Shown here: positions 1 through 64,000 of the stretch, one piece after another
Layout of the letters: the number at the start of each line of letters is the position of its first letter
Position numbering within the stretch: the first letter of the stretch is position 1
Origin: Dehalococcoidales bacterium
GTDB lineage: Bacteria > Chloroflexota > Dehalococcoidia > Dehalococcoidales > BS750m-G39
Assembly: GCA_022865485.1 (NCBI GenBank)
Contig: JALHSZ010000006.1
Coordinates: 1,999 to 65,998 of the forward strand
Direction of reading: 5' to 3'
DNA: 64,000 nt
Notes under the pieces: generated by a model
The model's input: the letters and a program-made list of their open reading frames with translations, nothing else
What the model was told of the DNA's origin: nothing
Database searches by the model: none
Made by a program: the position numbers and the translations under genes

Positions 1-789
1 GGTAATGCCGTCCAAAAGTATCACCACGTCCTTGGCGCTCTCCACCATCCGCTTGGCTCTCTCCAGCGCCAGCTCGGCGACGCGGGTGTGATTCTCCACC
101 GGCTCGTCGAATGTAGCCGATATAACCTCCCCCCGCACCGACTGCTTCATATCGGTAACCTCCTCCGGCCGCTCCCCGATAAGGCAAACGATGAGGTGAA
201 TATCGTTATAGTTGGTGCTGATGGCGTTGGCGATAGACTTGAGCAGGATGGTCTTACCCGCTTTGGGCGGCGACACAATCAAGCCCCGCTGCCCCCGCCC
301 GATGGGGGCGATCAGGTTCAAAAGTCGGGTGGAAAGCTCCTCGGGCTTGGTCTCCAGGTCGATTAATTTATTGGGAAAGGTGGGGGTCAGCGAGCCGAAA
401 GGCGAACGCTTCTTGACCATCTCCGGGTTCATCTCGTTAATCGTCTCCACCCTCACCAGCCCGAAATACTTCTCGCCGTCCTTGGGCGCTCTCACCTGCC
501 CCGCCACCACGTCCCCCGTGCGCAGCCCGAAACGCCTTATCTGCGACTGGGAAACATAGACATCGCCCGAGCTGGGCAGCAGGCTGCTCTGCCTCAAGAA
601 GCCGTAGCCCTCGCCGATAATCTCCAGGATACCCCCCGAAAAGTTATAGCCCTGTTGCTCGGCGTTAGCCTGCAGCAGTCGCTTCACCAGGTCCTGCTTC
701 TTAAGATTGGTGTAGCTGGAAACGCCCATCTCCTTGGCCATTTCGAGCAACTCGTCTCTGTTTTTACCTTCTAGTTCGCTAATGTTCAT
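1..789 (-). CDS. rho: Transcription termination factor Rho (N-terminal part; runs off the window edge)
   Basis: Translated by hand from ATG at 789: MNISELEGKNRDELLEMAKE...GYGFLR...DVYVSQSQIRRFGLRTGD...APIGRGQRGLIVSPPKAGKT...LIGERPEEVTD. Not in the ORF track because it is truncated. Confidence 0.97.
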   Translation of the reverse strand, partial: MNISELEGKNRDELLEMAKEMGVSSYTNLKKQDLVKRLLQANAEQQGYNFSGGILEIIGEGYGFLRQSSLLPSSGDVYVSQSQIRRFGLRTGDVVAGQVRAPKDGEKYFGLVRVETINEMNPEMVKKRSPFGSLTPTFPNKLIDLETKPEELSTRLLNLIAPIGRGQRGLIVSPPKAGKTILLKSIANAISTNYNDIHLIVCLIGERPEEVTDMKQSVRGEVISATFDEPVENHTRVAELALERAKRMVESAKDVVILLDGIT

Positions 790-829
790 AAGCGTCCTCC
801 ACCTTCTATGGTTATTTAACTATCCCACC

Positions 830-1480
830 CTATTGCTCTGAGAGGCGTTGCCAGTCGCCTTGGAAACGGGCGACGCCGATATCAGTAAGCGGGTGTTGTA
901 TCATCTGTGTCAGAACTTTATAAGGCACGGTGGCGATATGCGCCCCGGCCAGGGCCGCCGACACACAGTGCTGGGCATGGCGGATACTGGCGGCAATCAC
1001 CCGGGTGTCGAACTCGTAGTAGTCAAAGACATCCACGATGTCCCTGACCAGCCCCATGCCGTCCTCGCCGATATCGTCCAGCCGCCCCACGAAGGGGCTG
1101 ACGTAGCTGGCGCCGGCCAGCGCTCCCAGGATGGCCTGGTTCAGCGAAAAGCACAGGGTCATATTCACCTTTATCTTCTTCTTGGCCAGGGTCGATGTCG
1201 CCTCCAGCCCCGCGGCGGTAGCCGGTATTTTAACCACCACGTTAGGTGCCCAGGCGGCGATTTTTTGCGCCTGCTCGATCATGTCCTTGGCCTTCTCCAC
1301 CACCACCTCCGCCGAAACCGGCCCCGGTATGATGGAACAGATTTCCTTGACTACCGCCTCGTAGTCGGCTCTTCCCTCCTGGGAAACCAGGCTGGGGTTG
1401 GTGGTAACCCCGCTAATAACCCCCAGCCTGGCCGCCTGCCTGATTTGTTCGATATTGGCTGTATCCAGGAATATTTGCAT
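830..1480 (-). CDS. tal: Transaldolase / fructose-6-phosphate aldolase family
   Basis: IFLDTA, GVTTNPSL, VVKIP, YVSPFVGR motifs; ATG at 1480 follows AGGAGG. Confidence 0.93.
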   Translation of the reverse strand: MQIFLDTANIEQIRQAARLGVISGVTTNPSLVSQEGRADYEAVVKEICSIIPGPVSAEVVVEKAKDMIEQAQKIAAWAPNVVVKIPATAAGLEATSTLAKKKIKVNMTLCFSLNQAILGALAGASYVSPFVGRLDDIGEDGMGLVRDIVDVFDYYEFDTRVIAASIRHAQHCVSAALAGAHIATVPYKVLTQMIQHPLTDIGVARFQGDWQRLSEQ

Positions 1481-1515
1481 ACACACCTCCTTTTAGGTTG
1501 GTGTATTCTGTCACA

Positions 1516-3150
1516 CTAGGGGGAAATGGGCAGGGGTGGTTGCACCCCTTCCCGTAATACTTCTTTGGCGACACCGACGAAGTCGCGGAAGAGGGGATGG
1601 GGGTGGCCCGGTCGGGAGCCGAATTCGGGGTGGAACTGGCAGGCCAGCATCCAGGGGTGGTCGGCTAGCTCGCAGACCTCGACCAGCCGCCCGTCGGGCG
1701 AAAGCCCGCTAAAGACCATGCCCGCCTTCTCCAGCTGTTCGCGGTACTTGTTATTAAACTCGTAGCGGTGACGGTGGCGCTCCTCGACCAGCTCCTGCCC
1801 GTAGGCTTGAGCGGCGAGGCTGCCGTCCAACAGCTGGCAGGGGTAGTTGCCCAGGCGCATGGTGCCCCCCTTGCTCTTCTTGTCCTTCTGGTCGGGGAGG
1901 AGGTCGATGACGGGGTGTCGGGTGTCGGGGTCGAACTCGGTGGAGTTGGCCTCAGCCGAACCCAGAACGAAGCGGGCGAACTCGATAACCATCACCTGCA
2001 TCCCCAGGCAAAGCCCCAGATAGGGGATTTTATTCTCCCGGGCATAGGTGGCGGCTTTTATCATGCCCTCAATACCTCTAATGCCGAAGCCCCCGGGCAC
2101 GACGATGCCCTGAACTGAGCGCAGCGCCGAATAGTTGCCGTTATTTTCCAGCGTCTCCGAGGGCACCCAGCTCAGTTCCAGCTCCCGCCCGTGGTACAGG
2201 GCGGCGTGGTAAAGCGCCTCCCGCACCGAAAAATAGGCGTCCTTCAGCTCCACGTATTTACCCACCAGGGCGATGTTAACCGGCTGGCGGGGGGTCTTGA
2301 TAAGGTTGACCAGCTCCCGCCACTGGCTCAAGTCGGGTGGCTTGGGGTTAATCTTCAGCTTGTCCGTAATCAGTTGCCCCAGCCCCTCCGCCTCCAGCAC
2401 CAGCGGCACCTCGTAAATGGTGGCTACCGTGGTCAGGGGTATAACCGCCTTCTGCTCCACGTCGCAAAAGAGCGATATCTTATTCCTTATCTCCTCCGAG
2501 ATAGGGTGGTCGCTGCGGCAGACGATAATATCGGGCTGGATACCGATGCGCCGCAGCTCGTTGACGCTGTGCTGGGTGGGCTTGGTCTTAATCTCCTGGG
2601 TGGAATTAAGATAGGGCAGCAGGGTAACGTGAACGTAGAGAATATTATCCCGCCCCACCTCGTTGCGCATCTGCCGGATAGCCTCCAGGAAGGGCTGCCC
2701 CTCGATATCGCCCACCGTACCCCCCACCTCGATAATCACCACATCGGCTTTCGATTTCTCGGCCAGCCGCTTAAAGCGCTCCTTAATCTCCGAGGTAACG
2801 TGGGGCACCACCTGTATCGTCCCCCCCAGGAAGTCCCCCCGCCTCTCCTTGGCGATAACGTGGCTGTAGATTTGCCCCGAGGTCACGCTGGAATCGGCGG
2901 TCATGTTGACGTCGATAAAGCGCTCGTAGTTGCCCAGGTCGAGGTCAGTCTCGGCTCCGTCCTGGGTAACGAAGACCTCGCCGTGCTGGTAGGGCGACAT
3001 CGTCCCCGGGTCGACGTTGAGGTAGGGGTCCAGCTTCTGCGCCGTCACCGTAATCTGGCGACTCTTGAGGATGGTGCCGATGGAAGCGACGGTGATGCCT
3101 TTTCCAACGGAACTAACTACGCCACCAGTAACAAAAATATACTTTGACAT
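1516..3150 (-). CDS. pyrG: CTP synthase
   Basis: [49 protein letters not shown]. Confidence 0.99.
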
Positions 3151-3301
3151 CTGGGGAACCGAACTCTAAGAACTCAATAAAAGCAGCCTTGGCATTAGAG
3201 TGGGGGTTTCTTAATATTATAAAGACGTAAGCACACCTTGTCAATAGGCTGAAATGCCCAGTTTGTCTTGGCGGGCAGGGCGGTGCTATTATGGTAGAGC
3301 T

Positions 3302-3868
3302 GTGAAACAAAAGCTCCGGGAAGCCTTTGCCCGCCGCCAGAAGCAAACCATCACCGCCCCCGGGCGCATAGCCTCGGCGGTGCTGTTGCCCATATATTAT
3401 AAAGAAGGGCAGTGCCATATCCTCTTCACCCGCCGCACCGAAAAGGTCAAGGAACACAAAGGGCAAATCTCCTTCCCCGGCGGCGCCCGCCAGGACGGCG
3501 AAAGCCTGCTCGATGCCGCCCTGCGCGAGGCGGCGGAAGAGATAAGCCTCTCCCCCGCCGACGTCGAGGTGCTGGGCGAGCTGGACGACACGGTGACGGT
3601 GGTCTCCAACTATATCGTCACCCCCTTCGTCGGCGTTATCCCCTGGCCCCATAACCTCAAGGCCGACGGCTGGGAAACCGACGAGCTCATCGAGGCGCCC
3701 ATTGCCACGCTGCTGGACAAAAACTCGCGGGAAGATAAGGACGAGGTCATCGAGGGCAAACCGGTCACCTCGTACTTTTACCACTACGGGGGCAGGGTCA
3801 TCTGGGGAGCCACCGCCCGCATCCTCTACCAGTTCCTGGAGCTATACGCCCGGGCCATAAAGAGCTAG
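3302..3868 (+). CDS. Nudix hydrolase, CoA pyrophosphatase (NudL-like)
   Basis: HKGQISFPGG...ALREAAEE Nudix box and IWGATA; likely GTG start at 3302. Confidence 0.9.
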   Translation: MKQKLREAFARRQKQTITAPGRIASAVLLPIYYKEGQCHILFTRRTEKVKEHKGQISFPGGARQDGESLLDAALREAAEEISLSPADVEVLGELDDTVTVVSNYIVTPFVGVIPWPHNLKADGWETDELIEAPIATLLDKNSREDKDEVIEGKPVTSYFYHYGGRVIWGATARILYQFLELYARAIKS

Positions 3869-3921
3869 GCAACCACTCCTTGTCAACCTTAGAAAATTTT
3901 GTTAACTTTCCTCTTAAATTA

Positions 3922-3950
3922 TTGACAAAATCCCTATTATCGTTTATAAT
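3922..3950 (+). promoter_or_regulatory. Consensus sigma70 promoter of the cbpA-hspR-clp operon
   Basis: TTGACA-17 nt-TATAAT exact match. Confidence 0.85.
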
Positions 3951-3974
3951 AGTCCCTACCTGGAGAGAGTTAAA

Positions 3975-4874
3975 ATGGCCGGCAAGAACTACTACAATAT
4001 ATTAGGGGTTAACCGCAGTGCCACCGAGCGCGAGATAAAACAGGCTTACCGCAAGCTGGCGCGCCAGCACCACCCCGACGTCAACCCCGGCGACAAGTCG
4101 GCTGAGGAAAAGTTCAAGCAGATAAACGAGGCTTACGAAGTCCTCTCCGACGAGAAAAAGCGCCGGAAATACGATAAGTACGGCGACCAGTGGCAGCACG
4201 CCGACCAGTTCGAACAACAGGCGCGGCAGCAGCCGGGCTGGAACTTTCAGCGGGGTGGTGGTGGCAGGGTCTATTTCAACGAGGAAGAAGCCGGCAGCAT
4301 CTTCGACGACCTCTTCCGCGGTTTCGGCGGCAGGGCGGGGGGACGCCCCCAGCCGAGGAAAGGCCGCGACCTCGAGTTCCCGCTGGAGGTGACCCTGGAA
4401 GAAGCCTACAGCGGCACCACCCGCACCCTGAGCATGGCTGACGGCAAGCGCCTCGAGGTCAAGATTCCCCCCGGGGTCAAGGACGGCTCCCGCGTCCGCA
4501 TCAGCGGCAAAGGCGGAGAGGGCCACGGCGGGGTCAAGGGCGACCTCTACCTGGTGACCTCGGTCAAGCCCCACCGCCTCTTCCACCGGCACGGCGACGA
4601 CCTCCATGTCGATGTGTCCGTGCCCCTGGTGGTGGCGATGCTGGGCGGCGAGGTCAAGCTAACCACCCCCAAAGGCAAGCTGTCGTTAAAGATTCCCCCC
4701 GAGACCCAGAACGGGCGCACCTTTCGCCTGGCGGGGCAGGGCATGCCCCATCTGGGCGATTCGTCGCGGGGCGACCTGCTGGCCCTGGTCAAGGTGGTGC
4801 TGCCCACCAAACTGACCGACGAGGAAAAGGAGCTCTTCCGGAAGCTCGGCCGGCTCCGCCCCGGTAAGGGTTAA
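3975..4874 (+). CDS. cbpA: DnaJ-class co-chaperone without Zn finger (CbpA-like)
   Basis: J domain with HPD, C-terminal DnaJ domain, no CxxCxGxG repeats. Confidence 0.9.
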
Positions 4875-4886
4875 GGAAGGCTAACG

Positions 4887-5210
4887 ATGAGGATGAAAGA
4901 TTCAGCTGAAAACGAGCCCCGCTACGTGATAAGCATTGCCGCCCGCATGGTCGGCGTGCAGACCCACACCCTGCGCTACTACGAAAAGGTCGGCATCGTC
5001 GAGCCTTCCCGCTCGCGGGGCAACATCCGCTTATACTCGGAGAGAGATATCGCCCACCTCAGGCGGGTCAAGACCCTCATGGACGATATGGGGGTCAACC
5101 TGGCCGGGGTGGAGGTTATAATGCGCATGGTGCAGCAGATGCTAGAGATGCAAAACCAGTTGCAGGAGCTGGAGTCGGAGCTCCACAGATTCGAAGAGCC
5201 CGGGCCGTAG
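4887..5210 (+). CDS. hspR: MerR-family heat-shock repressor, HspR-like
   Basis: YVISIAARMVGVQTHTLRYYE...RLYS...GVNLAGV; lies between cbpA and clp. Confidence 0.85.
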   Translation: MRMKDSAENEPRYVISIAARMVGVQTHTLRYYEKVGIVEPSRSRGNIRLYSERDIAHLRRVKTLMDDMGVNLAGVEVIMRMVQQMLEMQNQLQELESELHRFEEPGP

Positions 5211-5254
5211 TCGTAAGACGGCAATAAATATATTAAATATATAAGGTATGTGAC

Positions 5255-7705
<2,451 letters not shown>

Positions 7706-7732
7706 AACCGGCTGATATAAATTCTTGATATT

Positions 7733-7752
7733 TATTAATGATAGCATTAATA
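7733..7752. promoter_or_regulatory. Perfect inverted repeat, candidate operator
   Basis: TATTAATG-ATAG-CATTAATA upstream of the RBS of the gene at 7767. Confidence 0.45.
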
Positions 7753-7766
7753 TATGAGGAGAATTT

Positions 7767-8423
7767 TTGTGTCCGGAAAGACAGGCGAGGTTAAGGGTGG
7801 GCTTTAGCTGGGAATGGCTCAAAAGAGCTTCAAAGCGGTGGGAGTATTACGTCGGTATCGGTGGCTTACTCATAACGGTGGCGGTGGTGGTGGCGGTCAT
7901 TTTTTTCCGGGAGGAGCTACGCGCCCTTGAGCATTTCGGCTATCTCGGCGCCTTTGTTATCAGCGTCTTCGGCGGCGCCACCATCATCGCCCCGATACCG
8001 ATGACGCCGGTGATTTTCGCCCTGGGCGCGGTGATGAAGCCCGACTTCGCCCCCTACATGGGCCCCATCTTTGTCGGTATCGCCGCTGGTCTGGGCGAAA
8101 CGTTGGGGGGAATTTCCATCTATATGACGGGCTACGGCGGCGGCACCGCCCTCCATGATATGAAGGAAGGCAAGATTAAGGCGGGTTACCAGCGCATGAC
8201 GGGCTGGGTGGAAAGACGGGGCTCGCTGACCCTATTTGTCCTCTCGGCGGTGGTCAACCCCTTCTTCTATCCGGCGGCGCTGGCGGCGGGGGCGCTCCGC
8301 TTCGGCATCTGGCGCTATACTTTCATTTGTATTATTGGTAAGACGATTAAGGGGATAACGGTGGCAGCGGTGGGCTACTGGGGCCTGGGCGGCATCCTCC
8401 GGGCGCTGGGCGTTCCGGTCTAG
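7767..8423 (+). CDS. VTT/DedA-like (SNARE-associated) membrane protein
   Basis: Several TM segments; APIP, GxGETLG..Y..G and NPFF..A..AAG patterns. Confidence 0.75.
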   Translation: MCPERQARLRVGFSWEWLKRASKRWEYYVGIGGLLITVAVVVAVIFFREELRALEHFGYLGAFVISVFGGATIIAPIPMTPVIFALGAVMKPDFAPYMGPIFVGIAAGLGETLGGISIYMTGYGGGTALHDMKEGKIKAGYQRMTGWVERRGSLTLFVLSAVVNPFFYPAALAAGALRFGIWRYTFICIIGKTIKGITVAAVGYWGLGGILRALGVPV

Positions 8424-8469
8424 GCTTGCACCCGCCGCCGTTTTTTGCTAGATTAACTATTGTCCTGAT

Positions 8470-8545
8470 GGGGCCGTAGTTCACTTGGGAGAACGTTTGA
8501 CTGGCAGTCAAAAGGTAGGGGGTTCGAATCCCCCCGGCTCCACCA
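8470..8545 (+). tRNA. tRNA-Ala(GGC)
   Basis: Acceptor stem GGGGCCG/CGGCTCC with G3:U70, anticodon loop CTGGCAG, GGTTCGAATC T-loop, encoded CCA. Confidence 0.97.
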
Positions 8546-8662
8546 CCCCACCCCAGGTCTTTCTCCGCCTCCCCAATTAGCTCTTTCGCCCTTCGGCGGG
8601 ACGATGACTGTAAAAATTTTGGCTGTTGGCGTATAATGGTGAACTAATTTGGGGATGCAAAG

Positions 8663-9310
8663 GTGACGACTAAAGAGACTACAAGCTCGCGCAAGAGGCA
8701 ATATATTGCCCTCGGCTTAATGGCCGCCATAGTAATCATAAGTGTCGGTGGCTCCATTTTCCTCGTTTTTAACTGGGAATACGTAGAACAGCTTCAGAGT
8801 AAAGGTCTTTTCGGGCTTCTCATCATCTCCCTGTTCGCCGGCTCGCCGATACCGATACCGACCCCCAGCATGATATTGACCTTTACTTTAGGCAGTCTGT
8901 TGAACCCGGCGTTAGTGGGGCTGGTCTCCGGTCTGGGCAATGGTATCGGCAACGCGCTTATCTACTGGAGCGGTCGCGGCGGGCTCGAGTTGTTCAAGAG
9001 TTTCGGCATTTCCGGTCAGGATGGCGAACCTTCCTCGCGAATAGGTCGGTTTTTCAAGAAGCTAAAAATACAGCAACTGCTGAATCGCGCCAGGGGCAGG
9101 GTACTGCTGACCGTTTTCTTGCTCTCCATCTATCCCAACCCCGTCCTCACCCCGATGATTCTCGGTATGGGAGCGTCGCGCTTCAGCTTTACCAGATTCT
9201 TTGTTACCATCTGTGTGGGTAAGACCGTCCAGAGCATGCTCCTGGCCTATCTGGGTTATTTCGGTCTGCGTTCCCTGTTGAGTTATTTTGGCATATTTGA
9301 TATACCCTGA
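8663..9310 (+). CDS. VTT/DedA-like membrane protein, paralogous to 7767-8423
   Basis: PIPIP, GLGNGIG..IY..G and PNP motifs in the same layout. Confidence 0.72.
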   Translation: MTTKETTSSRKRQYIALGLMAAIVIISVGGSIFLVFNWEYVEQLQSKGLFGLLIISLFAGSPIPIPTPSMILTFTLGSLLNPALVGLVSGLGNGIGNALIYWSGRGGLELFKSFGISGQDGEPSSRIGRFFKKLKIQQLLNRARGRVLLTVFLLSIYPNPVLTPMILGMGASRFSFTRFFVTICVGKTVQSMLLAYLGYFGLRSLLSYFGIFDIP

Positions 9311-9346
9311 ACTCTAACCCCGCCCCACCCAGGTTGTTTTCCCCCC

Positions 9347-10618
9347 CTAAATCACCACCCTCTTCGGCCAGGCTTCCTTGAGGCAGGCTCCCCAGAGCCT
9401 CTCCAGATAGGCGTGCGTGTATTCCTTCTCGATGAGGTGGAAAAGGTAAGCCCCACTTTCGGTCAGATAGATGGTATCCCCCCGCCGCTCGATAACCCCC
9501 AGCCCCTTGAGCAGGGGCAGCAGCCCCCGGATAGGGAAGGGAAGCCCCCGGCCGAAAAGCTGCTTGAGCTTACCCGTGTCGATGGCTAAATCGTAGCACC
9601 GCCAGAACAGCCAGTAGGCGAGCTTATCCCTGTCGTCCAGTTTGGCAGCCAGAGCCGGCTTCAAGCCTTTTGCCGTCGCCCTGATATATTCGGGCAGGGA
9701 AAAGGTGTTCACCGAGAAGTAGTCCCCCATCATCGTCGAGGCGCCCACCCCCACCCCCACGAAAGAGTCCTTGGTGACGGTGGTGTAGCGTCTCGCCTCC
9801 GGCTTGTTGAAACTCCAGATAGACGTCCTCCGGTAGCCCGCCGCCGAGGCTGCCTTTACGGCGACCTTGAGCATCTCCCTTTCCGCCCACCAGCCCGGCA
9901 TTTCAGCCTTCGCCCTCTCCAGCTTTTGCCTGAAGGGCATATAGGCAAAGAACATCAGTGGATAAGCGGATAGCTGGTCGGCGCCGAGCGCAACGGCGTA
10001 GCCGATGTCGTCCTCCAACTCGTCTACGCTCTGCCCGGGGATGGCGAATATCAGGTCGATATCCACGGTGGCGAAGCCCGCCCCGAGAACTCTCTGGCAG
10101 GCCTCTTTAGCTAAATTACTATCGTAGTCGCGCCCCAGGGCTTTGAGCCGCTGGTCGTTAAAGCTCTGCACCCCCAGGCTCACCATATTAACCCCGCTAT
10201 CCCTCAGGGACTTTAGAACGGAATTAGTGGCATCCAGCGGATGCACCTCGACCCCAATCTCGCCGCCGAGGTGGAAATTCCGCTTCAGCCATTCCAGGGT
10301 TTCGCCGATTATCTCCGGTGTCAGCGAGGGGGTGCCCCCGCCGAAATAGACCGACTCCACGCTGGCGTTTCCCCACCGCCCCCGGTAGCCCTCCAGCTCC
10401 TTGATTATCGCCTGCTTATAGGCGGCGCTGGTTGCATGGTTGTAGACTGCTTTCACGTAGGGGCAGAAGGGGCAGAGCTGGCGGCAGAAGGGCAGGTGGA
10501 TGTAGAGGTTGATGCCTGACGGGTTCGGCGGCAGAGTAACCTCCTGCGGCTCGAAAACGAAGGAACTGGTTTTGCCGGAAAGGAGGAGGCGAAAGATTTT
10601 GGGTAGAAGGCGTCTCAT
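9347..10618 (-). CDS. HemN/HemW-like radical SAM protein
   Basis: LYIHLPFCRQLCPFC, YFGGGTPS, SLGVQSF, DLIFAIPGQ; lacks the HNxxYW motif of HemW. Confidence 0.85.
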   Translation of the reverse strand: MRRLLPKIFRLLLSGKTSSFVFEPQEVTLPPNPSGINLYIHLPFCRQLCPFCPYVKAVYNHATSAAYKQAIIKELEGYRGRWGNASVESVYFGGGTPSLTPEIIGETLEWLKRNFHLGGEIGVEVHPLDATNSVLKSLRDSGVNMVSLGVQSFNDQRLKALGRDYDSNLAKEACQRVLGAGFATVDIDLIFAIPGQSVDELEDDIGYAVALGADQLSAYPLMFFAYMPFRQKLERAKAEMPGWWAEREMLKVAVKAASAAGYRRTSIWSFNKPEARRYTTVTKDSFVGVGVGASTMMGDYFSVNTFSLPEYIRATAKGLKPALAAKLDDRDKLAYWLFWRCYDLAIDTGKLKQLFGRGLPFPIRGLLPLLKGLGVIERRGDTIYLTESGAYLFHLIEKEYTHAYLERLWGACLKEAWPKRVVI

Positions 10619-10679
10619 AAAACGGAATTATACCACCAATTGCTAGACCGCCTCACCCTTTCCCCCCCCAAAGGTCTTT

Positions 10680-10735
10680 CTTCCCACCCTGCCCACCCTA
10701 CAGAGGTGTCACCTCTATAGACTTCTCTCCCCCAA
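10680..10735 (-). repeat. Intergenic repeat family B: AGAGG hairpin plus G4 motif
   Basis: Minus strand reads GAAGTCTATAGAGGTGACACCTCTGTAGGGTGGGCAGGGTGGGAA; similar to 26445-26495 and 63655-63710. Confidence 0.75.
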
Positions 10736-10737
10736 CA

Positions 10738-10766
10738 TTGCACCTCACAGGCTTTATTGCTACAAT
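10738..10766 (+). promoter_or_regulatory. leuS promoter
   Basis: TTGCAC-17 nt-TACAAT with TG extension, 13 nt before the ATG; no SD. Confidence 0.55.
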
Positions 10767-10779
10767 TAGCCCCAGTAAA

Positions 10780-13227
10780 ATGACCGCCAACTATAACCCC
10801 GGAGCAATCGAAAAGAAGTGGCAGCAGCGCTGGGCGGATGACAAACTTTATGAAACCAGCGAGGACTCCCCCCGCCCCAAGTGGTACGCCCTGACCATGT
10901 TCCCCTACACCTCGGGCGACCTGCACATCGGCCACTGGTACGCCATGGCGCCCTCCGATGTCAGCGCCCGCTTCAAGCGGATGCAGGGCTACAACGTGCT
11001 CCACCCGATGGGCTTCGACGCCTTCGGGCTGCCCGCCGAGAACGCCGCCATCAAGCGCGGCATTCACCCCTTCGTCTGGACGATGCAGAACGTAGATAAC
11101 ATGCGCCGCCAGCTCAAGAGCCTGGGCGCCATCTACGACTGGAGCCGCGAGGTCATCACCTGCCTGCCCGACTACTACAAGTGGACGCAGTGGTTCTTCC
11201 TGAAACTCTACGAGCACGGGCTGGCTTACCGTGGCCAGGCTCAGGTCAACTGGTGCCCCCAGTGCCAGACGGTGCTGGCTACCGAGCAGGTACTGGACGG
11301 CTCCTGCGAGCGTTGCGGGGAGGACGTCATCAAGCGCGATTTAGAGCAATGGTTCTTCCGCATCACCAAATACGCCGACGAGCTTATGGAGTTCGACGGC
11401 ATCGACTGGCCCGAGCGCATCAAGATAATGCAGCGCAACTGGGTGGGCAAGAGCACCGGCACCGAAATCTCCTTCGCTTTAGACCACCCCGCCGCCAAAG
11501 AAAAAGAAATACGGGTCTTCACCACCCGCCCCGACACCGCCTTCGGCGTCACCTTTATGGTCTTAGCCCCCGAGCACCCGCTGGTAGAAAGGCTGACCTA
11601 GCCCGATAAAAAAGCCGAGGTCGAGGACTATATCGCCAGGACCCGCCGCCAGACCGAGATAGAAAGGCTATCCACCGAAAAAGAGAAGGACGGCGTCTTC
11701 ATCGGCTCTTATGTTACCAACCGCCTCAACGGCGAAAAGGTGCCCATCTGGATTGCCGACTACGTGCTGTTGGGCTACGGCACGGGCGCGGTAATGGCGG
11801 TGCCCGCCCACGACGAGCGCGATTTCGCCTTCGCCAAGAAGTATAACCTGCCCATCAGGGTGGTGGTGGCGCCCCCCGACTGGGACGGCAAAGAACTCGA
11901 AGAAGCCTATATTGAGCCGGGGGCTATGGTCAATTCGGGGCAGTTCAACGGCCTGCCCAGCGAAAAGGGCATCGAGGCTATCAGCGATTTCCTGGAGAAG
12001 AAAGGCTGGGGCAAACGCGCGGTAAGCTACCGCCTCCGCGACTGGCTCATCTCCCGCCAGCGCTACTGGGGCGCGCCCATCCCCATGGTTTACTGCCAAA
12101 AGTGCGGCGTCGTCCCCGTCCCCGAAAAAGACCTCCCCGTATTACTCCCCGAAGACGCCGAGTTCAAGCCCACGGGCGAATCTCCGCTCAAATACAACGA
12201 GAAGTTCGTCAACACCAAGTGCCCCAGGTGCGGCTCTCCGTCCAAGCGCGAGACGGACACTATGGACACCTTTATGTGCTCATCGTGGTATTTCCTGCGC
12301 TACGCCAGCCCCCACTACGAAAAAGCCGCCTTCGACGATAAAAAAGCGAAGTACTGGTTGCCGGTAGACCTCTATACCGGTGGCGCCGAGCACGCCGTGA
12401 TGCACCTCTTCTACGCCCGCTTCTTTGCCAAGGCGCTGCGGGATATGGGAATTATCGGCTTCGGCGAGCCTTTTACCCGCTTATTCAACCAGGGCGTCAT
12501 CATCGCCGAAAAGCATAAGATGAGCAAATCGCGGGGCAACGTCATCACCCCCGATGCCTATGTCTCCGAGCTGGGCGCCGACGCCGTGCGCGCCTATCTC
12601 ATGTTTGTCGCCCCCTGGGAGCAGGGCGGCGAGTGGAACGACAGCGGCATCAGCGGTATAAGCCGCTGGCTCAACCGCCTCTGGAACCTGGTGCTGGGTG
12701 GCTATAGCCAGGATGCCAAAGACAACCCCGCCGACCAGGAACGCGCCCTGTCCCGCCTCACCCACCAGACCATCCGCAAGGTAACCCAGGACCTGGAAAA
12801 GCTCCGCCTCAACACCATGATTGCGGCCCTTATGGAATACACCAATTACATGGCTAAAGCCAGGGATGAAGGGATAATCAGTAACGCCGCCTGGAAAGAG
12901 GCTATCGACACTCTTATGCTGCTTTTGGCCCCCACCGCCCCCCACCTCGCCGAGGAGCTCTGGCAGCAGACCGGGCACCAGTACAGCATCCATAACCAGA
13001 GCTGGCCCAAATGGGACGAGGCATTAGCTAGAGACGAAGAACTGACGTTAGTCGTTCAGGTCAACGGCAAGCTCCGCGAGCGTATGGCGGTGCCCGCCTC
13101 CATCACCGAGGACGAAGCTAAAGAAAAGGCTCTAGCCAGCCCGAAAGTCAAAGCCTACACCGAGGGCAAGAAGATAATTAAAGTAATATATGTCCCCGGT
13201 AGGCTAGTAAATATTGTCGTTAAATAA
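10780..13227 (+). CDS. leuS: Leucine--tRNA ligase with one in-frame TAG at 11599-11601
   Basis: [25 protein letters not shown] and KMSKS motifs. Track ORFs 10738..11601 and 11740..13227 share a frame, and the codons between them read [33 protein letters not shown]. Confidence 0.95.
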
Positions 13228-13282
13228 ATAAAAGAAGTCCGAGAGGGACAAAGTCCCTCTTAAGAAAAAGGGGTAAGACAAA

Positions 13283-14083
13283 ATGAAAATAGCCTTTATC
13301 GGCGGCGGTAATATGGGGGAAGCCATGCTGGCGGCTGTCCTGGCTAGAGCCTTAGCTCAGCCGGAGTCCATCTCGGTAAGCGATGTCAGCCATAAACGCC
13401 TCGAGCACCTGAAAAAGCAATACTCCGTAACGGTAACCCCCGATAACCCCGAAGCCATTTCGGATAAAGACATTATCATTCTGGCGGTCAAGCCCCAGAA
13501 CCTCGCCGAAGTCATGGCTGAACTCAAAGACAATCTCAACCCCGCCCAGCTCATTCTTTCCATCATTGCCGGCGCTAAAATAAGCACTATCTTTTTGGGC
13601 TTAACCCACAACGCCGTCGTCCGCGCTATGCCCAACGCCCCCGCCCGGGTCGGGGAGGGGATGAGCGTCTGGACGGCGACCTCCGATGTAACCGACCAGC
13701 AAAAGCAGGCGGCTAAATCCATCTTAGGCGCTATGGGCAGAGAGCTTTACGTCGATGACGAGGCTTATCTCGATATGGCCACGGCTATCAGCGGCAGCGG
13801 CCCCGCCTACTTCTTTTTGATGGTCGAAGCGCTGGTCGACGCCGCTATCGAAATCGGCCTCCCCCGCGAAATGGCTCAGGAACTGGTCCTGCAGACCATG
13901 CTCGGCTCGGGCAAGTTCATCCGGCAGTCGGGCGCTTCACCCGCCGAGCTGCGCCGAAAAGTCACCTCTCCCGGCGGCACCACTGCCGCCGCCCTGGCTC
14001 AGTTCGAAAAAGGCGGCTTCGGCGGGCTGGTCAGGCGGGCGGTCAAAGCCGCCTACGAGCGGGCTAAAGAACTGGGCAAATAG
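13283..14083 (+). CDS. proC: Pyrroline-5-carboxylate reductase
   Basis: FIGGGNMG, RAMPN, SGSGPAY, VTSPGGTT. Confidence 0.97.
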   Translation: MKIAFIGGGNMGEAMLAAVLARALAQPESISVSDVSHKRLEHLKKQYSVTVTPDNPEAISDKDIIILAVKPQNLAEVMAELKDNLNPAQLILSIIAGAKISTIFLGLTHNAVVRAMPNAPARVGEGMSVWTATSDVTDQQKQAAKSILGAMGRELYVDDEAYLDMATAISGSGPAYFFLMVEALVDAAIEIGLPREMAQELVLQTMLGSGKFIRQSGASPAELRRKVTSPGGTTAAALAQFEKGGFGGLVRRAVKAAYERAKELGK

Positions 14084-14097
14084 CTCTGAGCTGGATT

Positions 14098-14586
14098 ATG
14101 AACTGGCTGGATATAGTCATACTGGTCGTCATAGCCGCAGCCACCTTCGCCGGGCTCTTCATCGGGCTTATCGCCGCCGGCCTCTGCCTGGCGGGGATAA
14201 TCGTGGGCGTAATCCTGGCCGGGCGCTACTACCTCCCCTTCTCCCAGTGGCTCGGCTTCATCCCCGAAGAAAACATCGCCCGGATAGTCGCCTTCGCCAT
14301 TATCCTGGTGGGGGTGATGCTCATCGCCGTGGTGCTGGCGATGGTTTTGCGCTGGGCGTTCTCGCTTATCAAGCTGGGCTGGGTTGACCGCCTCGGCGGC
14401 GCCGTCTTCGGGCTGGCTACGGGCGCTCTGCTCTGCGCCGCTACTCTGGCGATGTGGGTCAAGTTCGTCGGCGCTGGGGCGTCCGTCAGCGGCTCGGTCC
14501 TGGCGTCAATAACGCTGGAGCACTTCCCCGTCGTGCTGGGGCTGCTTCCCGCCGAGTTCGATGCCGTGCGCGCTTTCTTTCAGTGA
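14098..14586 (+). CDS. cvpA: CvpA-family membrane protein
   Basis: MNWLDIVI start, DRLGGAVFG motif, 4 TM helices. Confidence 0.85.
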   Translation: MNWLDIVILVVIAAATFAGLFIGLIAAGLCLAGIIVGVILAGRYYLPFSQWLGFIPEENIARIVAFAIILVGVMLIAVVLAMVLRWAFSLIKLGWVDRLGGAVFGLATGALLCAATLAMWVKFVGAGASVSGSVLASITLEHFPVVLGLLPAEFDAVRAFFQ

Positions 14587-14591
14587 GGTCT

Positions 14592-15077
14592 CTAGAACTT
14601 CCCCTTAAACTTCTTCCGGAGCGCCTCGACCACATTGGGGGGGACGAGGTCGTGGATATCGCCGCCCAGGCTGGCGGCTTCCTTGAGCAGGCTGGAGCTC
14701 AGGAACTGGTACTCCACTCTCGACATCAGGCAGACGAACTCCAGCTTGGGATAGAGCTTCTTGGTCATCATGGCCATGTCGAACTCCCGCTCGAAATCGG
14801 CGCTCATGCGCAGTCCCCGCACCATGGCTACCGCCTTCACCCTCTTGGCGAAATCGACGGTCAGCCCCCCGAAAGACTGCACCTCGACGTTGGGCAGCTC
14901 GGCGATGGCTTTACGTATCAGCTCCTCCCTCTCCGCGGTGCTAAAAAGAATGGGCTTGTTGGGGTTCTCGTAGACCCCGATAATCAGCTTGTCGAAGAGC
15001 CTGGCGGCTCTGGTGGCGATATCGAGGTGGCCATTGGTGACGGGGTCAAAGGTGCCGGGGTAGATAGCAATTCTCAA
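14592..15077 (-). CDS. coaD: Phosphopantetheine adenylyltransferase
   Basis: YPGTFDPVTNGHLDI, RGLR..DFERE, LSSS. Confidence 0.97.
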   Translation of the reverse strand: MRIAIYPGTFDPVTNGHLDIATRAARLFDKLIIGVYENPNKPILFSTAEREELIRKAIAELPNVEVQSFGGLTVDFAKRVKAVAMVRGLRMSADFEREFDMAMMTKKLYPKLEFVCLMSRVEYQFLSSSLLKEAASLGGDIHDLVPPNVVEALRKKFKGKF

Positions 15078-15631
15078 GGTTTACCCTCCTTTTGGTATAT
15101 TGCGATGCAACTATCGCCGTGGCGACGCTCTTTGAGCAGGGTTAAGGGGGGATAGCTGAACTCTAGGGTGAGGTGGGGTGAGTGCGTCACCACTACTATC
15201 GTATCTCTGCCGACCAGCGCCGAGGTCGCCAGTCGCTGAATCGTTTCGCCTATAGTCTCGTCGGCGTAGGGGGGGTCTATCACGATAATATTATACTCCC
15301 CTTTCAGAAAGGTGAGCGCTTTTGATACGCTGCGGCAGTAAACATGCGCCTGGCCCGCCAGCTTCGTCCTTTCCAGGTTTTGCCTGATTATACTACAACA
15401 ACGTGGTTCCTGTTCAACAAAGTCCACCCACCCCGCCCCCCGCGACAGGGCTTCGATGCCCAGCGCCCCGCTCCCCGAAAAGAGGTCGAGCACTCGCGAC
15501 CAGTCGCCGGCGATGCCCTCCAGTATGGAGAAGATGGCCCCCCGCACCAGGTCCGTGGCCGGGCGGGTGCCCGTCCCCTGGGGCACTTTAAGGTGGTGTC
15601 CCTTGGCGCTGCCGGCAATAACCCGCATCAT
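15074..15631 (-). CDS. rsmD: 16S rRNA m2G966 methyltransferase
   Basis: MRVIAG, TRPATD, LDLFSGSGALGIEALSRG, DPPY; adjacent to coaD. Confidence 0.95.
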   Translation of the reverse strand: MMRVIAGSAKGHHLKVPQGTGTRPATDLVRGAIFSILEGIAGDWSRVLDLFSGSGALGIEALSRGAGWVDFVEQEPRCCSIIRQNLERTKLAGQAHVYCRSVSKALTFLKGEYNIIVIDPPYADETIGETIQRLATSALVGRDTIVVVTHSPHLTLEFSYPPLTLLKERRHGDSCIAIYQKEGKP

Positions 15632-15795
15632 CCTATATATGATATTGGGTTACGGGGAGAAGGTCAATAAGGGGAAGAAACAGCGTAAAAATACTTAAGT
15701 CAAAACCTTTCCCCACCTCTAAAAACTCTTGCCCTGAAAAAGTCTATTATGATATACTTGTTTGCCGTCATTCCGAGCTTCAAGGAGGTATATAG

Positions 15796-16272
15796 TTGCT
15801 GGCAGACTATGGCTACATCGGCTTACTCTTGATAGTCGCCATTTTTTTTGCTGTCACCACCCTGCTCATCCCCTTTTCTCTAAGTCTGCCGGCCAGGCTG
15901 GCGATATATTCCCGTAAATTCCGCCACTACATCCAGACCCGCTGGCCCCTCCTGGCCCGGTTTATTCCTCCCCTCCCCTCTCCCCCCAAATTCATGCAAA
16001 TCGTCCCCTATAACCCCAGCCCGGTGAAAAACTCCACCTTCGAGTGCGGCATGGAAACCATCGGCAAGAGCTGGGTTCAGTTCAACTTCCGCTACTACTT
16101 CTATGCGCTGGTCTTTATCGCCCTCGACGTGCTGGTTGTTTTCCTCTATCCCTGGGCGGTTGAGCTGAGGGGGCTGGGGTTTTCCGGGCTTTTTGCCGTG
16201 CTCATTTTCATCGGCATCATTATTGTCGGCTATATCTACGCCTGGAAGAAGAAGGTTCTGGAATGGAAATAG
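15796..16272 (+). CDS. nuoA: Complex I subunit A (with insertion after TM1)
   Basis: [29 protein letters not shown]. Confidence 0.92.
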
Positions 16273-16853
16273 AAGAAGTCTATTCCCGCCAGCAGCTTGA
16301 CGAGGCTGAGGGCAGGCAGATAAACGAGCTTATCGCCCGCAGCCAGCGGATTATCCCCGACCCCGACGGCTGGCTGGACGAAGAACTCAAGCGCAACATC
16401 CTGGTCACCTCGGTGGATGCCGTGCTCGACTGGGCGAGGCGCACTTCGCTCTGGCCGGTGTTTTGTTTCCCCGCCTGCTGCGCCTTCGAGTTTATGACCA
16501 CCGCCGCTTCCCGTTTCGATATCTCCCGCTTCGGCATGGAGATTGTCCGCGCCTCCCCCCGCCAGGGCGACCTGATGATTACGGCGGGCACATTAACCTG
16601 GAAGATGGCGCCCCAGGTAAAACGCATCTACGACCAGATGGCGGAGCCCAAGTGGGTCATCGCCATGGGGGCCTGCGCCATCAGCGGCGGCATCTTTCGT
16701 TCCTCCTACAGCGTGGTGCCGGGCTATAACCGCATCATTCCCATCGACGTCTACGTGCCGGGCTGCCCCCCCCGCCCCGAAGCCCTGCGCTACGGAATCA
16801 GGATGTTACATAAAAAGATAAGCAAAACGAGCATTACTCGAGGGGTTAGATAG
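16263..16853 (+). CDS. nuoB: Complex I subunit B
   Basis: [30 protein letters not shown]. Confidence 0.96.
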
Positions 16854-16856
16854 CCA

Positions 16857-17297
16857 ATGACGACGGCCCTTTCCGGTGCCAGGATAGCCAAGCAGATAGG
16901 CAAGAAGTTTCCCGAAGCCGTCATCGAATCGGGAGCGGATAGCCTGCTGCTCAAGGCCGAGTCGCTGTTGGAGGTGGCAGACTATCTAAAGAAGACCCCC
17001 GGCCTCGACTTCGCCTACCTCAATTACATTACCGCCGTCGACTACTACGACTACTTCGAGGTCGTCTATCAGCTCGCCTCGATACAGCATAATCACGGGC
17101 TGGTGTTAAAAGTCCGCTGCTACGATAGGCAAAACCCCACCCTGCCCTCGGTAGTCGGCATCTGGCGGGGCGCCGATTTTCAGGAAAGGGAAATCTACGA
17201 CCTGCTCGGTATCAGCTTCGAGGGCCACCCCAATCTCAGACGCATCGTCCTCTGGGAAGGCTTCGAAGGCTACCCCTTAAGGAAAGAATTTCTATGA
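16857..17297 (+). CDS. nuoC: Complex I subunit C
   Basis: [26 protein letters not shown]. Confidence 0.95.
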
Positions 17298-18421
17298 CGA
17301 CTAAGACGACTAGAGAAATAACCCTCCCGACCGAGCCCTTCGCGGTCAATATCGGCCCCGCCCACCCCAGCACCCACGGGGTCTTCCGCATGCTCACCAC
17401 CCTCGACGGCGAGGTCATCCTCAACATGGAGCCCATCTTCGGCTATCTCCACCGCGGCATCGAAAAGCTGGCTGAGGAGCGCACCTACGGCGGCTGCGTC
17501 CCCCTCACCGATAGGCTCGACTACCTGGCTTCGATGAGCAACAACCTGGCTTATGTTCTGGCGGTGGAAAAGCTGGCCGGGATTGCCGTCCCCGAGCGGG
17601 CGGAATACATCCGGGTGATTATGGCTGAACTCCAGCGCATCGCCAGCCACCTCATCGCCGTCGGCGCTTTCCTCAACGACTGCGGCGCCTTTATGACTCC
17701 CATCCTCTATATGCTCCGCGAAAGGGAGAAGATTCTAGACCTCTTCGACATGGTCTGCGGCCAGCGCCTCACCTACAACTACATGCGGGTGGGCGGCGTC
17801 AGCCAGGACATCCCCGAAGAGTTTGCCCCCGCCCTGAAAAAGTTCCTCAAGGAAATGCCGGGCTGGATTAACGAGTACGAGTGGCTGCTCAAGGAAAACG
17901 AGATACTGCTGGCGCGCGCCAAGGGCGTCGGCATCTTGACCCGGGAAATGGCTATCAATATCTCGGCCAGCGGCCCCGTGCTCAGGGCCAGCGGGGTGGA
18001 GTGGGACATTCGCCGCGCCGACCCCTACTCTATTTATGACCGCTTTGAGTTCGATATACCCACCGGCAAGGCCGGTGATTGCTACGACCGCTACCGCGTC
18101 AGGGTCGAAGAGATGCGCCAGAGCCTGCGCATCTTAGAGCAGGCTCTAAAGGACTTACCCGGGGGCGAGGTGAGGAGCGAGGTGCCCCACCTTATCCGCC
18201 CCCCCGCCGGCGAGGCCTACAGTCATATTGAAGCGCCGAGGGGCGAACTCGGTTTCTACCTGGTGTCGGACGGCTCCATCGCCCCCTACCGCTTCCACGT
18301 GCGGGCGCCGACCCTCATCAACCTGACGGCGCTCAACGATATGATGCGGGGGTGGAAGGTGGCTGACCTCATACTTATCTTCGGCAGCATTGATATCTGT
18401 CTGGCGGAGGTGGACCGCTAA
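17294..18421 (+). CDS. nuoD: Complex I subunit D
   Basis: [30 protein letters not shown]; no NiFe CxxC motifs. Confidence 0.96.
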
Positions 18422-19509
18422 TGGCGACGCAGTTCTTGCCCCCCGACTGGCCCGGCAACTTCTGGGCGCACTGGGCGGTATTCACCGTCATCATATTGGT
18501 TTTCCTCCTTTTGACGGTAATGGCCTTCATCTGGTTCGAGCGGCGGGCGATGGCGATTATGCAGTCGCGTCTGGGCCCCAACCGCGCCGGCCCCTTCGGC
18601 ATCTTCCAGCCGGCGGCGGACGCTCTGAAACTATTGATTAAAGAAGACGTCGTTCCCGCGGCGGGCGATAAGGTCGTCCACTGGCTGGCGCCCGTGGTCG
18701 CCTTCGTCCCCGTAATGATGGTCTTCGCCGTGGTGCCCTTCCAGGGCGGCGCCCTGCTGGCCGACCTCAATGTCGGCGTCCTCTATATCGTGGCTATCAG
18801 CTCGTTGACGGCGGTGGGCATCTTTATGGCGGGCTGGAGCTCCAACAACAAGTACTCCCTGCTCGGCGCCATGCGCCAGGTGGCTTCGGTGGTCAGCTAC
18901 GAGATACCCGTGGTCTTATCGCTTATCGGCGTCATTCTGCTGGCGGGCTCGCTCTCCCTGCAGCAGATAGTCCAGGCTCAGGAGATACCCTTTATCCTGG
19001 TGCAGCCGCTGGGCTTCCTGCTCTTCTTCTGCGGCGCCCTGGCCGAAATCAACCGCGCCCCCTTCGACCTCACCGAGGCCGACTCCGAGATTGTGGCTGG
19101 CTTTCTCACCGAATATTCGGGGATGAAGTTCGGCTTGCTCTTTCTGGCGGAATACGGCGAGGCGCTGGCAATATCGGCTATCGTCACCACCCTTTTCCTG
19201 GGCGGCTGGCGGGGCCCCCTCCTCCCCGACTGGCTCTGGTTCCTGCTCAAGGTCGGCGCCGTCTTCTTCTTTATCGTCTGGATAAGGACGACCGTGCCCC
19301 GCGTCAGGATCGACCAGCTTATGGCGCTGGCCTGGAAGTTTCTCTTCCCCCTGGCGCTGATAAACCTGCTCGTTACCGCCGTCGAGATTCTGGTCTGGCC
19401 CGATGTTTCCCTCTGGCTGTTGGTACCGGTCAATTTTGCCGTTATGATAGTCCTGGTGCTCCTCTGGTCGAAACTCTTTAAGCTGGGCTGGGGTAGAGTC
19501 AATGTTTGA
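18421..19509 (+). CDS. nuoH: Complex I subunit H
   Basis: QSRLGPNRAGP.G..Q..AD..KL..KE, NRAPFDL.EA..E...G...EYSG. Confidence 0.96.
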   Translation: MATQFLPPDWPGNFWAHWAVFTVIILVFLLLTVMAFIWFERRAMAIMQSRLGPNRAGPFGIFQPAADALKLLIKEDVVPAAGDKVVHWLAPVVAFVPVMMVFAVVPFQGGALLADLNVGVLYIVAISSLTAVGIFMAGWSSNNKYSLLGAMRQVASVVSYEIPVVLSLIGVILLAGSLSLQQIVQAQEIPFILVQPLGFLLFFCGALAEINRAPFDLTEADSEIVAGFLTEYSGMKFGLLFLAEYGEALAISAIVTTLFLGGWRGPLLPDWLWFLLKVGAVFFFIVWIRTTVPRVRIDQLMALAWKFLFPLALINLLVTAVEILVWPDVSLWLLVPVNFAVMIVLVLLWSKLFKLGWGRVNV

Positions 19510-19999
19510 ACACTACGGAATAGGCATCGTCAAGGGCATGTCGGTGACGCTCAGGAATCTCTTCCGCCGTCCCGTCACCACCCAGTACCCCGAGCAGCGC
19601 CTCAATCCCTCGCGCCGCACCCGGGGCAACGAGCTTATCTGGAACCAGGAAAGGTGCACTGGTTGCGGCACCTGCGCCAAGAGCTGCCCCCAGGGCAGCA
19701 TCGATATCGTAACCTCGACCAAAATCGAGGAGAATAAATACAGGGTCGAGAAGTTCGAGGTGGATATGGGCTACTGCATCTTCTGCGGCTTGTGCGTCGA
19801 AGCCTGCCCCTACAACGCCATCTTTCTGGGCTACGCCTACGAGCGGGCGCGCTATCGCCGCGGCGAGCTGGTGCTGGCTAAAGAAGGCTTGCTGGAATCG
19901 GCGGAGCGTAAGCCCAGCGGCTACGCCCATCCTGAAGTTGCCGCCGAATTACCCGCGCAGAGCCTGCTCCTGGATAAAGACAGGGGGAGAAGAAGTTAA
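19502..19999 (+). CDS. nuoI: Complex I subunit I (2x[4Fe-4S])
   Basis: TQYPE; CTGCGTCAKSCP and CIFCGLCVEACP. Confidence 0.95.
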   Translation: MFEHYGIGIVKGMSVTLRNLFRRPVTTQYPEQRLNPSRRTRGNELIWNQERCTGCGTCAKSCPQGSIDIVTSTKIEENKYRVEKFEVDMGYCIFCGLCVEACPYNAIFLGYAYERARYRRGELVLAKEGLLESAERKPSGYAHPEVAAELPAQSLLLDKDRGRRS

Positions 20000-20487
20000 T
20001 GGGTCTTGATGTCGCCTTCTGGATACTGGCTGTCGTCGGCGTGACGGCGGCGCTGGCTGTCGTCCTGCTGGGCGATGTCTTCCGTGCTGCCCTGTCGCTG
20101 GTGCTCTGCTTTCTGGCGGTGGCGGGAATCTATCTCACCCTGAACGCCGACTTCCTGGCGGTGGTGCAGATTCTGGTCTATGTCGGCGCCATCTCGGTCT
20201 TAATCATTTTAGCCATTATGCTCACCCGTGAGGTCCAGCGGGGCAGTCCCTCCAATAGGCTGCGCATTCCCGCCCTCTTCGTCGCCGCCCTGTTCTTAGT
20301 CGTGGTAATCTATGCCCTGCTCAATACTAACTGGCAAATTTCGTCCGTCCCGCCCCTGGAGCCGACCACTCCTGCCATAGCCGGGCTGCTCTTCGGCGAA
20401 GGCGGCTTTATCCTGCCCGTGGAGATTGCCCCCATCCTCTTGCTGGCGGCAATCATAGGGGCTATCGTCCTGGTGAGGGAGAAATAA
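19999..20487 (+). CDS. nuoJ: Complex I subunit J
   Basis: A.FLAVVQILVYVGAISVL; PVE...LLLAAIIGA. Confidence 0.93.
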   Translation: MGLDVAFWILAVVGVTAALAVVLLGDVFRAALSLVLCFLAVAGIYLTLNADFLAVVQILVYVGAISVLIILAIMLTREVQRGSPSNRLRIPALFVAALFLVVVIYALLNTNWQISSVPPLEPTTPAIAGLLFGEGGFILPVEIAPILLLAAIIGAIVLVREK

Positions 20488-20489
20488 CC

Positions 20490-20798
20490 ATGGTAGGACT
20501 GGAGCACTATTTAATACTGGCGGCGGTGCTGTTCGCCATCGGCCTCTACGGCGCGCTGGCTAAGCGCAACGCCATCATCATCCTGATGTCCATCGAGCTT
20601 ATGCTCAATGCGGTCAACATCGCTATGGTCGCCTTCTCCCGCTATATCGTGCCCCTCCAGCTCACGGGGCAGATTTTCGCTATCTTCGTTATGGTGGTGG
20701 CGGCGGCTGAGGTCGCCGTCGGGCTGGCCATAATCATCGCCATCTACCGCCACCATAAGACTATAGACGCCACTAAAATCGATTTAATGAAATGGTAA
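20490..20798 (+). CDS. nuoK: Complex I subunit K
   Basis: LMSIELMLNA, VAAAEVAVGLA. Confidence 0.96.
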   Translation: MVGLEHYLILAAVLFAIGLYGALAKRNAIIILMSIELMLNAVNIAMVAFSRYIVPLQLTGQIFAIFVMVVAAAEVAVGLAIIIAIYRHHKTIDATKIDLMKW

Positions 20799-20832
20799 GT
20801 AAATAGGGTGAAATAGTAAAGGAGGCAAAACT

Positions 20833-20979
20833 ATGAACAAGGGTGCACCGGGCGCGCTGGCGGGAACAATCTGGTTTATGGGCTGGCTCTTCACCATCGG
20901 CTTTGCCCATCTCGTCTGGTGGAAGATTATCCTGGGCATCGTGGTCTGGCCGTTCTACCTGGGCGGATTCATTAGCTGA
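20833..20979 (+). CDS. 48-aa two-helix membrane protein (below the ORF-track cut-off)
   Basis: AAGGAGG SD, then MNKGAPGALAGTIWFMGWLFTIGFAHLVWWKIILGIVVWPFYLGGFIS*. Confidence 0.7.
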   Translation: MNKGAPGALAGTIWFMGWLFTIGFAHLVWWKIILGIVVWPFYLGGFIS

Positions 20980-20989
20980 AATCGGCCGT

Positions 20990-21165
20990 TTAAATCTTTT
21001 GGTGGGGTGTTGGGTGGGGTAAAGCCCCGGATAGCGGGGGTCAAGCGGGGATAAATCCCCGAAAACATAAACAGGGAGTCCAAGAGGGACGAAAAGGGGC
21101 CCCCGCAAAAACGAAGTTTTTGTGGGGTAAGGAGTCTCTCTTACCAAAAAATCGACTGGGGAGAG
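20990..21165. repeat. Degenerate family-B repeat inside the nuo operon
   Basis: GGTGGGG..GGGTGGGG, GATAGCGGGGG and GGAGTCCAAGAGGG modules shared with 63720-63840 and 13235-13265. Confidence 0.55.
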
Positions 21166-21179
21166 GTAGACAACAAATC

Positions 21180-21374
21180 ATGTGGGTAGAAGTCAAAAAA
21201 GCCAGGGGCTTGGCGCTGGCGGAAATGTGGAAGGAGCTCTTTGAGGGTGAGGGCATCCCCACCCGTCTCCTCCCCCTCGCCGGCGAGCCCCGTGACCGGG
21301 AGCTGGGCACCTATTCCGTGCTGGTGCCCCAGGATAAGGAGCACGTGATACAGGAGGTCTTGAGGAAGCTGTAA
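21180..21374 (+). CDS. 64-aa DUF2007-like small protein coupled to nuoL
   Basis: MWVEV...AEMWKELFEGEGIP...Y.VLVP pattern; TAATG stop/start overlap with nuoL. Confidence 0.65.
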   Translation: MWVEVKKARGLALAEMWKELFEGEGIPTRLLPLAGEPRDRELGTYSVLVPQDKEHVIQEVLRKL

Positions 21375-23263
21375 TGCCCTATCAACTGGTCTGGCTCATC
21401 TTTCTATTGCCCCTCTTCTCCTTTATCATAATAGCGCTGTTCTTGAGGCCCTTCCTCAAGAGCCAGCCCAAAACGGCGGGCTACATCACCATCGCCGCCC
21501 TTACCGGCTCGCTGGGTCTTTCCGTCTGGGCGCTCATGGAGGTAATGGCCACGGGCCAGCCCCTGCCCGTCCCCGACATCACCTGGGCGGTTGTCGACGG
21601 GCTGACCATTCACCTGGGGCTGCTTATGGACCAGCTGACGGCGGTGATGCTCATCGTGGTTACCGTGGTCAGCCTTATGGTGCAGATTTACTCCCAGGGC
21701 TATATGAAGGGCGACGCCGGCTATCACCGCTACTTCGCCTTTATGTCCCTCTTCACTGCCTCGATGCTGGGGCTGGTTTTAGCCGATAACCTCCTCTTCG
21801 TCTATGTCTTCTGGGAGATGGTCGGCCTGTGCTCCTACCTGCTTATCGGCTTCTGGTTCCACCGCCCCTCGGCGGCTAACGCCGCCAAGAAGGCGTTTAT
21901 CGTTACCCGCCTGGGCGACTTCGGTTTCCTGGCGGCAATCCTGCTCATATTCTTCAACACCGGCACGCTCGATATTACCCAGCTTCATTCCCTGGCGGCG
22001 ACGGGCGCTCTGGCCGGCACCACCCTGACCTGGGCGGCCATCGGCATCTTTGCTGGCGCGGCGGGCAAGTCGGCGCAGTTCCCGCTCCACACCTGGCTGC
22101 CCGACGCTATGGAAGGCCCCACCCCGGTCAGCGCCCTCATCCATGCCGCCACTATGGTCGCCGCGGGCGTCTTCCTGGTGGCGCGCACCTTCCCGCTCTT
22201 CTCCCACTCCACCGAAGCCGTAACCACGGTGGCGGTCGTCGGCGGCTTCACCGCCATCTTCGCCGCCACTATGGGCTTGGTGATGACCGATATCAAGCGC
22301 GTCCTGGCCTATTCCACCATCAGCCAACTCGGCTATATGATGCTGGGGCTGGGGGTGGGGGGAATCGCCATCGGCATCTTCCACCTCTTCAACCACGCCT
22401 TCTTCAAGGCTCTGCTCTTTTTGGGCGCGGGCAGCGTCAGCCACGCCACCGGCACCTTCGATATGCGTAAAATGGGCGGGCTGCGTAAAATAATGCCCTG
22501 GACCTACGCTACCTTTCTTATCGCTAGCTTAAGCATCGCCGGCATCTGGCCCCTGGCTGGCTTCTGGAGCAAGGACGAGATTCTGGCTTCGGCGCTGGAG
22601 AACCAGCCGGTGCTCTTCATTCTGGCCATGATAACCGTTTTTATGACCGCCTTCTATATGTTCCGCGTCGTCTTTATGACCTTCGGCGGCAGCTATCGCG
22701 GCGGCGACCCCGAGGCTCACGGCAAGCCCCACGAATCGCCCCCGGTCATGGTCATGCCGATGGTCGTTCTGGCAATACTGGCGGTGGTTTCGGGCTTGTG
22801 GAACGTTACCGGTGACTTCGGCGCCTTTATGGGTCACGGCGAGACGCACAGCTTTACCGAGGGCTTTTTCGGCATCCTCACTCACTCCCTGCCCTGGATA
22901 TCGCTGATGCTGGCCGGGCTGGGCATCCTGCTCGCCTACGCCATCTACAGCGCCAGGTGGCTGTCGGCGGAGAGCATCGGCGGCATGTTCCAGCCGCTCT
23001 ATAACCTGTTCCTGCATAAATACTGGCTCGACGAGCTTTACGAGAAGGTCTTCGTGGGCAGGGTGCTGCTCAAGGGCTTCTTTGCCGGCCTTCAGGGCTT
23101 CGATGTCTACGGCGTCGACGGCGCCGTCAACGGCATCGCCAGCGGCGCTATGGCCACCGGCCGGGCGATAAGAAAAGCCCACAGCGGCCAGTTGCAATTA
23201 TATGGTCTGTTTATCGGCATCGGCATCATCGTGATTGTTGCCTGTGTATATTTCTTCGGCTAA
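21374..23263 (+). CDS. nuoL: Complex I subunit L
   Basis: GKSAQFPLHTWLPDAMEGPTPVSALIHAATMV, HAFFKALLFL. Confidence 0.97.
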   Translation: MPYQLVWLIFLLPLFSFIIIALFLRPFLKSQPKTAGYITIAALTGSLGLSVWALMEVMATGQPLPVPDITWAVVDGLTIHLGLLMDQLTAVMLIVVTVVSLMVQIYSQGYMKGDAGYHRYFAFMSLFTASMLGLVLADNLLFVYVFWEMVGLCSYLLIGFWFHRPSAANAAKKAFIVTRLGDFGFLAAILLIFFNTGTLDITQLHSLAATGALAGTTLTWAAIGIFAGAAGKSAQFPLHTWLPDAMEGPTPVSALIHAATMVAAGVFLVARTFPLFSHSTEAVTTVAVVGGFTAIFAATMGLVMTDIKRVLAYSTISQLGYMMLGLGVGGIAIGIFHLFNHAFFKALLFLGAGSVSHATGTFDMRKMGGLRKIMPWTYATFLIASLSIAGIWPLAGFWSKDEILASALENQPVLFILAMITVFMTAFYMFRVVFMTFGGSYRGGDPEAHGKPHESPPVMVMPMVVLAILAVVSGLWNVTGDFGAFMGHGETHSFTEGFFGILTHSLPWISLMLAGLGILLAYAIYSARWLSAESIGGMFQPLYNLFLHKYWLDELYEKVFVGRVLLKGFFAGLQGFDVYGVDGAVNGIASGAMATGRAIRKAHSGQLQLYGLFIGIGIIVIVACVYFFG

Positions 23264-23288
23264 AAAATGTCTATAGGAGCGAGACTAG

Positions 23289-24782
23289 TTGGACTTTAAC
23301 TACCTGACCTGGATAATCTTCCTGCCCGCGCTGGGGGCGCTCATTATCGCCTTCCTCCCCCGCCTCTCCCCCCGCGGCGTAAGGTGGCTGGCGGCTGTCT
23401 TCACCTTCATCCCGCTGGCGCTGTCCATCTATCTCTTCACCATCTTCGACCGTTCGGCGGAAATGGCGGGGGTAATGCAGTTCGAAGAAAGCCTCTCCTG
23501 GATTCCGGCTATCGGCGCCAACTACCACCTGGGCGTGGACGGCTTGAGCCTGCCCCTGATGATACTGATGGCTTTCCTCGGCTTCCTGGTGGTGCTCATC
23601 TCCTGGAAGATTGACCTCAGGCCCCGCGAGTACTTCGCCTGGCTCCTGCTCCTGGAAACCAGCATTCTGGGCGTATTCTGCTCCCTCGACCTGCTGCTCT
23701 TCTTCCTCTTCTGGGAGATAGAGGTCATCCCGATGTACTTCCTCATCTCCATCTGGGGCACGGGCCGCAAAGAGTACTCGGCCATCAAGTACGTTATATA
23801 TACCCTGTTCGGCTCCGCCATGATGCTGGCGGGCATACTCAGCCTCTATTTCACCACCGGGTCCCTGAACATGGTCGAGATCGCCCAGGGCGGGCTGGGC
23901 ATGATTCAGACGGCTATGCCCGCGGCGGCAATCTTCTTCCTGTTGCTCACCGGCTTTGCCGTCAAGCTGCCCGTATTCCCCCTGCATAGCTGGCTGCCCG
24001 ACGCCCACACCGACGCCCCGACGGCGGTAAGCGTGGTGCTGGCGGGCGCCCTGCTCAAGATGGGCGGCTACGGCATGATTCGGCTCTGCGTCTCTATCTT
24101 CCCCGGCGTCGCCCATGACTACGCCCTTCCCTTGATAATACTGGCGGTGATAAGCATCCTCTACGGCGCAGCCGTTACTTTAAGGCAGACCGACTTAAAG
24201 AGGCTTATTGCCTATAGCAGCATCAGCCACATGGGCTATGTCCTCCTGGGCGTCTTTGCCCTGGGGCAGCTAAGCCTGACCGGCGCCGCCCTGCAGATGT
24301 TCAGCCACGGCGTCATCACCGGACTGCTCTTTGCTATGGCTGGCCTGGTAATGCATAACGCCGGCGAAAGAGACTTGAGAAAGCTGGGAGGCTTGGCGCG
24401 GCAGATGCCGATTATCGTCGTCGTCTTCTCGGTGGCGGGGGTGGCTTCACTGGGTCTGCCCACCACCAGCGGCTTCATTGCCGAGTTCCTGGTCTTTGTC
24501 GGCAGCTTCTCCAGCGGCGTCGTCCCCGGCATTCAGGTCGCCACCATCCTGGGCGTGCTGGGCATCGTCATTACCGCGGGCTATATCCTCTGGATGCTGC
24601 AGCGGGTGTTCTACGGCCCGCCCCTGAAGCAGTTCGATAAGGTCAAGGACGCCAGCGTTTTAGACCGGGTCTATATGTTCGCCTTCATCGCCGTGATTAT
24701 GCTGGTCGGCATCTACCCCGCGATTCTAACCGATGTCATCAAGATGGGCATTTCGCCTATAGTGGGGTTATTAGGTGGTTAA
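23289..24782 (+). CDS. nuoM: Complex I subunit M
   Basis: LGVDGLS, FAVKLP.FP.H.WLPDAH, LKMGGYG. Confidence 0.97.
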   Translation: MDFNYLTWIIFLPALGALIIAFLPRLSPRGVRWLAAVFTFIPLALSIYLFTIFDRSAEMAGVMQFEESLSWIPAIGANYHLGVDGLSLPLMILMAFLGFLVVLISWKIDLRPREYFAWLLLLETSILGVFCSLDLLLFFLFWEIEVIPMYFLISIWGTGRKEYSAIKYVIYTLFGSAMMLAGILSLYFTTGSLNMVEIAQGGLGMIQTAMPAAAIFFLLLTGFAVKLPVFPLHSWLPDAHTDAPTAVSVVLAGALLKMGGYGMIRLCVSIFPGVAHDYALPLIILAVISILYGAAVTLRQTDLKRLIAYSSISHMGYVLLGVFALGQLSLTGAALQMFSHGVITGLLFAMAGLVMHNAGERDLRKLGGLARQMPIIVVVFSVAGVASLGLPTTSGFIAEFLVFVGSFSSGVVPGIQVATILGVLGIVITAGYILWMLQRVFYGPPLKQFDKVKDASVLDRVYMFAFIAVIMLVGIYPAILTDVIKMGISPIVGLLGG

Positions 24783-24804
24783 AGGAGTGTAGTGTAGCTA
24801 AGCG

Positions 24805-26292
24805 ATGTTCAGTGAAACGGTTTTTACGCCGCTGTTTTTGCCGGAATTGACCCTGCTGGTCTCCGCCGTCGTGGTCATTCTGCTCGACCTGTTCGTCAAG
24901 CGCAAGTGGTGGCTGGCGGCGGTCAGCATCGCCGGTATCGTCGTCTCGGCGGGCTTCGCCATAGCCATGTGGGGCGGCGATTCGCAGTCCATCTTCTTCG
25001 GCATGATGGCGGTGGATAACTTCGCTATTTTCTTTAAGTTATTGTTCTTGGTCATCGCCGCCCTGGTCATACTGGCCTCGACGGATTACGTCGCCAAGTT
25101 TGCTCGTTTTCAAGGGGAGTACTACGCTTTAGTGCTGCTCTCGGCGCTGGGCATGATGCTCATGGCGGCAACCACCGAGCTCATCTCCATCTATATTGCT
25201 TTAGAGCTCACCAGCATCTCCCTCTATATCCTGGTCGGCTTTCTCAAGGACCCCAAGTCCACCGAGGCTTCATTGAAATACCTGTTGCTGGGGGCGGTGG
25301 CTTCGGCCATCCTGCTCTTCGGCATGGCGCTGGTCTTCGGCTTTACCGGCCAGACACAGCTGGGAGAGATTGCCGCGGCTATCCAGTCCCTGTCGCTTTC
25401 GGGCGTTGTGTCCAGCCCCGGCCTTATGCTGGGCATAGTATTAATGATAGCCGGCTTCGGCTTCAAGATTGCCGCCGTCCCCTTCCACATGTGGGTGCCC
25501 GATGTTTATGAGGGGGCGCCGACACCGGTCACCGCCTATCTCTCGGTAGCCAGCAAGGCGGCTGGCTTTGCCGTTATCCTGAGGGTGTTCTACTCCGCCT
25601 TCGGGATTCCATCCTGGCTGAGCCTGGACTGGATGTTAATCTTCGCCATCCTGGCTGCGGTCGGCATGACGGTGGGCAATATCATCGCCCTCACCCAGAC
25701 CAACATCAAGCGCATGTTAGGTTATTCCAGCATCGCTCAGGCGGGCTACCTCATGGTGGGCTTGGCGGCGGTGAGCTTTCTTTGGGAATCAAGCTATCGC
25801 GGGACCGTTACCGGGCAGGGCGGCTTGCTTTTCTTCCTGGCCAGCTATGCCCTGACCAACCTGGGCGCCTTCACCGCCATCATCGCCATCTCCAACAAGC
25901 TCGATAGCGACCTGATTGCCGACTATTCGGGGATGGGCAAACGGGCGCCGCTTTTGGCTCTAGCCCTGACCCTCTGCCTTATCTCCCTGATTGGCATGCC
26001 CCCCGCCGCCGGCTTTATGGCCAAGTTCTATATCTTCAGCGGGGCGGTACAACAGGGCCTGCTCTGGCTGGTGATTATTGCCGTCATCAACAGCGTCATC
26101 TCCGCCTACTACTATCTACGGGTGGTCAAGGTGATGTGGTTGGGCAAGCCCGCCTCCGCGACCAGGGTGCCCTCCTCCATCGCTTTGAGGGTGGCTTTAG
26201 CCATCTCCTGCCTCGGCGTCCTGGTGCTGGGCATTATCCCCGGTTTCGTGATGAAGCTCGCCGAGATGGCGGCTCAGATGTTCGTCTCCTAA
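24805..26292 (+). CDS. nuoN: Complex I subunit N
   Basis: EASLKY, FKIAAVPFHMWVPDVYEGAPTP, KRMLGYSSI. Confidence 0.97.
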   Translation: MFSETVFTPLFLPELTLLVSAVVVILLDLFVKRKWWLAAVSIAGIVVSAGFAIAMWGGDSQSIFFGMMAVDNFAIFFKLLFLVIAALVILASTDYVAKFARFQGEYYALVLLSALGMMLMAATTELISIYIALELTSISLYILVGFLKDPKSTEASLKYLLLGAVASAILLFGMALVFGFTGQTQLGEIAAAIQSLSLSGVVSSPGLMLGIVLMIAGFGFKIAAVPFHMWVPDVYEGAPTPVTAYLSVASKAAGFAVILRVFYSAFGIPSWLSLDWMLIFAILAAVGMTVGNIIALTQTNIKRMLGYSSIAQAGYLMVGLAAVSFLWESSYRGTVTGQGGLLFFLASYALTNLGAFTAIIAISNKLDSDLIADYSGMGKRAPLLALALTLCLISLIGMPPAAGFMAKFYIFSGAVQQGLLWLVIIAVINSVISAYYYLRVVKVMWLGKPASATRVPSSIALRVALAISCLGVLVLGIIPGFVMKLAEMAAQMFVS

Positions 26293-26303
26293 CCCCCCAA
26301 TTC

Positions 26304-26349
26304 TGTCATTGCGAGGAGTCCTTCCGCTGAAGGAGGACGAAGCAATCTC
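26304..26349 (+). repeat. GTCA-headed REP-like palindrome (family A)
   Basis: TGTCATTGCGAGGAGTCCTTCCGCTGAAGGAGGACGAAGCAATCTC. Confidence 0.85.
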
Positions 26350-26358
26350 ACCGATTAG

Positions 26359-26495
26359 CCCCCACCCCCCAATTTTATCTATTCCCGCCCGCCGCCCTTT
26401 TAAGGTAAAGAGGGGGCAAAGCCCCCTCTTAAACACCACCAAATAAGGAGTCGAAAAGGGGTCTAACCCCGATTGGGTGGGTAGGGTGGGAAAAC
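26359..26495 (+). repeat. Family-B composite repeat with hairpins and G4 motif
   Basis: First half nearly identical to 63763-63836; second half matches the reverse complement of 63655-63707; ends GGGTGGGTAGGGTGGG. Confidence 0.85.
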
Positions 26496-26604
26496 AAACG
26501 CACGCTAGATAAGGAGGGGTTGTGTGGCGTCACCCATGCCCCCTTCCTTATCGGGAAAACTTGTTGTATAGTTATGCTTAATCCTTAACCTAAGGAGGCT
26601 TGAA

Positions 26605-27036
26605 ATGTTGTTATATCTCTTCCTGCTGGCGGCTATCGTGCTCATCATCCTGGCGGTAGTCAAGCTGGGCAGCATCGCCTTCCAGCTTACCGGCATGGAG
26701 CCCAGGATGGCCATGTTCCAGGCTCTATCCGCCTTCACCAACACCGGATTTACCACCAGCGCCTCCGAAGATGTGGTAAAAAACCGCAAGAGGCGGGTGG
26801 TAGCCTCAGTTTTAATCGTCATCGGCTATATCGGCATCGTCGGGGTGATTGTAACCCTGGTGCGCTCCTTCGCCGTTGAGGAGGGCGAATGGCTGCCCGT
26901 CTTGAGACGGCTGGTCTTTATCCTGCTCGGCATATACGCCCTCTATTTTGTCTTTATCTTCAGCCCCCCCGGACGGAAGCTGGGCAGGAGATTTGCCCGC
27001 TATCGGGAAAGGAAGAACAAGGCGGGGAAGGAATAA
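26605..27036 (+). CDS. Small membrane protein with K+-channel-like pore segment (no TrkA-C domain)
   Basis: LTG....A.FQALSAFT.TGFTT..SE.VV....RR motif. Confidence 0.65.
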   Translation: MLLYLFLLAAIVLIILAVVKLGSIAFQLTGMEPRMAMFQALSAFTNTGFTTSASEDVVKNRKRRVVASVLIVIGYIGIVGVIVTLVRSFAVEEGEWLPVLRRLVFILLGIYALYFVFIFSPPGRKLGRRFARYRERKNKAGKE

Positions 27037-27097
27037 TCGGGGCTTTGCCCCCGACCTCTCCCATATGTTATGATTGCCCTGTATAAGGAGGGGGAAA

Positions 27098-27955
27098 ATG
27101 TCAGCAACGTTAAAGAAGTTATTACTGCTATCCCTGGCGCTGGTCCTGTCCTTCACCCTGGTCGCCTTCGTCGGCTGCAAGGCACTGCCTCAGGAGGAGA
27201 TGGACCAGATAATCGCCGACGCCGTCGCCGCCGGCTACTATACCGTCAGCTTCGATATGGACTTTCCCATGACGATAACGGCGGAGGGCGGCTCCGACCC
27301 GGGCACGATGACGGCCGACACGAGCGGCACGGGTGCCATAGACACTATCAGCCAGGCGATGAGGATGACCCTGACCATGGCCATTGGCGCACCGGGCACG
27401 GAATCTCAGAACGTGAGCGCCGAAATCTATGTCGTCGAGGGCTGGATGTACACCGGTGCGAGCATCACCGACGAGGGCATGCAGTGGGCGAAGATGGCGT
27501 TAACCGAGCCGCTGTGGCAGCAGCAGGACCAGGTCGGGCAATATGCAGAACTGCTGGCGACGGCCGTCGAGGTCAAATATAAGGGCACCGAGACGGTAAA
27601 CGGCGTCGAATGCTACGTTTTCGAGCTAGAGCCCGATATGGATACCTTGGGCGACCTGCTGGTTACGGTGACATCGAGTCTGGGCTTAGTAAACTTGAGC
27701 GGCCTCGACCTGGCTGCGCTCTACCAGGAACTATCGGTCAAAGAATGGCTGGCTAAGGACAGCCACCTGTTGCAGAGGACAGAGATTGAAATAGTCATGG
27801 AAATCAGCCCCGAAGATGTCGGCGCCACCAGCGATGATTTCGAAAAGATGACCATGGATATCGGAATGACCATGCGCTTCTACGCCTACGACCAGCCCTT
27901 CACCGTGGTACTGCCCCCCGAAGCGCTGGCTGCCGAAGAGGTGACCATACCCTGA
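27098..27955 (+). CDS. Acidic lipoprotein, LolA/LppX-like beta fold
   Basis: Signal peptide with lipobox FVGC; E.VNG.ECY and YDQP..V.LPPEA motifs; ATG at 27098 after AAGGAGG. Confidence 0.7.
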   Translation: MSATLKKLLLLSLALVLSFTLVAFVGCKALPQEEMDQIIADAVAAGYYTVSFDMDFPMTITAEGGSDPGTMTADTSGTGAIDTISQAMRMTLTMAIGAPGTESQNVSAEIYVVEGWMYTGASITDEGMQWAKMALTEPLWQQQDQVGQYAELLATAVEVKYKGTETVNGVECYVFELEPDMDTLGDLLVTVTSSLGLVNLSGLDLAALYQELSVKEWLAKDSHLLQRTEIEIVMEISPEDVGATSDDFEKMTMDIGMTMRFYAYDQPFTVVLPPEALAAEEVTIP

Positions 27956-27987
27956 TATTGCCCCTGGCCTTAAAGAAGGACTGACCC

Positions 27988-28098
27988 TTGAACCGGACGC
28001 GGGGCTTTGTCAACCAGAACCGCTTCAGGTCGAGCAGGGTGGTCAAAAAGCTGGGCAAGGTCAAACCTCCGAGCCCTAAAAAGGGGAAGCTGCGTTGA
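27988..28098 (+). CDS. Possible 36-aa basic peptide
   Basis: AAGGA SD, TTG start, MNRTRGFVNQNRFRSSRVVKKLGKVKPPSPKKGKLR*; TTGA overlap with the next gene. Confidence 0.35.
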   Translation: MNRTRGFVNQNRFRSSRVVKKLGKVKPPSPKKGKLR

Positions 28099-28523
28099 GC
28101 GATAAACTGCGCTGGTCCACCTTCTGGGCGCTGGTGGCGGTCTTCGTTCTCATCATCTGCCTCTTCGCCATCCCCGCCTTCGGCGAGCTGCTGGGGGGCT
28201 CCCTTTTGTTTCTGACGCCCTTCGCCCTCTTCTTCCTGCTCGGTATCGCCCTGATAATCTTTACCGTCCGGGGCGGGCTCAGCGGCTGGCTCAAGAAGTT
28301 TTTCATCCTCACCGGGGCTTCGGCGGCGGGTGTGCTGGTCAGCGTCCTGCTGCATAACCTGGTCTACGGTCTCTTCGCCCACTTCGCCGGCGCCGACTTC
28401 TGGAACGGCGGCGACGAGTTCTTTTTCTTTATCATGGCTATCGTCGTCTGCCCGCTGGGCTTCCTGGTCGGGGTGGTGGGCGCTATCATTATCGGCGCCA
28501 GGAACCGTAAGGCTTCCCCTTAA
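28095..28523 (+). CDS. Four-TM hypothetical membrane protein
   Basis: Hydrophobic helices with an LHN...E.FFF pattern. Confidence 0.7.
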   Translation: MSDKLRWSTFWALVAVFVLIICLFAIPAFGELLGGSLLFLTPFALFFLLGIALIIFTVRGGLSGWLKKFFILTGASAAGVLVSVLLHNLVYGLFAHFAGADFWNGGDEFFFFIMAIVVCPLGFLVGVVGAIIIGARNRKASP

Positions 28524-28621
28524 CCCCCCGCCTTGACACCTAAAAGGGGCGATGCTACACTTTGGGCTGCCTTAGCGGTGATTTTCGCTGTGATGACGAG
28601 CGGTAATAAAGCGGTAATAAT

Positions 28622-29449
28622 ATGAAGAAAATCGGTATTCTCTACCACCCCATGAACGACGCCGCCCGCGGCATGGCTGAGGAGGTCAAGGCTTTCCTGG
28701 CCGCCCGGGGCATATCGGCCTGGCTCTGCTCGGTATGGGAGGGCGAGCAGGCCAAGCCTCAGGTTGACGGCACCGACTTGCTCCTCACCGTCGGCGGCGA
28801 CGGCACGATTCTCAGGGCGGCTCAAATAGCCGTCGGCGCTCAAGCGCCCGTCCCCATCACCGGCATCAACCTGGGCAAGCTGGGCTTCATGACCGAACTT
28901 GGCGCCGCCGAAGTCAAAGAAAAACTGCCCGCCCTGCTCGAGGGCAAGGGCTGGCTCGACGAGCGTGCCATGCTCGAAGCCACCATTGATGCCGAAGGCA
29001 CCACCTATTACGCCCTGAACGACGTCGTGGTGGCGCGGGGGGCGGTAGCCCGTGTCGTCTATGTCGAAGCCAGCATCGACGGCAAAAAGCTGACCACCTA
29101 TAAAGCCGACGGCGTGGTGGTGGCTACCGCCACCGGCAGCACCGGCTATTCGCTTTCGGCGGGCGGCCCCATCCTCCACCCGAGGGCAAAGGAGTTTCTG
29201 CTCCTGCCCATACTGCCCCACCTCAGCCTGGGCTACAGCCTGGTCCTGCTGTCGACGGCGGTGGTCAGACTGCGCGTGGGCACCGTCCACGAAGCGACGC
29301 TGAGCATAGACGGCCACATCAATCCGCCCCTGGCTGACGGCGCCGTCATCACCGTCCGGCATAGCTCGAAATGCGCCCGTTTCCTGCGGATTCACCCCGA
29401 AAACGCTTTTTATAGCTCCCTGGAGCAAAAACTGAAAGGAAAACACTGA
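28622..29449 (+). CDS. nadK: NAD kinase
   Basis: GGDGTIL, GINLGKLGF, ALND, ADG...AT.TGSTGY.LSAGGP. Confidence 0.96.
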   Translation: MKKIGILYHPMNDAARGMAEEVKAFLAARGISAWLCSVWEGEQAKPQVDGTDLLLTVGGDGTILRAAQIAVGAQAPVPITGINLGKLGFMTELGAAEVKEKLPALLEGKGWLDERAMLEATIDAEGTTYYALNDVVVARGAVARVVYVEASIDGKKLTTYKADGVVVATATGSTGYSLSAGGPILHPRAKEFLLLPILPHLSLGYSLVLLSTAVVRLRVGTVHEATLSIDGHINPPLADGAVITVRHSSKCARFLRIHPENAFYSSLEQKLKGKH

Positions 29450-29450
29450 G

Positions 29451-29909
29451 TTGAAGATAGAAAAAGCCAAAATCAGCGACGTCCCCCAGATGCACAAGCT
29501 CATCAACTACTTCGCCGATAAGGGTGAGATGCTGCCTCGCCCGCTCAGCGAGCTATATGAAAATATCAGGGATTACTTTGTCGTCAGGCAGGGTGAGGGC
29601 GTTATCGCCTGTATCGCGCTGCATATTAGCTGGTCCGACCTGGCGGAGATAAAGTCGGTGGCGGTAGCCGAGGGCAGCCAGGAGCAGGGCATTGGCGCCC
29701 AGTTGGTCAAGGCTTGCCTTGAAGAAGCTGAGGGACTGGGTATTAACACCGTCTTTTGCCTGACCTACAAGCCAGCCTTTTTTGAGAAGTTCGACTTCAA
29801 GCAGGTGGACAAGATGGAACTGCCGCGCAAGGTCTGGACGGAGTGCTACCGCTGCCCCAAGTTCCCCGACTGCGACGAGGTCGCCCTTATCTACAACCTG
29901 GAGGTCTAG
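29451..29909 (+). CDS. GNAT acetyltransferase, short ArgA-like
   Basis: MLPR...LYE.IRD, LAEIKS.AV, LP.KVW.EC..CPKFPDCDE. Confidence 0.85.
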   Translation: MKIEKAKISDVPQMHKLINYFADKGEMLPRPLSELYENIRDYFVVRQGEGVIACIALHISWSDLAEIKSVAVAEGSQEQGIGAQLVKACLEEAEGLGINTVFCLTYKPAFFEKFDFKQVDKMELPRKVWTECYRCPKFPDCDEVALIYNLEV

Positions 29910-29910
29910 T

Positions 29911-30453
29911 TTGGCGGAAGAGACGCTATCCAGCCGGAAGGTCTTCGAGGGGCGGGCGCTGAAGCTGCGGGTCGATACCGTTAAGCTCCCCGGCGGCAAG
30001 CAGACGACCCGCGAGATTGTCGAGCACGAAAACTGCGTGGCGATTGTCGCCCTCGACGACGCCGATAACATCCTGCTGGTGAAGCAATTCCGCAAGCCCG
30101 TGGAAAAAGACTTACTGGAGATACCCGCGGGGGGCATCGACCCCGGGGAAACCCCCGAGGACGCCGTCCGCCGCGAGATGCGCGAAGAAACCGGTTTTCT
30201 CCCCCGGAAAGTGGCCAAACTGGGCGGCTTTTACTCCTCGCCGGGCTTCTGCACCGAATACCTCCACCTCTACCTGGCTGGCGACCTGGTAACCAGCCCC
30301 CTTCAGGCCGAGGACAGCGAGAGCATTAGCCTGGTGCGGGTGCCTTTGAGCCAGAGTCCGGGCTTGATTGCCTCGGGCGCTATCTGCGATGCCAAGAGCA
30401 TTGCCGGGCTGCTCGCCTTCCGGGAATACCAGAAGTCAGCCGACCTGGTCTGA
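29911..30453 (+). CDS. nudF: ADP-ribose pyrophosphatase (Nudix)
   Basis: REIVEH, QFR, EIPAG.IDPGE....A.RE..EETG, SPGFC.E; TTG start after GGAGGT. Confidence 0.88.
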   Translation: MAEETLSSRKVFEGRALKLRVDTVKLPGGKQTTREIVEHENCVAIVALDDADNILLVKQFRKPVEKDLLEIPAGGIDPGETPEDAVRREMREETGFLPRKVAKLGGFYSSPGFCTEYLHLYLAGDLVTSPLQAEDSESISLVRVPLSQSPGLIASGAICDAKSIAGLLAFREYQKSADLV

Positions 30454-30777
30454 GAGCTGGCGCCCCCCCACCAGGTGCAGGTGTAGATGGGGCACCAACT
30501 GCCCCCCCTCTTTGCCGCAGTTTATCACCACCCGGTAGCCCTTCTCCGATAGCCCTTCGTCTTCAGCCAGCTTATTGGCGACGGCGACCATGCGCCCCAC
30601 CAGCGCTGAGTCGCTTTCAGAAAGGTGAGAGAGGGCGGCGATGTGCTTGCGGGGGATAATCACTATGTGCACGGGCGCCTGCGGGTTGATGTCGCGGAAG
30701 GCGATTATCTCTTCGTCCCGATAGACGGTATCGCTGGGTATTTTACCCTCTACAATCCGGCAGAAGATACAGTCCAT
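30436..30777 (-). CDS. HIT (Hint) nucleotide-binding protein
   Basis: CIFC.I, AFRDINPQAPVH, HLHLH. Confidence 0.95.
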   Translation of the reverse strand: MDCIFCRIVEGKIPSDTVYRDEEIIAFRDINPQAPVHIVIIPRKHIAALSHLSESDSALVGRMVAVANKLAEDEGLSEKGYRVVINCGKEGGQLVPHLHLHLVGGRQLSDQVG

Positions 30778-30799
30778 TGTTCCTTCTCCTAGACCTTAT

Positions 30800-30940
30800 T
30801 GTCATTGCGAGGAGCGCCCCATTCTGTCATTGCGAGGAAGTCCTGCGCAGGCAGGACGACGAAGCAATCTCTAGGTATACTGTCATTCCCGCGAAAGCGG
30901 GAATCCAGCCTCTCTTTTCCCTTTGTCATTGCGAGGAATC
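30800..30940 (+). repeat. Cluster of GTCA-headed REP-like palindromes
   Basis: Three GTCATTGCGAGGA starts and one GTCATTCCCGCGAAAGCGGGAATCCAG. Confidence 0.88.
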
Positions 30941-30941
30941 T

Positions 30942-31487
30942 CTAGTCCTTCTTATACTCCGCCCTTCCCCGCTCGAAGAGGTCTCCCCCGTGAATGTCGT
31001 TGGCGACCACGGCCGGGAAGTTCTCCACCGTCAGCCTCATAACGGCTTCGGGCCCCAGCTCCTCATAGGCGATGACCTCGGCCTCTTTAATGGCGCTGGC
31101 GAGCAAAGCGCCGGCGCCGCCGGCAGCGGCTAAATAGACGGCTTTATATTTTTTGATAGCCTCTTTCACCTCGGCCGAACGGCTGCCCTTGCCTATCATA
31201 GCTTTAACGCCCGCGGCGAGCAGGCGCGGTGTGTAGGCATCCATGCGGCGGCTGGTGGTCGGCCCCGCCGCCCCGATGACCTTCCCCGGTGGCGCTGGCG
31301 ACGGCCCCATATAGTATATCGTCTGCCCTTCAAGCTCGAAGGGCAGCTTCGCTCCCTTATCCAGCGCCTGGATAAACCGGTAGTGGGCGACGTCCCGGAC
31401 GGTATAGATGACCCCGGAAATGAGCACGCTGGTGCCAGCGGTCAGCTTTTCTATAACCTGGGCGCTAATCGGCGACGTTATATTCAT
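30942..31487 (-). CDS. Fe-S fumarate/tartrate hydro-lyase, beta subunit
   Basis: RD.AH, GPTTS.RM, MIGKG, GGAGA. Confidence 0.93.
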   Translation of the reverse strand: MNITSPISAQVIEKLTAGTSVLISGVIYTVRDVAHYRFIQALDKGAKLPFELEGQTIYYMGPSPAPPGKVIGAAGPTTSRRMDAYTPRLLAAGVKAMIGKGSRSAEVKEAIKKYKAVYLAAAGGAGALLASAIKEAEVIAYEELGPEAVMRLTVENFPAVVANDIHGGDLFERGRAEYKKD

Positions 31488-32329
31488 AGCATCACCTCTT
31501 TATGCCGGGCGCTGTGGCACTGCAGGTTGACCGCCACCGGCAGGCTGCCGATATGGGCGGGCGAAACTTCGGCGTGCACGGCCAGGGCGGTGACGGTGCC
31601 CCCGAAGCCCATCGGCCCCACCCCCAGCGCGTTGACTCTGGTTAGCACCTCTTGTTCCAGTCGGGCGATTTCGGGGTCGGGGTTGGGCTCGCCCACCCTG
31701 CGCAGCAAAGCCTTCTTGGCCATGAGCATCGCCTTCTCCCCCGTCCCGCCGATGCCCAGCCCGATAATCAGCGGCGGGCAAGCATTACCCCCCGCCTCCT
31801 CCACCGTCTTCAGCACCAGCTCGATAATGCCCTGCTGGCCGTCGTTGGGCAGCAGCATGCCCAGCCGGCTCATGTTCTCGGCGCCGGCCCCCTTGGGCAG
31901 GACGCTAATCTTGAGCCTGTCGCCGGGGACGATTTCAGTGTGAATGACGGCCGGGGTGTTGTCTTTGGTGTTTATCCGTTCGGAGAAGGGCTGTTTGACC
32001 ATGGCTTTCCTGAGGTAGCCCTGCTCGTAGCCCCGCCGCACCCCCTTCTCGACGGCTTTATTGAGGTCGCCGCCGCTGATGTGGACGTCCTGCCCTATAT
32101 CCAGGAAGATGACAGCGGTGCCGCAGTCCTGGCAGAGGGGCAGGTTTTCCTCTCTGGCGATGCGGGCGTTCTCGATAATCTGGCTCAGGAACTCCCGGCC
32201 CAGCGGCGACTGCTCGGTCTGGTGGGCTTTTTTGAGGGCGGCGAGCACGTCTTCGCCCAAGCTAAAGTTGGAATCCTGGCAGAGCTTGGCTACGGCCCGG
32301 GTGATGGCGCTGGCTTCAATCTCTTTCAA
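31484..32329 (-). CDS. Fe-S fumarate/tartrate hydro-lyase, alpha subunit
   Basis: PLCQDCG, KG.G.EN, ACPP, G.GPMG.GG, CHSARH. Confidence 0.93.
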   Translation of the reverse strand: MKEIEASAITRAVAKLCQDSNFSLGEDVLAALKKAHQTEQSPLGREFLSQIIENARIAREENLPLCQDCGTAVIFLDIGQDVHISGGDLNKAVEKGVRRGYEQGYLRKAMVKQPFSERINTKDNTPAVIHTEIVPGDRLKISVLPKGAGAENMSRLGMLLPNDGQQGIIELVLKTVEEAGGNACPPLIIGLGIGGTGEKAMLMAKKALLRRVGEPNPDPEIARLEQEVLTRVNALGVGPMGFGGTVTALAVHAEVSPAHIGSLPVAVNLQCHSARHKEVML

Positions 32330-32348
32330 TCCCCACCCCCGACGCTAT

Positions 32349-32395
32349 TGTCATTGCGAGGAACTCCTGCGCAGGCAGGAGGACGAAGCAATCTC
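32349..32395 (+). repeat. GTCA-headed REP-like palindrome
   Basis: TGTCATTGCGAGGAACTCCTGCGCAGGCAGGAGGACGAAGCAATCTC. Confidence 0.85.
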
Positions 32396-32411
32396 CCCTA
32401 TTATACTCTTT

Positions 32412-32852
32412 TTAAGGAAGATAGCGGTCAGGTTTGCCTTCTAAACAATCTTGGCAACCTTGCATGAATCCACTATAAAATCCCCAGTTGTTTGCTTCCA
32501 CAGCTTGCTCTTTCTGCTTGTTATTGAAAGGAGCGCCATCTGGGAAGTGAGCATTAGCTACATCCTCTATCGTCCAATAACCTTTAGGGATATAGAACTC
32601 TCGGATATTGACCTGTGGGTTAAACTTCTGAGCGTCATCAACTTTGTCTGGAGGAGTCCAGAATATATCAGTCCTGTCTTTATCTTCAGCCGTCAGCCAG
32701 TATCCCCACCCGTATCCTGTCTCATAGGCGAGGGCAAAGAACGTTTCATCCTCTTCTTTTGGTAAATCTGCTGCACAGCCCGCTACCATCCCTGAAGTCA
32801 GCACCAAAATTAGCAGAATTATTATTGGGTATCGTTTCATTGCTCTTTTCAC
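32412..32852 (-). CDS. AT-rich hypothetical lipoprotein (alternative ATG at 32840)
   Basis: MKRYPIIILLILVLTSGMVAGC lipobox; base composition differs from neighbours. Confidence 0.7.
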   Translation of the reverse strand: MKRAMKRYPIIILLILVLTSGMVAGCAADLPKEEDETFFALAYETGYGWGYWLTAEDKDRTDIFWTPPDKVDDAQKFNPQVNIREFYIPKGYWTIEDVANAHFPDGAPFNNKQKEQAVEANNWGFYSGFMQGCQDCLEGKPDRYLP

Positions 32853-32871
32853 CCCACCCCTTAGACTACAC

Positions 32872-32944
32872 TGTCATTCCCGCGTTCCACTTTGTCATTC
32901 CCGCCCCGTATCTGTGTACGGGGTAAACTCCGGCGGGAATCCAG
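32872..32944 (+). repeat. GTCATTCCCGC-type REP cluster
   Basis: Two GTCATTCCCGC starts; inner CCCCGTA/TACGGGG hairpin; ends GCGGGAATCCAG. Confidence 0.85.
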
Positions 32945-32949
32945 CCTCT

Positions 32950-33873
32950 CTACACCCCCAACGTTTTTATCAGCTCCCGCACTCCCTCGGCTGAGCTATG
33001 CAGGGCTTGCTTTTCCTCGGCGCTCAGCTCCAGCTCTATTATCTCCGCGATGCCCTTTTTGCCCAGCTTTACGGGCACGCCGATGACGCTGTCCTTTATC
33101 CCGTATTCCCCGTCGAGGCAGGCGGCGCAGGGCAGGACCTCTTTCTTGTCCAAGACGATAGCCTCGGCCATGCGGGCGATGCCCGCCGAAGGCGCGTAGA
33201 AGGCGCTGCCCGTCTTGAGCAGGTCGACGATTTCCCTCCCCCCGTGTATGGTGCGCTCCACCAGCCTATCAATAGTTTCTTTGGGCAAAAGCTCGGTAAG
33301 CGGCTTGCCCCTGACCGTGGTCAGGCGGGGGATGACCACCATGTTCAGCCCGTGCGCCCCCAGCACCCAGGCGGAGACATCTTTGGGCGAAACCTTGAGC
33401 TCGGCGGCGACGAAGGTGCTCAGTCGGGCGGAATCGAGCACCCCCGACATGCCGACGACGCGCTGGCGGGGGAACCTACTGGCTCTGACGGCAAGGTAGG
33501 TCATGGCGTCTAAGGGGTTGCTGACCATGAGGATGATAGACTGCGGCGAATATTTTACGATGTTAGCGATGACCCCGCTGACGATTTTAGTGTTGGCCAG
33601 CAGCAGCTCATCGCGGGTCATGCCCGGTTTGCGGAAGAGCCCCGCGGTGACGATGACCAGCTCGGAGTCGGCGATATCCTTGTAGTCGCTGGTGCCGGTG
33701 AGCCTTATCTCGGCGTTGAGGACGGGCGCCGACTGCAATATATCCAGCGCCTTACCCGGCGCCAGCCCTTCGACGATATCGAGCAGGACGACCTCGGCGT
33801 AGCCCCGCTCGACGATGCGCTGGGCACTAGCCGCGCCCACATTCCCCGCCCCGATAATGCTGATCTTGGCTAT
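32950..33873 (-). CDS. mdh: Malate dehydrogenase (LDH-like), apparent ATA start
   Basis: AKISIIGAGNVG Rossmann motif lies upstream of the track's GTG; RKPGM.R, LDSAR, GSAFYAP. Confidence 0.92.
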   Translation of the reverse strand: MAKISIIGAGNVGAASAQRIVERGYAEVVLLDIVEGLAPGKALDILQSAPVLNAEIRLTGTSDYKDIADSELVIVTAGLFRKPGMTRDELLLANTKIVSGVIANIVKYSPQSIILMVSNPLDAMTYLAVRASRFPRQRVVGMSGVLDSARLSTFVAAELKVSPKDVSAWVLGAHGLNMVVIPRLTTVRGKPLTELLPKETIDRLVERTIHGGREIVDLLKTGSAFYAPSAGIARMAEAIVLDKKEVLPCAACLDGEYGIKDSVIGVPVKLGKKGIAEIIELELSAEEKQALHSSAEGVRELIKTLGV

Positions 33874-34952
33874 TTTGCTTCCCTCATCTTTTTGATTACC
33901 GCGTCGGCGACCTGCGAGGTGCCCACGGACTCGGCGCCGTTGGGCTTCATGTCGTAGGTGACATCCTTACCCTCGGCGATAACGGCGGCGATGGCATTCT
34001 CCAGCCTGTCGGCGGCTTCCTTCTCGTCGAGGTGCCTTAGCATCATCACCCCGGAAAGCATCATGGACATCGGGTTCACCTTATTCAGTCCCTTGTATTT
34101 GGGGGCGCTGCCGTGGGTGGCTTCGAAGATAGCCATGTCGTCGCCCAAGTTGGCGCCCGGTGCCAGCCCCAGCCCCCCCACCAGCCCCGCGCAGAGGTCG
34201 GAGATAAGGTCGCCGTAGAGGTTGGGCAGCACCAGCACGTCGAACTGCTGCGGCCTCTTCACCAGCTGCATGCAGAGGTTGTCCACGATTCTATCCTCGA
34301 ACTCGATGTCGGGGTATTCCGGGGCAACTTCTCTGGCGGCGGCTAAAAACAGCCCGTCGGAAAACTTCATGATGTTGGCTTTGTGGGCGGCGGTTACCCT
34401 TTTTCGCTTATTGGCCCGGGCGTATTCGAAGGCGAATTTGACGATGCGGCGGCTGGCGGTCTCCGAGATGACCTTCAGGCTGACGCCGGAATCCTCCCTG
34501 ACCTCGCTGCCGGTGGCTTCGGCGACCAGCTGCCGCAGTCGGGCTGTCTCCGGCTTGTTCTTCTCGAACTCGATGCCCGTGTAGAGGTCCTCGGTGTTCT
34601 CCCTGACCACGACGATATCGACATTCTTAAATACCGTCGGCGCGCCGGGGTATATCTTGCAGGGGCGCAGGCAGGCGTAGAGGTCCAGCTTCTTGCGCAG
34701 GGCGACGTTGACGCTGCGGAAGCCCGCGCCGATGGGGGTGGTCACCGGCCCCTTGATGGCGACGCGGTTCTTCCTGATGGAAGCCAGCGTGGCTTCGGGC
34801 AGGACCGCCCCGAATTTCTCCAGGGCTTCGGCGCCGGCATAGACTATCTCCCAGTGGAAGCGGGCGCCGCTGGCTTCGAGGACCCGTATCGTGGCCTCGC
34901 TGACCTCAGGCCCTATCCCGTCGCCGGGGATAAGGGTGACATTGTGAACCAT
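33870..34952 (-). CDS. icd: Isocitrate/isopropylmalate dehydrogenase family, probably isocitrate dehydrogenase
   Basis: IPGDGIGPE, RSVNV.LR, RENTE, HKANIMK..DG, NLYGD..SD, HGSAP; TCA-gene context. Confidence 0.85.
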   Translation of the reverse strand: MVHNVTLIPGDGIGPEVSEATIRVLEASGARFHWEIVYAGAEALEKFGAVLPEATLASIRKNRVAIKGPVTTPIGAGFRSVNVALRKKLDLYACLRPCKIYPGAPTVFKNVDIVVVRENTEDLYTGIEFEKNKPETARLRQLVAEATGSEVREDSGVSLKVISETASRRIVKFAFEYARANKRKRVTAAHKANIMKFSDGLFLAAAREVAPEYPDIEFEDRIVDNLCMQLVKRPQQFDVLVLPNLYGDLISDLCAGLVGGLGLAPGANLGDDMAIFEATHGSAPKYKGLNKVNPMSMMLSGVMMLRHLDEKEAADRLENAIAAVIAEGKDVTYDMKPNGAESVGTSQVADAVIKKMREAK

Positions 34953-34961
34953 CGTTATTCC

Positions 34962-35456
34962 TTAAAGCTTAAAGTCGCCGTGCTTCCGGATGTAGGGGAG
35001 AAGCCCCCCCTCCCCCAGAATCTTGAGCATGACCTCGGGCAGCTTGCCGAAGGTGAGCTGCTGGCCGTTGGTTTTATCATAGACGGTGCCCTTGGCCAGG
35101 TCGACCTCCAGCTCGTCGCCGTCGTTAATGCCGTCGGTATCACATATTAACACCGGCAGCCCCAGATTGATAGCGTTCCGGAAGAAGATACGGGCGACCG
35201 ACTTGGCCAGTACCGCGCTCACCCCGGCCATCTTTATCACTAATGGGGCGTGCTCGCGGCTGGAGCCGAGCCCGAAATTGCTGCCGGCGACGATAAAGTC
35301 CCCTTTCTTTACCCGGGAGGCGAAGGTCGGGTCGGCGTCCTCAAGGACGTGCTTGGCCAGTTCGGGCAGGTTGCTCCTGAGGGGGGCAAAGCGACCCGGT
35401 ATGATGTGGTCGGTGGAGATGTTGTCGCCGAATTTAAAGGCTCGTCCTTTAAGCAC
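34962..35456 (-). CDS. Aconitase/IPM-isomerase family, small subunit
   Basis: GDNISTD.IIP, NFG.GSSREHA, RIF.RN..N.G. Confidence 0.92.
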   Translation of the reverse strand: MLKGRAFKFGDNISTDHIIPGRFAPLRSNLPELAKHVLEDADPTFASRVKKGDFIVAGSNFGLGSSREHAPLVIKMAGVSAVLAKSVARIFFRNAINLGLPVLICDTDGINDGDELEVDLAKGTVYDKTNGQQLTFGKLPEVMLKILGEGGLLPYIRKHGDFKL

Positions 35457-36708
35457 CTGTCACCTCTCTGGGGTCGCTAATCTCGCCCTTAATGGCGGAA
35501 GCCGCCGCCGTAGCCGGGCTGCCCAGGTAAATAAAGGCTTCGGGATTGCCCATCCGCCCCTTGAAGTTGCGGTTGGCGGTGGACAGGCACGACTCCCCGT
35601 CGGCGAGCACCCCCTGGTGCAGTCCCAGGCAGGCGCCGCAGCCCGGGGGCAGGATAACCGCCCCCGCCTCCACCAGCGTCTTGATGTAGCCCGCGGCGAT
35701 AGCCTCCAGCAAAACCTGGGGCGAAGCCGGGGCAACGATGAGCCGGGTATCGGGGTGGTGTTTTTTGCCCTTCAGGATATTGGCGGCTATAGCCAGGTCT
35801 TCCAGCCGCCCGTTGGTGCAGGTGCCGATAAACACCTGCTCAATTTTAGTCCCCTTTAGCTCTTTAGCCGGGACGGTGTTATCCACCTGGTGGGGCTTGG
35901 CCACCATCGGCTCGATAGCCCCCAAATTTATGGCAATCGTCTTTTCGTAGCTGGCGTCTTTATCGGGCGAAAGAGGCTGGAAATCTTTTTCCCGCCCCTG
36001 CGCCTTCAGGTATTCCTGCGTAACCTTATCCGAGGGGAAAAGCCCCACCTTGGCTCCCGCCTCCACCGCCATGTTGGCCACGGTGAACCTGTCGGACATG
36101 CTCAGGTTTTTCAACCCCTCCCCCCCGAACTCCAGCGCCTTGTAGGTTGCCCCGTCGGCGCCGATAGAGCCGATAAGGTGCAGCACTAAATCTTTAGCCC
36201 CGACGCCGGGGCGGAACTTCCCCCTGAGATTTATCTTGATGCTCTTGGGCACCCTCAGCCAGGTCTTGCCCAGGGCGAAGACTATGGCGACATCCGAGGA
36301 GCCCATGCCCGTGGCGAAAGCCCCCAGCGCCCCCGCGGTCACGGTGTGGGAATCGGCCCCGACGACGACGTCCCCCGGCTTAGCCAGGGCTTCGGCGACC
36401 ACCTGGTGGCAGACGCCGCTGCCGACGTCGTATTTCAGGCAGCCCGTTTCTTTAGCGAACTGCCTTAAAAGCTGGTGGTCGTTGGAAAGCTGCCGGTTGG
36501 GGCTGGGCGAGGCGTGGTCGAAAAACAGGGCCGTCTTTTTGGGGTCGGCCAGCCGCTGAAATTTGCCGGCCTGGAACTGCCTTACCGTCAGCGGCCCCGT
36601 GGTGTCCTGCACGAAGGCCAGGTCCACGCGGGATATGACGATATTGCCGGCACAGGCATCGCCCGCCGGCTTTTGCGTCAGAATCTTCTCAGCTAATGTT
36701 TTAGCCAC
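35449..36708 (-). CDS. Aconitase/IPM-isomerase family, large subunit (archaeal HacA/DmdA type)
   Basis: GVCHQ, GADSHT, IGTCTNGR, CGACLG, NRNF.GRMG. Confidence 0.92.
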   Translation of the reverse strand: MAKTLAEKILTQKPAGDACAGNIVISRVDLAFVQDTTGPLTVRQFQAGKFQRLADPKKTALFFDHASPSPNRQLSNDHQLLRQFAKETGCLKYDVGSGVCHQVVAEALAKPGDVVVGADSHTVTAGALGAFATGMGSSDVAIVFALGKTWLRVPKSIKINLRGKFRPGVGAKDLVLHLIGSIGADGATYKALEFGGEGLKNLSMSDRFTVANMAVEAGAKVGLFPSDKVTQEYLKAQGREKDFQPLSPDKDASYEKTIAINLGAIEPMVAKPHQVDNTVPAKELKGTKIEQVFIGTCTNGRLEDLAIAANILKGKKHHPDTRLIVAPASPQVLLEAIAAGYIKTLVEAGAVILPPGCGACLGLHQGVLADGESCLSTANRNFKGRMGNPEAFIYLGSPATAAASAIKGEISDPREVTGA

Positions 36709-36722
36709 GTGAGCCTGTATCT

Positions 36723-38645
36723 CTAGCCGATTACCGCCAGTACCTCGTCTCTGGCCACCATGTCGCCATCGGCAAAGTTTATGGCCTTGACCTTCCCCCC
36801 CACCGGGGTGGTTATGGCGTTAGCCATCTTCATCGCTTCCAGGATGAGCACCACGTCGTTAGCCTTGACGGTGTCGCCCACCTTTACCTCGTAGCGTATT
36901 ATGATGCCGGGCATGGGGGCGGTAATCACCGTCTCGCCGGCTTTGGGGAGCGGTGCTTGGGGCTCGGCTTTCTTTACCTCGGGAGCCCTGGCGGCGGGCC
37001 TGGATGACGGAGCCGCTACCGGCCGTGTTGGCGGTGCCGCGGCTGGCGCCGCTGTCAGCGGCGCGTCAGTCGCTTCCACGCCGACGCTGTAGACCTCGTC
37101 GCCGACATAGACCTTAAAGGTCCTGACGCCTGTCCCTGCCGGTTGAACGTCTCGCTCGGTCAGCTTGCCCGCCCTTACCTTGGCGATAAGCTCGTCCTCG
37201 CGCTTTATATCCTCCAGCGTCTTGCCCTTGGCATCCGCTGGCGGCGCCTCCAGCCCGTATTTCCAGCGCAAAAAGCGCATCCCCGTGGTGGGGTATAAGG
37301 CATAGATGAGCACATCGCCGATATCCTTGGCGATGCCCTTGGTCGCCTCTTTAGCCTTCTCCAGCTCCGGCTCCAGCATGTCGGCGGCGCGGCAGGTGAT
37401 GGGCTTCTCCCCCCGCGGGTAGCCCTTGAGGGCCAGCTTCTGCACCTTGGGGTCGATGGGGGCGGGGGGCTTGCCGTAGAGCCCGTAGCAGTAGTCCTTT
37501 ATCTGGTCGGAAATCATCTTGTAGCGCCCGAAGAGGACGTTCTGCACCGCCTGGATGCCCACAATCTGGCTGGTGGGCGTCACCAGCGGCGGGTAGCCCA
37601 GCTCTTTTCGCACTCGCGGCAGCTCGGCATAGACCTCCTCGATTCTATCCAGCGCGCCTGCCTCTCTTAGTTGAGCCACCAGGTTGGTTATCATCCCCCC
37701 CGGCACCTGGTGCATCAATACGGCGGTGTCGATAATGGACATCTTGGTGGTGTCCAGGAAGTCGCGGTATTTGGGGGCGATGGACTCGAAATACTGCCCC
37801 AGTTTCAGGAGATGGGCCAGGTCGAGCCCGGTATCCCGGTCCGTCCCCTGTAGGGCGACCACGATGGGCTCCACGGCGGGGTGGGAAGAGCGCAGGGCGA
37901 AGGGGGCTAAAGCGGTATCGATAATATCCACCCCGGCCTCGATAGCCTTGAGACAGCTCATGGAAGCCATACCGCTGGTGTAGTGGGTGTGCAGGTGCAC
38001 GGGTATCTTTATCGCCTTTTTCAAGGCTGTAATCAGCTTGAAGGAGTCGTCGGGCGAAAGCAGCCCGGCCATGTCCTTGATGCAGAGGCTGTCGGCGCCC
38101 ATCTTCTCCAGGATAATCGCTTTGTTGACATAATAATCAATGTTATAGACCGGCCCCCCCAGCTTGGGCTCGGTCAGCGAATAGGAAAGCGAAAGCTGGG
38201 CGTGCTTACCGCACTCTTTGATCGCCTTGAGGCTGGTCTCGAAGTTGCGCTCGTCGTTGACGGCGTCAAACACCCGGAAGATATCTATCCCCACCTCGGC
38301 GGCGTGGTGGACGAAAGCGGTAACCACGTCGTCGGCGTAGTTGCGGTAGCCCACCAGGTTCTGCCCCCGCAAAAGCATCTGCAGGGGAGTATCGGGCATA
38401 AGTTTCTTTAAGATTCTCGGTCTCTCCCAGGGGTCCTCGTTCAAGAAACGGGTGGGCACATCGAAAGTAGCCCCGCCCCACACCTCCATGGAATAATAGC
38501 CCGTCTTGTTCATCTCGGGGGCGATTTCGGCCATGTCCTGGGTTATCATCCTCGTCGCCAGCGAGGACTGGTGTCCGTCGCGGAGGGTAACGTCGGTTAT
38601 CTTCAACGGGTTTCTGGCGGCTGTCTTTTTCTTTACCGTCGGCAT
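36723..38645 (-). CDS. Pyruvate carboxyltransferase fused to biotin carrier (PycB/OadA/5S-1.3S type)
   Basis: LRDGHQS, E.WGGATFD, IKDMAG, HLHTH, LVTPTSQ, C-terminal EAMKM. Confidence 0.93.
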   Translation of the reverse strand: MPTVKKKTAARNPLKITDVTLRDGHQSSLATRMITQDMAEIAPEMNKTGYYSMEVWGGATFDVPTRFLNEDPWERPRILKKLMPDTPLQMLLRGQNLVGYRNYADDVVTAFVHHAAEVGIDIFRVFDAVNDERNFETSLKAIKECGKHAQLSLSYSLTEPKLGGPVYNIDYYVNKAIILEKMGADSLCIKDMAGLLSPDDSFKLITALKKAIKIPVHLHTHYTSGMASMSCLKAIEAGVDIIDTALAPFALRSSHPAVEPIVVALQGTDRDTGLDLAHLLKLGQYFESIAPKYRDFLDTTKMSIIDTAVLMHQVPGGMITNLVAQLREAGALDRIEEVYAELPRVRKELGYPPLVTPTSQIVGIQAVQNVLFGRYKMISDQIKDYCYGLYGKPPAPIDPKVQKLALKGYPRGEKPITCRAADMLEPELEKAKEATKGIAKDIGDVLIYALYPTTGMRFLRWKYGLEAPPADAKGKTLEDIKREDELIAKVRAGKLTERDVQPAGTGVRTFKVYVGDEVYSVGVEATDAPLTAAPAAAPPTRPVAAPSSRPAARAPEVKKAEPQAPLPKAGETVITAPMPGIIIRYEVKVGDTVKANDVVLILEAMKMANAITTPVGGKVKAINFADGDMVARDEVLAVIG

Positions 38646-38729
38646 TATTTACTCCTCTCTCCGGGTATTTTGCCCCTTGCTGGCCCTGGTTTCGGGCTTG
38701 CCCCGGGGTAGGGGGTAGCTGATTTTCTC

Positions 38730-40277
38730 CTAAAGCGGGATGTTCCCGTGTTTCTTCTTGGGACGGGTGTCGTCCCCTCGGTTCGGCAACGACTCCAGCG
38801 CCCTGATTAGCTTGGGTCGGGTCACCCTGGGGTCGATGACGTTATCGATATAACCCCGGGCGGCCGCCTGGTAGGGGTTAGCGAAACTCTCCTTGTATTG
38901 CGCCACCAGCTCCTGCCGGGTCTGCTCGCCGTCCTTGGCTTTGGCGATAGCCTCCCGGTAGATGATATTGACCGCCCCCTCCGGCCCCATCACGGCGATT
39001 TCCGCCGTCGGCCAGGCGTAGTTAATGTCGCCCCGCAGGTGCTTGGAGCTCATCACGATGTAAGCCCCCCCGTAGGCTTTGCGGGTAATCACGGTCAACT
39101 TGGGCACGGTGGCTTCGGCGTAGGCGTAGATAAACTTGGCGCCGTGCCGGATGATGCCCCCCTGCTCCTCCCTGGGCCCGGGCATAAAGCCGGGCACATC
39201 GACAAAGCTCACCAGCGGTATGTTAAAGGCGTCGCAGAAGCGGACGAACCTGGCCCCCTTGACCGAGGCGTTGATATCGATAATCCCGGCCATGTGGGCC
39301 GGCTGCTGGGCGACGATGCCCACCGCCTTGCCGTTGAGGCGGGCAAAGCCGACGATAAGATTAGGGGCAAAGCTCTGGTGCACCTCCATAAAGTCGCCGT
39401 TATCGAAGACGCTGGAGATTATCCGCTTCATATCGTAGGCCTGGCTCGACTCGTCGGGGATGATGTTGAGCAGGTCTTCGTCCGTCCTCTCCGGGTCGTC
39501 CGTTGGTTTTAACTCCGGCGGCGGCTCCTTATAGCTCTGGGGCAGGAAGCCCAGCAGGCGCCGCACGCTCTTCAGGCAGTCGGGCTCGTTATCCGAAATA
39601 AAGTGGGCCACCCCGCTCTTCTCGGCATGGGTCTTGGCTCCCCCCAGTTCCTCGTGGGTTATATCGATGCTGATGACCGCCTTGACCACGTCGGGCCCCG
39701 TGATGTACATCTGGCTGGTGCCCTTGACCATGAAGACGAAATCGGTGATGGCCGGCGAATAGACGGCTCCCCCCGCCGAAGGCCCCATCACCACCGACAA
39801 TTGCGGGACCACCCCTGAATATAGACTATTGCGCAGCAGTATCTCGCCGACGCCGCAGAGGCTCATCACCCCTTCCTGGATGCGGGCGCCCCCCGAGTCC
39901 CAGATGGCGATTATAGGCGCCCCGTTCTTAACGGCCAGGTCCATCACCTTGCAGACCTTCTGCGCCGATACCTCGGAAATCGTCCCCCCCAGCACGGTGA
40001 AGTCCTGCGCGTAGACGAAAACAGTTCTGCCGTCAATCCTGCCGAAGCCGGTGACGACGGCGTCGCCCGGGTATTGCTTATCGGCCAGCCCGAATTCGGT
40101 GGCGCGGTGGGTAACAAACGGGTCCAGCTCTTCGAAGCTGCCCTTGTCGAGGAGGAGGTCGATCCTCTCCCTGGCGGTCAGCTTACCCTTGTCGTGCTGC
40201 TGCTGGATACGCTTTTCCCCGCCCCCCGCCCTGGCTTTTTTCTCCAGCTCGGATAGTTTGGCCAGCTTGTCCTTCAT
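38730..40277 (-). CDS. Acyl-CoA carboxyltransferase (PccB/MmdA/12S type)
   Basis: [42 protein letters not shown]; probable ATG at 40277. Confidence 0.93.
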
Positions 40278-40412
40278 CGCAATCTGGGCTCCAAATCGGT
40301 AAGAAAATTGGGGTGTAATCGTCAATAATCATATCATAATGCCCAAAAGATAGGCAAGCCCATCTGGCAAACGTTTACCGCCTCCCGCCCCAGGTATTTC
40401 TTCCCACCCACC

Positions 40413-40587
40413 TGTCATTGCGAGGAAGTCCTTCCGCTGAAGGACGACGAAGCAATCTCTCTGTATATTGTCATTCCCGCTCCCCATTGTCATTCCCGCT
40501 CCCCATTGTCATTCCCGCGAAGGCGGGAATCCAGTCCCCCTTTTCCCTTACTGTCATTCTGAGGGAGCGAAGCGACCGAAGAATCTC
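40413..40587 (+). repeat. Cluster of GTCA-headed REP-like palindromes with a tandem 19-mer
   Basis: GTCATTGCGAG unit; (TTGTCATTCCCGCTCCCCA)x2 leading into GTCATTCCCGCGAAGGCGGGAATCCAG; GTCATTCTGAG...GAAGAATCTC unit. Confidence 0.88.
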
Positions 40588-40645
40588 CCCCTCCATCTAG
40601 TCACCCCGCCCAAAGAGTGCTAAAATATAAGCGGGGTTTTTGGTT

Positions 40646-41527
40646 ATGGAAAGCCAGTCGGTTTTAGCCACCACTTGCGGCGAGCTGGAGCTACGCTGGG
40701 GCGAGCGCACCTATGTCATGGGCATCCTCAACGTCACCCCCGATTCCTTCTCCGGTGACGGCGTTGGCTACGATGTCAAGGCCGCCGTGGCGCGGGCGAA
40801 ACAGCTGGCGGAAGAAGGCGCTGACATTATCGACATCGGCGGCGAGTCCACCCGCCCCGCCTCCCCGCCCGTCTCGGCGGAAGAAGAGCTGCGCCGCGTT
40901 ATTCCCGTCATCGAAAGGCTGGCGGGCGAGCTCTCCGTGCCGATGAGCATCGACACCACCAAGTATGAGGTGGCGCGGCGGGCGCTGGCAGCGGGGGCGA
41001 GAATGCTCAACGACCAGTGGGGCTTAAAAGGCGACCCCCGCCTGGCCGAGCTGGCGGTTGAGTGGCGGGTCCCCATCGTCCTGATGAGCAACCAGCGGGA
41101 CAAGGGCGGCTACGCCGCCGCTCTCAAGCGCGACACCGCCGACTATGCCGACCCCATCACCGAGATAATAAACTCCCTCAAGGGGAGTTTGAAGATAGCC
41201 GCCGAAGCGGGCGTGCCCGGGGAAAACATCATCATCGACCCCGGCATCGGCTTCGGCAAGAGCTGGCAGCACGACCTGGAAATAATCCGCCGCCTGGGCG
41301 AGCTTACCGGGCTGGGCAAGCCCATTCTGCTCGGCCCCTCGGGCAAGTCCTTCATCGGCAGGGTGCTCGACCTTCCCGTCAGTGAGCGCCTTCAGGGCAC
41401 CGCCGCCGCCGTGGCTATCGGCATCGCTCACGGAGCCGACATGGTGCGCGTTCACGATGTCCGGCAAATCGTCCGGGTCTGCCGTATGAGCGATGCTATC
41501 ATTCGAAGGAGGCAAATTGGCAACTGA
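40646..41527 (+). CDS. folP: Dihydropteroate synthase
   Basis: MGILNVTPDSFS, DIGGESTRP, DPGIGFGK, VRVHDV. Confidence 0.97.
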   Translation: MESQSVLATTCGELELRWGERTYVMGILNVTPDSFSGDGVGYDVKAAVARAKQLAEEGADIIDIGGESTRPASPPVSAEEELRRVIPVIERLAGELSVPMSIDTTKYEVARRALAAGARMLNDQWGLKGDPRLAELAVEWRVPIVLMSNQRDKGGYAAALKRDTADYADPITEIINSLKGSLKIAAEAGVPGENIIIDPGIGFGKSWQHDLEIIRRLGELTGLGKPILLGPSGKSFIGRVLDLPVSERLQGTAAAVAIGIAHGADMVRVHDVRQIVRVCRMSDAIIRRRQIGN

Positions 41528-42014
41528 AGCGGTAACCGCCTATCTCGGCCTGGGCTCCAATCTGGGAGACCGCCAGGCCAATCTCGACCGGGCTCTGGAG
41601 TTTCTGGGGCAGAGGCTGCGGGTAAAAAAGATTTCCTCGATATACGACTCCGAGCCGGTGGGCAATATCGAGCAGCCCCGCTTTCTCAACCTGGTCTGTG
41701 AGATCGTCACCAATCTAACCCCGAAGGGGCTGCTGGCTCTGGCTAAGGGCATCGAGAACAAGCTGGGGCGTATAGGCGGCCACTCCGGTGCCCCCCGCAC
41801 CATAGATATCGATATCCTGCTCTACGGCGACGAGGTCATGGAGACCCCCGAGCTGACCGTCCCCCACCCCCGCATGGCCAAGCGCGCTTTCGTCCTCGTC
41901 CCCCTGGTGGAGATTGCCCCCGACGTGGTGCACCCCGTAACCGGCAAGACCGCCAAGGAACTGCTCAAGGCGGCCAAAGAGGTCCAGGGCGTCTTCAAGT
42001 GGGAGGGGGTCTAG
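41517..42014 (+). CDS. folK: HPPK
   Basis: LGLGSNLG, FLN, PRTIDIDIL, PHP.M..RAFVL.PL; TTG start after AAGGAGG. Confidence 0.96.
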   Translation: MATEAVTAYLGLGSNLGDRQANLDRALEFLGQRLRVKKISSIYDSEPVGNIEQPRFLNLVCEIVTNLTPKGLLALAKGIENKLGRIGGHSGAPRTIDIDILLYGDEVMETPELTVPHPRMAKRAFVLVPLVEIAPDVVHPVTGKTAKELLKAAKEVQGVFKWEGV

Positions 42015-42016
42015 GG

Positions 42017-42388
42017 GTGTACAAGATATCGGTGGAGCAGCACTTCGACGCCGCCCACGCCCTGCGCGGCTATAAGGGCAAGTGCGAGGCGTTGCACGGC
42101 CACCGCTTTAATGTGGTGGCTAAGATAGAGGCTTCGGGCCTTAACGATATCGGGCTGGCTTACGATTTTGTCGAGCTTAAAGCCCGTCTGGCTGAGATTG
42201 TTGAGAGGTTCGACCACACCAACCTCAACGATATTCCCCCCTTCGACAAAATAAACCCTTCCTCCGAGAATATCGCCTCGACTGTCTATAAGAAGCTGAA
42301 ATCCCGGCTGGCCGGGGAAAAGGTTTCACTGGCGGCGGTGGAGGTGTGGGAGTCCCCCCAGACCGGGGTAAGCTATAGCCCGGAGTAA
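42017..42388 (+). CDS. queD: 6-pyruvoyltetrahydropterin synthase family (PTPS-I/III motif)
   Basis: FDAAH.L..Y.GKCEALHGH, DH..LN, NPSSENIA, WESP. Confidence 0.9.
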   Translation: MYKISVEQHFDAAHALRGYKGKCEALHGHRFNVVAKIEASGLNDIGLAYDFVELKARLAEIVERFDHTNLNDIPPFDKINPSSENIASTVYKKLKSRLAGEKVSLAAVEVWESPQTGVSYSPE

Positions 42389-42438
42389 GATCAAGTTACG
42401 GTGGGGGAGGTTGAGGTTTTCTAAATTTGGGCTACCCC

Positions 42439-42466
42439 TTGTAAAAAAAAATTAAAGGTCTATAAT
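42439..42466 (+). promoter_or_regulatory. Promoter of the AT-rich two-gene cassette
   Basis: TTGTAA-16 nt-TATAAT, 9 nt before the ATG at 42476; no SD. Confidence 0.6.
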
Positions 42467-42475
42467 ACGTTTGTT

Positions 42476-42640
42476 ATGGCAAGACGAGATGAGTCAGGGA
42501 AACTAAAAGGACCTATTTCAAAAAGAGTTCAGGCATTAAATCCAGTTACTAAGAGATGGGTAAAAATTGATACTTCTACTGGAAAGATTATCGCCCATAA
42601 GAAGTCCTCTACCCCTTATAAAGGTGTAAGGAAGAAATGA
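42476..42640 (+). CDS. 54-aa basic protein (below the ORF-track cut-off)
   Basis: MARRDESGKLKGPISKRVQALNPVTKRWVKIDTSTGKIIAHKKSSTPYKGVRKK*; ATGA overlap with the next gene. Confidence 0.75.
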   Translation: MARRDESGKLKGPISKRVQALNPVTKRWVKIDTSTGKIIAHKKSSTPYKGVRKK

Positions 42641-43314
42641 TCATTTGTCCACTTACTTTGGACGAATGTAGCAGGCACATACTCCTGCGTCCCAAAACTG
42701 TATTTCTGATGACACCCGCTAAAGCCAAACGCGATGACGCATTAAAAAATGTTATTTCTCGTGTGTCTTCCGCAGTGAAACGAAAAGGCCTTTCACCGTT
42801 AGATGGAAATGATGTGATTGGACTTGGGGACACCCTATGTAATATTTGCTCTACAATGCAAGGGTGTGCAATGGGTATCGGTTTTTTTCATCCCGAAGTA
42901 CCTGCTGACACTCTGTCTAACATTTTTTGGGAAATGGGGTTATTACAAGGCTTGGGCAGACCCGTATTAATAGTGACAAACAAAAAAGAGAGTTTGCCTT
43001 CAGATTTTAGCCGTGATTTCTGTATTTTTTATGGATCTAACCCACAGTATATAAGAGCCTTCTCGGATCTAGTTCAGTCGATAAAGGAACGAGAAAACTA
43101 TTACATCGGCTCTTTGGCTGATGAGGCGCTTCGGAACGCTGACTACGAAAAGACTATTAAGTATTATCAAGAGGCATTTCTAATAAATGGTAATCGTCGA
43201 ATATTAACTAAAATGCGTAGACTGAGAAGAGATGTTAAGCCCAAGCATATACCGCTAGAGTTGAAAAATAGACTCATAAGCATGATTGATAGTTTTCTGG
43301 ACGATGCGTCCTGA
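42637..43314 (+). CDS. NDT/TIR-like fold protein with C-terminal TPR-like helices
   Basis: VFLMTP strand, NIFWEMGLLQGLGRPVLIV...LPSD motif, ADEAL...DYEKTIKYYQEA. Confidence 0.6.
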   Translation: MIICPLTLDECSRHILLRPKTVFLMTPAKAKRDDALKNVISRVSSAVKRKGLSPLDGNDVIGLGDTLCNICSTMQGCAMGIGFFHPEVPADTLSNIFWEMGLLQGLGRPVLIVTNKKESLPSDFSRDFCIFYGSNPQYIRAFSDLVQSIKERENYYIGSLADEALRNADYEKTIKYYQEAFLINGNRRILTKMRRLRRDVKPKHIPLELKNRLISMIDSFLDDAS

Positions 43315-43364
43315 AGTCTTATAAGATAGGCGTTGGATATTCTTTTTTTCCCCCCCCCCCCGCA

Positions 43365-43556
43365 TTAGACCTCTATGCTTACCAGCTCTTCCTCGGCTGT
43401 CGGCTCAAACGGGGTGTTGAGCATATCCTCGGCGCCAATCTTTAAAGATTCTATAAGTTCTTTCTTAGTTTTTTCCTGCGCGTTTACCCCCGGCAGGTCG
43501 ATAAGCCAGCCAATCCACCAGTCGTCGCTTTTTTTAATAACCGCTCTATATTGCAC
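43365..43556 (-). CDS. HicB-family antitoxin (short form), orphan
   Basis: Y.AVIKK...WWIG...DLPGVNAQ..T..EL...L pattern; GTG start. Confidence 0.75.
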   Translation of the reverse strand: MQYRAVIKKSDDWWIGWLIDLPGVNAQEKTKKELIESLKIGAEDMLNTPFEPTAEEELVSIEV

Positions 43557-43640
43557 TAATGTCACCCCACTCCTCAATTCTACCACATTTAAGGAAATCA
43601 CCCCAGAAATTAACTTTATTGAAATTCGTTGGCAGGGGAC

Positions 43641-43668
43641 TTGACAAAATCAATAATTATGCTATAAT
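43641..43668 (+). promoter_or_regulatory. Consensus sigma70 promoter
   Basis: TTGACA-16 nt-TATAAT with TG extension. Confidence 0.75.
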
Positions 43669-43733
43669 ATCATTAAATAAATTAATTGTAGCCTTAATAA
43701 AACTGATAATTCTAACCAAGGAGGTTTTAAACT

Positions 43734-44096
43734 ATGCCCAATGAATGGTCCGACCTGACCCGGCTCACCCAGGGCGCGCCCGTAGTTGTCGAGCGCGTCC
43801 GTCTGGCGGAAAGCGGCATCGCCATCGAGGGCGAATTCGAATTGCCGCCCCTGGCGCGCCTCTCCGCCGAGGACCAGATTTTTGTCACCGCCTTCGTCCT
43901 CTGCCACGGCTCCATCAAAGAAATCGAACGCATCTTCGGCGTCAGCTACCCCACGGTGAAAAACCGCCTCAACCGCCTGGCCAACAAGCTTGAGTTCGTC
44001 GAGAGCTTCGACTTCCCCGACGAAGAAGACGTGCTGGCTCAGCTTGAGAGTGGCGACATCAATGCCGAAGAGGCAATCAGGAGGTTATCGCAATGA
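43734..44096 (+). CDS. DUF2089-like HTH protein
   Basis: IEGEF....LS.E.Q.F...F....GS.KE......SYPTVK.RL; C-terminal L..G.I..EEA. Confidence 0.8.
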   Translation: MPNEWSDLTRLTQGAPVVVERVRLAESGIAIEGEFELPPLARLSAEDQIFVTAFVLCHGSIKEIERIFGVSYPTVKNRLNRLANKLEFVESFDFPDEEDVLAQLESGDINAEEAIRRLSQ

Positions 44097-44377
44097 ACTG
44101 CCCACCCTTACTCTTACGCCTGGATATATCCGAGACCGAGCACCACGGGCATACCGTCCTCTGGCTGCCCATCTTCCTGGCCTGGCTGATTCTGGCCGCC
44201 ATTTTAATCGCGCTCTCCCCGCTGATAATCCTGGCGGCGCTGCTGGCGTGGCCCTTCGGCTGGGGCAAGACGGTGCTCCTCTTCATCCCGCTGGTGTGTA
44301 ACTGCATCTGCCACCTGCACGGCTTAGAAGTCAACATAGAACGCAAAGACCGCGTCCTGTTCATATCTTTCAAATAA
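44093..44377 (+). CDS. Small membrane protein of the DUF2089 operon
   Basis: Hydrophobic core; ATGA overlap with the previous gene. Confidence 0.65.
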   Translation: MNCPPLLLRLDISETEHHGHTVLWLPIFLAWLILAAILIALSPLIILAALLAWPFGWGKTVLLFIPLVCNCICHLHGLEVNIERKDRVLFISFK

Positions 44378-44389
44378 GGAGGCAAGAAA

Positions 44390-44848
44390 ATGAGTGATAA
44401 TCAAAAGAGAATTCTGGATATGCTTGCCGAAGGCAAAATAAGCGCCGACGAAGCCCAAAAGCTGCTGGCGGCTATCGGCTCAGGAGGCGATGAACCCAGG
44501 TCCACCGGGGCACCCCCCCGCTCCCCCAAATACCTGCGCGTCGTTATCCAGCCCAACCCCGAAGGGGAAGGCGCCAAAAGAGCCAACCCCGACGCCACTA
44601 AGGAGGACGATGTCAAGCGGGTCAACGTGCGCGTGCCCATAAACCTGATACGCGCTGGCATAAAGTTCACCTCCCTGATTCCCGCCGAGGCTTCCGAGCA
44701 GGTCAACGAGGCCCTCAAGGAAAAGGGCATTAATTTCGATGTCCGCAACCTCAAGCCCGAAGACCTGGAGGAGCTGATAGAGGCGCTGCACGACCTGGAG
44801 GTGGACATTCAGAACGGCCAGGAAAAGGTGCACGTCTACGTGGAATAG
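44390..44848 (+). CDS. SHOCT-like (YvlB/LiaX N-terminal) domain protein
   Basis: RIL.ML.EGKIS.DEA.KLL.A; VNVRVP..L. Confidence 0.75.
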   Translation: MSDNQKRILDMLAEGKISADEAQKLLAAIGSGGDEPRSTGAPPRSPKYLRVVIQPNPEGEGAKRANPDATKEDDVKRVNVRVPINLIRAGIKFTSLIPAEASEQVNEALKEKGINFDVRNLKPEDLEELIEALHDLEVDIQNGQEKVHVYVE

Positions 44849-44870
44849 AACGGGCATATCCCGAAGACAG

Positions 44871-44895
44871 GGCGGGACGAAAGTCCCGCCTTTTG
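44871..44895 (+). terminator. Intrinsic terminator
   Basis: GGCGGGAC-GAAA-GTCCCGCC-TTTT. Confidence 0.8.
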
Positions 44896-44987
44896 CGTTC
44901 CCCCTCCCCCCAAGCTCCGAGGGGGGATGGTTAGCCTCGCCCGTTTTATAGTATACTTCAGGCAAACTTTCGTTAGGGGGTAAAGAT

Positions 44988-45752
44988 ATGCGGCTCAAAG
45001 ATAAAGTGGCTATCGTCACCGGCAGCGCCCGCGGCATGGGACGGGTTTTCGCCCTCCGTTTCGCTAAAGAAGGCGCCAAGCTGACCGTCTGCGATGTCCT
45101 CGACTGCCAGCCCGTCGCCGAGGAGATAAAAGCTATCGGCGGGGAAGCGCTGGCGCTCAAGACCGATGTCACCAGCGAAAAAGACGCCGCCGAGATGGCT
45201 AAAAAGACGGTCGAGCGCTTCGGGCGGATAGACATCCTGGTCAACAACGCCGCCGTTATCGGCACTATCGAGACCAAGGACTTCGTCAAACCGGTGGAAG
45301 AGATAGTGTCGGCGGACTGGGACCGGATTCTGGCGGTCAACATTAAGGGCGTCTTCCTCTGCTCTAAAGCCGTTATCCCCTACATGAAGAAGCAGGGCGG
45401 GGGTAAAATCGTCAATATGGCTTCCACCGTCGCCTTCTCCGGTCTGCCCCACTTTATTCACTACAGCACCTCCAAGGGCGGCGTGGTCACCATGACCCGT
45501 GGCCTGGCCTGGGCGCTGGGTGAATTCAATATCAACGTCAACGCCGTCGCCCCCGGCCTCATCATGACCGAGGCGATGCAGGGGGCATATACCCCGGAAT
45601 TTTACCAGGAAATGGTGGCGACCAAGCAGCTTATCCACAAGAACGTGGAACCGGAAGACGTGGCCAGCGCGGTGCTCTTTCTGGCCTCCGATGAAGCCGA
45701 CAAGATAACGGGGCAAACGCTGGCCGTTAACGCCGGCGAATACCTGCATTAA
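44988..45752 (+). CDS. Short-chain dehydrogenase/reductase (FabG-like)
   Basis: TGSARGMG, NNA, YSTSK. Confidence 0.93.
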   Translation: MRLKDKVAIVTGSARGMGRVFALRFAKEGAKLTVCDVLDCQPVAEEIKAIGGEALALKTDVTSEKDAAEMAKKTVERFGRIDILVNNAAVIGTIETKDFVKPVEEIVSADWDRILAVNIKGVFLCSKAVIPYMKKQGGGKIVNMASTVAFSGLPHFIHYSTSKGGVVTMTRGLAWALGEFNINVNAVAPGLIMTEAMQGAYTPEFYQEMVATKQLIHKNVEPEDVASAVLFLASDEADKITGQTLAVNAGEYLH

Positions 45753-45820
45753 AAGGGGAATTCTTCAGGCTCCCTTTCTGCCCTGGACTAAACCCAAGTC
45801 TGCCTTCGATACTAAACTGG

Positions 45821-46420
45821 CTAGCTTTCCGGTTCGGGTCTCAGGGGAGGCCTGACACCGGCTGGCCATGACTTGGTTTCCAGCGGCTTGCAGATAATCT
45901 CGGTGATGTGGAGCTCGTGGAGCTTGGTGGAGCCAGCCGCAATAGCCACCACGGCGGTGTCGGAGCCGCGGCCGGTGCCGGTCACGGCGATTACCTTTTC
46001 CCCGGCAGCGATACACCCGCCGTCTGTCGCCATCAGGATTATCTCGACGCCGACCTTCATTCCCTGGCATAAGGTGCGAAGAAGGATAGCCATGACGCTG
46101 GGTGTCGTCGTGCCGTAGAGGCCGTCGGTGTGGAACAACATGGTGCCGAAGTGGACGCGGTGCCCTTTCTGCTCCAGCTCGGAGACCAGCGCCGCGGGGA
46201 ACCTCTGTTTGCCGATAAAGCCGTATTGATGAGGCACTACCACCATCTTAATCCCGGTGCCGGCAAAACGCTCTGCGGCTAGGCGGGCGGTCTCTCCCGT
46301 CGTCGAGGCGAGGACGATTTTCTTTATGCCCCGGGCCTTGGCCCGCTCGGCTGCCAGGCGTAGCGTTTCCTCGGTATTCTCCAGCCCCGCCGTCTCGAAA
46401 TAGGTTATTTTCTCTTCCAA
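45821..46420 (-). CDS. Stand-alone pyruvate kinase alpha/beta (C-terminal) domain protein
   Basis: YF...G.ENT..T, IV.AS..G.TA, QGMKV..EI..MA.D.G, GTG.G.DTA. Confidence 0.75.
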   Translation of the reverse strand: MEEKITYFETAGLENTEETLRLAAERAKARGIKKIVLASTTGETARLAAERFAGTGIKMVVVPHQYGFIGKQRFPAALVSELEQKGHRVHFGTMLFHTDGLYGTTTPSVMAILLRTLCQGMKVGVEIILMATDGGCIAAGEKVIAVTGTGRGSDTAVVAIAAGSTKLHELHITEIICKPLETKSWPAGVRPPLRPEPES

Positions 46421-46517
46421 GTTTTCTCTCCTCTCTCTTTATTAACTTTTCGTTAAAGCCCCGTCGGGTGATTAGCCGCGCTGCTCTCGTTTCATAGCTA
46501 ATCCCTTAAGCTCTTTA

Positions 46518-48197
46518 TTATTTGCTGTTAAGTACCAACTCGGACTCTGTTTGAGATGGCTTTTTGCCTTTGGGACGTCTTTTCTTCATGCGCTCGGCTT
46601 GAAACCGTATCATTTCATCAAGCTTCTCGTACATTTCTTCAGATGACTCACTGTCATTCCTTGCAAAGCAGGCGGCAATCGCTCTAAAAACGACAATTTC
46701 TATGCAATCCTCGTTTATGCCTTGCTCGTAGGCAGGGTGGTCAAGATTGACAAGTATGAGCGATTCTTGTTGTCTTATATCGCATTCAGGCCAATCCGCA
46801 CCTAAAGGATGTATCTTTATATCATACATTTGATTTCTAAAACGCAGACGTCCTGAGCCGAAAATTGCTTTTATCTCTTTCATGAGCTTGGATGGTATAG
46901 GCGTGTGGTCTCTATGTCTCTCCAATCGCCTTTTAGTTTCAATGTGTAGGTCAGGGCGGATCACTGTTCTCCCAGTCTCGTCCACTCTCCCCTTTATTGT
47001 ACTGTCTTGCCTAGCTTTGCGCTTTAAGAGTTCATCATAGGCGTTGAAGTCTTCCGCAACTTGTTTTATAGCCTCATCGACTTTTGCTTTTTTCTCAGCC
47101 TCTTCCTTTGCTTGGTGTTTTCTTTCCTCTTCTCTACAGATGTCTGTAAGCAATTTTTTCATATAGTCAGCGTAGGCTACGTATTTAGGGTGAGTCTCAA
47201 CAAAACCCTCTCTATCTGTCTTTATAACCGGCATCTCGTCCGTTTTATCCTCTGGGTCAAAGCTAGCTACCTCCGCCGAACCAGCTATCAAATCACCAAC
47301 ATGGTATGTAAAACTGGTTGGTGATAAGCCAAAGAGACTAGGTTCTCCAACAACACGACCCCTTACCGTAGTGAAGACTCCTGGTTTCTTAAGCATTTTC
47401 GTAGCTATGAGAATCTCCCCAACAATATAACCGCAAATGGGGTCTGTATGATTTATGGGGATTTTCCTGCGAGCGGGAATATCTTTTGGCTCACAAGGAT
47501 GACCGTTTACTATCACCCTGAAATTTTTCCCTAATGGCAATTCATGGGCTAAATGAGCAATTACCTTATCCACATCTATTTTACCGCACTCTGGCCTGAG
47601 TTTCCTCAGTATTACTGTGGTCCCATTGCGTTCACCTTTCGCGTCAAATTCCATAATCGGCATGGAGGCACGGTCTAGGACGGGCTCTTTTAACTTTCCC
47701 ATTCTCTCAGTATTTTCAAGTTCGTCTCGGTCTAAACAGAATTCGAAAGCCTTGCCATTTTTGACAGTTCTAACCTCTATTCTCTTTGCAATACCAAAGC
47801 CATCGAGCTTACCGATCCCCTTGTTGCCAATAGGGAGACGGTGGAAAATGGGAGTTTGCTTAACAGCCCGTTTTTGCCCTGATCCCAAGAACATGTACCC
47901 TTCTCGGATATCCAGCTCATCCATGCCCTCTCCGTTGTCTTGAATTACGATCTTATCATGCCCTTTATCTCCGAGGACTGCGCGCATGAGCTTTTCTTCC
48001 GGGGCAAGTCCTCCCCCAGCTTTGATATCGACGGTTACGTAATTAGCATCAGCGTCGTAGCCATTTACTACGAGCTCGCTAATTGCCTTAGAATACTTGC
48101 TATACATGGTGAGACCAATATGATCCAACATTTTTATTGCTGTAAAGAACTTTAAATCGCGCAGCCTGTGCCCTTCAGTTTTTTCCTTTCCGTTCAT
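46518..48197 (-). CDS. MORC/MutL-like GHKL ATPase, AT-rich
   Basis: ELVVNGYDADA, DNGEGM, GNKGIGKL, GT.V.L, coiled coil, VNLDHP; ATG at 48197 after GGAGG. Confidence 0.8.
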   Translation of the reverse strand: MNGKEKTEGHRLRDLKFFTAIKMLDHIGLTMYSKYSKAISELVVNGYDADANYVTVDIKAGGGLAPEEKLMRAVLGDKGHDKIVIQDNGEGMDELDIREGYMFLGSGQKRAVKQTPIFHRLPIGNKGIGKLDGFGIAKRIEVRTVKNGKAFEFCLDRDELENTERMGKLKEPVLDRASMPIMEFDAKGERNGTTVILRKLRPECGKIDVDKVIAHLAHELPLGKNFRVIVNGHPCEPKDIPARRKIPINHTDPICGYIVGEILIATKMLKKPGVFTTVRGRVVGEPSLFGLSPTSFTYHVGDLIAGSAEVASFDPEDKTDEMPVIKTDREGFVETHPKYVAYADYMKKLLTDICREEERKHQAKEEAEKKAKVDEAIKQVAEDFNAYDELLKRKARQDSTIKGRVDETGRTVIRPDLHIETKRRLERHRDHTPIPSKLMKEIKAIFGSGRLRFRNQMYDIKIHPLGADWPECDIRQQESLILVNLDHPAYEQGINEDCIEIVVFRAIAACFARNDSESSEEMYEKLDEMIRFQAERMKKRRPKGKKPSQTESELVLNSK

Positions 48198-48215
48198 TTT
48201 TACCCCTCCCAATTT

Positions 48216-48446
48216 TTATAATTTAAAACCCTCTTTGTTTGAGAAGTGAAATTTTGACTTGGTTTCTCTCACTCTTTTAGTTATTGCCGAGAATATTTTA
48301 TTTATATCTTCTTCTGAGTAGCCATAAATCTGTCTATTGGAGCAATTGCCGAGTAGCCTGAGTTTATCAAGAACAGCGCTGGTTCTTGCTTCAGCAACTC
48401 TCTTAAAGCGCTCTTCTGGAGTCTCATTATTACTTATTCTTCTCAT
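48216..48446 (-). CDS. 76-aa helical protein, candidate regulator
   Basis: ERF.R.AE.RT...LD.LR.LGN.SN...Y.Y.EED..KIF pattern; own SD; TTGACA at 48515-48510. Confidence 0.7.
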   Translation of the reverse strand: MRRISNNETPEERFKRVAEARTSAVLDKLRLLGNCSNRQIYGYSEEDINKIFSAITKRVRETKSKFHFSNKEGFKL

Positions 48447-48565
48447 TAAAAACTCCCTATACAAAATATTCGTCGTATATTTAAAATATATAGCATATTT
48501 TTTATAAAATGTCAAGCATTTATTTTTATAATACTATTATATTTTAACATATTAGGAAATAATAA

Positions 48566-48587
48566 AGGCTAGGCACAAGCCTAGCCT
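48566..48587 (-). terminator. Terminator after tRNA-Met
   Basis: AGGCTAGGC-TTGT-GCCTAGCCT followed by a T-rich tail on the minus strand. Confidence 0.7.
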
Positions 48588-48598
48588 CTTCTCTTCTT

Positions 48599-48673
<75 letters not shown>

Positions 48674-48736
48674 CCGCTCCGTTTGTTCATGACGGACTTC
48701 CAGTATAACGTCTGGGGGGAGAACCTGTCAAGACGT

Positions 48737-49372
48737 TTAGATTGCCCCAAACCCCTCCCCGAAGAACCGGCTCACCTTCTCGGCCACCTCTTTTTCATAC
48801 CCGCCCCAGAAGTGGTCGGCGCCGGCGATAACCTGATACTGTGCGGGCGTATCCGCAGCCAGCTTCAAGAACCTTTCCCGCGGTATGACGAAGTCGTTCT
48901 CCCCGGCGATGACGAACTTGGGCTTACTGTACCGCTCCAGCTCCTCCCAGCCCCCCTCCGCCAGCGCCGGCGAGACCAGCGCCAGCATCTTCACCCTCCC
49001 GTCTTTAACGGCCACGGGCAGAGCGACCCCGCCCCCGAAGGAATAGCCCGCCAGCCCGATTCTCTCCCTGTCGATGTCCTCTCTGGCTGTGGCGAAATCC
49101 AGCGCCGCCCTGACGTCTTCCTGCTCGGCTATGCCCTCCCCGAACTCTCCTTGGCTCTGGCCCACCCCCCGGAAGTTGAACCTGAGAGCGGCGATGGCCC
49201 TTTCCGCCAGCGCCTGGCAGATGGCGAAGACGACGTTGCTCGACATATTCCCCCCGTATAGCGGATGGGGGTGGCAGACGACCACCGCCGGCCAGGGGGC
49301 ATTAGCTTCGGGGAAATGCCAGACCGCCTCCAGGGAAATATCACCGGGGATGGTGGTGTGCTCTCGGCTCAA
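48737..49372 (-). CDS. Alpha/beta hydrolase
   Basis: HPHP.YGG.M, RFNFRGVG.S.G, GYSFG, ADHF. Confidence 0.9.
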   Translation of the reverse strand: MSREHTTIPGDISLEAVWHFPEANAPWPAVVVCHPHPLYGGNMSSNVVFAICQALAERAIAALRFNFRGVGQSQGEFGEGIAEQEDVRAALDFATAREDIDRERIGLAGYSFGGGVALPVAVKDGRVKMLALVSPALAEGGWEELERYSKPKFVIAGENDFVIPRERFLKLAADTPAQYQVIAGADHFWGGYEKEVAEKVSRFFGEGFGAI

Positions 49373-50751
49373 GCTTTCTTCTTTCTTTCAGTAGGGGGCT
49401 TTCTGTCCGGTTTTTTCGGCTTCGTCTGCTTGACGCTCTCCCACCAGGCTTTGAGCCGCTCGGCGACCTGCTTCTCGTAGCCCTGGTCGCTGGGCTGGTA
49501 GAAACGCTTATCTTTAAGGGAATCGGGCAGGTGCTGCTGCCCGGCAAAGTGCCCGGGGAAGTCGTGGTCGTATTTGTAGCCGTCCCCGTATCCCATCCCC
49601 TTCATCAGCGGCGTTACCGGGTTGCGCAGGTGCTTGGGCACCTCCGCGTCGGGTCCCTCTTTAATCTCCTCCTGCACCTTGGAGTAAGCCCGGTAGAGCG
49701 CGTTGCTCTTGGGGGCGGTAGCCAGGTAGACCACCGCCTCGGCTATGGCCAGGTTGCCCTCGGGCATGCCGATAAAGTGCACGGCCTGCTGGGCGGCCAT
49801 AGCCACCACCAGCGCCTGCGGGTCGGCGATGCCGATATCCTCCGAGGCTAAGCGCACCAGCCGCCTCACGATATAGAATGGACTTTCCCCCGCCTCCAGC
49901 ATCCTGGCCACCCAGTAGAGCGCCGCGTCGGGGTCGGAGCCTCTCAGCGACTTGTGCAGCGCCGAGATGAGGTCGTAGTGCCGTTCCCCCGCCTTGTCGT
50001 AGGGCAGATAGCGCTGCTGGACAGCGTCCTCGATAGTCTTCAGCGAGATTCTGCGCTTGCCCTGGCTGTTGGGCGGGGTCGTCAGGGCGGCTATCTCCAG
50101 GGTGTTGAGGGCGACCCGCGCGTCCTTGTTGGAGACCATGATGAGGCGGAGCAGGGCGTCCTCGTCCAGCTCGACGTTGAGCTTGCCCAGCCCGTTGAGC
50201 TCGTCCTTGAGCGCCCTCATGATGATAACCTGCAGCTCGTCCTCGGCGAGGGGGTTGAGGGTGAGCACCTGGCAGCGCGATAGCAGGGGGGAGATGACCT
50301 CGAAGGAGGGGTTTTCGGTGGTGGCGCCGATAAGCGTAATAGTCCCGTCCTCGACGTAGGGCAGGACGGCGTCCTGCTGGCCTTTATTGAAGCGGTGAAT
50401 CTCGTCGATAAAGAGTATGGTTTTCTGCTTATAGAGCTTGCGGCGCTCTTTGGCTTCCTCGATGATTCTCCTCAGGTCGGCGACTCCCGCGCTGACGGCG
50501 CTTACCGGGCTGAAGTGGGCCTCGGTGCTGTTGGCGATGATAAAGGCGAGCGTGGTCTTGCCGCTGCCGGTAGGCCCCCAGAGAATCAGGGAAGGCACCT
50601 GCCCGGCCTCGATAGCCTTTCTCAGGACGTGTCCTTCCCCTATCAGGTGCTCCTGCCCCACGAACTGGTGCAGGGCAGCTGGTCTCATCCGTGCCGCCAG
50701 CGGCGCTCCCTGCCCCTTCTCTTGCTGGAGATTATAGTCGAATAGGTCCAT
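49369..50751 (-). CDS. rarA: Replication-associated recombination protein A
   Basis: PLAARMRP, GPTGSGKT, DEIHRFNK, ATTENP, SALHKS.RGSD. Confidence 0.96.
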   Translation of the reverse strand: MDLFDYNLQQEKGQGAPLAARMRPAALHQFVGQEHLIGEGHVLRKAIEAGQVPSLILWGPTGSGKTTLAFIIANSTEAHFSPVSAVSAGVADLRRIIEEAKERRKLYKQKTILFIDEIHRFNKGQQDAVLPYVEDGTITLIGATTENPSFEVISPLLSRCQVLTLNPLAEDELQVIIMRALKDELNGLGKLNVELDEDALLRLIMVSNKDARVALNTLEIAALTTPPNSQGKRRISLKTIEDAVQQRYLPYDKAGERHYDLISALHKSLRGSDPDAALYWVARMLEAGESPFYIVRRLVRLASEDIGIADPQALVVAMAAQQAVHFIGMPEGNLAIAEAVVYLATAPKSNALYRAYSKVQEEIKEGPDAEVPKHLRNPVTPLMKGMGYGDGYKYDHDFPGHFAGQQHLPDSLKDKRFYQPSDQGYEKQVAERLKAWWESVKQTKPKKPDRKPPTERKKKA

Positions 50752-50753
50752 AT

Positions 50754-51137
50754 CTATGCTTTCTTTAAGGTCTGGTTGAAGGTCAGCTTATAGCCGTCGA
50801 TGTCCTCGACGGTGAAGTCTCTGACGCCGAAGGGTTCGTTCTTGATGTCGGCGGCTATCTTGACCCCCTTCTGCTTTAGCTCATTGTAATACTTATCGAT
50901 ATCCCCATCAATCTGGAGGTAGAGGTAGACTCCGGTGCCGAATTTTTCTTTGGTGTCGAGGCCGTGGTTTTTGGCGGGTACGAACATCATGACCATGCCG
51001 TCTTTAACGATGTCGGCGTATTCGGGGTTGTCGGGGGTGGGGAAGGCCATTTTGAGTTCGAAGCCGAGGGATTTGGTGTAAAAGTCCAGTGTCTTCTTCA
51101 TGTCCCTGACCGCCAGCAGTGGAGATAGATAGCCCAT
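50754..51137 (-). CDS. VOC/glyoxalase-family protein
   Basis: FY...LGF; G.RDF...D.DG. Confidence 0.85.
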   Translation of the reverse strand: MGYLSPLLAVRDMKKTLDFYTKSLGFELKMAFPTPDNPEYADIVKDGMVMMFVPAKNHGLDTKEKFGTGVYLYLQIDGDIDKYYNELKQKGVKIAADIKNEPFGVRDFTVEDIDGYKLTFNQTLKKA

Positions 51138-51266
51138 TTTATCCTCCTTTACTTTAAGGTGACCCTATTCTCTTCCACTTAACTAGGGGAAGAAATCTAA
51201 AAAGAGGGGGCGAAGCCTTTCTTCACCTCATATTACTCTTTGGCTTCTCTAGCCGCTACGCCAGCT

Positions 51267-51737
51267 TCAAAATGACGTAGTGCCGGGCGAAACCCAGTGC
51301 TGTCGTGTCCAGCTGGAAGAGCCGTAGATTTGGTTACCCTTGTACTCCCCTTTAAAGGTGTAGTATTCCCCTTCGGGGAGGAAGTTTGGGTCGCAGGGCA
51401 GATTGCGGACGACTTCGGAGCAGCATCCTGTCGCATCTGTCTTACTGGACACCGTCTTGAAAAGATTGGTGGCGTTTTGCCGCCAGATGTAAAAGGTTAC
51501 CGGTTGAAAGGGTAGATTGTGATTGAGTCGTGGCTTCGCGGTCCTTAGCAGTATTTGCATGGTAACGCTGTCCAAGTAAACCGTCTCGCCGTCGGTATAG
51601 CACATGGCCCCGCCCAAGCATTCGGTCTGTATTTTTACAGAGGCAAGTGGTGTTACCAACGGGGGTTTGATGACCTTTTCTCCGGCAGGCGTCTTTTCGG
51701 GCTTTTGACTTTTGGATGGATTTACCTGTTTTGCCAT
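51267..51737 (-). CDS. Hypothetical beta-rich (Ig-like?) protein
   Basis: Strong SD; TD..G and Y.G...Y..S motifs; no signal peptide. Confidence 0.55.
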   Translation of the reverse strand: MAKQVNPSKSQKPEKTPAGEKVIKPPLVTPLASVKIQTECLGGAMCYTDGETVYLDSVTMQILLRTAKPRLNHNLPFQPVTFYIWRQNATNLFKTVSSKTDATGCCSEVVRNLPCDPNFLPEGEYYTFKGEYKGNQIYGSSSWTRQHWVSPGTTSF

Positions 51738-51772
51738 TTTGGTTCCTCCTTTTATTTATCCCTATTTTTTCC

Positions 51773-51980
51773 TGTCACCCTGTTTTCCCTTTGTCATTCC
51801 CGCTTTTCCCCTTGTCATTCCCGCGTTCCACTTTGTCATTCCCGCGCTCCACTTTGTCATTCCCGCGAAGGCGGGAATCCAGTTTCCCCCTTTGAAAAAG
51901 GGGGATTAAGGGGGATTTTGCCCCCCCTGTCACCCTGAGCGCAGCGAAGGGTCTCTCTTTAGATTCTTCAGTCGCCTCGC
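51773..51980 (+). repeat. REP cluster with tandem 21-mers
   Basis: Four TTGTCATTCCCGC starts 21 nt apart, CCCCCTTTGAAAAAGGGGG hairpin, GTCACCCTGAGCGCAGCGAAGGGTCT. Confidence 0.88.
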
Positions 51981-52062
51981 CCCTCTAAAACTCCCTGTTA
52001 AGAATAAAGAGTGGGAGAAACGTAGTCCATTTAGTGACCTCCTAAAGCAAGTAGCTTCACAG

Positions 52063-52656
52063 CTATTCATTACATGCAGGAAATAAATCAGCTAAGAGTA
52101 TGTCTAACTTATATAGTTTTGCGAGATTTATATATTGCTGAACCATCAGGGAGTCTTTTACTTTTAAATACCCGCTCTTTTTAGCACCTTTGTAGTTATG
52201 GTTTCTCATACAAATGTATAGTTTCTTGACTCTTGAGTCCAATAACGCTTTTAAAACATCTTTAAAAAATTCAGCGAAAGCGTCTGACAAACTAATTTCA
52301 AAAGCTGTCCCTGTTTCAATGTCCAAGATGTCAAAAGCCTGCAATTTTTTCGAGTCGATACTGATAGCCTCATTATTGACATTGTCAGAGGCAAATCTTA
52401 AAGTCATTCCTTCAGCGACAGAGGCTTCCATATTCAGCCTATCTCCGAACTTGTTCTTAAGGTATTCCTGCAATTTCTTAGTGGTTCTTGATGCTTTAGC
52501 TTCATCCCTGTCATAATGGGATAAGCCTAGTTGTTTAAGCCATTCAACTTTATAATCAGCGTAGGCATATCCATCACTTCTCTTTTTTAACAGAAAAATC
52601 TGTCCAAAGAACTTTTCTATTTCAGTGAGTACATCCTTATCTACTTTCATTCTCAT
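52063..52656 (-). CDS. AT-rich hypothetical protein, possible PD-(D/E)xK-like nuclease
   Basis: E...FDILD...AFEISLS...EFFKDVLKA arrangement. Confidence 0.5.
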   Translation of the reverse strand: MRMKVDKDVLTEIEKFFGQIFLLKKRSDGYAYADYKVEWLKQLGLSHYDRDEAKASRTTKKLQEYLKNKFGDRLNMEASVAEGMTLRFASDNVNNEAISIDSKKLQAFDILDIETGTAFEISLSDAFAEFFKDVLKALLDSRVKKLYICMRNHNYKGAKKSGYLKVKDSLMVQQYINLAKLYKLDILLADLFPACNE

Positions 52657-52670
52657 CTTTACTCCGATGT

Positions 52671-52856
52671 TCAGTAAGATATTTCTTCAAAAGATTCAAC
52701 TCTATACTCTTTTTGGCATTTTCTACATTTTACCTCTATTACTGCCTCATTGTCAGGAACACATTTTAGGATACCGTCTTCTATTTCTCCTTCATAAACT
52801 TTTTCAGAAATAACAAGGAACACATTACTGCCGCAGTTACAATTTTCTACAAACAT
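52671..52856 (-). CDS. 61-aa Zn-ribbon-like protein
   Basis: CNCG...CRKC; AGGAGGT SD. Confidence 0.6.
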   Translation of the reverse strand: MFVENCNCGSNVFLVISEKVYEGEIEDGILKCVPDNEAVIEVKCRKCQKEYRVESFEEISY

Positions 52857-52906
52857 CTCTGTCTTACCTCCTGTTACTTATACCTCCTTACCCCCAACCT
52901 CCCCCC

Positions 52907-52962
52907 TTTAGAGTTTAGGATTTAGTATTTAGAGTTTAGAATTTAGTGTTTAGTGCTTAGTG
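52907..52962 (+). repeat. Heptamer tandem repeat (YTTAGNN)x8
   Basis: tttagag tttagga tttagta tttagag tttagaa tttagtg tttagtg cttagtg. Confidence 0.9.
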
Positions 52963-52977
52963 CTTCCCCCTTCTCCC

Positions 52978-53556
52978 TCATCCCCCGCACCCCACAATAA
53001 TATCATCCAGCGCCCGCTTGGGCACGTGGTGCACCTCGTCCTTATCCCGCCAGTACTTAATATCGCCGTCGGCGCCCACCTTCTCCAGCGTCACCTTCTC
53101 CCTGGGCTTGCCCAGCGCCAGCACGAGCAAAATCTCATAGTGCTCCGGAATCTTGAGCAGCTTGCGCAGCTTGGTCCTTTGCACTGCCGCCAGGATGCAT
53201 CCCCCCAGCCCCCTCTCGGTAGCACCGAGCATGATGCTCTGGGCGGCGACGCCGTGGTCGCAGAGGAAAGCGGAGCTGATGCTGGTATCCCCGAGCACGA
53301 TGATATAGGCCGTCGGCCTCTCGCCCTCGGCGGGACCGCGCCAGTCCTTGATGTAGCCCGCCCACCTGAGGCAGGGGAAGATGAGCGCGTTCCTCTCTGG
53401 CTGGCAGGACAGGATATATTTGAGCGGCTGCAGGTTAGCGGCGGAAGCCGAGAGCCGCCCCAGGTCGACCAGCTCCTTCAGCGTCGCCAACTCCACGGGC
53501 ACTTCCTGGTGAAAGCGCCGGTAGCTGCGGTTTTTAACTATCAAGTCTCTTATCAT
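52978..53556 (-). CDS. Nitroreductase-family protein
   Basis: RS.RRF, SAANLQP, D.G.AAQ...L.A...GLG.C, PKR. Confidence 0.9.
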   Translation of the reverse strand: MIRDLIVKNRSYRRFHQEVPVELATLKELVDLGRLSASAANLQPLKYILSCQPERNALIFPCLRWAGYIKDWRGPAEGERPTAYIIVLGDTSISSAFLCDHGVAAQSIMLGATERGLGGCILAAVQRTKLRKLLKIPEHYEILLVLALGKPREKVTLEKVGADGDIKYWRDKDEVHHVPKRALDDIIVGCGG

Positions 53557-53578
53557 CGGCATCTCCTCGTCTTGCTTC

Positions 53579-53750
53579 ACATAACGGCAAGACCAAAACA
53601 AATAAACTTTACCCCGAATCCGTGCCTATATTACATAACGGAGCGAGCAAAACAAATCAAAACAATTCCCCTTTTTCCCGAATTCCTGCCTGATTTAACA
53701 TAACTCGAAAAACAAACAATTAAAGCTGTCAGGCGTGAATTGTTTTCCCC
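53579..53750 (-). repeat. ~180-bp AT-rich element, copy 1 (family C)
   Basis: Reverse-complement homolog of 58687-58870; three ACATAAC boxes. Confidence 0.88.
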
Positions 53751-53774
53751 AAACAAAACGCCTTTTTGTCGCCC

Positions 53775-54278
53775 CTACTTATACCTCTTCACCTCGAACC
53801 GGTACAGCTCCACCGGCTCGTCGGGGTCTATGCCCGCCTTCAGCCGGCAGATGCCGACCTGCTCCTCGACCGTATTCACCCCTTCCAGGTCGGGCAGGAG
53901 CAGCCCCTTGCGCCACCCCGCCTCCACGATGACCCCGTACCGCTTGGGGTCGAGCTGGTCCTGGCTCTCTACCCACTCGGGCTTGCTCAGCACGTCTATA
54001 CTGTAGTCAAGGTGCTTAAGCTCGGCTCTGGTGACCGGCAGGAAGCGAGGGTCTCTACTGGCTGAGCTGATGGCGTTGGCTACTATCTCCTCGGCCACGT
54101 TAGCGTGCTGGGGCTCGAAGGTGCCGATGCAGCCCCTCAGCTCGCCGAGCTTATGGATGGAAACGAAGACGCCCCTCTTCTCCTTCATCTCGGCGCTAAG
54201 CCTTTTAGGCTGAAAGACTTCGCCCTTTCTAACGTAGGCCTCCACCGTCTTCTGGGCCAGTCTCACCAGTGGGTGCAT
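53775..54278 (-). CDS. amrA: AmmeMemoRadiSAM protein A (AMMECR1 domain)
   Basis: GVFVS...LRGCIGT, DPRF, GLLLP, KAGI. Confidence 0.92.
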
Positions 54279-54279
54279 C

Positions 54280-55098
54280 TCATTCCCCTCCGCCCTTAAT
54301 GATTATCCCCGCATAGCCTACCACGCTCGAGTAATCGCCGGTGACATCACCGCTGGTCTGGTATTTGACCAGTTCCGCCCCCGTGGCTCCCAGTTCCTTG
54401 GCGGCAACGATAAGGCTGACTGCGGGGGCGTAGCCGCACATGGTGATATTGAACTCAACGACCCTTTTCAGCAGCTCATCTTCGTTCAAATCCAGCATGG
54501 CTTCTATGGCTTGCCTGTCCTTCTCCTGCGCCGACTCCTGTGGCTCGTAGTGGCTCATGTCGCTTGAGGCTACGATTACCACCTCTTTACCCAGTTCCTT
54601 GACCGCCTCGGCTATCTCACGGCCGACCTCCTTGTAGATAGCGCCGCTGGGGTGGCCAAAGACGATGGGGACTAGCTTAAAATCGGGCTTAAAGTATTGC
54701 AAAAACGGGAGCTGAACCTCGATAGAGTGCTCGTAGATTTGAGCTTTATCATCCTCTTCCAGGTGCTTGGAGGTGGCTAGAATCTTCTTGCCCAGTTCCG
54801 AATCAATCTCCACCTCTCCCAGTGGCGTTTTCCACTTGCCTTCGGTCATGATGCTTAAAGGCTTGCCGGCTCCGGTGTGGTTGGGCCCCATGATGATAAA
54901 GGTGTCCTTAAACCTGATTCTGGATACAACCGCCCCCGCCACCGGCCCGGAATAGATATAGCCAGCATGGGGCAAAACCAGGCCAATTACCTCTTCTTTG
55001 GCCATCTCCTCAATTTTAACCATTCCCTCAATCATCGCCTTAAGCTCTGAGGCTGATGCCGGATAGAACTGCCCGGCGACAACTGGATTTCTAACCAT
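54280..55098 (-). CDS. amrB: AmmeMemoRadiSAM protein B (MEMO1 family)
   Basis: AG.FYP, PHAGY.YSG, EHS.EVQLPF, SSD.SHY, VGYA. Confidence 0.93.
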
Positions 55099-55112
55099 CT
55101 TGCGCTCCTCTC

Positions 55113-56135
55113 CTAGGCCGGAGTCCTGAAGTTAAGCTCCGCCCCGCAGAACCGGCACTTTGAGCCCTCCAGCCCGACCAGCTGGGTCTGGTAACCGAAC
55201 CTGTTGACAATAGTGTTGCCACAGGAGTAGCAGACAGTATTTTCACGGCTGTGCCCGGGGACGTTGCCCGTATAGACAAACTTAAGCCCGGCCTTGGCCC
55301 CAATCTCGCAGGCATGCTCCAGAGTTGATACCGGGGTTGGGGGTAAACCTTTCATGTTGTGATAGGGATAGAACCGGGTCACATGCCACGGCGTCAGTTC
55401 GCCCAGCCCTTCCCTTATCCAGTTGGCGATGCCCTCAAGCTGCTGGTCATCGTCGTTCATGGTGGGTATGATATTGGTCACCACCTCAACGTGCATATTC
55501 CACTTATCTTTAGCTCGTTGAGCAACCTCAAGTATTCCCCGCCAGCGGTTTACCTTAGCCAGCTTTTGGTAGAGGGAGTCGGTGAAACCCTTGATATCAA
55601 CCCGCCAGGCATCAAGGTAAGGCCCGATGGTATCCAGCGCCTCAGGGGTGAGGAAGCCGTTGGTCACATAGACGGTGTAGAGGTGGTTCTGCTTAGCCAG
55701 CTTGGCAGAGTCGAGGGTATATTCAAACCAGATGCTGGGCTCATTATATGTCCAGGCGATACCCTGGCAGCAATAGCGTATTGCCAGTTCCACGGCCGCC
55801 TGGGGCGGGACTTCGTTGCAACCGAGCCACGGCTCGTTATCGGCGGGGCAGGAAATCTCCCAGTTCTGGCAGTCCCAGCAGTGGAAGTTGCATCCCCACC
55901 CCCCTATGGAGAAGGCCAGAGTGCCGGGAAAGAAGTGGAAAAGGGGCTTCTTTTCGATAGGGTCGGCGGCTACCGATGACGCTTTGGCGTAGTTCAGGTT
56001 ATACAATACGCCGTCATGGTTCTGATAGACCCGGCAGACGCCGAACTTACCGGGAGCTATATTGCAGCGCCACTGGCAGGTATTGCACCTTACCCTGGAG
56101 TGGGGTAGCTTCTCATAGAGCATTGCCTCGTGCAT
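55113..56135 (-). CDS. amrS: AmmeMemoRadiSAM radical SAM enzyme
   Basis: DPIEKKPLFHF.PG, GCNFHCWDCQN, TYNEP, C-terminal Cys pairs. Confidence 0.93.
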   Translation of the reverse strand: MHEAMLYEKLPHSRVRCNTCQWRCNIAPGKFGVCRVYQNHDGVLYNLNYAKASSVAADPIEKKPLFHFFPGTLAFSIGGWGCNFHCWDCQNWEISCPADNEPWLGCNEVPPQAAVELAIRYCCQGIAWTYNEPSIWFEYTLDSAKLAKQNHLYTVYVTNGFLTPEALDTIGPYLDAWRVDIKGFTDSLYQKLAKVNRWRGILEVAQRAKDKWNMHVEVVTNIIPTMNDDDQQLEGIANWIREGLGELTPWHVTRFYPYHNMKGLPPTPVSTLEHACEIGAKAGLKFVYTGNVPGHSRENTVCYSCGNTIVNRFGYQTQLVGLEGSKCRFCGAELNFRTPA

Positions 56136-56244
56136 GATGCTCCTTTTTGTAATTATAGCACTTGCCTTGGGTCAATTATAACCCCTTTAGAGGTAGAAAA
56201 ATAATACCTTGACTACATAACTACCACCAGCTAGACTTGGTGGG

Positions 56245-56853
56245 ATGAAGGTTATTGGTCTTACCGGTGGTATAGGCAGCGGCAAGAGCACTGTGTCCCG
56301 GTTCCTTGAGGAATTGGGGGCGGTGACTATTGATGCCGATAAGGTAGGGCATGAGGCGTTCAAGCCAGGTACCGAGACCTGGCGGGAAGTGGCAGCTGCC
56401 TTCGGCAAGGAGATTCTCAACCCCGATGGTGAGATTGACCGTCAGAAGCTGGGCAAGATAGTCTTTAGCGACTCCCAGGCTCTAGCCCGCCTGAACCAGA
56501 TAGTGCACCCCCGCATATATGCCTTGGTGAAAGCCAAAATCGAGGACTATCGGCGGTGGGGGGTGGGGGTGGTGGTGCTGGAAGCCCCGCTCCTGCTGGA
56601 AGTGGGCAGACCTTCGTTGGCCGACGAGGTAGACGAGGTCTGGGTTACGGTTGCCCCGGAGGCTGTCGTCTTGAAGCGGCTGGAGAAGAAGACAGGGCTT
56701 TCCCAAGCGCAGTCCCGGGCCCGCATCCGTTCCCAGCTGCCTTCAAAAGAAAGGCTAAAGCACGCCGACGTGGTTATTGATACCGATTGCCGTCTTGACG
56801 AGTTGAAGGCGAGGGTGGAAAAGCTATGGCGGAGGCTTTCGCTTGACACCTAG
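56245..56853 (+). CDS. coaE: Dephospho-CoA kinase
   Basis: GLTGGIGSGKS, IDAD, L..IVHP, PLL.E. Confidence 0.96.
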   Translation: MKVIGLTGGIGSGKSTVSRFLEELGAVTIDADKVGHEAFKPGTETWREVAAAFGKEILNPDGEIDRQKLGKIVFSDSQALARLNQIVHPRIYALVKAKIEDYRRWGVGVVVLEAPLLLEVGRPSLADEVDEVWVTVAPEAVVLKRLEKKTGLSQAQSRARIRSQLPSKERLKHADVVIDTDCRLDELKARVEKLWRRLSLDT

Positions 56854-56872
56854 CCTTAGTGCTTGGTAGAAT
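56843..56872 (+). promoter_or_regulatory. rplU promoter
   Basis: TTGACA-18 nt-TAGAAT with TG extension. Confidence 0.6.
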
Positions 56873-56899
56873 ATTCTGTTTGTTTTCGGAGGTTTGAAG

Positions 56900-57283
56900 A
56901 TTTACGCTGTTATTGAAACTGGTGGTAAGCAGTACAAGGTAAGCCCCGGCCAGACCATAGATGTGGAACGCCTGGACGTGGCGGAAGGTAAAACCGTTGA
57001 CTTGGACAGGGTACTGCTTATTGGCGACGGTAAACGGGTAACGGTAGGCGCGCCCACTGTGGATGGAGCCAAGGTAGTGGCTACCTCGCAGGGGGAGGGC
57101 AAGGGCGATAAGGTTATCATCTTTAAGTATAAGCCCAAGGTGCGCTACCGTAAGAAGACAGGACACCGTCAGTTTTATACCAGATTGGTTATAGATAAGA
57201 TAATTGAGCCGGGGGCGGCATCAGCCAAGCCGCCAAAGAAGGCTCAGCGGCGGAAAAATGAGGTGACTAAGGATGGCACATAA
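56900..57283 (+). CDS. rplU: 50S ribosomal protein L21, apparent ATT start
   Basis: [15 protein letters not shown]; basic C-terminal extension. Confidence 0.96.
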
Positions 57284-57527
57284 AAAGGCAGGCGGCACCA
57301 GCCGTTGCGGCCGCGATAGCCAGTCCAAGCGGCTGGGAGTCAAGATATACGCGGGACAGAAGGTAAATGCCGGTACTATCCTGGTGCGGCAGCGGGGCAC
57401 ACGCATTCACCCTGGCGATAATGTGGGTGTGGGCAAGGACTACACCCTCTTTGCCTTGGTTGACGGCGTGGTTGCCTTTGAACCGACCAGCAACAACCGG
57501 AGAAAGGTCAGCGTTTACGCTAGCTGA
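57273..57527 (+). CDS. rpmA: 50S ribosomal protein L27
   Basis: [23 protein letters not shown]. Confidence 0.97.
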
Positions 57528-57535
57528 TTGGCTTA

Positions 57536-57742
57536 ATGAAGAGCAAGATTCACCCTGAATTTTATACTGATGCCAAGGTGATTTGTGCCTGTGGCAATAC
57601 CTTTACCGTCGGTTCGACCAAGAAGACGTTAAAGGTTGAGCTTTGCAGTAAGTGCCATCCCTTTTTCACCAGGGAGCGCCGAATGGTGGACACACTGGGG
57701 CGCGTGGAACGGTTTAAGAAGCGCTACAAGCTGGAGGATTAG
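57536..57742 (+). CDS. rpmE: 50S ribosomal protein L31 (Zn-binding type)
   Basis: [16 protein letters not shown]. Confidence 0.96.
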
Positions 57743-57761
57743 ATAAACATCTTTTAAGGGT

Positions 57762-57791
57762 AGGAGCGGGTTGTAAAGCCGCTCCTTTTTC
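57762..57791 (+). terminator. Intrinsic terminator after rpmE
   Basis: AGGAGCGG...CCGCTCCT followed by a T run. Confidence 0.75.
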
Positions 57792-57795
57792 TATT

Positions 57796-58674
57796 ATGGC
57801 GGAACGATTTTATTACGGAGGTCAGGCGGTTATTGAGGGGGTGATGATGCGGGGGCGGAAGGCGATGGTGACCGCCGTGCGTCGTCCCAATGGCGAGCTG
57901 GCTATGGATAGCCAGCCGCTGGGGGGTATCTATTCGGGCTGGATGAGAAGAACCCCGCTGCTCCGGGGCATCATCGTTTTGATTGAGGTCATGGTGCTGG
58001 GGATGAAGACGCTGCTCTATTCAGCTAATGTCTCTCTGGAGGAGGAAAAGGCGGAGATCTCGGGGTGGCTGGTCTGGCTGCTGGTAGGTGTTTCCCTGGC
58101 GGTGGCCGTTGTCCTCTTCTTTATGGCGCCTCTTTTCCTGACCAAGTTGCTGGGCTCTTATATCACTTCGTCAGTGGTGTTCAGCCTGGTAGAGGGCTTA
58201 ATACGGGTGGCTATTATTATTGTCTACCTGTGGGCGATTGGGCTGATGCCTGATATTAAGCGGTATTTCGCCTATCACGGCGCTGAGCATAAGACGGTTA
58301 ATGCCTATGAGGGTGGGGTGCCGCTGGAGGTGGAGGCCGTTAAGAAGTATAGTACGGCCCACGTCCGCTGCGGTACCAGTTTCCTCTTTACCGTGGTCAT
58401 CATAGCTATCATTGTCTTTGCCCTGGTGGGGCTGCCGGCGACGTGGATGCTGGTGCTATCCAGGATAGTGCTGCTGCCGGTGATTGCCGCCTTCGCCTAT
58501 GAGGTCATCTACCTCAGCGGCAGGCATGCCGATAACGTCTTCGTGAGGGTGCTGATGGCACCGGGGCGGTGGCTGCAGAGGCTGACCACGAGGGAGCCTG
58601 ACGACGGCCAGCTCGAGGTGGCTATATCGGCGCTCAAGAGGGCAGTGGAGTTGGACGAGGCGAAGGCGACATAA
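57796..58674 (+). CDS. DUF1385 (YqhQ-like) membrane protein
   Basis: GGQAVIEGVMMR, YHGAEHK, RCGTSF, LQ.LTTREP. Confidence 0.9.
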   Translation: MAERFYYGGQAVIEGVMMRGRKAMVTAVRRPNGELAMDSQPLGGIYSGWMRRTPLLRGIIVLIEVMVLGMKTLLYSANVSLEEEKAEISGWLVWLLVGVSLAVAVVLFFMAPLFLTKLLGSYITSSVVFSLVEGLIRVAIIIVYLWAIGLMPDIKRYFAYHGAEHKTVNAYEGGVPLEVEAVKKYSTAHVRCGTSFLFTVVIIAIIVFALVGLPATWMLVLSRIVLLPVIAAFAYEVIYLSGRHADNVFVRVLMAPGRWLQRLTTREPDDGQLEVAISALKRAVELDEAKAT

Positions 58675-58686
58675 GCCTCTTTTTCG

Positions 58687-58870
58687 GGGGAAAACAATTC
58701 ACGGGTGGATGGCTTTAATTGTTTGTTTCTAGAGTTATGTTAATTCAGGCACGAATTTGGGAGAAAAGGGATTTGTTTTGATTTGTTTTGATTTGTTTTG
58801 CCCTCTCCGTTATGTAAAAATAGGCACGGATTCGGGTTTTGAGTTTATTTGTTTTTCTTCCCCGTTATGT
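58687..58870 (+). repeat. ~180-bp AT-rich element, copy 2 (family C)
   Basis: Inverted homolog of 53579-53750 with one extra ATTTGTTTTG unit. Confidence 0.88.
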
Positions 58871-59208
58871 TAATCTTCCACATCTTTCGGGTTTAGCCGC
58901 TGGAAGAAGCAGGTGGGGTTGCCGGTGTGGCAGACGGGGCCGCTGGCTTTGCCCTTGATTAAGATGGTGTCGCTGTCGCAGTCTTTCCAGACCTCGCGGA
59001 CCTTGATGATGCTGCCGGAGGTTTCGCCTTTGTGCCAGAGCTCCTGGCGGCTGCGGCTGTAGAACCAGGCTTCGCCGCTGGTCAGGGTGCGGCGCAGGGC
59101 TTCGGCGTTCATGTAGGCGAGCATGAGGACTTCGCCAGTGTCGGTGTCCTGGGCGATGGCGGGGATGAGGCCGTCTTTGTTGAATCTGATGTCTTTGGTC
59201 AGTTTCAT
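58870..59208 (-). CDS. hisI: Phosphoribosyl-AMP cyclohydrolase
   Basis: VLMLAYMN, SRSR..LW.KGETSG, DCD.D, CHTG...CF. Confidence 0.96.
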   Translation of the reverse strand: MKLTKDIRFNKDGLIPAIAQDTDTGEVLMLAYMNAEALRRTLTSGEAWFYSRSRQELWHKGETSGSIIKVREVWKDCDSDTILIKGKASGPVCHTGNPTCFFQRLNPKDVED

Positions 59209-59269
59209 TTTTTAGTCCTTCAGGGGAAGGATTGCCTAATTATATAACATTTTGGGGGGTTTTGCTTCC

Positions 59270-59370
59270 ACCCCACGCCCCATCTTGGATAGCAAAGGTA
59301 TTTTTGTCCCACCCGCCCACCCACAAGCGTTTTTTAAAAGGGGGCGATGCCCCCTCTTAGGCTCCCCTTT
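59270..59370. repeat. Family-B repeat with G4 motif and hairpin
   Basis: GATAGC...TGTCCCACC module shared with 63735-63765; GGGGGCGATGCCCCC hairpin. Confidence 0.65.
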
Positions 59371-59489
59371 TATCTAGTAGGGTGGCGACATGGCATTATA
59401 TTGGCTGTGGGCGTTTTGTGTTATTGTAGTCTTACGGTTGCGTTTAGTCCATAGATTGCACAATTCGGTAGTGGGTCAATTTGAAATCA

Positions 59490-59518
59490 TTGACAAGGCT
59501 GGTTGCAAGGATTATTAT
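59490..59518 (+). promoter_or_regulatory. Cargo-operon promoter
   Basis: TTGACA-17 nt-TATTAT. Confidence 0.65.
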
Positions 59519-59549
59519 GAAGAAAAGGGATGTATTAAGAGGCTCTCCA

Positions 59550-60197
59550 ATGCTAATGACTGACGATATGATTCGTTCAGCAGTACATGAGGGCAACCTG
59601 CAAATCCACGATTTTGACGATTCCTGCTTACACCCAGCAACATATGATGCCCGTCTCGGTGAAGAAGCCATAACAAGCTCTTTCAGGGAAAAGATAAACC
59701 CCAGTAACAAGGGGCTATTCACGATACCAGCTGGAGACTTTGCCCTTGTAACCACGCATGAGAAATTCAAACTCTCTGCTAGTGTGGCAGGTCATATTGG
59801 TTTACGTTCGCATTATAGCAAAAAGGGGTTGTCTTTATTATCCGGCCCGCAGATAGACCCAGGCTTTAATGGTGTTCTTGTTGTAGGGTTGTCTAATCTA
59901 AGCCCTAGAGATGTCACAATTCCTTACAAAGAGAGATTCTGCACTTTGGAGTTCTATAAACTAGCTGAGCCAGCCAGTGTACTTTATCATGGTGAGTATC
60001 AAAACCAAAAGGGAATCTCTCCACGGGACTTGGAAAATCTTGTAGAGGCTCAGGGGATGACTTTCGGGCAGGTGATAAAGCTATTGGGAGATTTATCACT
60101 TAATGTGAAATCACTATCAGATTCAGTTACATTTCTTAAATGGGCGATTCCAGTAGCCTTTGCTATAATAGCTATATTAATAGCTGTCATTAGATAA
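59550..60197 (+). CDS. dCTP deaminase/dUTPase-fold protein with C-terminal TM helix
   Basis: PATYD.RLG, RS....KG, IDPGF.G, Y.G.YQ.Q.G, then WAIPVAFAIIAILIAVI; probable ATG at 59550. Confidence 0.8.
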   Translation: MLMTDDMIRSAVHEGNLQIHDFDDSCLHPATYDARLGEEAITSSFREKINPSNKGLFTIPAGDFALVTTHEKFKLSASVAGHIGLRSHYSKKGLSLLSGPQIDPGFNGVLVVGLSNLSPRDVTIPYKERFCTLEFYKLAEPASVLYHGEYQNQKGISPRDLENLVEAQGMTFGQVIKLLGDLSLNVKSLSDSVTFLKWAIPVAFAIIAILIAVIR

Positions 60198-60229
60198 TTA
60201 AAGCTAGTCAACAATAATGGAGGGATGGG

Positions 60230-60685
60230 ATGGCAAAATATACTGCTAGGGATGTGGCGGAATACTATCTCTGTTGTTCTACTGATAGGGAATCGGGGGA
60301 TTTAATCTCTAACCTAAAAATTCAAAAACTAGTCTATTATGCTCAGGGTATTCATCTAGCAGCCACAGGTAAGCCACTATTTGATGAGGAGATTGTAGCA
60401 TGGATTCATGGGCCTGTAGTTGAGAGTTTATACCACCAATATAAGCATAATGAAGATGGCCCAATTGAGCCTACACCAAACTATGATTTGCCGAAGTTTG
60501 ATAAAGATACCAAACAACTCTTAGATGAAGTATATCGTGTTATAGGTCAATATTCTGCTTGGAAGCTCAGGGAAATGACACACAATGAGACTCCTTGGAT
60601 GAGAGCGTATAGAAATGGCCCTGGCTCAGTCATTGCACATGCAGATATGGCTGAATATTTCAAACCTTTTGTTAAGGTTAATTAG
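60230..60685 (+). CDS. Panacea (DUF4065/SocA/GepA) domain antitoxin
   Basis: SNLKIQKLVYYAQG, LF...I.AW.HGPV, L..MTH.E.PW. Confidence 0.88.
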   Translation: MAKYTARDVAEYYLCCSTDRESGDLISNLKIQKLVYYAQGIHLAATGKPLFDEEIVAWIHGPVVESLYHQYKHNEDGPIEPTPNYDLPKFDKDTKQLLDEVYRVIGQYSAWKLREMTHNETPWMRAYRNGPGSVIAHADMAEYFKPFVKVN

Positions 60686-60687
60686 TC

Positions 60688-61113
60688 TTGCCTAAAAAAC
60701 GCACAACTTATGTTACTTCACCTGCCCAACCCACAACTAGCACCAGCATAAATATTCCTGAAAGGGTATCTACCCCATTTACACAGCAGCCCATAACTTT
60801 CAGTATTGAATGTTGTGATGGAAAGTGGTGCTTCAATAAAATAAAAGAACTGCGAGAAAAGGCTAATCTTGCTGCCAGATTACATGAATTGAGCCAATTG
60901 GCTTGGGGCGATAGTAAACAAACTAGTAGACAATCGCTTGGTTATGAGACTTTAGACCATATTAAAGTAACTAGTAAGAAATTACCAGCGGGGGCTAGAA
61001 AAATAGGATTTGTTTACCATAATAATCATCGGATGATAGGTTATCGAGATGTGCAAGGCATTTTTCACATTCTTTGGTTTGATTACAATGGGAAGTTATA
61101 CAAACACAACTAG
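60688..61113 (+). CDS. Putative RelE-like toxin partnered with Panacea
   Basis: Starts 2 nt after the antitoxin; C-terminal R..GY....F.ILW.D....LY.H pattern. Confidence 0.6.
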   Translation: MPKKRTTYVTSPAQPTTSTSINIPERVSTPFTQQPITFSIECCDGKWCFNKIKELREKANLAARLHELSQLAWGDSKQTSRQSLGYETLDHIKVTSKKLPAGARKIGFVYHNNHRMIGYRDVQGIFHILWFDYNGKLYKHN

Positions 61114-61115
61114 TC

Positions 61116-61223
61116 TTAAGGGGCGAGTTCTAAAATGTTTTCAATAGTCCAAATCCGGCTTGCAATCCCCGCTGCCATTGCTGGCGTTCTCGGATATGGA
61201 TTAGCCAGTGTCTTATGTGGCCT
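61116..61223 (-). pseudogene. C-terminal remnant of an IS1-like DDE transposase
   Basis: RPHKTLANPYPRTPAMAAGIASRIWTIENILELAP*, the H..L...TPAMAAG...W tail motif. Confidence 0.7.
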
Positions 61224-61285
61224 GTCCCATTAAGATATTGCATATCCCTTTAAACTACCCCTTTGAACAGGTCAGCATTTAAGTT

Positions 61286-61999
61286 TTAGCTGATGATGTC
61301 AAGCGCCTTCTTCAGGTCAATATCTCCCGTATAGAGGGCGGTGCCGACAATAGCGCCTTCGGCGCCGAGGGCTTTGAGCATCTTGAGGTGGTTTAGAGAG
61401 GAGATACCGCCGGCGGCGATGACGGGCTTTCGGATGGTATCGATAAGCTCGGCGGTGGCGGCGAAGTTGGGCTCGGTGAGGGTGCCGTCGCGGCTGATAT
61501 CGGTATAGATGAAGCGCTTTACTCCCAGCGGGGTCATTGAGCGCGCCAGGGTTACCGCCCTGATTTCGGTGGGCTGGCGCCAGCCGTGGGTGGCGACAAA
61601 GCCATCGCGGGCGTCGATGCCGACGATGATGGTATCGCGGTAGCGCTTACAGGCCTCTTTGACCAGTTCGGGGTCTTCCACGGCGGCGGTGCCTAAGATT
61701 ATGCGCTCGACGCCGGCCTTGAGCAGCTTGTGTATGGTCTCGATGTCGCGGATGCCGCCGCCGAGTTGCGTTGGAATCAATAAGACGCGGGCGATGTCGG
61801 TGACTATCTCGATGTTGCGTACGCTGCCCTCGGCGGCGCCGTCGAGGTCAACGATGTGGAGGCGGGGTGCCCCCAGCGACTGCCACTGCAGGGCGGCCTC
61901 TACCGGGTCTTCGGAGAATACCGTTTCGCGCTCATAGTCGCCCTGGTAGAGGCGGACACACCTGCCGCCGCGGATATCTATGGCCGGGATGATTTCCGT
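61286..61999 (-). CDS. hisA: ProFAR isomerase, apparent ACG start
   Basis: Frame is open upstream of the track ORF: EIIPAIDIRGGRCVRLYQGDY...HIVDLDGA...GGGIR...TDI.RDG. Confidence 0.95.
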   Translation of the reverse strand, partial: TEIIPAIDIRGGRCVRLYQGDYERETVFSEDPVEAALQWQSLGAPRLHIVDLDGAAEGSVRNIEIVTDIARVLLIPTQLGGGIRDIETIHKLLKAGVERIILGTAAVEDPELVKEACKRYRDTIIVGIDARDGFVATHGWRQPTEIRAVTLARSMTPLGVKRFIYTDISRDGTLTEPNFAATAELIDTIRKPVIAAGGISSLNHLKMLKALGAEGAIVGTALYTGDIDLKKALDIIS

Positions 62000-62009
62000 A
62001 GCAACTCAC

Positions 62010-63581
62010 CTACAGGTTGATATTGGAGTACTTTCTCCAGGGTCGGGACAGGAACGCCTTGTTATCCTTATTCTTGTTTTCCAGCATATCCAGCGAGCGG
62101 TTGATGACCTTGCGGGTGTCGCTGGGCATAATGACGTCGTCGATGTAGCCGCGCTCGGCGCCTTTATAGGGGTTTTCGTAGATTTCGCTGTATTCCGCGA
62201 TGCGCTGTGCCGCCGTCTCTTTGGGGTTTGCCGACTGCTTGATTTCCTTGGCGAAGATGACGCTGGCGGCGGTCTCGGCACCGACGATGGTGACCCGTGC
62301 CGTGGGCCAGGCAAAGACGAGGTCGGCGCCGATGCCCTTATCGAGCATGCCGTAGTGGGCGCCCGCGTAGGACTTGCGCAGGATAATGGAGATGAGGGGG
62401 ACGGTGGCATCAGCCCAGGCAAAGAGCAGCTTGGCGCCGTGGCGCAGTATGCCTTTCCAATCCTGCTCGGAGCCGATCATATAGCCGGGGCAGTCGCCCA
62501 GGGTGACGACGGGGATGTTGAAGAGGTCGCAGAAGCGGGCGAAGCGTGCCCCTTTGTCGGCGGCGTCGCAGTCGATGGTGCCCGCCGCCCACATGGGCTG
62601 GTTGGACCAGATGCCCACCGGCCGGCCGTTGAAGCGGGCGAAACCGGTGATAACGCTCTTGGCGTGGTCCTTTAATATCTCGTAGAAATAGCCGTCGTCG
62701 ACGATGGCGCGGATTACCTTGTACATGTCGTAGGGCTGGGTGGGTTTGTCGGGGATGATGCTGTCGAGCTCGGGACAGAGCCGCTCGGGGTCGTCGCTGG
62801 TGGGGAGGCGGGGCGGCATATCGCTGTTGTTCGAGGGGAAGAGCGCCAGGAGTTCCTTGGTCTTGTCCAGGGCGTCTTTGTCATCATTAGCCACGATGTG
62901 GGTCTGGCCGGACTTGACGGCGTGCGCCTTCCAGCCGGAGAGCTCCTCCAGCGAGATTTCCTCGCCGAGCTGGGTCTTGACGAAGGCGGGGCCGGCAATG
63001 CCCATGAAGCCGGTGTCCCGGCACTGGATGATGAAGTCCTGCATGATGGGGTGGTAGGCCTGTCCGCCCAGGCAGGGGCCCATGAGCACGGCTATCTGGG
63101 GGATGATGCCGGAAGCCCGTATCTGGGCTTTGAAGAGGTTGCCGTACATTTCCAGCGTATCCATGCCCTCCTGGAGGCGGGCGCCGCCGGAATCATTCAA
63201 GCCGACCAGCGGCCAGCCCATCTCCTTGGCGAAGTCAATAGCCCGGATTTCTTTTATGCCGTGATACTCGCCGAAGGTGCCGGCCATAGCCATGAAGTCC
63301 TCGGCGAAGGCGACCACGGGACGGCCGTTGACCAGGCCGTAGCCGGTGACTACTCCTTCCGCGGGGACTTCCGCCTTGTCCATGCCGAAGTGGGTGGTTC
63401 TATGCTTGACGAATATGCCTAGCTCGTTGAAGGTGCCGGGGTCGAAGAGGTAGTCGATTCTTTCTCGTGCCGTCCACTGGCCTTTACTGTGGCGCTTCTC
63501 TATGGCTTCGGGGGAAGCCATCTGTTCGATCTTGGCTCTTTTCCGTTTATATTCCTCAATGAGCTCTTCGGTTGATGCCAT
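62010..63581 (-). CDS. Second acyl-CoA carboxyltransferase (PccB/MmdA type)
   Basis: TARERI, DSGGARLQEG, RFCD.FNIP, RKSY.GA. Confidence 0.92.
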   Translation of the reverse strand: MASTEELIEEYKRKRAKIEQMASPEAIEKRHSKGQWTARERIDYLFDPGTFNELGIFVKHRTTHFGMDKAEVPAEGVVTGYGLVNGRPVVAFAEDFMAMAGTFGEYHGIKEIRAIDFAKEMGWPLVGLNDSGGARLQEGMDTLEMYGNLFKAQIRASGIIPQIAVLMGPCLGGQAYHPIMQDFIIQCRDTGFMGIAGPAFVKTQLGEEISLEELSGWKAHAVKSGQTHIVANDDKDALDKTKELLALFPSNNSDMPPRLPTSDDPERLCPELDSIIPDKPTQPYDMYKVIRAIVDDGYFYEILKDHAKSVITGFARFNGRPVGIWSNQPMWAAGTIDCDAADKGARFARFCDLFNIPVVTLGDCPGYMIGSEQDWKGILRHGAKLLFAWADATVPLISIILRKSYAGAHYGMLDKGIGADLVFAWPTARVTIVGAETAASVIFAKEIKQSANPKETAAQRIAEYSEIYENPYKGAERGYIDDVIMPSDTRKVINRSLDMLENKNKDNKAFLSRPWRKYSNINL

Positions 63582-63654
63582 GTTTAAGACCTCTCCTTCT
63601 AGATTCGGGGTAATTATAGCACTATCGCTTGGGGGTTAACAAACGAGGTTTTTC

Positions 63655-63840
63655 ATCCCACCCAGCCCGCCCTATAGAGGTTAGACCTCTTTAGACTCCT
63701 TATTTGGGAGGTTACGCCCCGCTCATCTCCACCTTGATAGCGGGGGTGTTTCTGTCCCACCACCCCACCCCGATTTTATCTATTCCCGCCCGCCACCCTT
63801 TAAGGTAAAGAGGGGTTTCACCCCTCTTAGACACCCCAGA
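63655..63840. repeat. Family-B composite repeat
   Basis: Same modules as 26359-26495, rearranged: the G4 module is inverted and placed first. Confidence 0.82.
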
Positions 63841-63911
63841 GAACTTTGAACTCTAGTGGGCGTTAGTCTGCATATAGCTTGTGGGACTCCGCTCAGCCTC
63901 CCCTTTGGGGA

Positions 63912-64000
63912 GAGATTCATCGGTCGTCCTTCAGCCGAAGGACTCCTTCAGAATGACAAAGGGAAAAGAGAGGCTGGATTCCCGCTTTCGCGGGAATGAC
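63912..64000 (-). repeat. GTCA-headed REP cluster
   Basis: 63952-64000 is the exact reverse complement of 30882-30930. Confidence 0.88.

Follow-up and report, generated by a model that had tools for sequence, protein, structure and literature searches.

Archaeal monofunctional Dcd-type dUTPases, such as those of P45 (9ln0/9ln3) and Thermococcus pacificus (8y1w), are soluble proteins of ~155 aa, and related enzymes include Dcd and bifunctional Dcd:dUTPase (E. coli 1xs1; B. halodurans 4xjc; M. tuberculosis 2qxx). Accessory nucleotide-pool enzymes also serve in nucleotide-depletion defences (anti-phage dCTP deaminase, dGTPase; AvcD/DcdV). The known defensive deaminases have a zinc cytidine-deaminase fold and are not known to use the trimeric Dcd fold. 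In a different setting, Panacea-domain proteins are described in the accessible text of Kurata et al. 2022 (PMC8832971) as forming PanA-first bicistrons with dozens of unrelated toxins.

We analysed a 64,000-nt stretch of DNA from a Dehalococcoidales bacterium (the window), in which a Dcd-like gene, a Panacea gene and a third small gene follow one another between hisI and hisA. An earlier note had proposed the three genes as a single candidate module. We find it fairly probable that they are instead two independently mobile accessory modules: a PanA-PanT pair, and a solitary dUTPase-like protein that is tethered to the membrane and may be defensive.

Results

A low-GC insert in a variable slot between hisI and hisA

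Three plus-strand open reading frames (59550-60197, 60230-60685 and 60688-61113) lie antisense to the hisI and hisA genes between which they sit. The features of the region are as follows.

58870..59208, minus strand: hisI, which encodes phosphoribosyl-AMP cyclohydrolase and borders the slot on the left (Pfam PRA-CH, 4.7e-33)
59275..59487, no strand: genus-specific spacer segment, common to the same-genus genome G001 as far as 59487
~59295-59371, no strand: short dispersed repeat inside the spacer segment, with 5 weaker copies in its own genome and many in same-genus genomes
59490..59518, plus strand: sigma-70-like promoter TTGACA-17-TATTAT at the left cargo edge
59550..60197, plus strand: gene 1, tail-anchored Dcd-type dUTPase-like protein, 215 aa
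59550..60020, plus strand: gene 1 residues 1-157, Dcd/dUTPase beta-barrel head with C-terminal arm motif (pLDDT mostly >90)
60021..60140, plus strand: gene 1 residues 158-197, conserved helical stalk (…QGMTFGQVIK…), kept in the homolog alignment
60141..60191, plus strand: gene 1 residues 198-214, C-terminal transmembrane helix WAIPVAFAIIAILIAVI, a hydrophobic 17-mer with one residue after it
60179..60218, no strand: mosaic joint where the gene-1 segment meets the PanA/gene-3 cassette (nucleotide homology breakpoints)
60230..60685, plus strand: gene 2, stand-alone Panacea-domain protein, PanA-type putative antitoxin, 151 aa (PF13274, phrog_1281)
60688..61113, plus strand: gene 3, 141 aa, member of an uncharacterised family and candidate PanT toxin; its TTG start follows the stop codon of gene 2 by 2 nt
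61114..61223, plus strand: conserved 3' tail of the PanA/gene-3 cassette (nucleotide homology to loci L046, L050 and L051 to 61220-61223)
61286..62005, minus strand: hisA, right flank of the slot (Pfam His_biosynth, 3.3e-54), frame open to 62005

The GC content of the cargo is 0.37-0.46 over 59400-61199 (~40% for the three ORFs), vs. 0.56-0.57 on the hisI side and 0.62-0.63 on the hisA side. The hisI gene keeps 80-93% nucleotide identity among same-genus genomes. Contig C15 of G001 matches the window at 82% over 58501-59487 and departs at exactly 59487|59488 into a different AT-rich cargo, and homology with relatives picks up again at 61279-61287 on the hisA side in flank alignments. One X3 contig from another metagenome run connects 59265 and 61282 through 134 letters of different sequence, and resembles a relative's empty site. 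A search of sequencing runs found most of the stretch only in the probable source sample, and listed no RNA run that contains it. The ORFs, GC content and flanking Pfam matches agree with the earlier description of an AT-rich, foreign three-gene insert antisense between hisA and hisI.

The promoter proposed for the insert is also present: TTGACA-17-TATTAT matches at 11 of 12 positions and starts 2 bases into the cargo from its left boundary. It ranks first among the 10 promoter-like sites of 59150-61400, where shuffled sequence gives a mean of 5.1. Genes 1-3 are probably co-transcribed in this genome, since they share one orientation, a gap of only 32 bp separates genes 1 and 2, no plus-strand terminator is predicted between these two, and the only strong promoter lies upstream of gene 1. 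An Rfam scan of 58600-61400 returned nothing meaningful, and the dispersed repeat (59285-59385) folds no better than shuffles (z = -0.52).

In this genus, the spacer between hisI and hisA acts as a hotspot for cargo. Spacing between the two genes is ~85-290 bp in 12 genomes of other genera and ~200 bp in G011, and five same-genus genomes carry different cargo in the slot: a type IIG restriction-methylase (G003), GmrSD (G005 and G006; PADLOC HEC-06), two unknown ORFs (G004) and a PD40 propeller protein (G007). The restriction genes in the slot of sister genomes favour a conflict-related cargo.

Gene 1 encodes a tail-anchored Dcd-type dUTPase-like protein

Gene 1 likely starts at ATG 59550 rather than at the alternative starts 59517 or 59481, because the -10 box ends at 59518; the ATG is preceded by the ribosome-binding site AAGAGG (59538-59543), and the resulting MLMTD start is shared with most homologs. 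The protein matches Pfam DCD (PF22769; 62.2 bits, cut-off 27; 7.7e-17), TIGR02274 (100.9 bits, cut-off 92.8) and phrog_1663. Its AlphaFold model (pLDDT 88.7) finds the P45 and T. pacificus dUTPases as best Foldseek matches (TM 0.92-0.94 by target), with Dcd entries at E down to 1e-15, confirming the Dcd/dUTPase fold that had been assigned by eye. Residues 158-214 form one continuous helix in the model, and a hydrophobic 17-mer occurs within the last 45 residues of all 121 family members aligned, in line with the helical linker and C-terminal transmembrane helix described earlier.

The residue assignments of the earlier note were also upheld across these 121 members. In the deaminase Glu column (4xjc 'ITLELFN'; the residue mutated in the PDB entries 'E138A/E138D'), gene 1 has Gly ('LVVGLSN'), and the family reads G113/R4/A2/S1 with one gap and Glu in none. 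'RSSLAR' is replaced by 'RSHYSK', with Lys at the Arg column in 89 members and Arg in 30. The Asp of the IDPG motif and the Y..G.YQ.Q.G arm are retained: R86, S87, D103, Y146, G148, Q151 and Q153 are kept in 117-121 members (S87 in 119, D103 and Q151 in 120, G148 in 121). With no Glu in the deaminase column, the family is predicted to be unable to deaminate dCTP, and gene 1 should not be filed as a deaminase despite passing TIGR02274. We considered and rejected the description of gene 1 as an inactive 'pseudo-deaminase': Dcd-type dUTPases normally have no such Glu, and it is missing from the housekeeping copy of this genome as well. A separate signature lies in the strand after the hairpin, where Thr132 is present in 121/121 members ('FCTLEF' in gene 1) and canonical enzymes have Gln ('FVQIAF', 'ICQLVF', and 'VMQLIF' in the genome's own housekeeping copy). 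This invariant substitution could alter or abolish catalysis.

Gene 1 has at least 259 full-length homologs. They occur in Chloroflexota, Acidobacteriota, Actinomycetota and a number of archaeal groups, a patchy distribution across phyla and domains. Within the class the gene is rare and decaying, being found in 4 of 400 other genomes, with two of these copies deleted or truncated. A plasmid collection gave an ordinary haloarchaeal dcd as its sole match, the ESM Atlas returned nothing beyond a 0.82 lead for the stalk and anchor, and a search for longer proteins found no fused form of the head, which is weak evidence. In one variant (locus L033), a soluble domain with no Pfam or PDB sequence match replaces the anchor, and the gene adjoins GmrSD_N, DUF763 and a PD-(D/E)XK nuclease.

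We examined 43 genome loci of gene-1 relatives; this set excludes the closest homologs (70-86% identity), which are mostly on short metagenome contigs. No Panacea or gene-3 relative was found near any of them (tblastn, E<=1e-2, flanks up to 5 kb), and they share no conserved partner, the sole recurrent neighbour families being transposases at 4-5 loci. Most of the 146 neighbours have housekeeping roles, and none of the defence families is matched by more than one of them. The expectation that such anchored Dcd homologs would be linked to Panacea genes, or would lie in defence islands, was thus not borne out at these loci.

These data bear on two other views of gene 1. It could be a metabolic, membrane-tethered house-cleaning enzyme of the dUTPase/dCTP family that lies beside the other two genes incidentally. 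The score above the TIGR02274 cut-off, the conserved Asp, Ser, Arg and arm residues, the housekeeping neighbours of its relatives and the lack of a PADLOC match are all compatible with this, but in 6/6 genomes checked the gene is an extra copy beside canonical Dcd and/or dUTPase. The scarcity and decay of the gene within the class, its patchiness across phyla and domains, its location within low-GC cargo, at a site where sister genomes have restriction genes, and the surroundings of the L033 variant also point away from a metabolic role, which we regard as rather unlikely. Gene 1 might instead be a PanT-type toxin in a toxin-first arrangement, neutralised by the downstream PanA, which would then guard two toxins. 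Precedents exist, as the available text of Kurata et al. (PMC8832971) describes membrane-depolarising PanTs with C-terminal membrane helices as well as toxin-first loci. The absence of a Panacea neighbour in 43/43 loci implies that proteins of this kind are tolerated without this antitoxin, and makes a PanT identity very improbable. A solitary, membrane-tethered dUTPase-like protein remains our preferred description of gene 1.

Genes 2 and 3 form a Panacea-first bicistron

Gene 2 is a Panacea protein, as had been proposed (PF13274 SocA_Panacea, 81.2 bits, cut-off 25.7, 1.4e-22; phrog_1281, 1.1e-47). It is not a SocA (type VI) equivalog by NF047745, where its 64 bits fall below the cut-off of 190.

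Gene 3 matches phrog_8366 (4.5e-17) and belongs to a family with 905 representative relatives (clusters). NCBIfam NF046006 (MAG6450 family) is matched by 72 of 137 relatives, and no Pfam family covers gene 3, the 137 relatives giving two unrelated single-member matches (Rop, PLA2G12). The family profile has no match among PDB sequences. The subfamily of gene 3 lacks two residues common in the wider family, H82 (103/137) and R109 (128/137). The earlier assignment of gene 3 as RelE-like is weakly supported: there is no sequence-level match to the RelE, ParE or HigB families, and the weak fold matches include RelE, HigB and YoeB. For the gene 3 model (pLDDT 65.4), the best Foldseek match is aRelE (1wmi_A; E 0.048, probability 0.95, TM 0.57 by target), with all E-values >0.04 and none <=0.001. 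Structure rows of the ESM Atlas include RelE/StbE and ParE_toxin clusters (TM 0.49-0.51 by query, 0.68-0.73 by row).

A same-strand Panacea gene lies directly upstream of the gene-3 relative, with gaps of a few bases, in 20 of the 20 loci with upstream DNA. These comprise 11/11 metagenome loci (among which two pairs look like duplicates), 3/3 phage records inspected out of 12 matched, the viral contig L078, and 5/5 from a 400-genome sample of the phylum. In temperate phages the gene-3 relatives occupy moron-like positions. A gene-1 relative was seen in 0/13 metagenome loci with a gene-3 relative, and an intact gene 1 beside 0/20 PanA/gene-3 pairs. The predicted complex of PanA with gene 3 (median 0.24, mark 0.32) gives no answer either way.

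The moron-like positions of its relatives, together with the weak fold match and the lack of a Pfam or PDB sequence relative for gene 3, would also suit a phage or mobile-element module unrelated to toxin-antitoxin function, for example a regulator or an anti-defence factor. We consider this unlikely, as the PanA-first bicistron with few-base gaps in 20/20 loci is the published PanAT pattern and the sole recurring fold matches are to RelE, HigB and YoeB toxins. Under the toxin-antitoxin interpretation, which we prefer, genes 2 and 3 would constitute a PanA-PanT type II pair in which the putative Panacea antitoxin is translationally coupled to the toxin. The candidate toxin probably has a RelE/ParE-superfamily fold, and may arrest translation by cutting RNA.

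The insert is a mosaic

Nucleotide homology to the anchored Dcd locus L001 covers 59533-60178 only, and homology to PanA/gene-3 cassettes covers 60205-61223 only, with individual starts at 60205-60241. No contig bridging genes 1 and 2 was found in four other metagenome runs (80% likeness; contigs of ~200 bases or less). The ~1.8-kb low-GC cargo (59488 to ~61280) is a composite, with both modules probably having landed in the hisI-hisA spacer.

Viral contig L078 carries a truncated gene-1 remnant followed by a divergent PanA and a gene of the gene-3 superfamily. The remnant retains ~58 native residues that are 70% identical to gene 1 of the window, and the PanA/gene-3-like pair is intact and at most 36% identical to that of the window. 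Such a combination of a cut but similar gene 1 with an intact but distant pair fits cassette replacement in L078 rather than co-inheritance. In the closest gene-1 clade inspected (window, L001 and L078), a PanA pair adjoins gene 1 in 2 of 3 cases.

The three genes could still act as one tripartite system, in which the membrane-bound Dcd-like protein is a sensor that triggers or modulates the PanA-toxin pair, or a second effector under PanA control. The shared strand, the 32-bp gap and the single strong upstream promoter with no predicted terminator are as such a system would have them. The remnant directly before a PanA and gene-3-superfamily pair in L078 keeps alive the earlier idea that gene 1 triggers the pair, and some PanAT loci have accessory third genes, including nucleotide-modifying enzymes, in the available text of Kurata et al. 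2022 (PMC8832971). Against this, PanA or gene 3 accompanies gene 1 in 0/43 loci, intact gene 1 accompanies none of the 20 pairs, the homology breakpoints mark a mosaic, and the L078 pattern itself fits replacement. A single system is thus improbable, and the original claims of one conserved module and of a trigger role for gene 1 found, for the most part, no support in the 0/43 and 0/13 loci or at the joint (60179-60218). Searches with PADLOC-DB v2 models returned 0 families for genes 1-3 at E<=1. Two independent modules remain the reading that we favour.

Discussion

As a separate module, gene 1 would be a solitary tail-anchored protein, trimeric by homology, with a predicted cytoplasmic head that is a Dcd-type dUTPase rather than a dCTP deaminase. 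The C-terminal active-site arm leads straight into the conserved stalk helix and the single membrane helix. The protein is an additional paralog next to the housekeeping enzyme; it may bind or hydrolyse a pyrimidine dNTP at the inner membrane face, acting alone, and would most likely serve as a conflict device (anti-phage or abortive-infection).

A more specific form of this proposal, speculative and at present quite unlikely, is that gene 1 is a one-gene nucleotide-gated membrane switch, whose head samples pyrimidine dNTPs for an infection marker and whose anchors depolarise the cell. The marker would be, for example, dUTP or a phage-made 5-substituted dNTP. Because the arm that closes over the nucleotide continues into the stalk and membrane helix, binding could re-pack the three anchors, leading to depolarisation and abortive infection. 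On this view, having Thr invariantly in place of Gln would adjust the pocket or make hydrolysis slower, and the protein would act in signalling rather than in cleaning. The occurrence of gene 1 beside PanA pairs in the window and L078 would reflect co-selected suicide modules.

Since gene 1 scores above the TIGR02274 threshold, annotation pipelines would label it 'dCTP deaminase'. Its relatives form a coherent, widespread, uncharacterised family defined by a Dcd-type dUTPase head, a stalk, a tail anchor and the invariant Thr signature. A Dcd/dUTPase fold tied to a membrane anchor in defence was not found in the literature searched, including the accessible text of the two Panacea papers. The gene-3 family is a large orphan family (905 representative clusters, including phrog_8366 and overlapping the 'MAG6450 family') attached to Panacea, and its strict synteny makes it a ready candidate for a toxicity-neutralisation test. 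The hisI-hisA hotspot of this small-genome Dehalococcoidia-like genus offers a handle on accessory and defence genes where classic defence islands are hard to see.

Compared with described PanA-PanT systems, genes 2 and 3 correspond to the PanAT-like definition in the available text of Kurata et al. 2022 (PMC8832971) and Ernits et al. 2023 (PMC10440598): a Panacea protein comes first, a small unrelated partner follows 2 nt downstream, and the pairing recurs in distant taxa as well as in phages. No Pfam model covers the partner family.

The predicted topology of gene 3 (a strand, helices and a four-stranded sheet) is similar to that of RelE/ParE toxins (aRelE 1wmi, HigB 5ycl, RelE 3g5o, YoeB 2a6r). 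We take its invariant Glu and C-terminal Y-x-H to resemble the Glu/His/Tyr site of YoeB. Unlike these toxins, gene 3 has ~35 extra N-terminal residues, which in its close subfamily include the Cys-rich motif ECC…C.

Gene 1 shares with the nucleotide-depletion defences an accessory nucleotide-pool enzyme fold, but no PADLOC model matches any of genes 1-3, and no membrane-anchored form of these enzymes is described in the literature searched, as far as its available text goes. With Dcd and bifunctional Dcd:dUTPase it shares a Pfam/NCBIfam family, matching their structures at E-values of 1e-13 to 1e-15; where 4xjc has its Glu, gene 1 has Gly and its family never Glu. The archaeal Dcd-type dUTPases are its top Foldseek matches (33-34% identity), with the same beta-barrel; like gene 1, they have no deaminase Glu and keep the R-S motif, the (I/V)DPG Asp and the Y..G.YQ arm. 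Gene 1 extends this soluble plan by a stalk of 40 residues, which is conserved, and by a membrane helix. Where the archaeal enzymes have Gln ('FVQIAF'), gene 1 and its family invariably have Thr ('FCTLEF' in gene 1). Gene 1 is also a rare accessory paralog and not the housekeeping enzyme.

A variable cargo between hisI and hisA

The window's source genome (1.19 Mb, 52 contigs, 88% complete) carries three plus-strand ORFs between the minus-strand genes hisI and hisA, arranged as follows.

58870-59208, minus strand: hisI, left flank (PRA-CH, 4.7e-33)
59490-59518, plus strand: promoter TTGACA-17-TATTAT, 11/12 positions matched, the region's best site
59550-60197, plus strand: gene 1, Dcd/dUTPase fold with a C-terminal membrane helix
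60230-60685, plus strand: gene 2, Panacea protein
60688-61113, plus strand: gene 3, candidate toxin
from 61286, minus strand: hisA, right flank (His_biosynth, 3.3e-54)

The GC content of 59400-61199 is 0.37-0.46, against 0.56-0.63 in the flanking genes, and the cargo has its own promoter, in agreement with an earlier note on this DNA that described an AT-rich, antisense three-ORF insert. The -10 box ends at 59518, so gene 1 probably starts at ATG 59550, which follows the ribosome-binding site AAGAGG and is the start used in most homologs. Gene 2 begins after a gap of 32 bp, and gene 3 starts with TTG 2 nt past the gene 2 stop. A related genome (G001) matches the window's left side up to 59487 and then continues into other AT-rich DNA until its contig ends, which places the left cargo boundary between 59487 and 59488, two bases before the -35 box; comparison with relatives sets the right boundary at 61279-61285, at the hisA stop.

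The hisI–hisA distance is about 85-290 bp in 12 genomes of other genera (G013, G014, G015, G019, G020, G021, G022, G024, G025, G026, G028, and G030), 708 bp in G018, and about 200 bp in the same-genus genome G011, where the slot is empty. Five same-genus genomes hold differing cargo in the slot (window 59275-61285; loci L067-L073 and L105): an 874-aa HSDR_N, N6_Mtase/Eco57I, and TaqI_C protein, i.e. a type IIG restriction-methylase, in G003 (GC 0.39); GmrSD proteins of 546/549 aa in G005 and G006 (PADLOC HEC-06, E 1e-80 or lower; GC 0.40-0.41); two ORFs without any family in G004; and a PD40 propeller protein in G007. The spacer is a species-variable cargo slot in the window's genus, often with restriction genes, and guilt by location points to a possible conflict role for what it carries.

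A short dispersed repeat at 59295-59371 (core about 59330-59371) contains the hairpin GGGGGCGATGCCCCC; weaker copies number five in its own genome (contigs C34, C24, C44, and C50, and window 26408-26433), and same-genus genomes have many copies. Rfam gave no match to the repeat, and its folding energy is ordinary. Downstream of hisI, the intergenic stretch 58600-58873 has a 79%-identical copy on the opposite strand about 5 kb off (53576-53773) and weaker copies on contigs C16 and C52. At its 5′ end (61980-62012), hisA has no in-frame ATG, GTG, or TTG ahead of the conserved IIPAIDI motif: the frame opens directly after a TGA that closely follows the TAG stop of the upstream gene, and starting at TTG 61780, the earliest canonical codon in frame, would cost 73 Pfam profile positions. 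The gene may use a non-canonical start (e.g. ATC) or be coupled to the carboxyltransferase gene that precedes it.

Genes 2 and 3 are a recurrent pair

Gene 2 is, as the earlier note had it, a stand-alone Panacea protein (PF13274, 81 bits), below the SocA equivalog cut-off. No Pfam family covers gene 3, which aligns over its full length with phrog_8366 (4.5e-17) and scores under the family cut-off against NF046006, the "MAG6450 family". MAG6450 is mentioned in PMC3179502 and PMC4251992, there only as a conserved hypothetical protein in which transposon insertions are tolerated. A profile built from 19 close homologs of gene 3 retrieved 905 representative clusters with a cut-off of E ≤ 1e-3, or 416 with E ≤ 1e-10; most are 130-146 aa long. 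Among 137 relatives, 72 match NF046006 and none a relevant Pfam family, two members each matching an unrelated one (Rop, PLA2G12); E87 is invariant, and W73, G85, G118, Y138, and H140 are nearly so.

RelE, HigB, and YoeB toxins recur among the Foldseek matches of the modest gene 3 AlphaFold model (pLDDT 65.4), and the structural rows for the ESM Atlas's own model include RelE/StbE and ParE_toxin clusters. The RelE-like label first given to gene 3 thus finds an echo in these models, but all the Foldseek matches are weak (best E 0.048) and the family profile matched no PDB sequence; a RelE-type fold is a lead.

A Panacea gene lies immediately upstream of the gene 3 relative, on the same strand, in 20/20 examined loci with upstream DNA, and intact gene 1 is absent from all 20. 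The order holds in metagenomes (11/11; 13 loci were found, of which 2 start inside the gene, and L048/L049 and L053/L054 look duplicate), in the three phage records inspected of 12 matching (Salmonella phage Emek, Pseudomonas phage CF60a, and E. coli phage EC.P3, whose gene 3 homologs reach 164-178 bits with the family HMM), in the IMG/VR viral contig L078, and in all five matches of a 400-genome phylum sample (gaps of -23 to +27 nt). The gene 2/gene 3 pairing is real. By eye, translations next to two PanA/gene 3 cassettes on metagenome contigs resemble a DNA methylase and an IS-like transposase (L052:2317-4609) and a DUF262/GmrSD protein (L055:2552-4243).

Gene 1 resembles dUTPases and stands alone

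Gene 1 scores 7.7e-17 against Pfam DCD, matches phrog_1663, and reaches 100.9 bits against TIGR02274 "dCTP deaminase" (cut-off 92.8). Its AlphaFold model (27 homologs; pLDDT 88.7) comprises a Dcd/dUTPase barrel (residues 1-157) and a single long helix (158-214). The best Foldseek matches are not deaminases: P45 dUTPase (9ln0/9ln3) and the T. pacificus enzyme (8y1w), both archaeal dUTPases of the Dcd type, share 33-34% identity with gene 1 at TM 0.92-0.94 (by target), and bifunctional Dcd:dUTPases rank after them.

The aligned column that is Glu in 4xjc ("ITLELFN") and Met in the dUTPases is Gly in gene 1. Over 121 family sequences, this deaminase Glu column (G113) is Gly in 113, Arg in 4, Ala in 2, Ser in 1, and a gap in 1, and the column of the deaminase Arg is Lys in 89 and Arg in 30. 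Other pocket and arm residues are retained: the IDPG Asp D103 (120/121), S87 (119/121), R86 (117/121), Y146 (120/121), G148 (121/121), Q151 (120/121), and Q153 (119/121). T132, present in 121/121, is Gln in 8y1w ("FVQIAF"), 4xjc ("ICQLVF"), and the genome's own housekeeping Dcd-like gene ("VMQLIF"). The latter (L044; 180 aa, 20% identical to gene 1) is also without the deaminase Glu, and its C-terminus comes directly after the arm; the C-terminal hydrophobic 17-mer is present in 121/121 gene 1 relatives. The earlier reading of the fold, residue substitutions, kept Asp and arm, and membrane helix is upheld by the model and these counts.

Gene 1 does not qualify as a dCTP deaminase, with Glu in 0/121 sequences and dUTPases as the closest structures; a simply dead enzyme is rejected on the Asp, Ser, Arg, and arm residues kept in 117-121/121 and a housekeeping copy that lacks Glu too. 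On the strength of the structural matches and residue counts, we read gene 1 as a Dcd-type dUTPase-like protein whose pocket has a change specific to the family and to which a conserved stalk and tail anchor are added.

Full-length homologs of gene 1 number at least 259 (215-240 aa), and a scan for its motifs, with each species represented by a single genome, gave 43 loci, in the bacterial Chloroflexota, Acidobacteriota, and Actinomycetota and also in Methanomicrobiales, Methanocellales, Nitrosotalea, Halobacteriales, and Methanoperedenaceae. Relatives of genes 2 and 3 are absent from all 43 loci, with flanks of up to 5 kb. When all ORFs within 3.5 kb were clustered, no neighbour family was common to the loci, the recurrent clusters being transposase-like (5 and 4 loci) and a dehydrogenase (3). 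Pfam families among 146 neighbours (≤2 genes per side) include IS1595 transposase (4), MFS (3), P63C (2), and PIN (2), the remainder being mostly housekeeping enzymes, and no PADLOC family was matched by more than one. The co-occurrence with Panacea or defence islands that the earlier note proposed to score is therefore not seen: neighbours of the 43 loci show no enrichment in recognisable defence islands by Pfam and PADLOC.

A canonical Dcd and/or dUTPase accompanies the family member in 5/5 sampled host genomes and in the window's own. Only 4 genomes of a 400-genome class sample have true members, one split by an internal deletion and one truncated. Given the 0/43 pairing, this rarity, the decayed copies, and the canonical paralogs alongside, gene 1 is an extra paralog that is rare, stands alone, spreads horizontally, and decays quickly, a pattern that fits an accessory or conflict gene. 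Of the decayed copies L088/L095 (G073:C28:649-1200) and L089 (G358:C1:2967750-2968178), one has query residues 1-94 and 127-211 only, the other residues 2-129. One variant (L033, 292 aa) keeps the head, including the Thr; in place of the anchor it carries a coiled coil and, at the C-terminus, an unassigned soluble domain (~95 residues). It is adjoined by a GmrSD_N protein, DUF763, and a PD-(D/E)XK nuclease (L033:3101-6235). A 118-aa ORF without any family comes after it.

Probably two modules side by side

Nucleotide homology to the gene 1 locus L001 spans 59533-60178, and homology to PanA/gene 3 cassettes spans 60205/60219-61123 (to 61223 in three cassettes); the two parts therefore meet at 60179-60218. 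With this joint, 0/43 gene 1 loci paired, and 20/20 pairs lacking intact gene 1, the single three-gene defence module proposed in the earlier note finds little support, and the likeliest reading of the cargo is a pair of adjacent modules.

The viral contig L078 bears on both readings. It encodes, in order (L078:1992-5150), an N6_N4 methylase–Mrr_cat fusion, a zinc-ribbon ORF, an ORF of 90 aa that over its first ~60 residues shares 70% identity with gene 1, a PanA 36% identical to gene 2, and a 148-aa protein scoring 30.5 bits against the gene 3 family HMM. The gene 1 remnant is cut after about 58 native residues, its nucleotides 76% identical to window 59511-59677. The neighbourhood is thus found one more time, but there gene 1 is broken and a distant variant stands in for the pair, which we read as a probable cassette replacement in a shared landing zone. 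Selection holding both modules together is left room by this contig, and the PanA pair is present in 2/3 visible close-clade gene 1 contexts (the window, L001, and L078).

Proposed functions and relation to known systems

Two separate activities may be envisaged for the two modules. Gene 3 would be a toxin that probably works as a RelE/YoeB-type RNase, its Glu and C-terminal Tyr-x-His resembling the YoeB site, and gene 2 would neutralise gene 3 through direct binding. Gene 1 is expected to trimerise as its relatives do, with a pyrimidine dNTP bound at subunit interfaces. Because the stalk and anchor carry on directly from the active-site arm, the protein could act as a membrane-localised dNTP pyrophosphatase or link nucleotide binding to the membrane.

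The naming of the parts in the earlier note was correct overall. Full-text searches for a Dcd or dUTPase fold in a membrane and defence context turned up no description of such a protein; the dUTPase-like family with the tail anchor is, within the reach of these searches, an undescribed variant, and the functions proposed for it are putative. The PanA/gene 3 pair is a new, putative member of the known PanAT kind. Kurata et al. 2022 (PMC8832971) give antitoxin-first as the usual order in PanAT loci, and a stand-alone Panacea protein was shown to neutralise a toxin directly (Ernits et al. 2023, PMC10440598). With its 20/20 synteny, the gene 2/gene 3 pair falls within the published working definition of PanAT loci.
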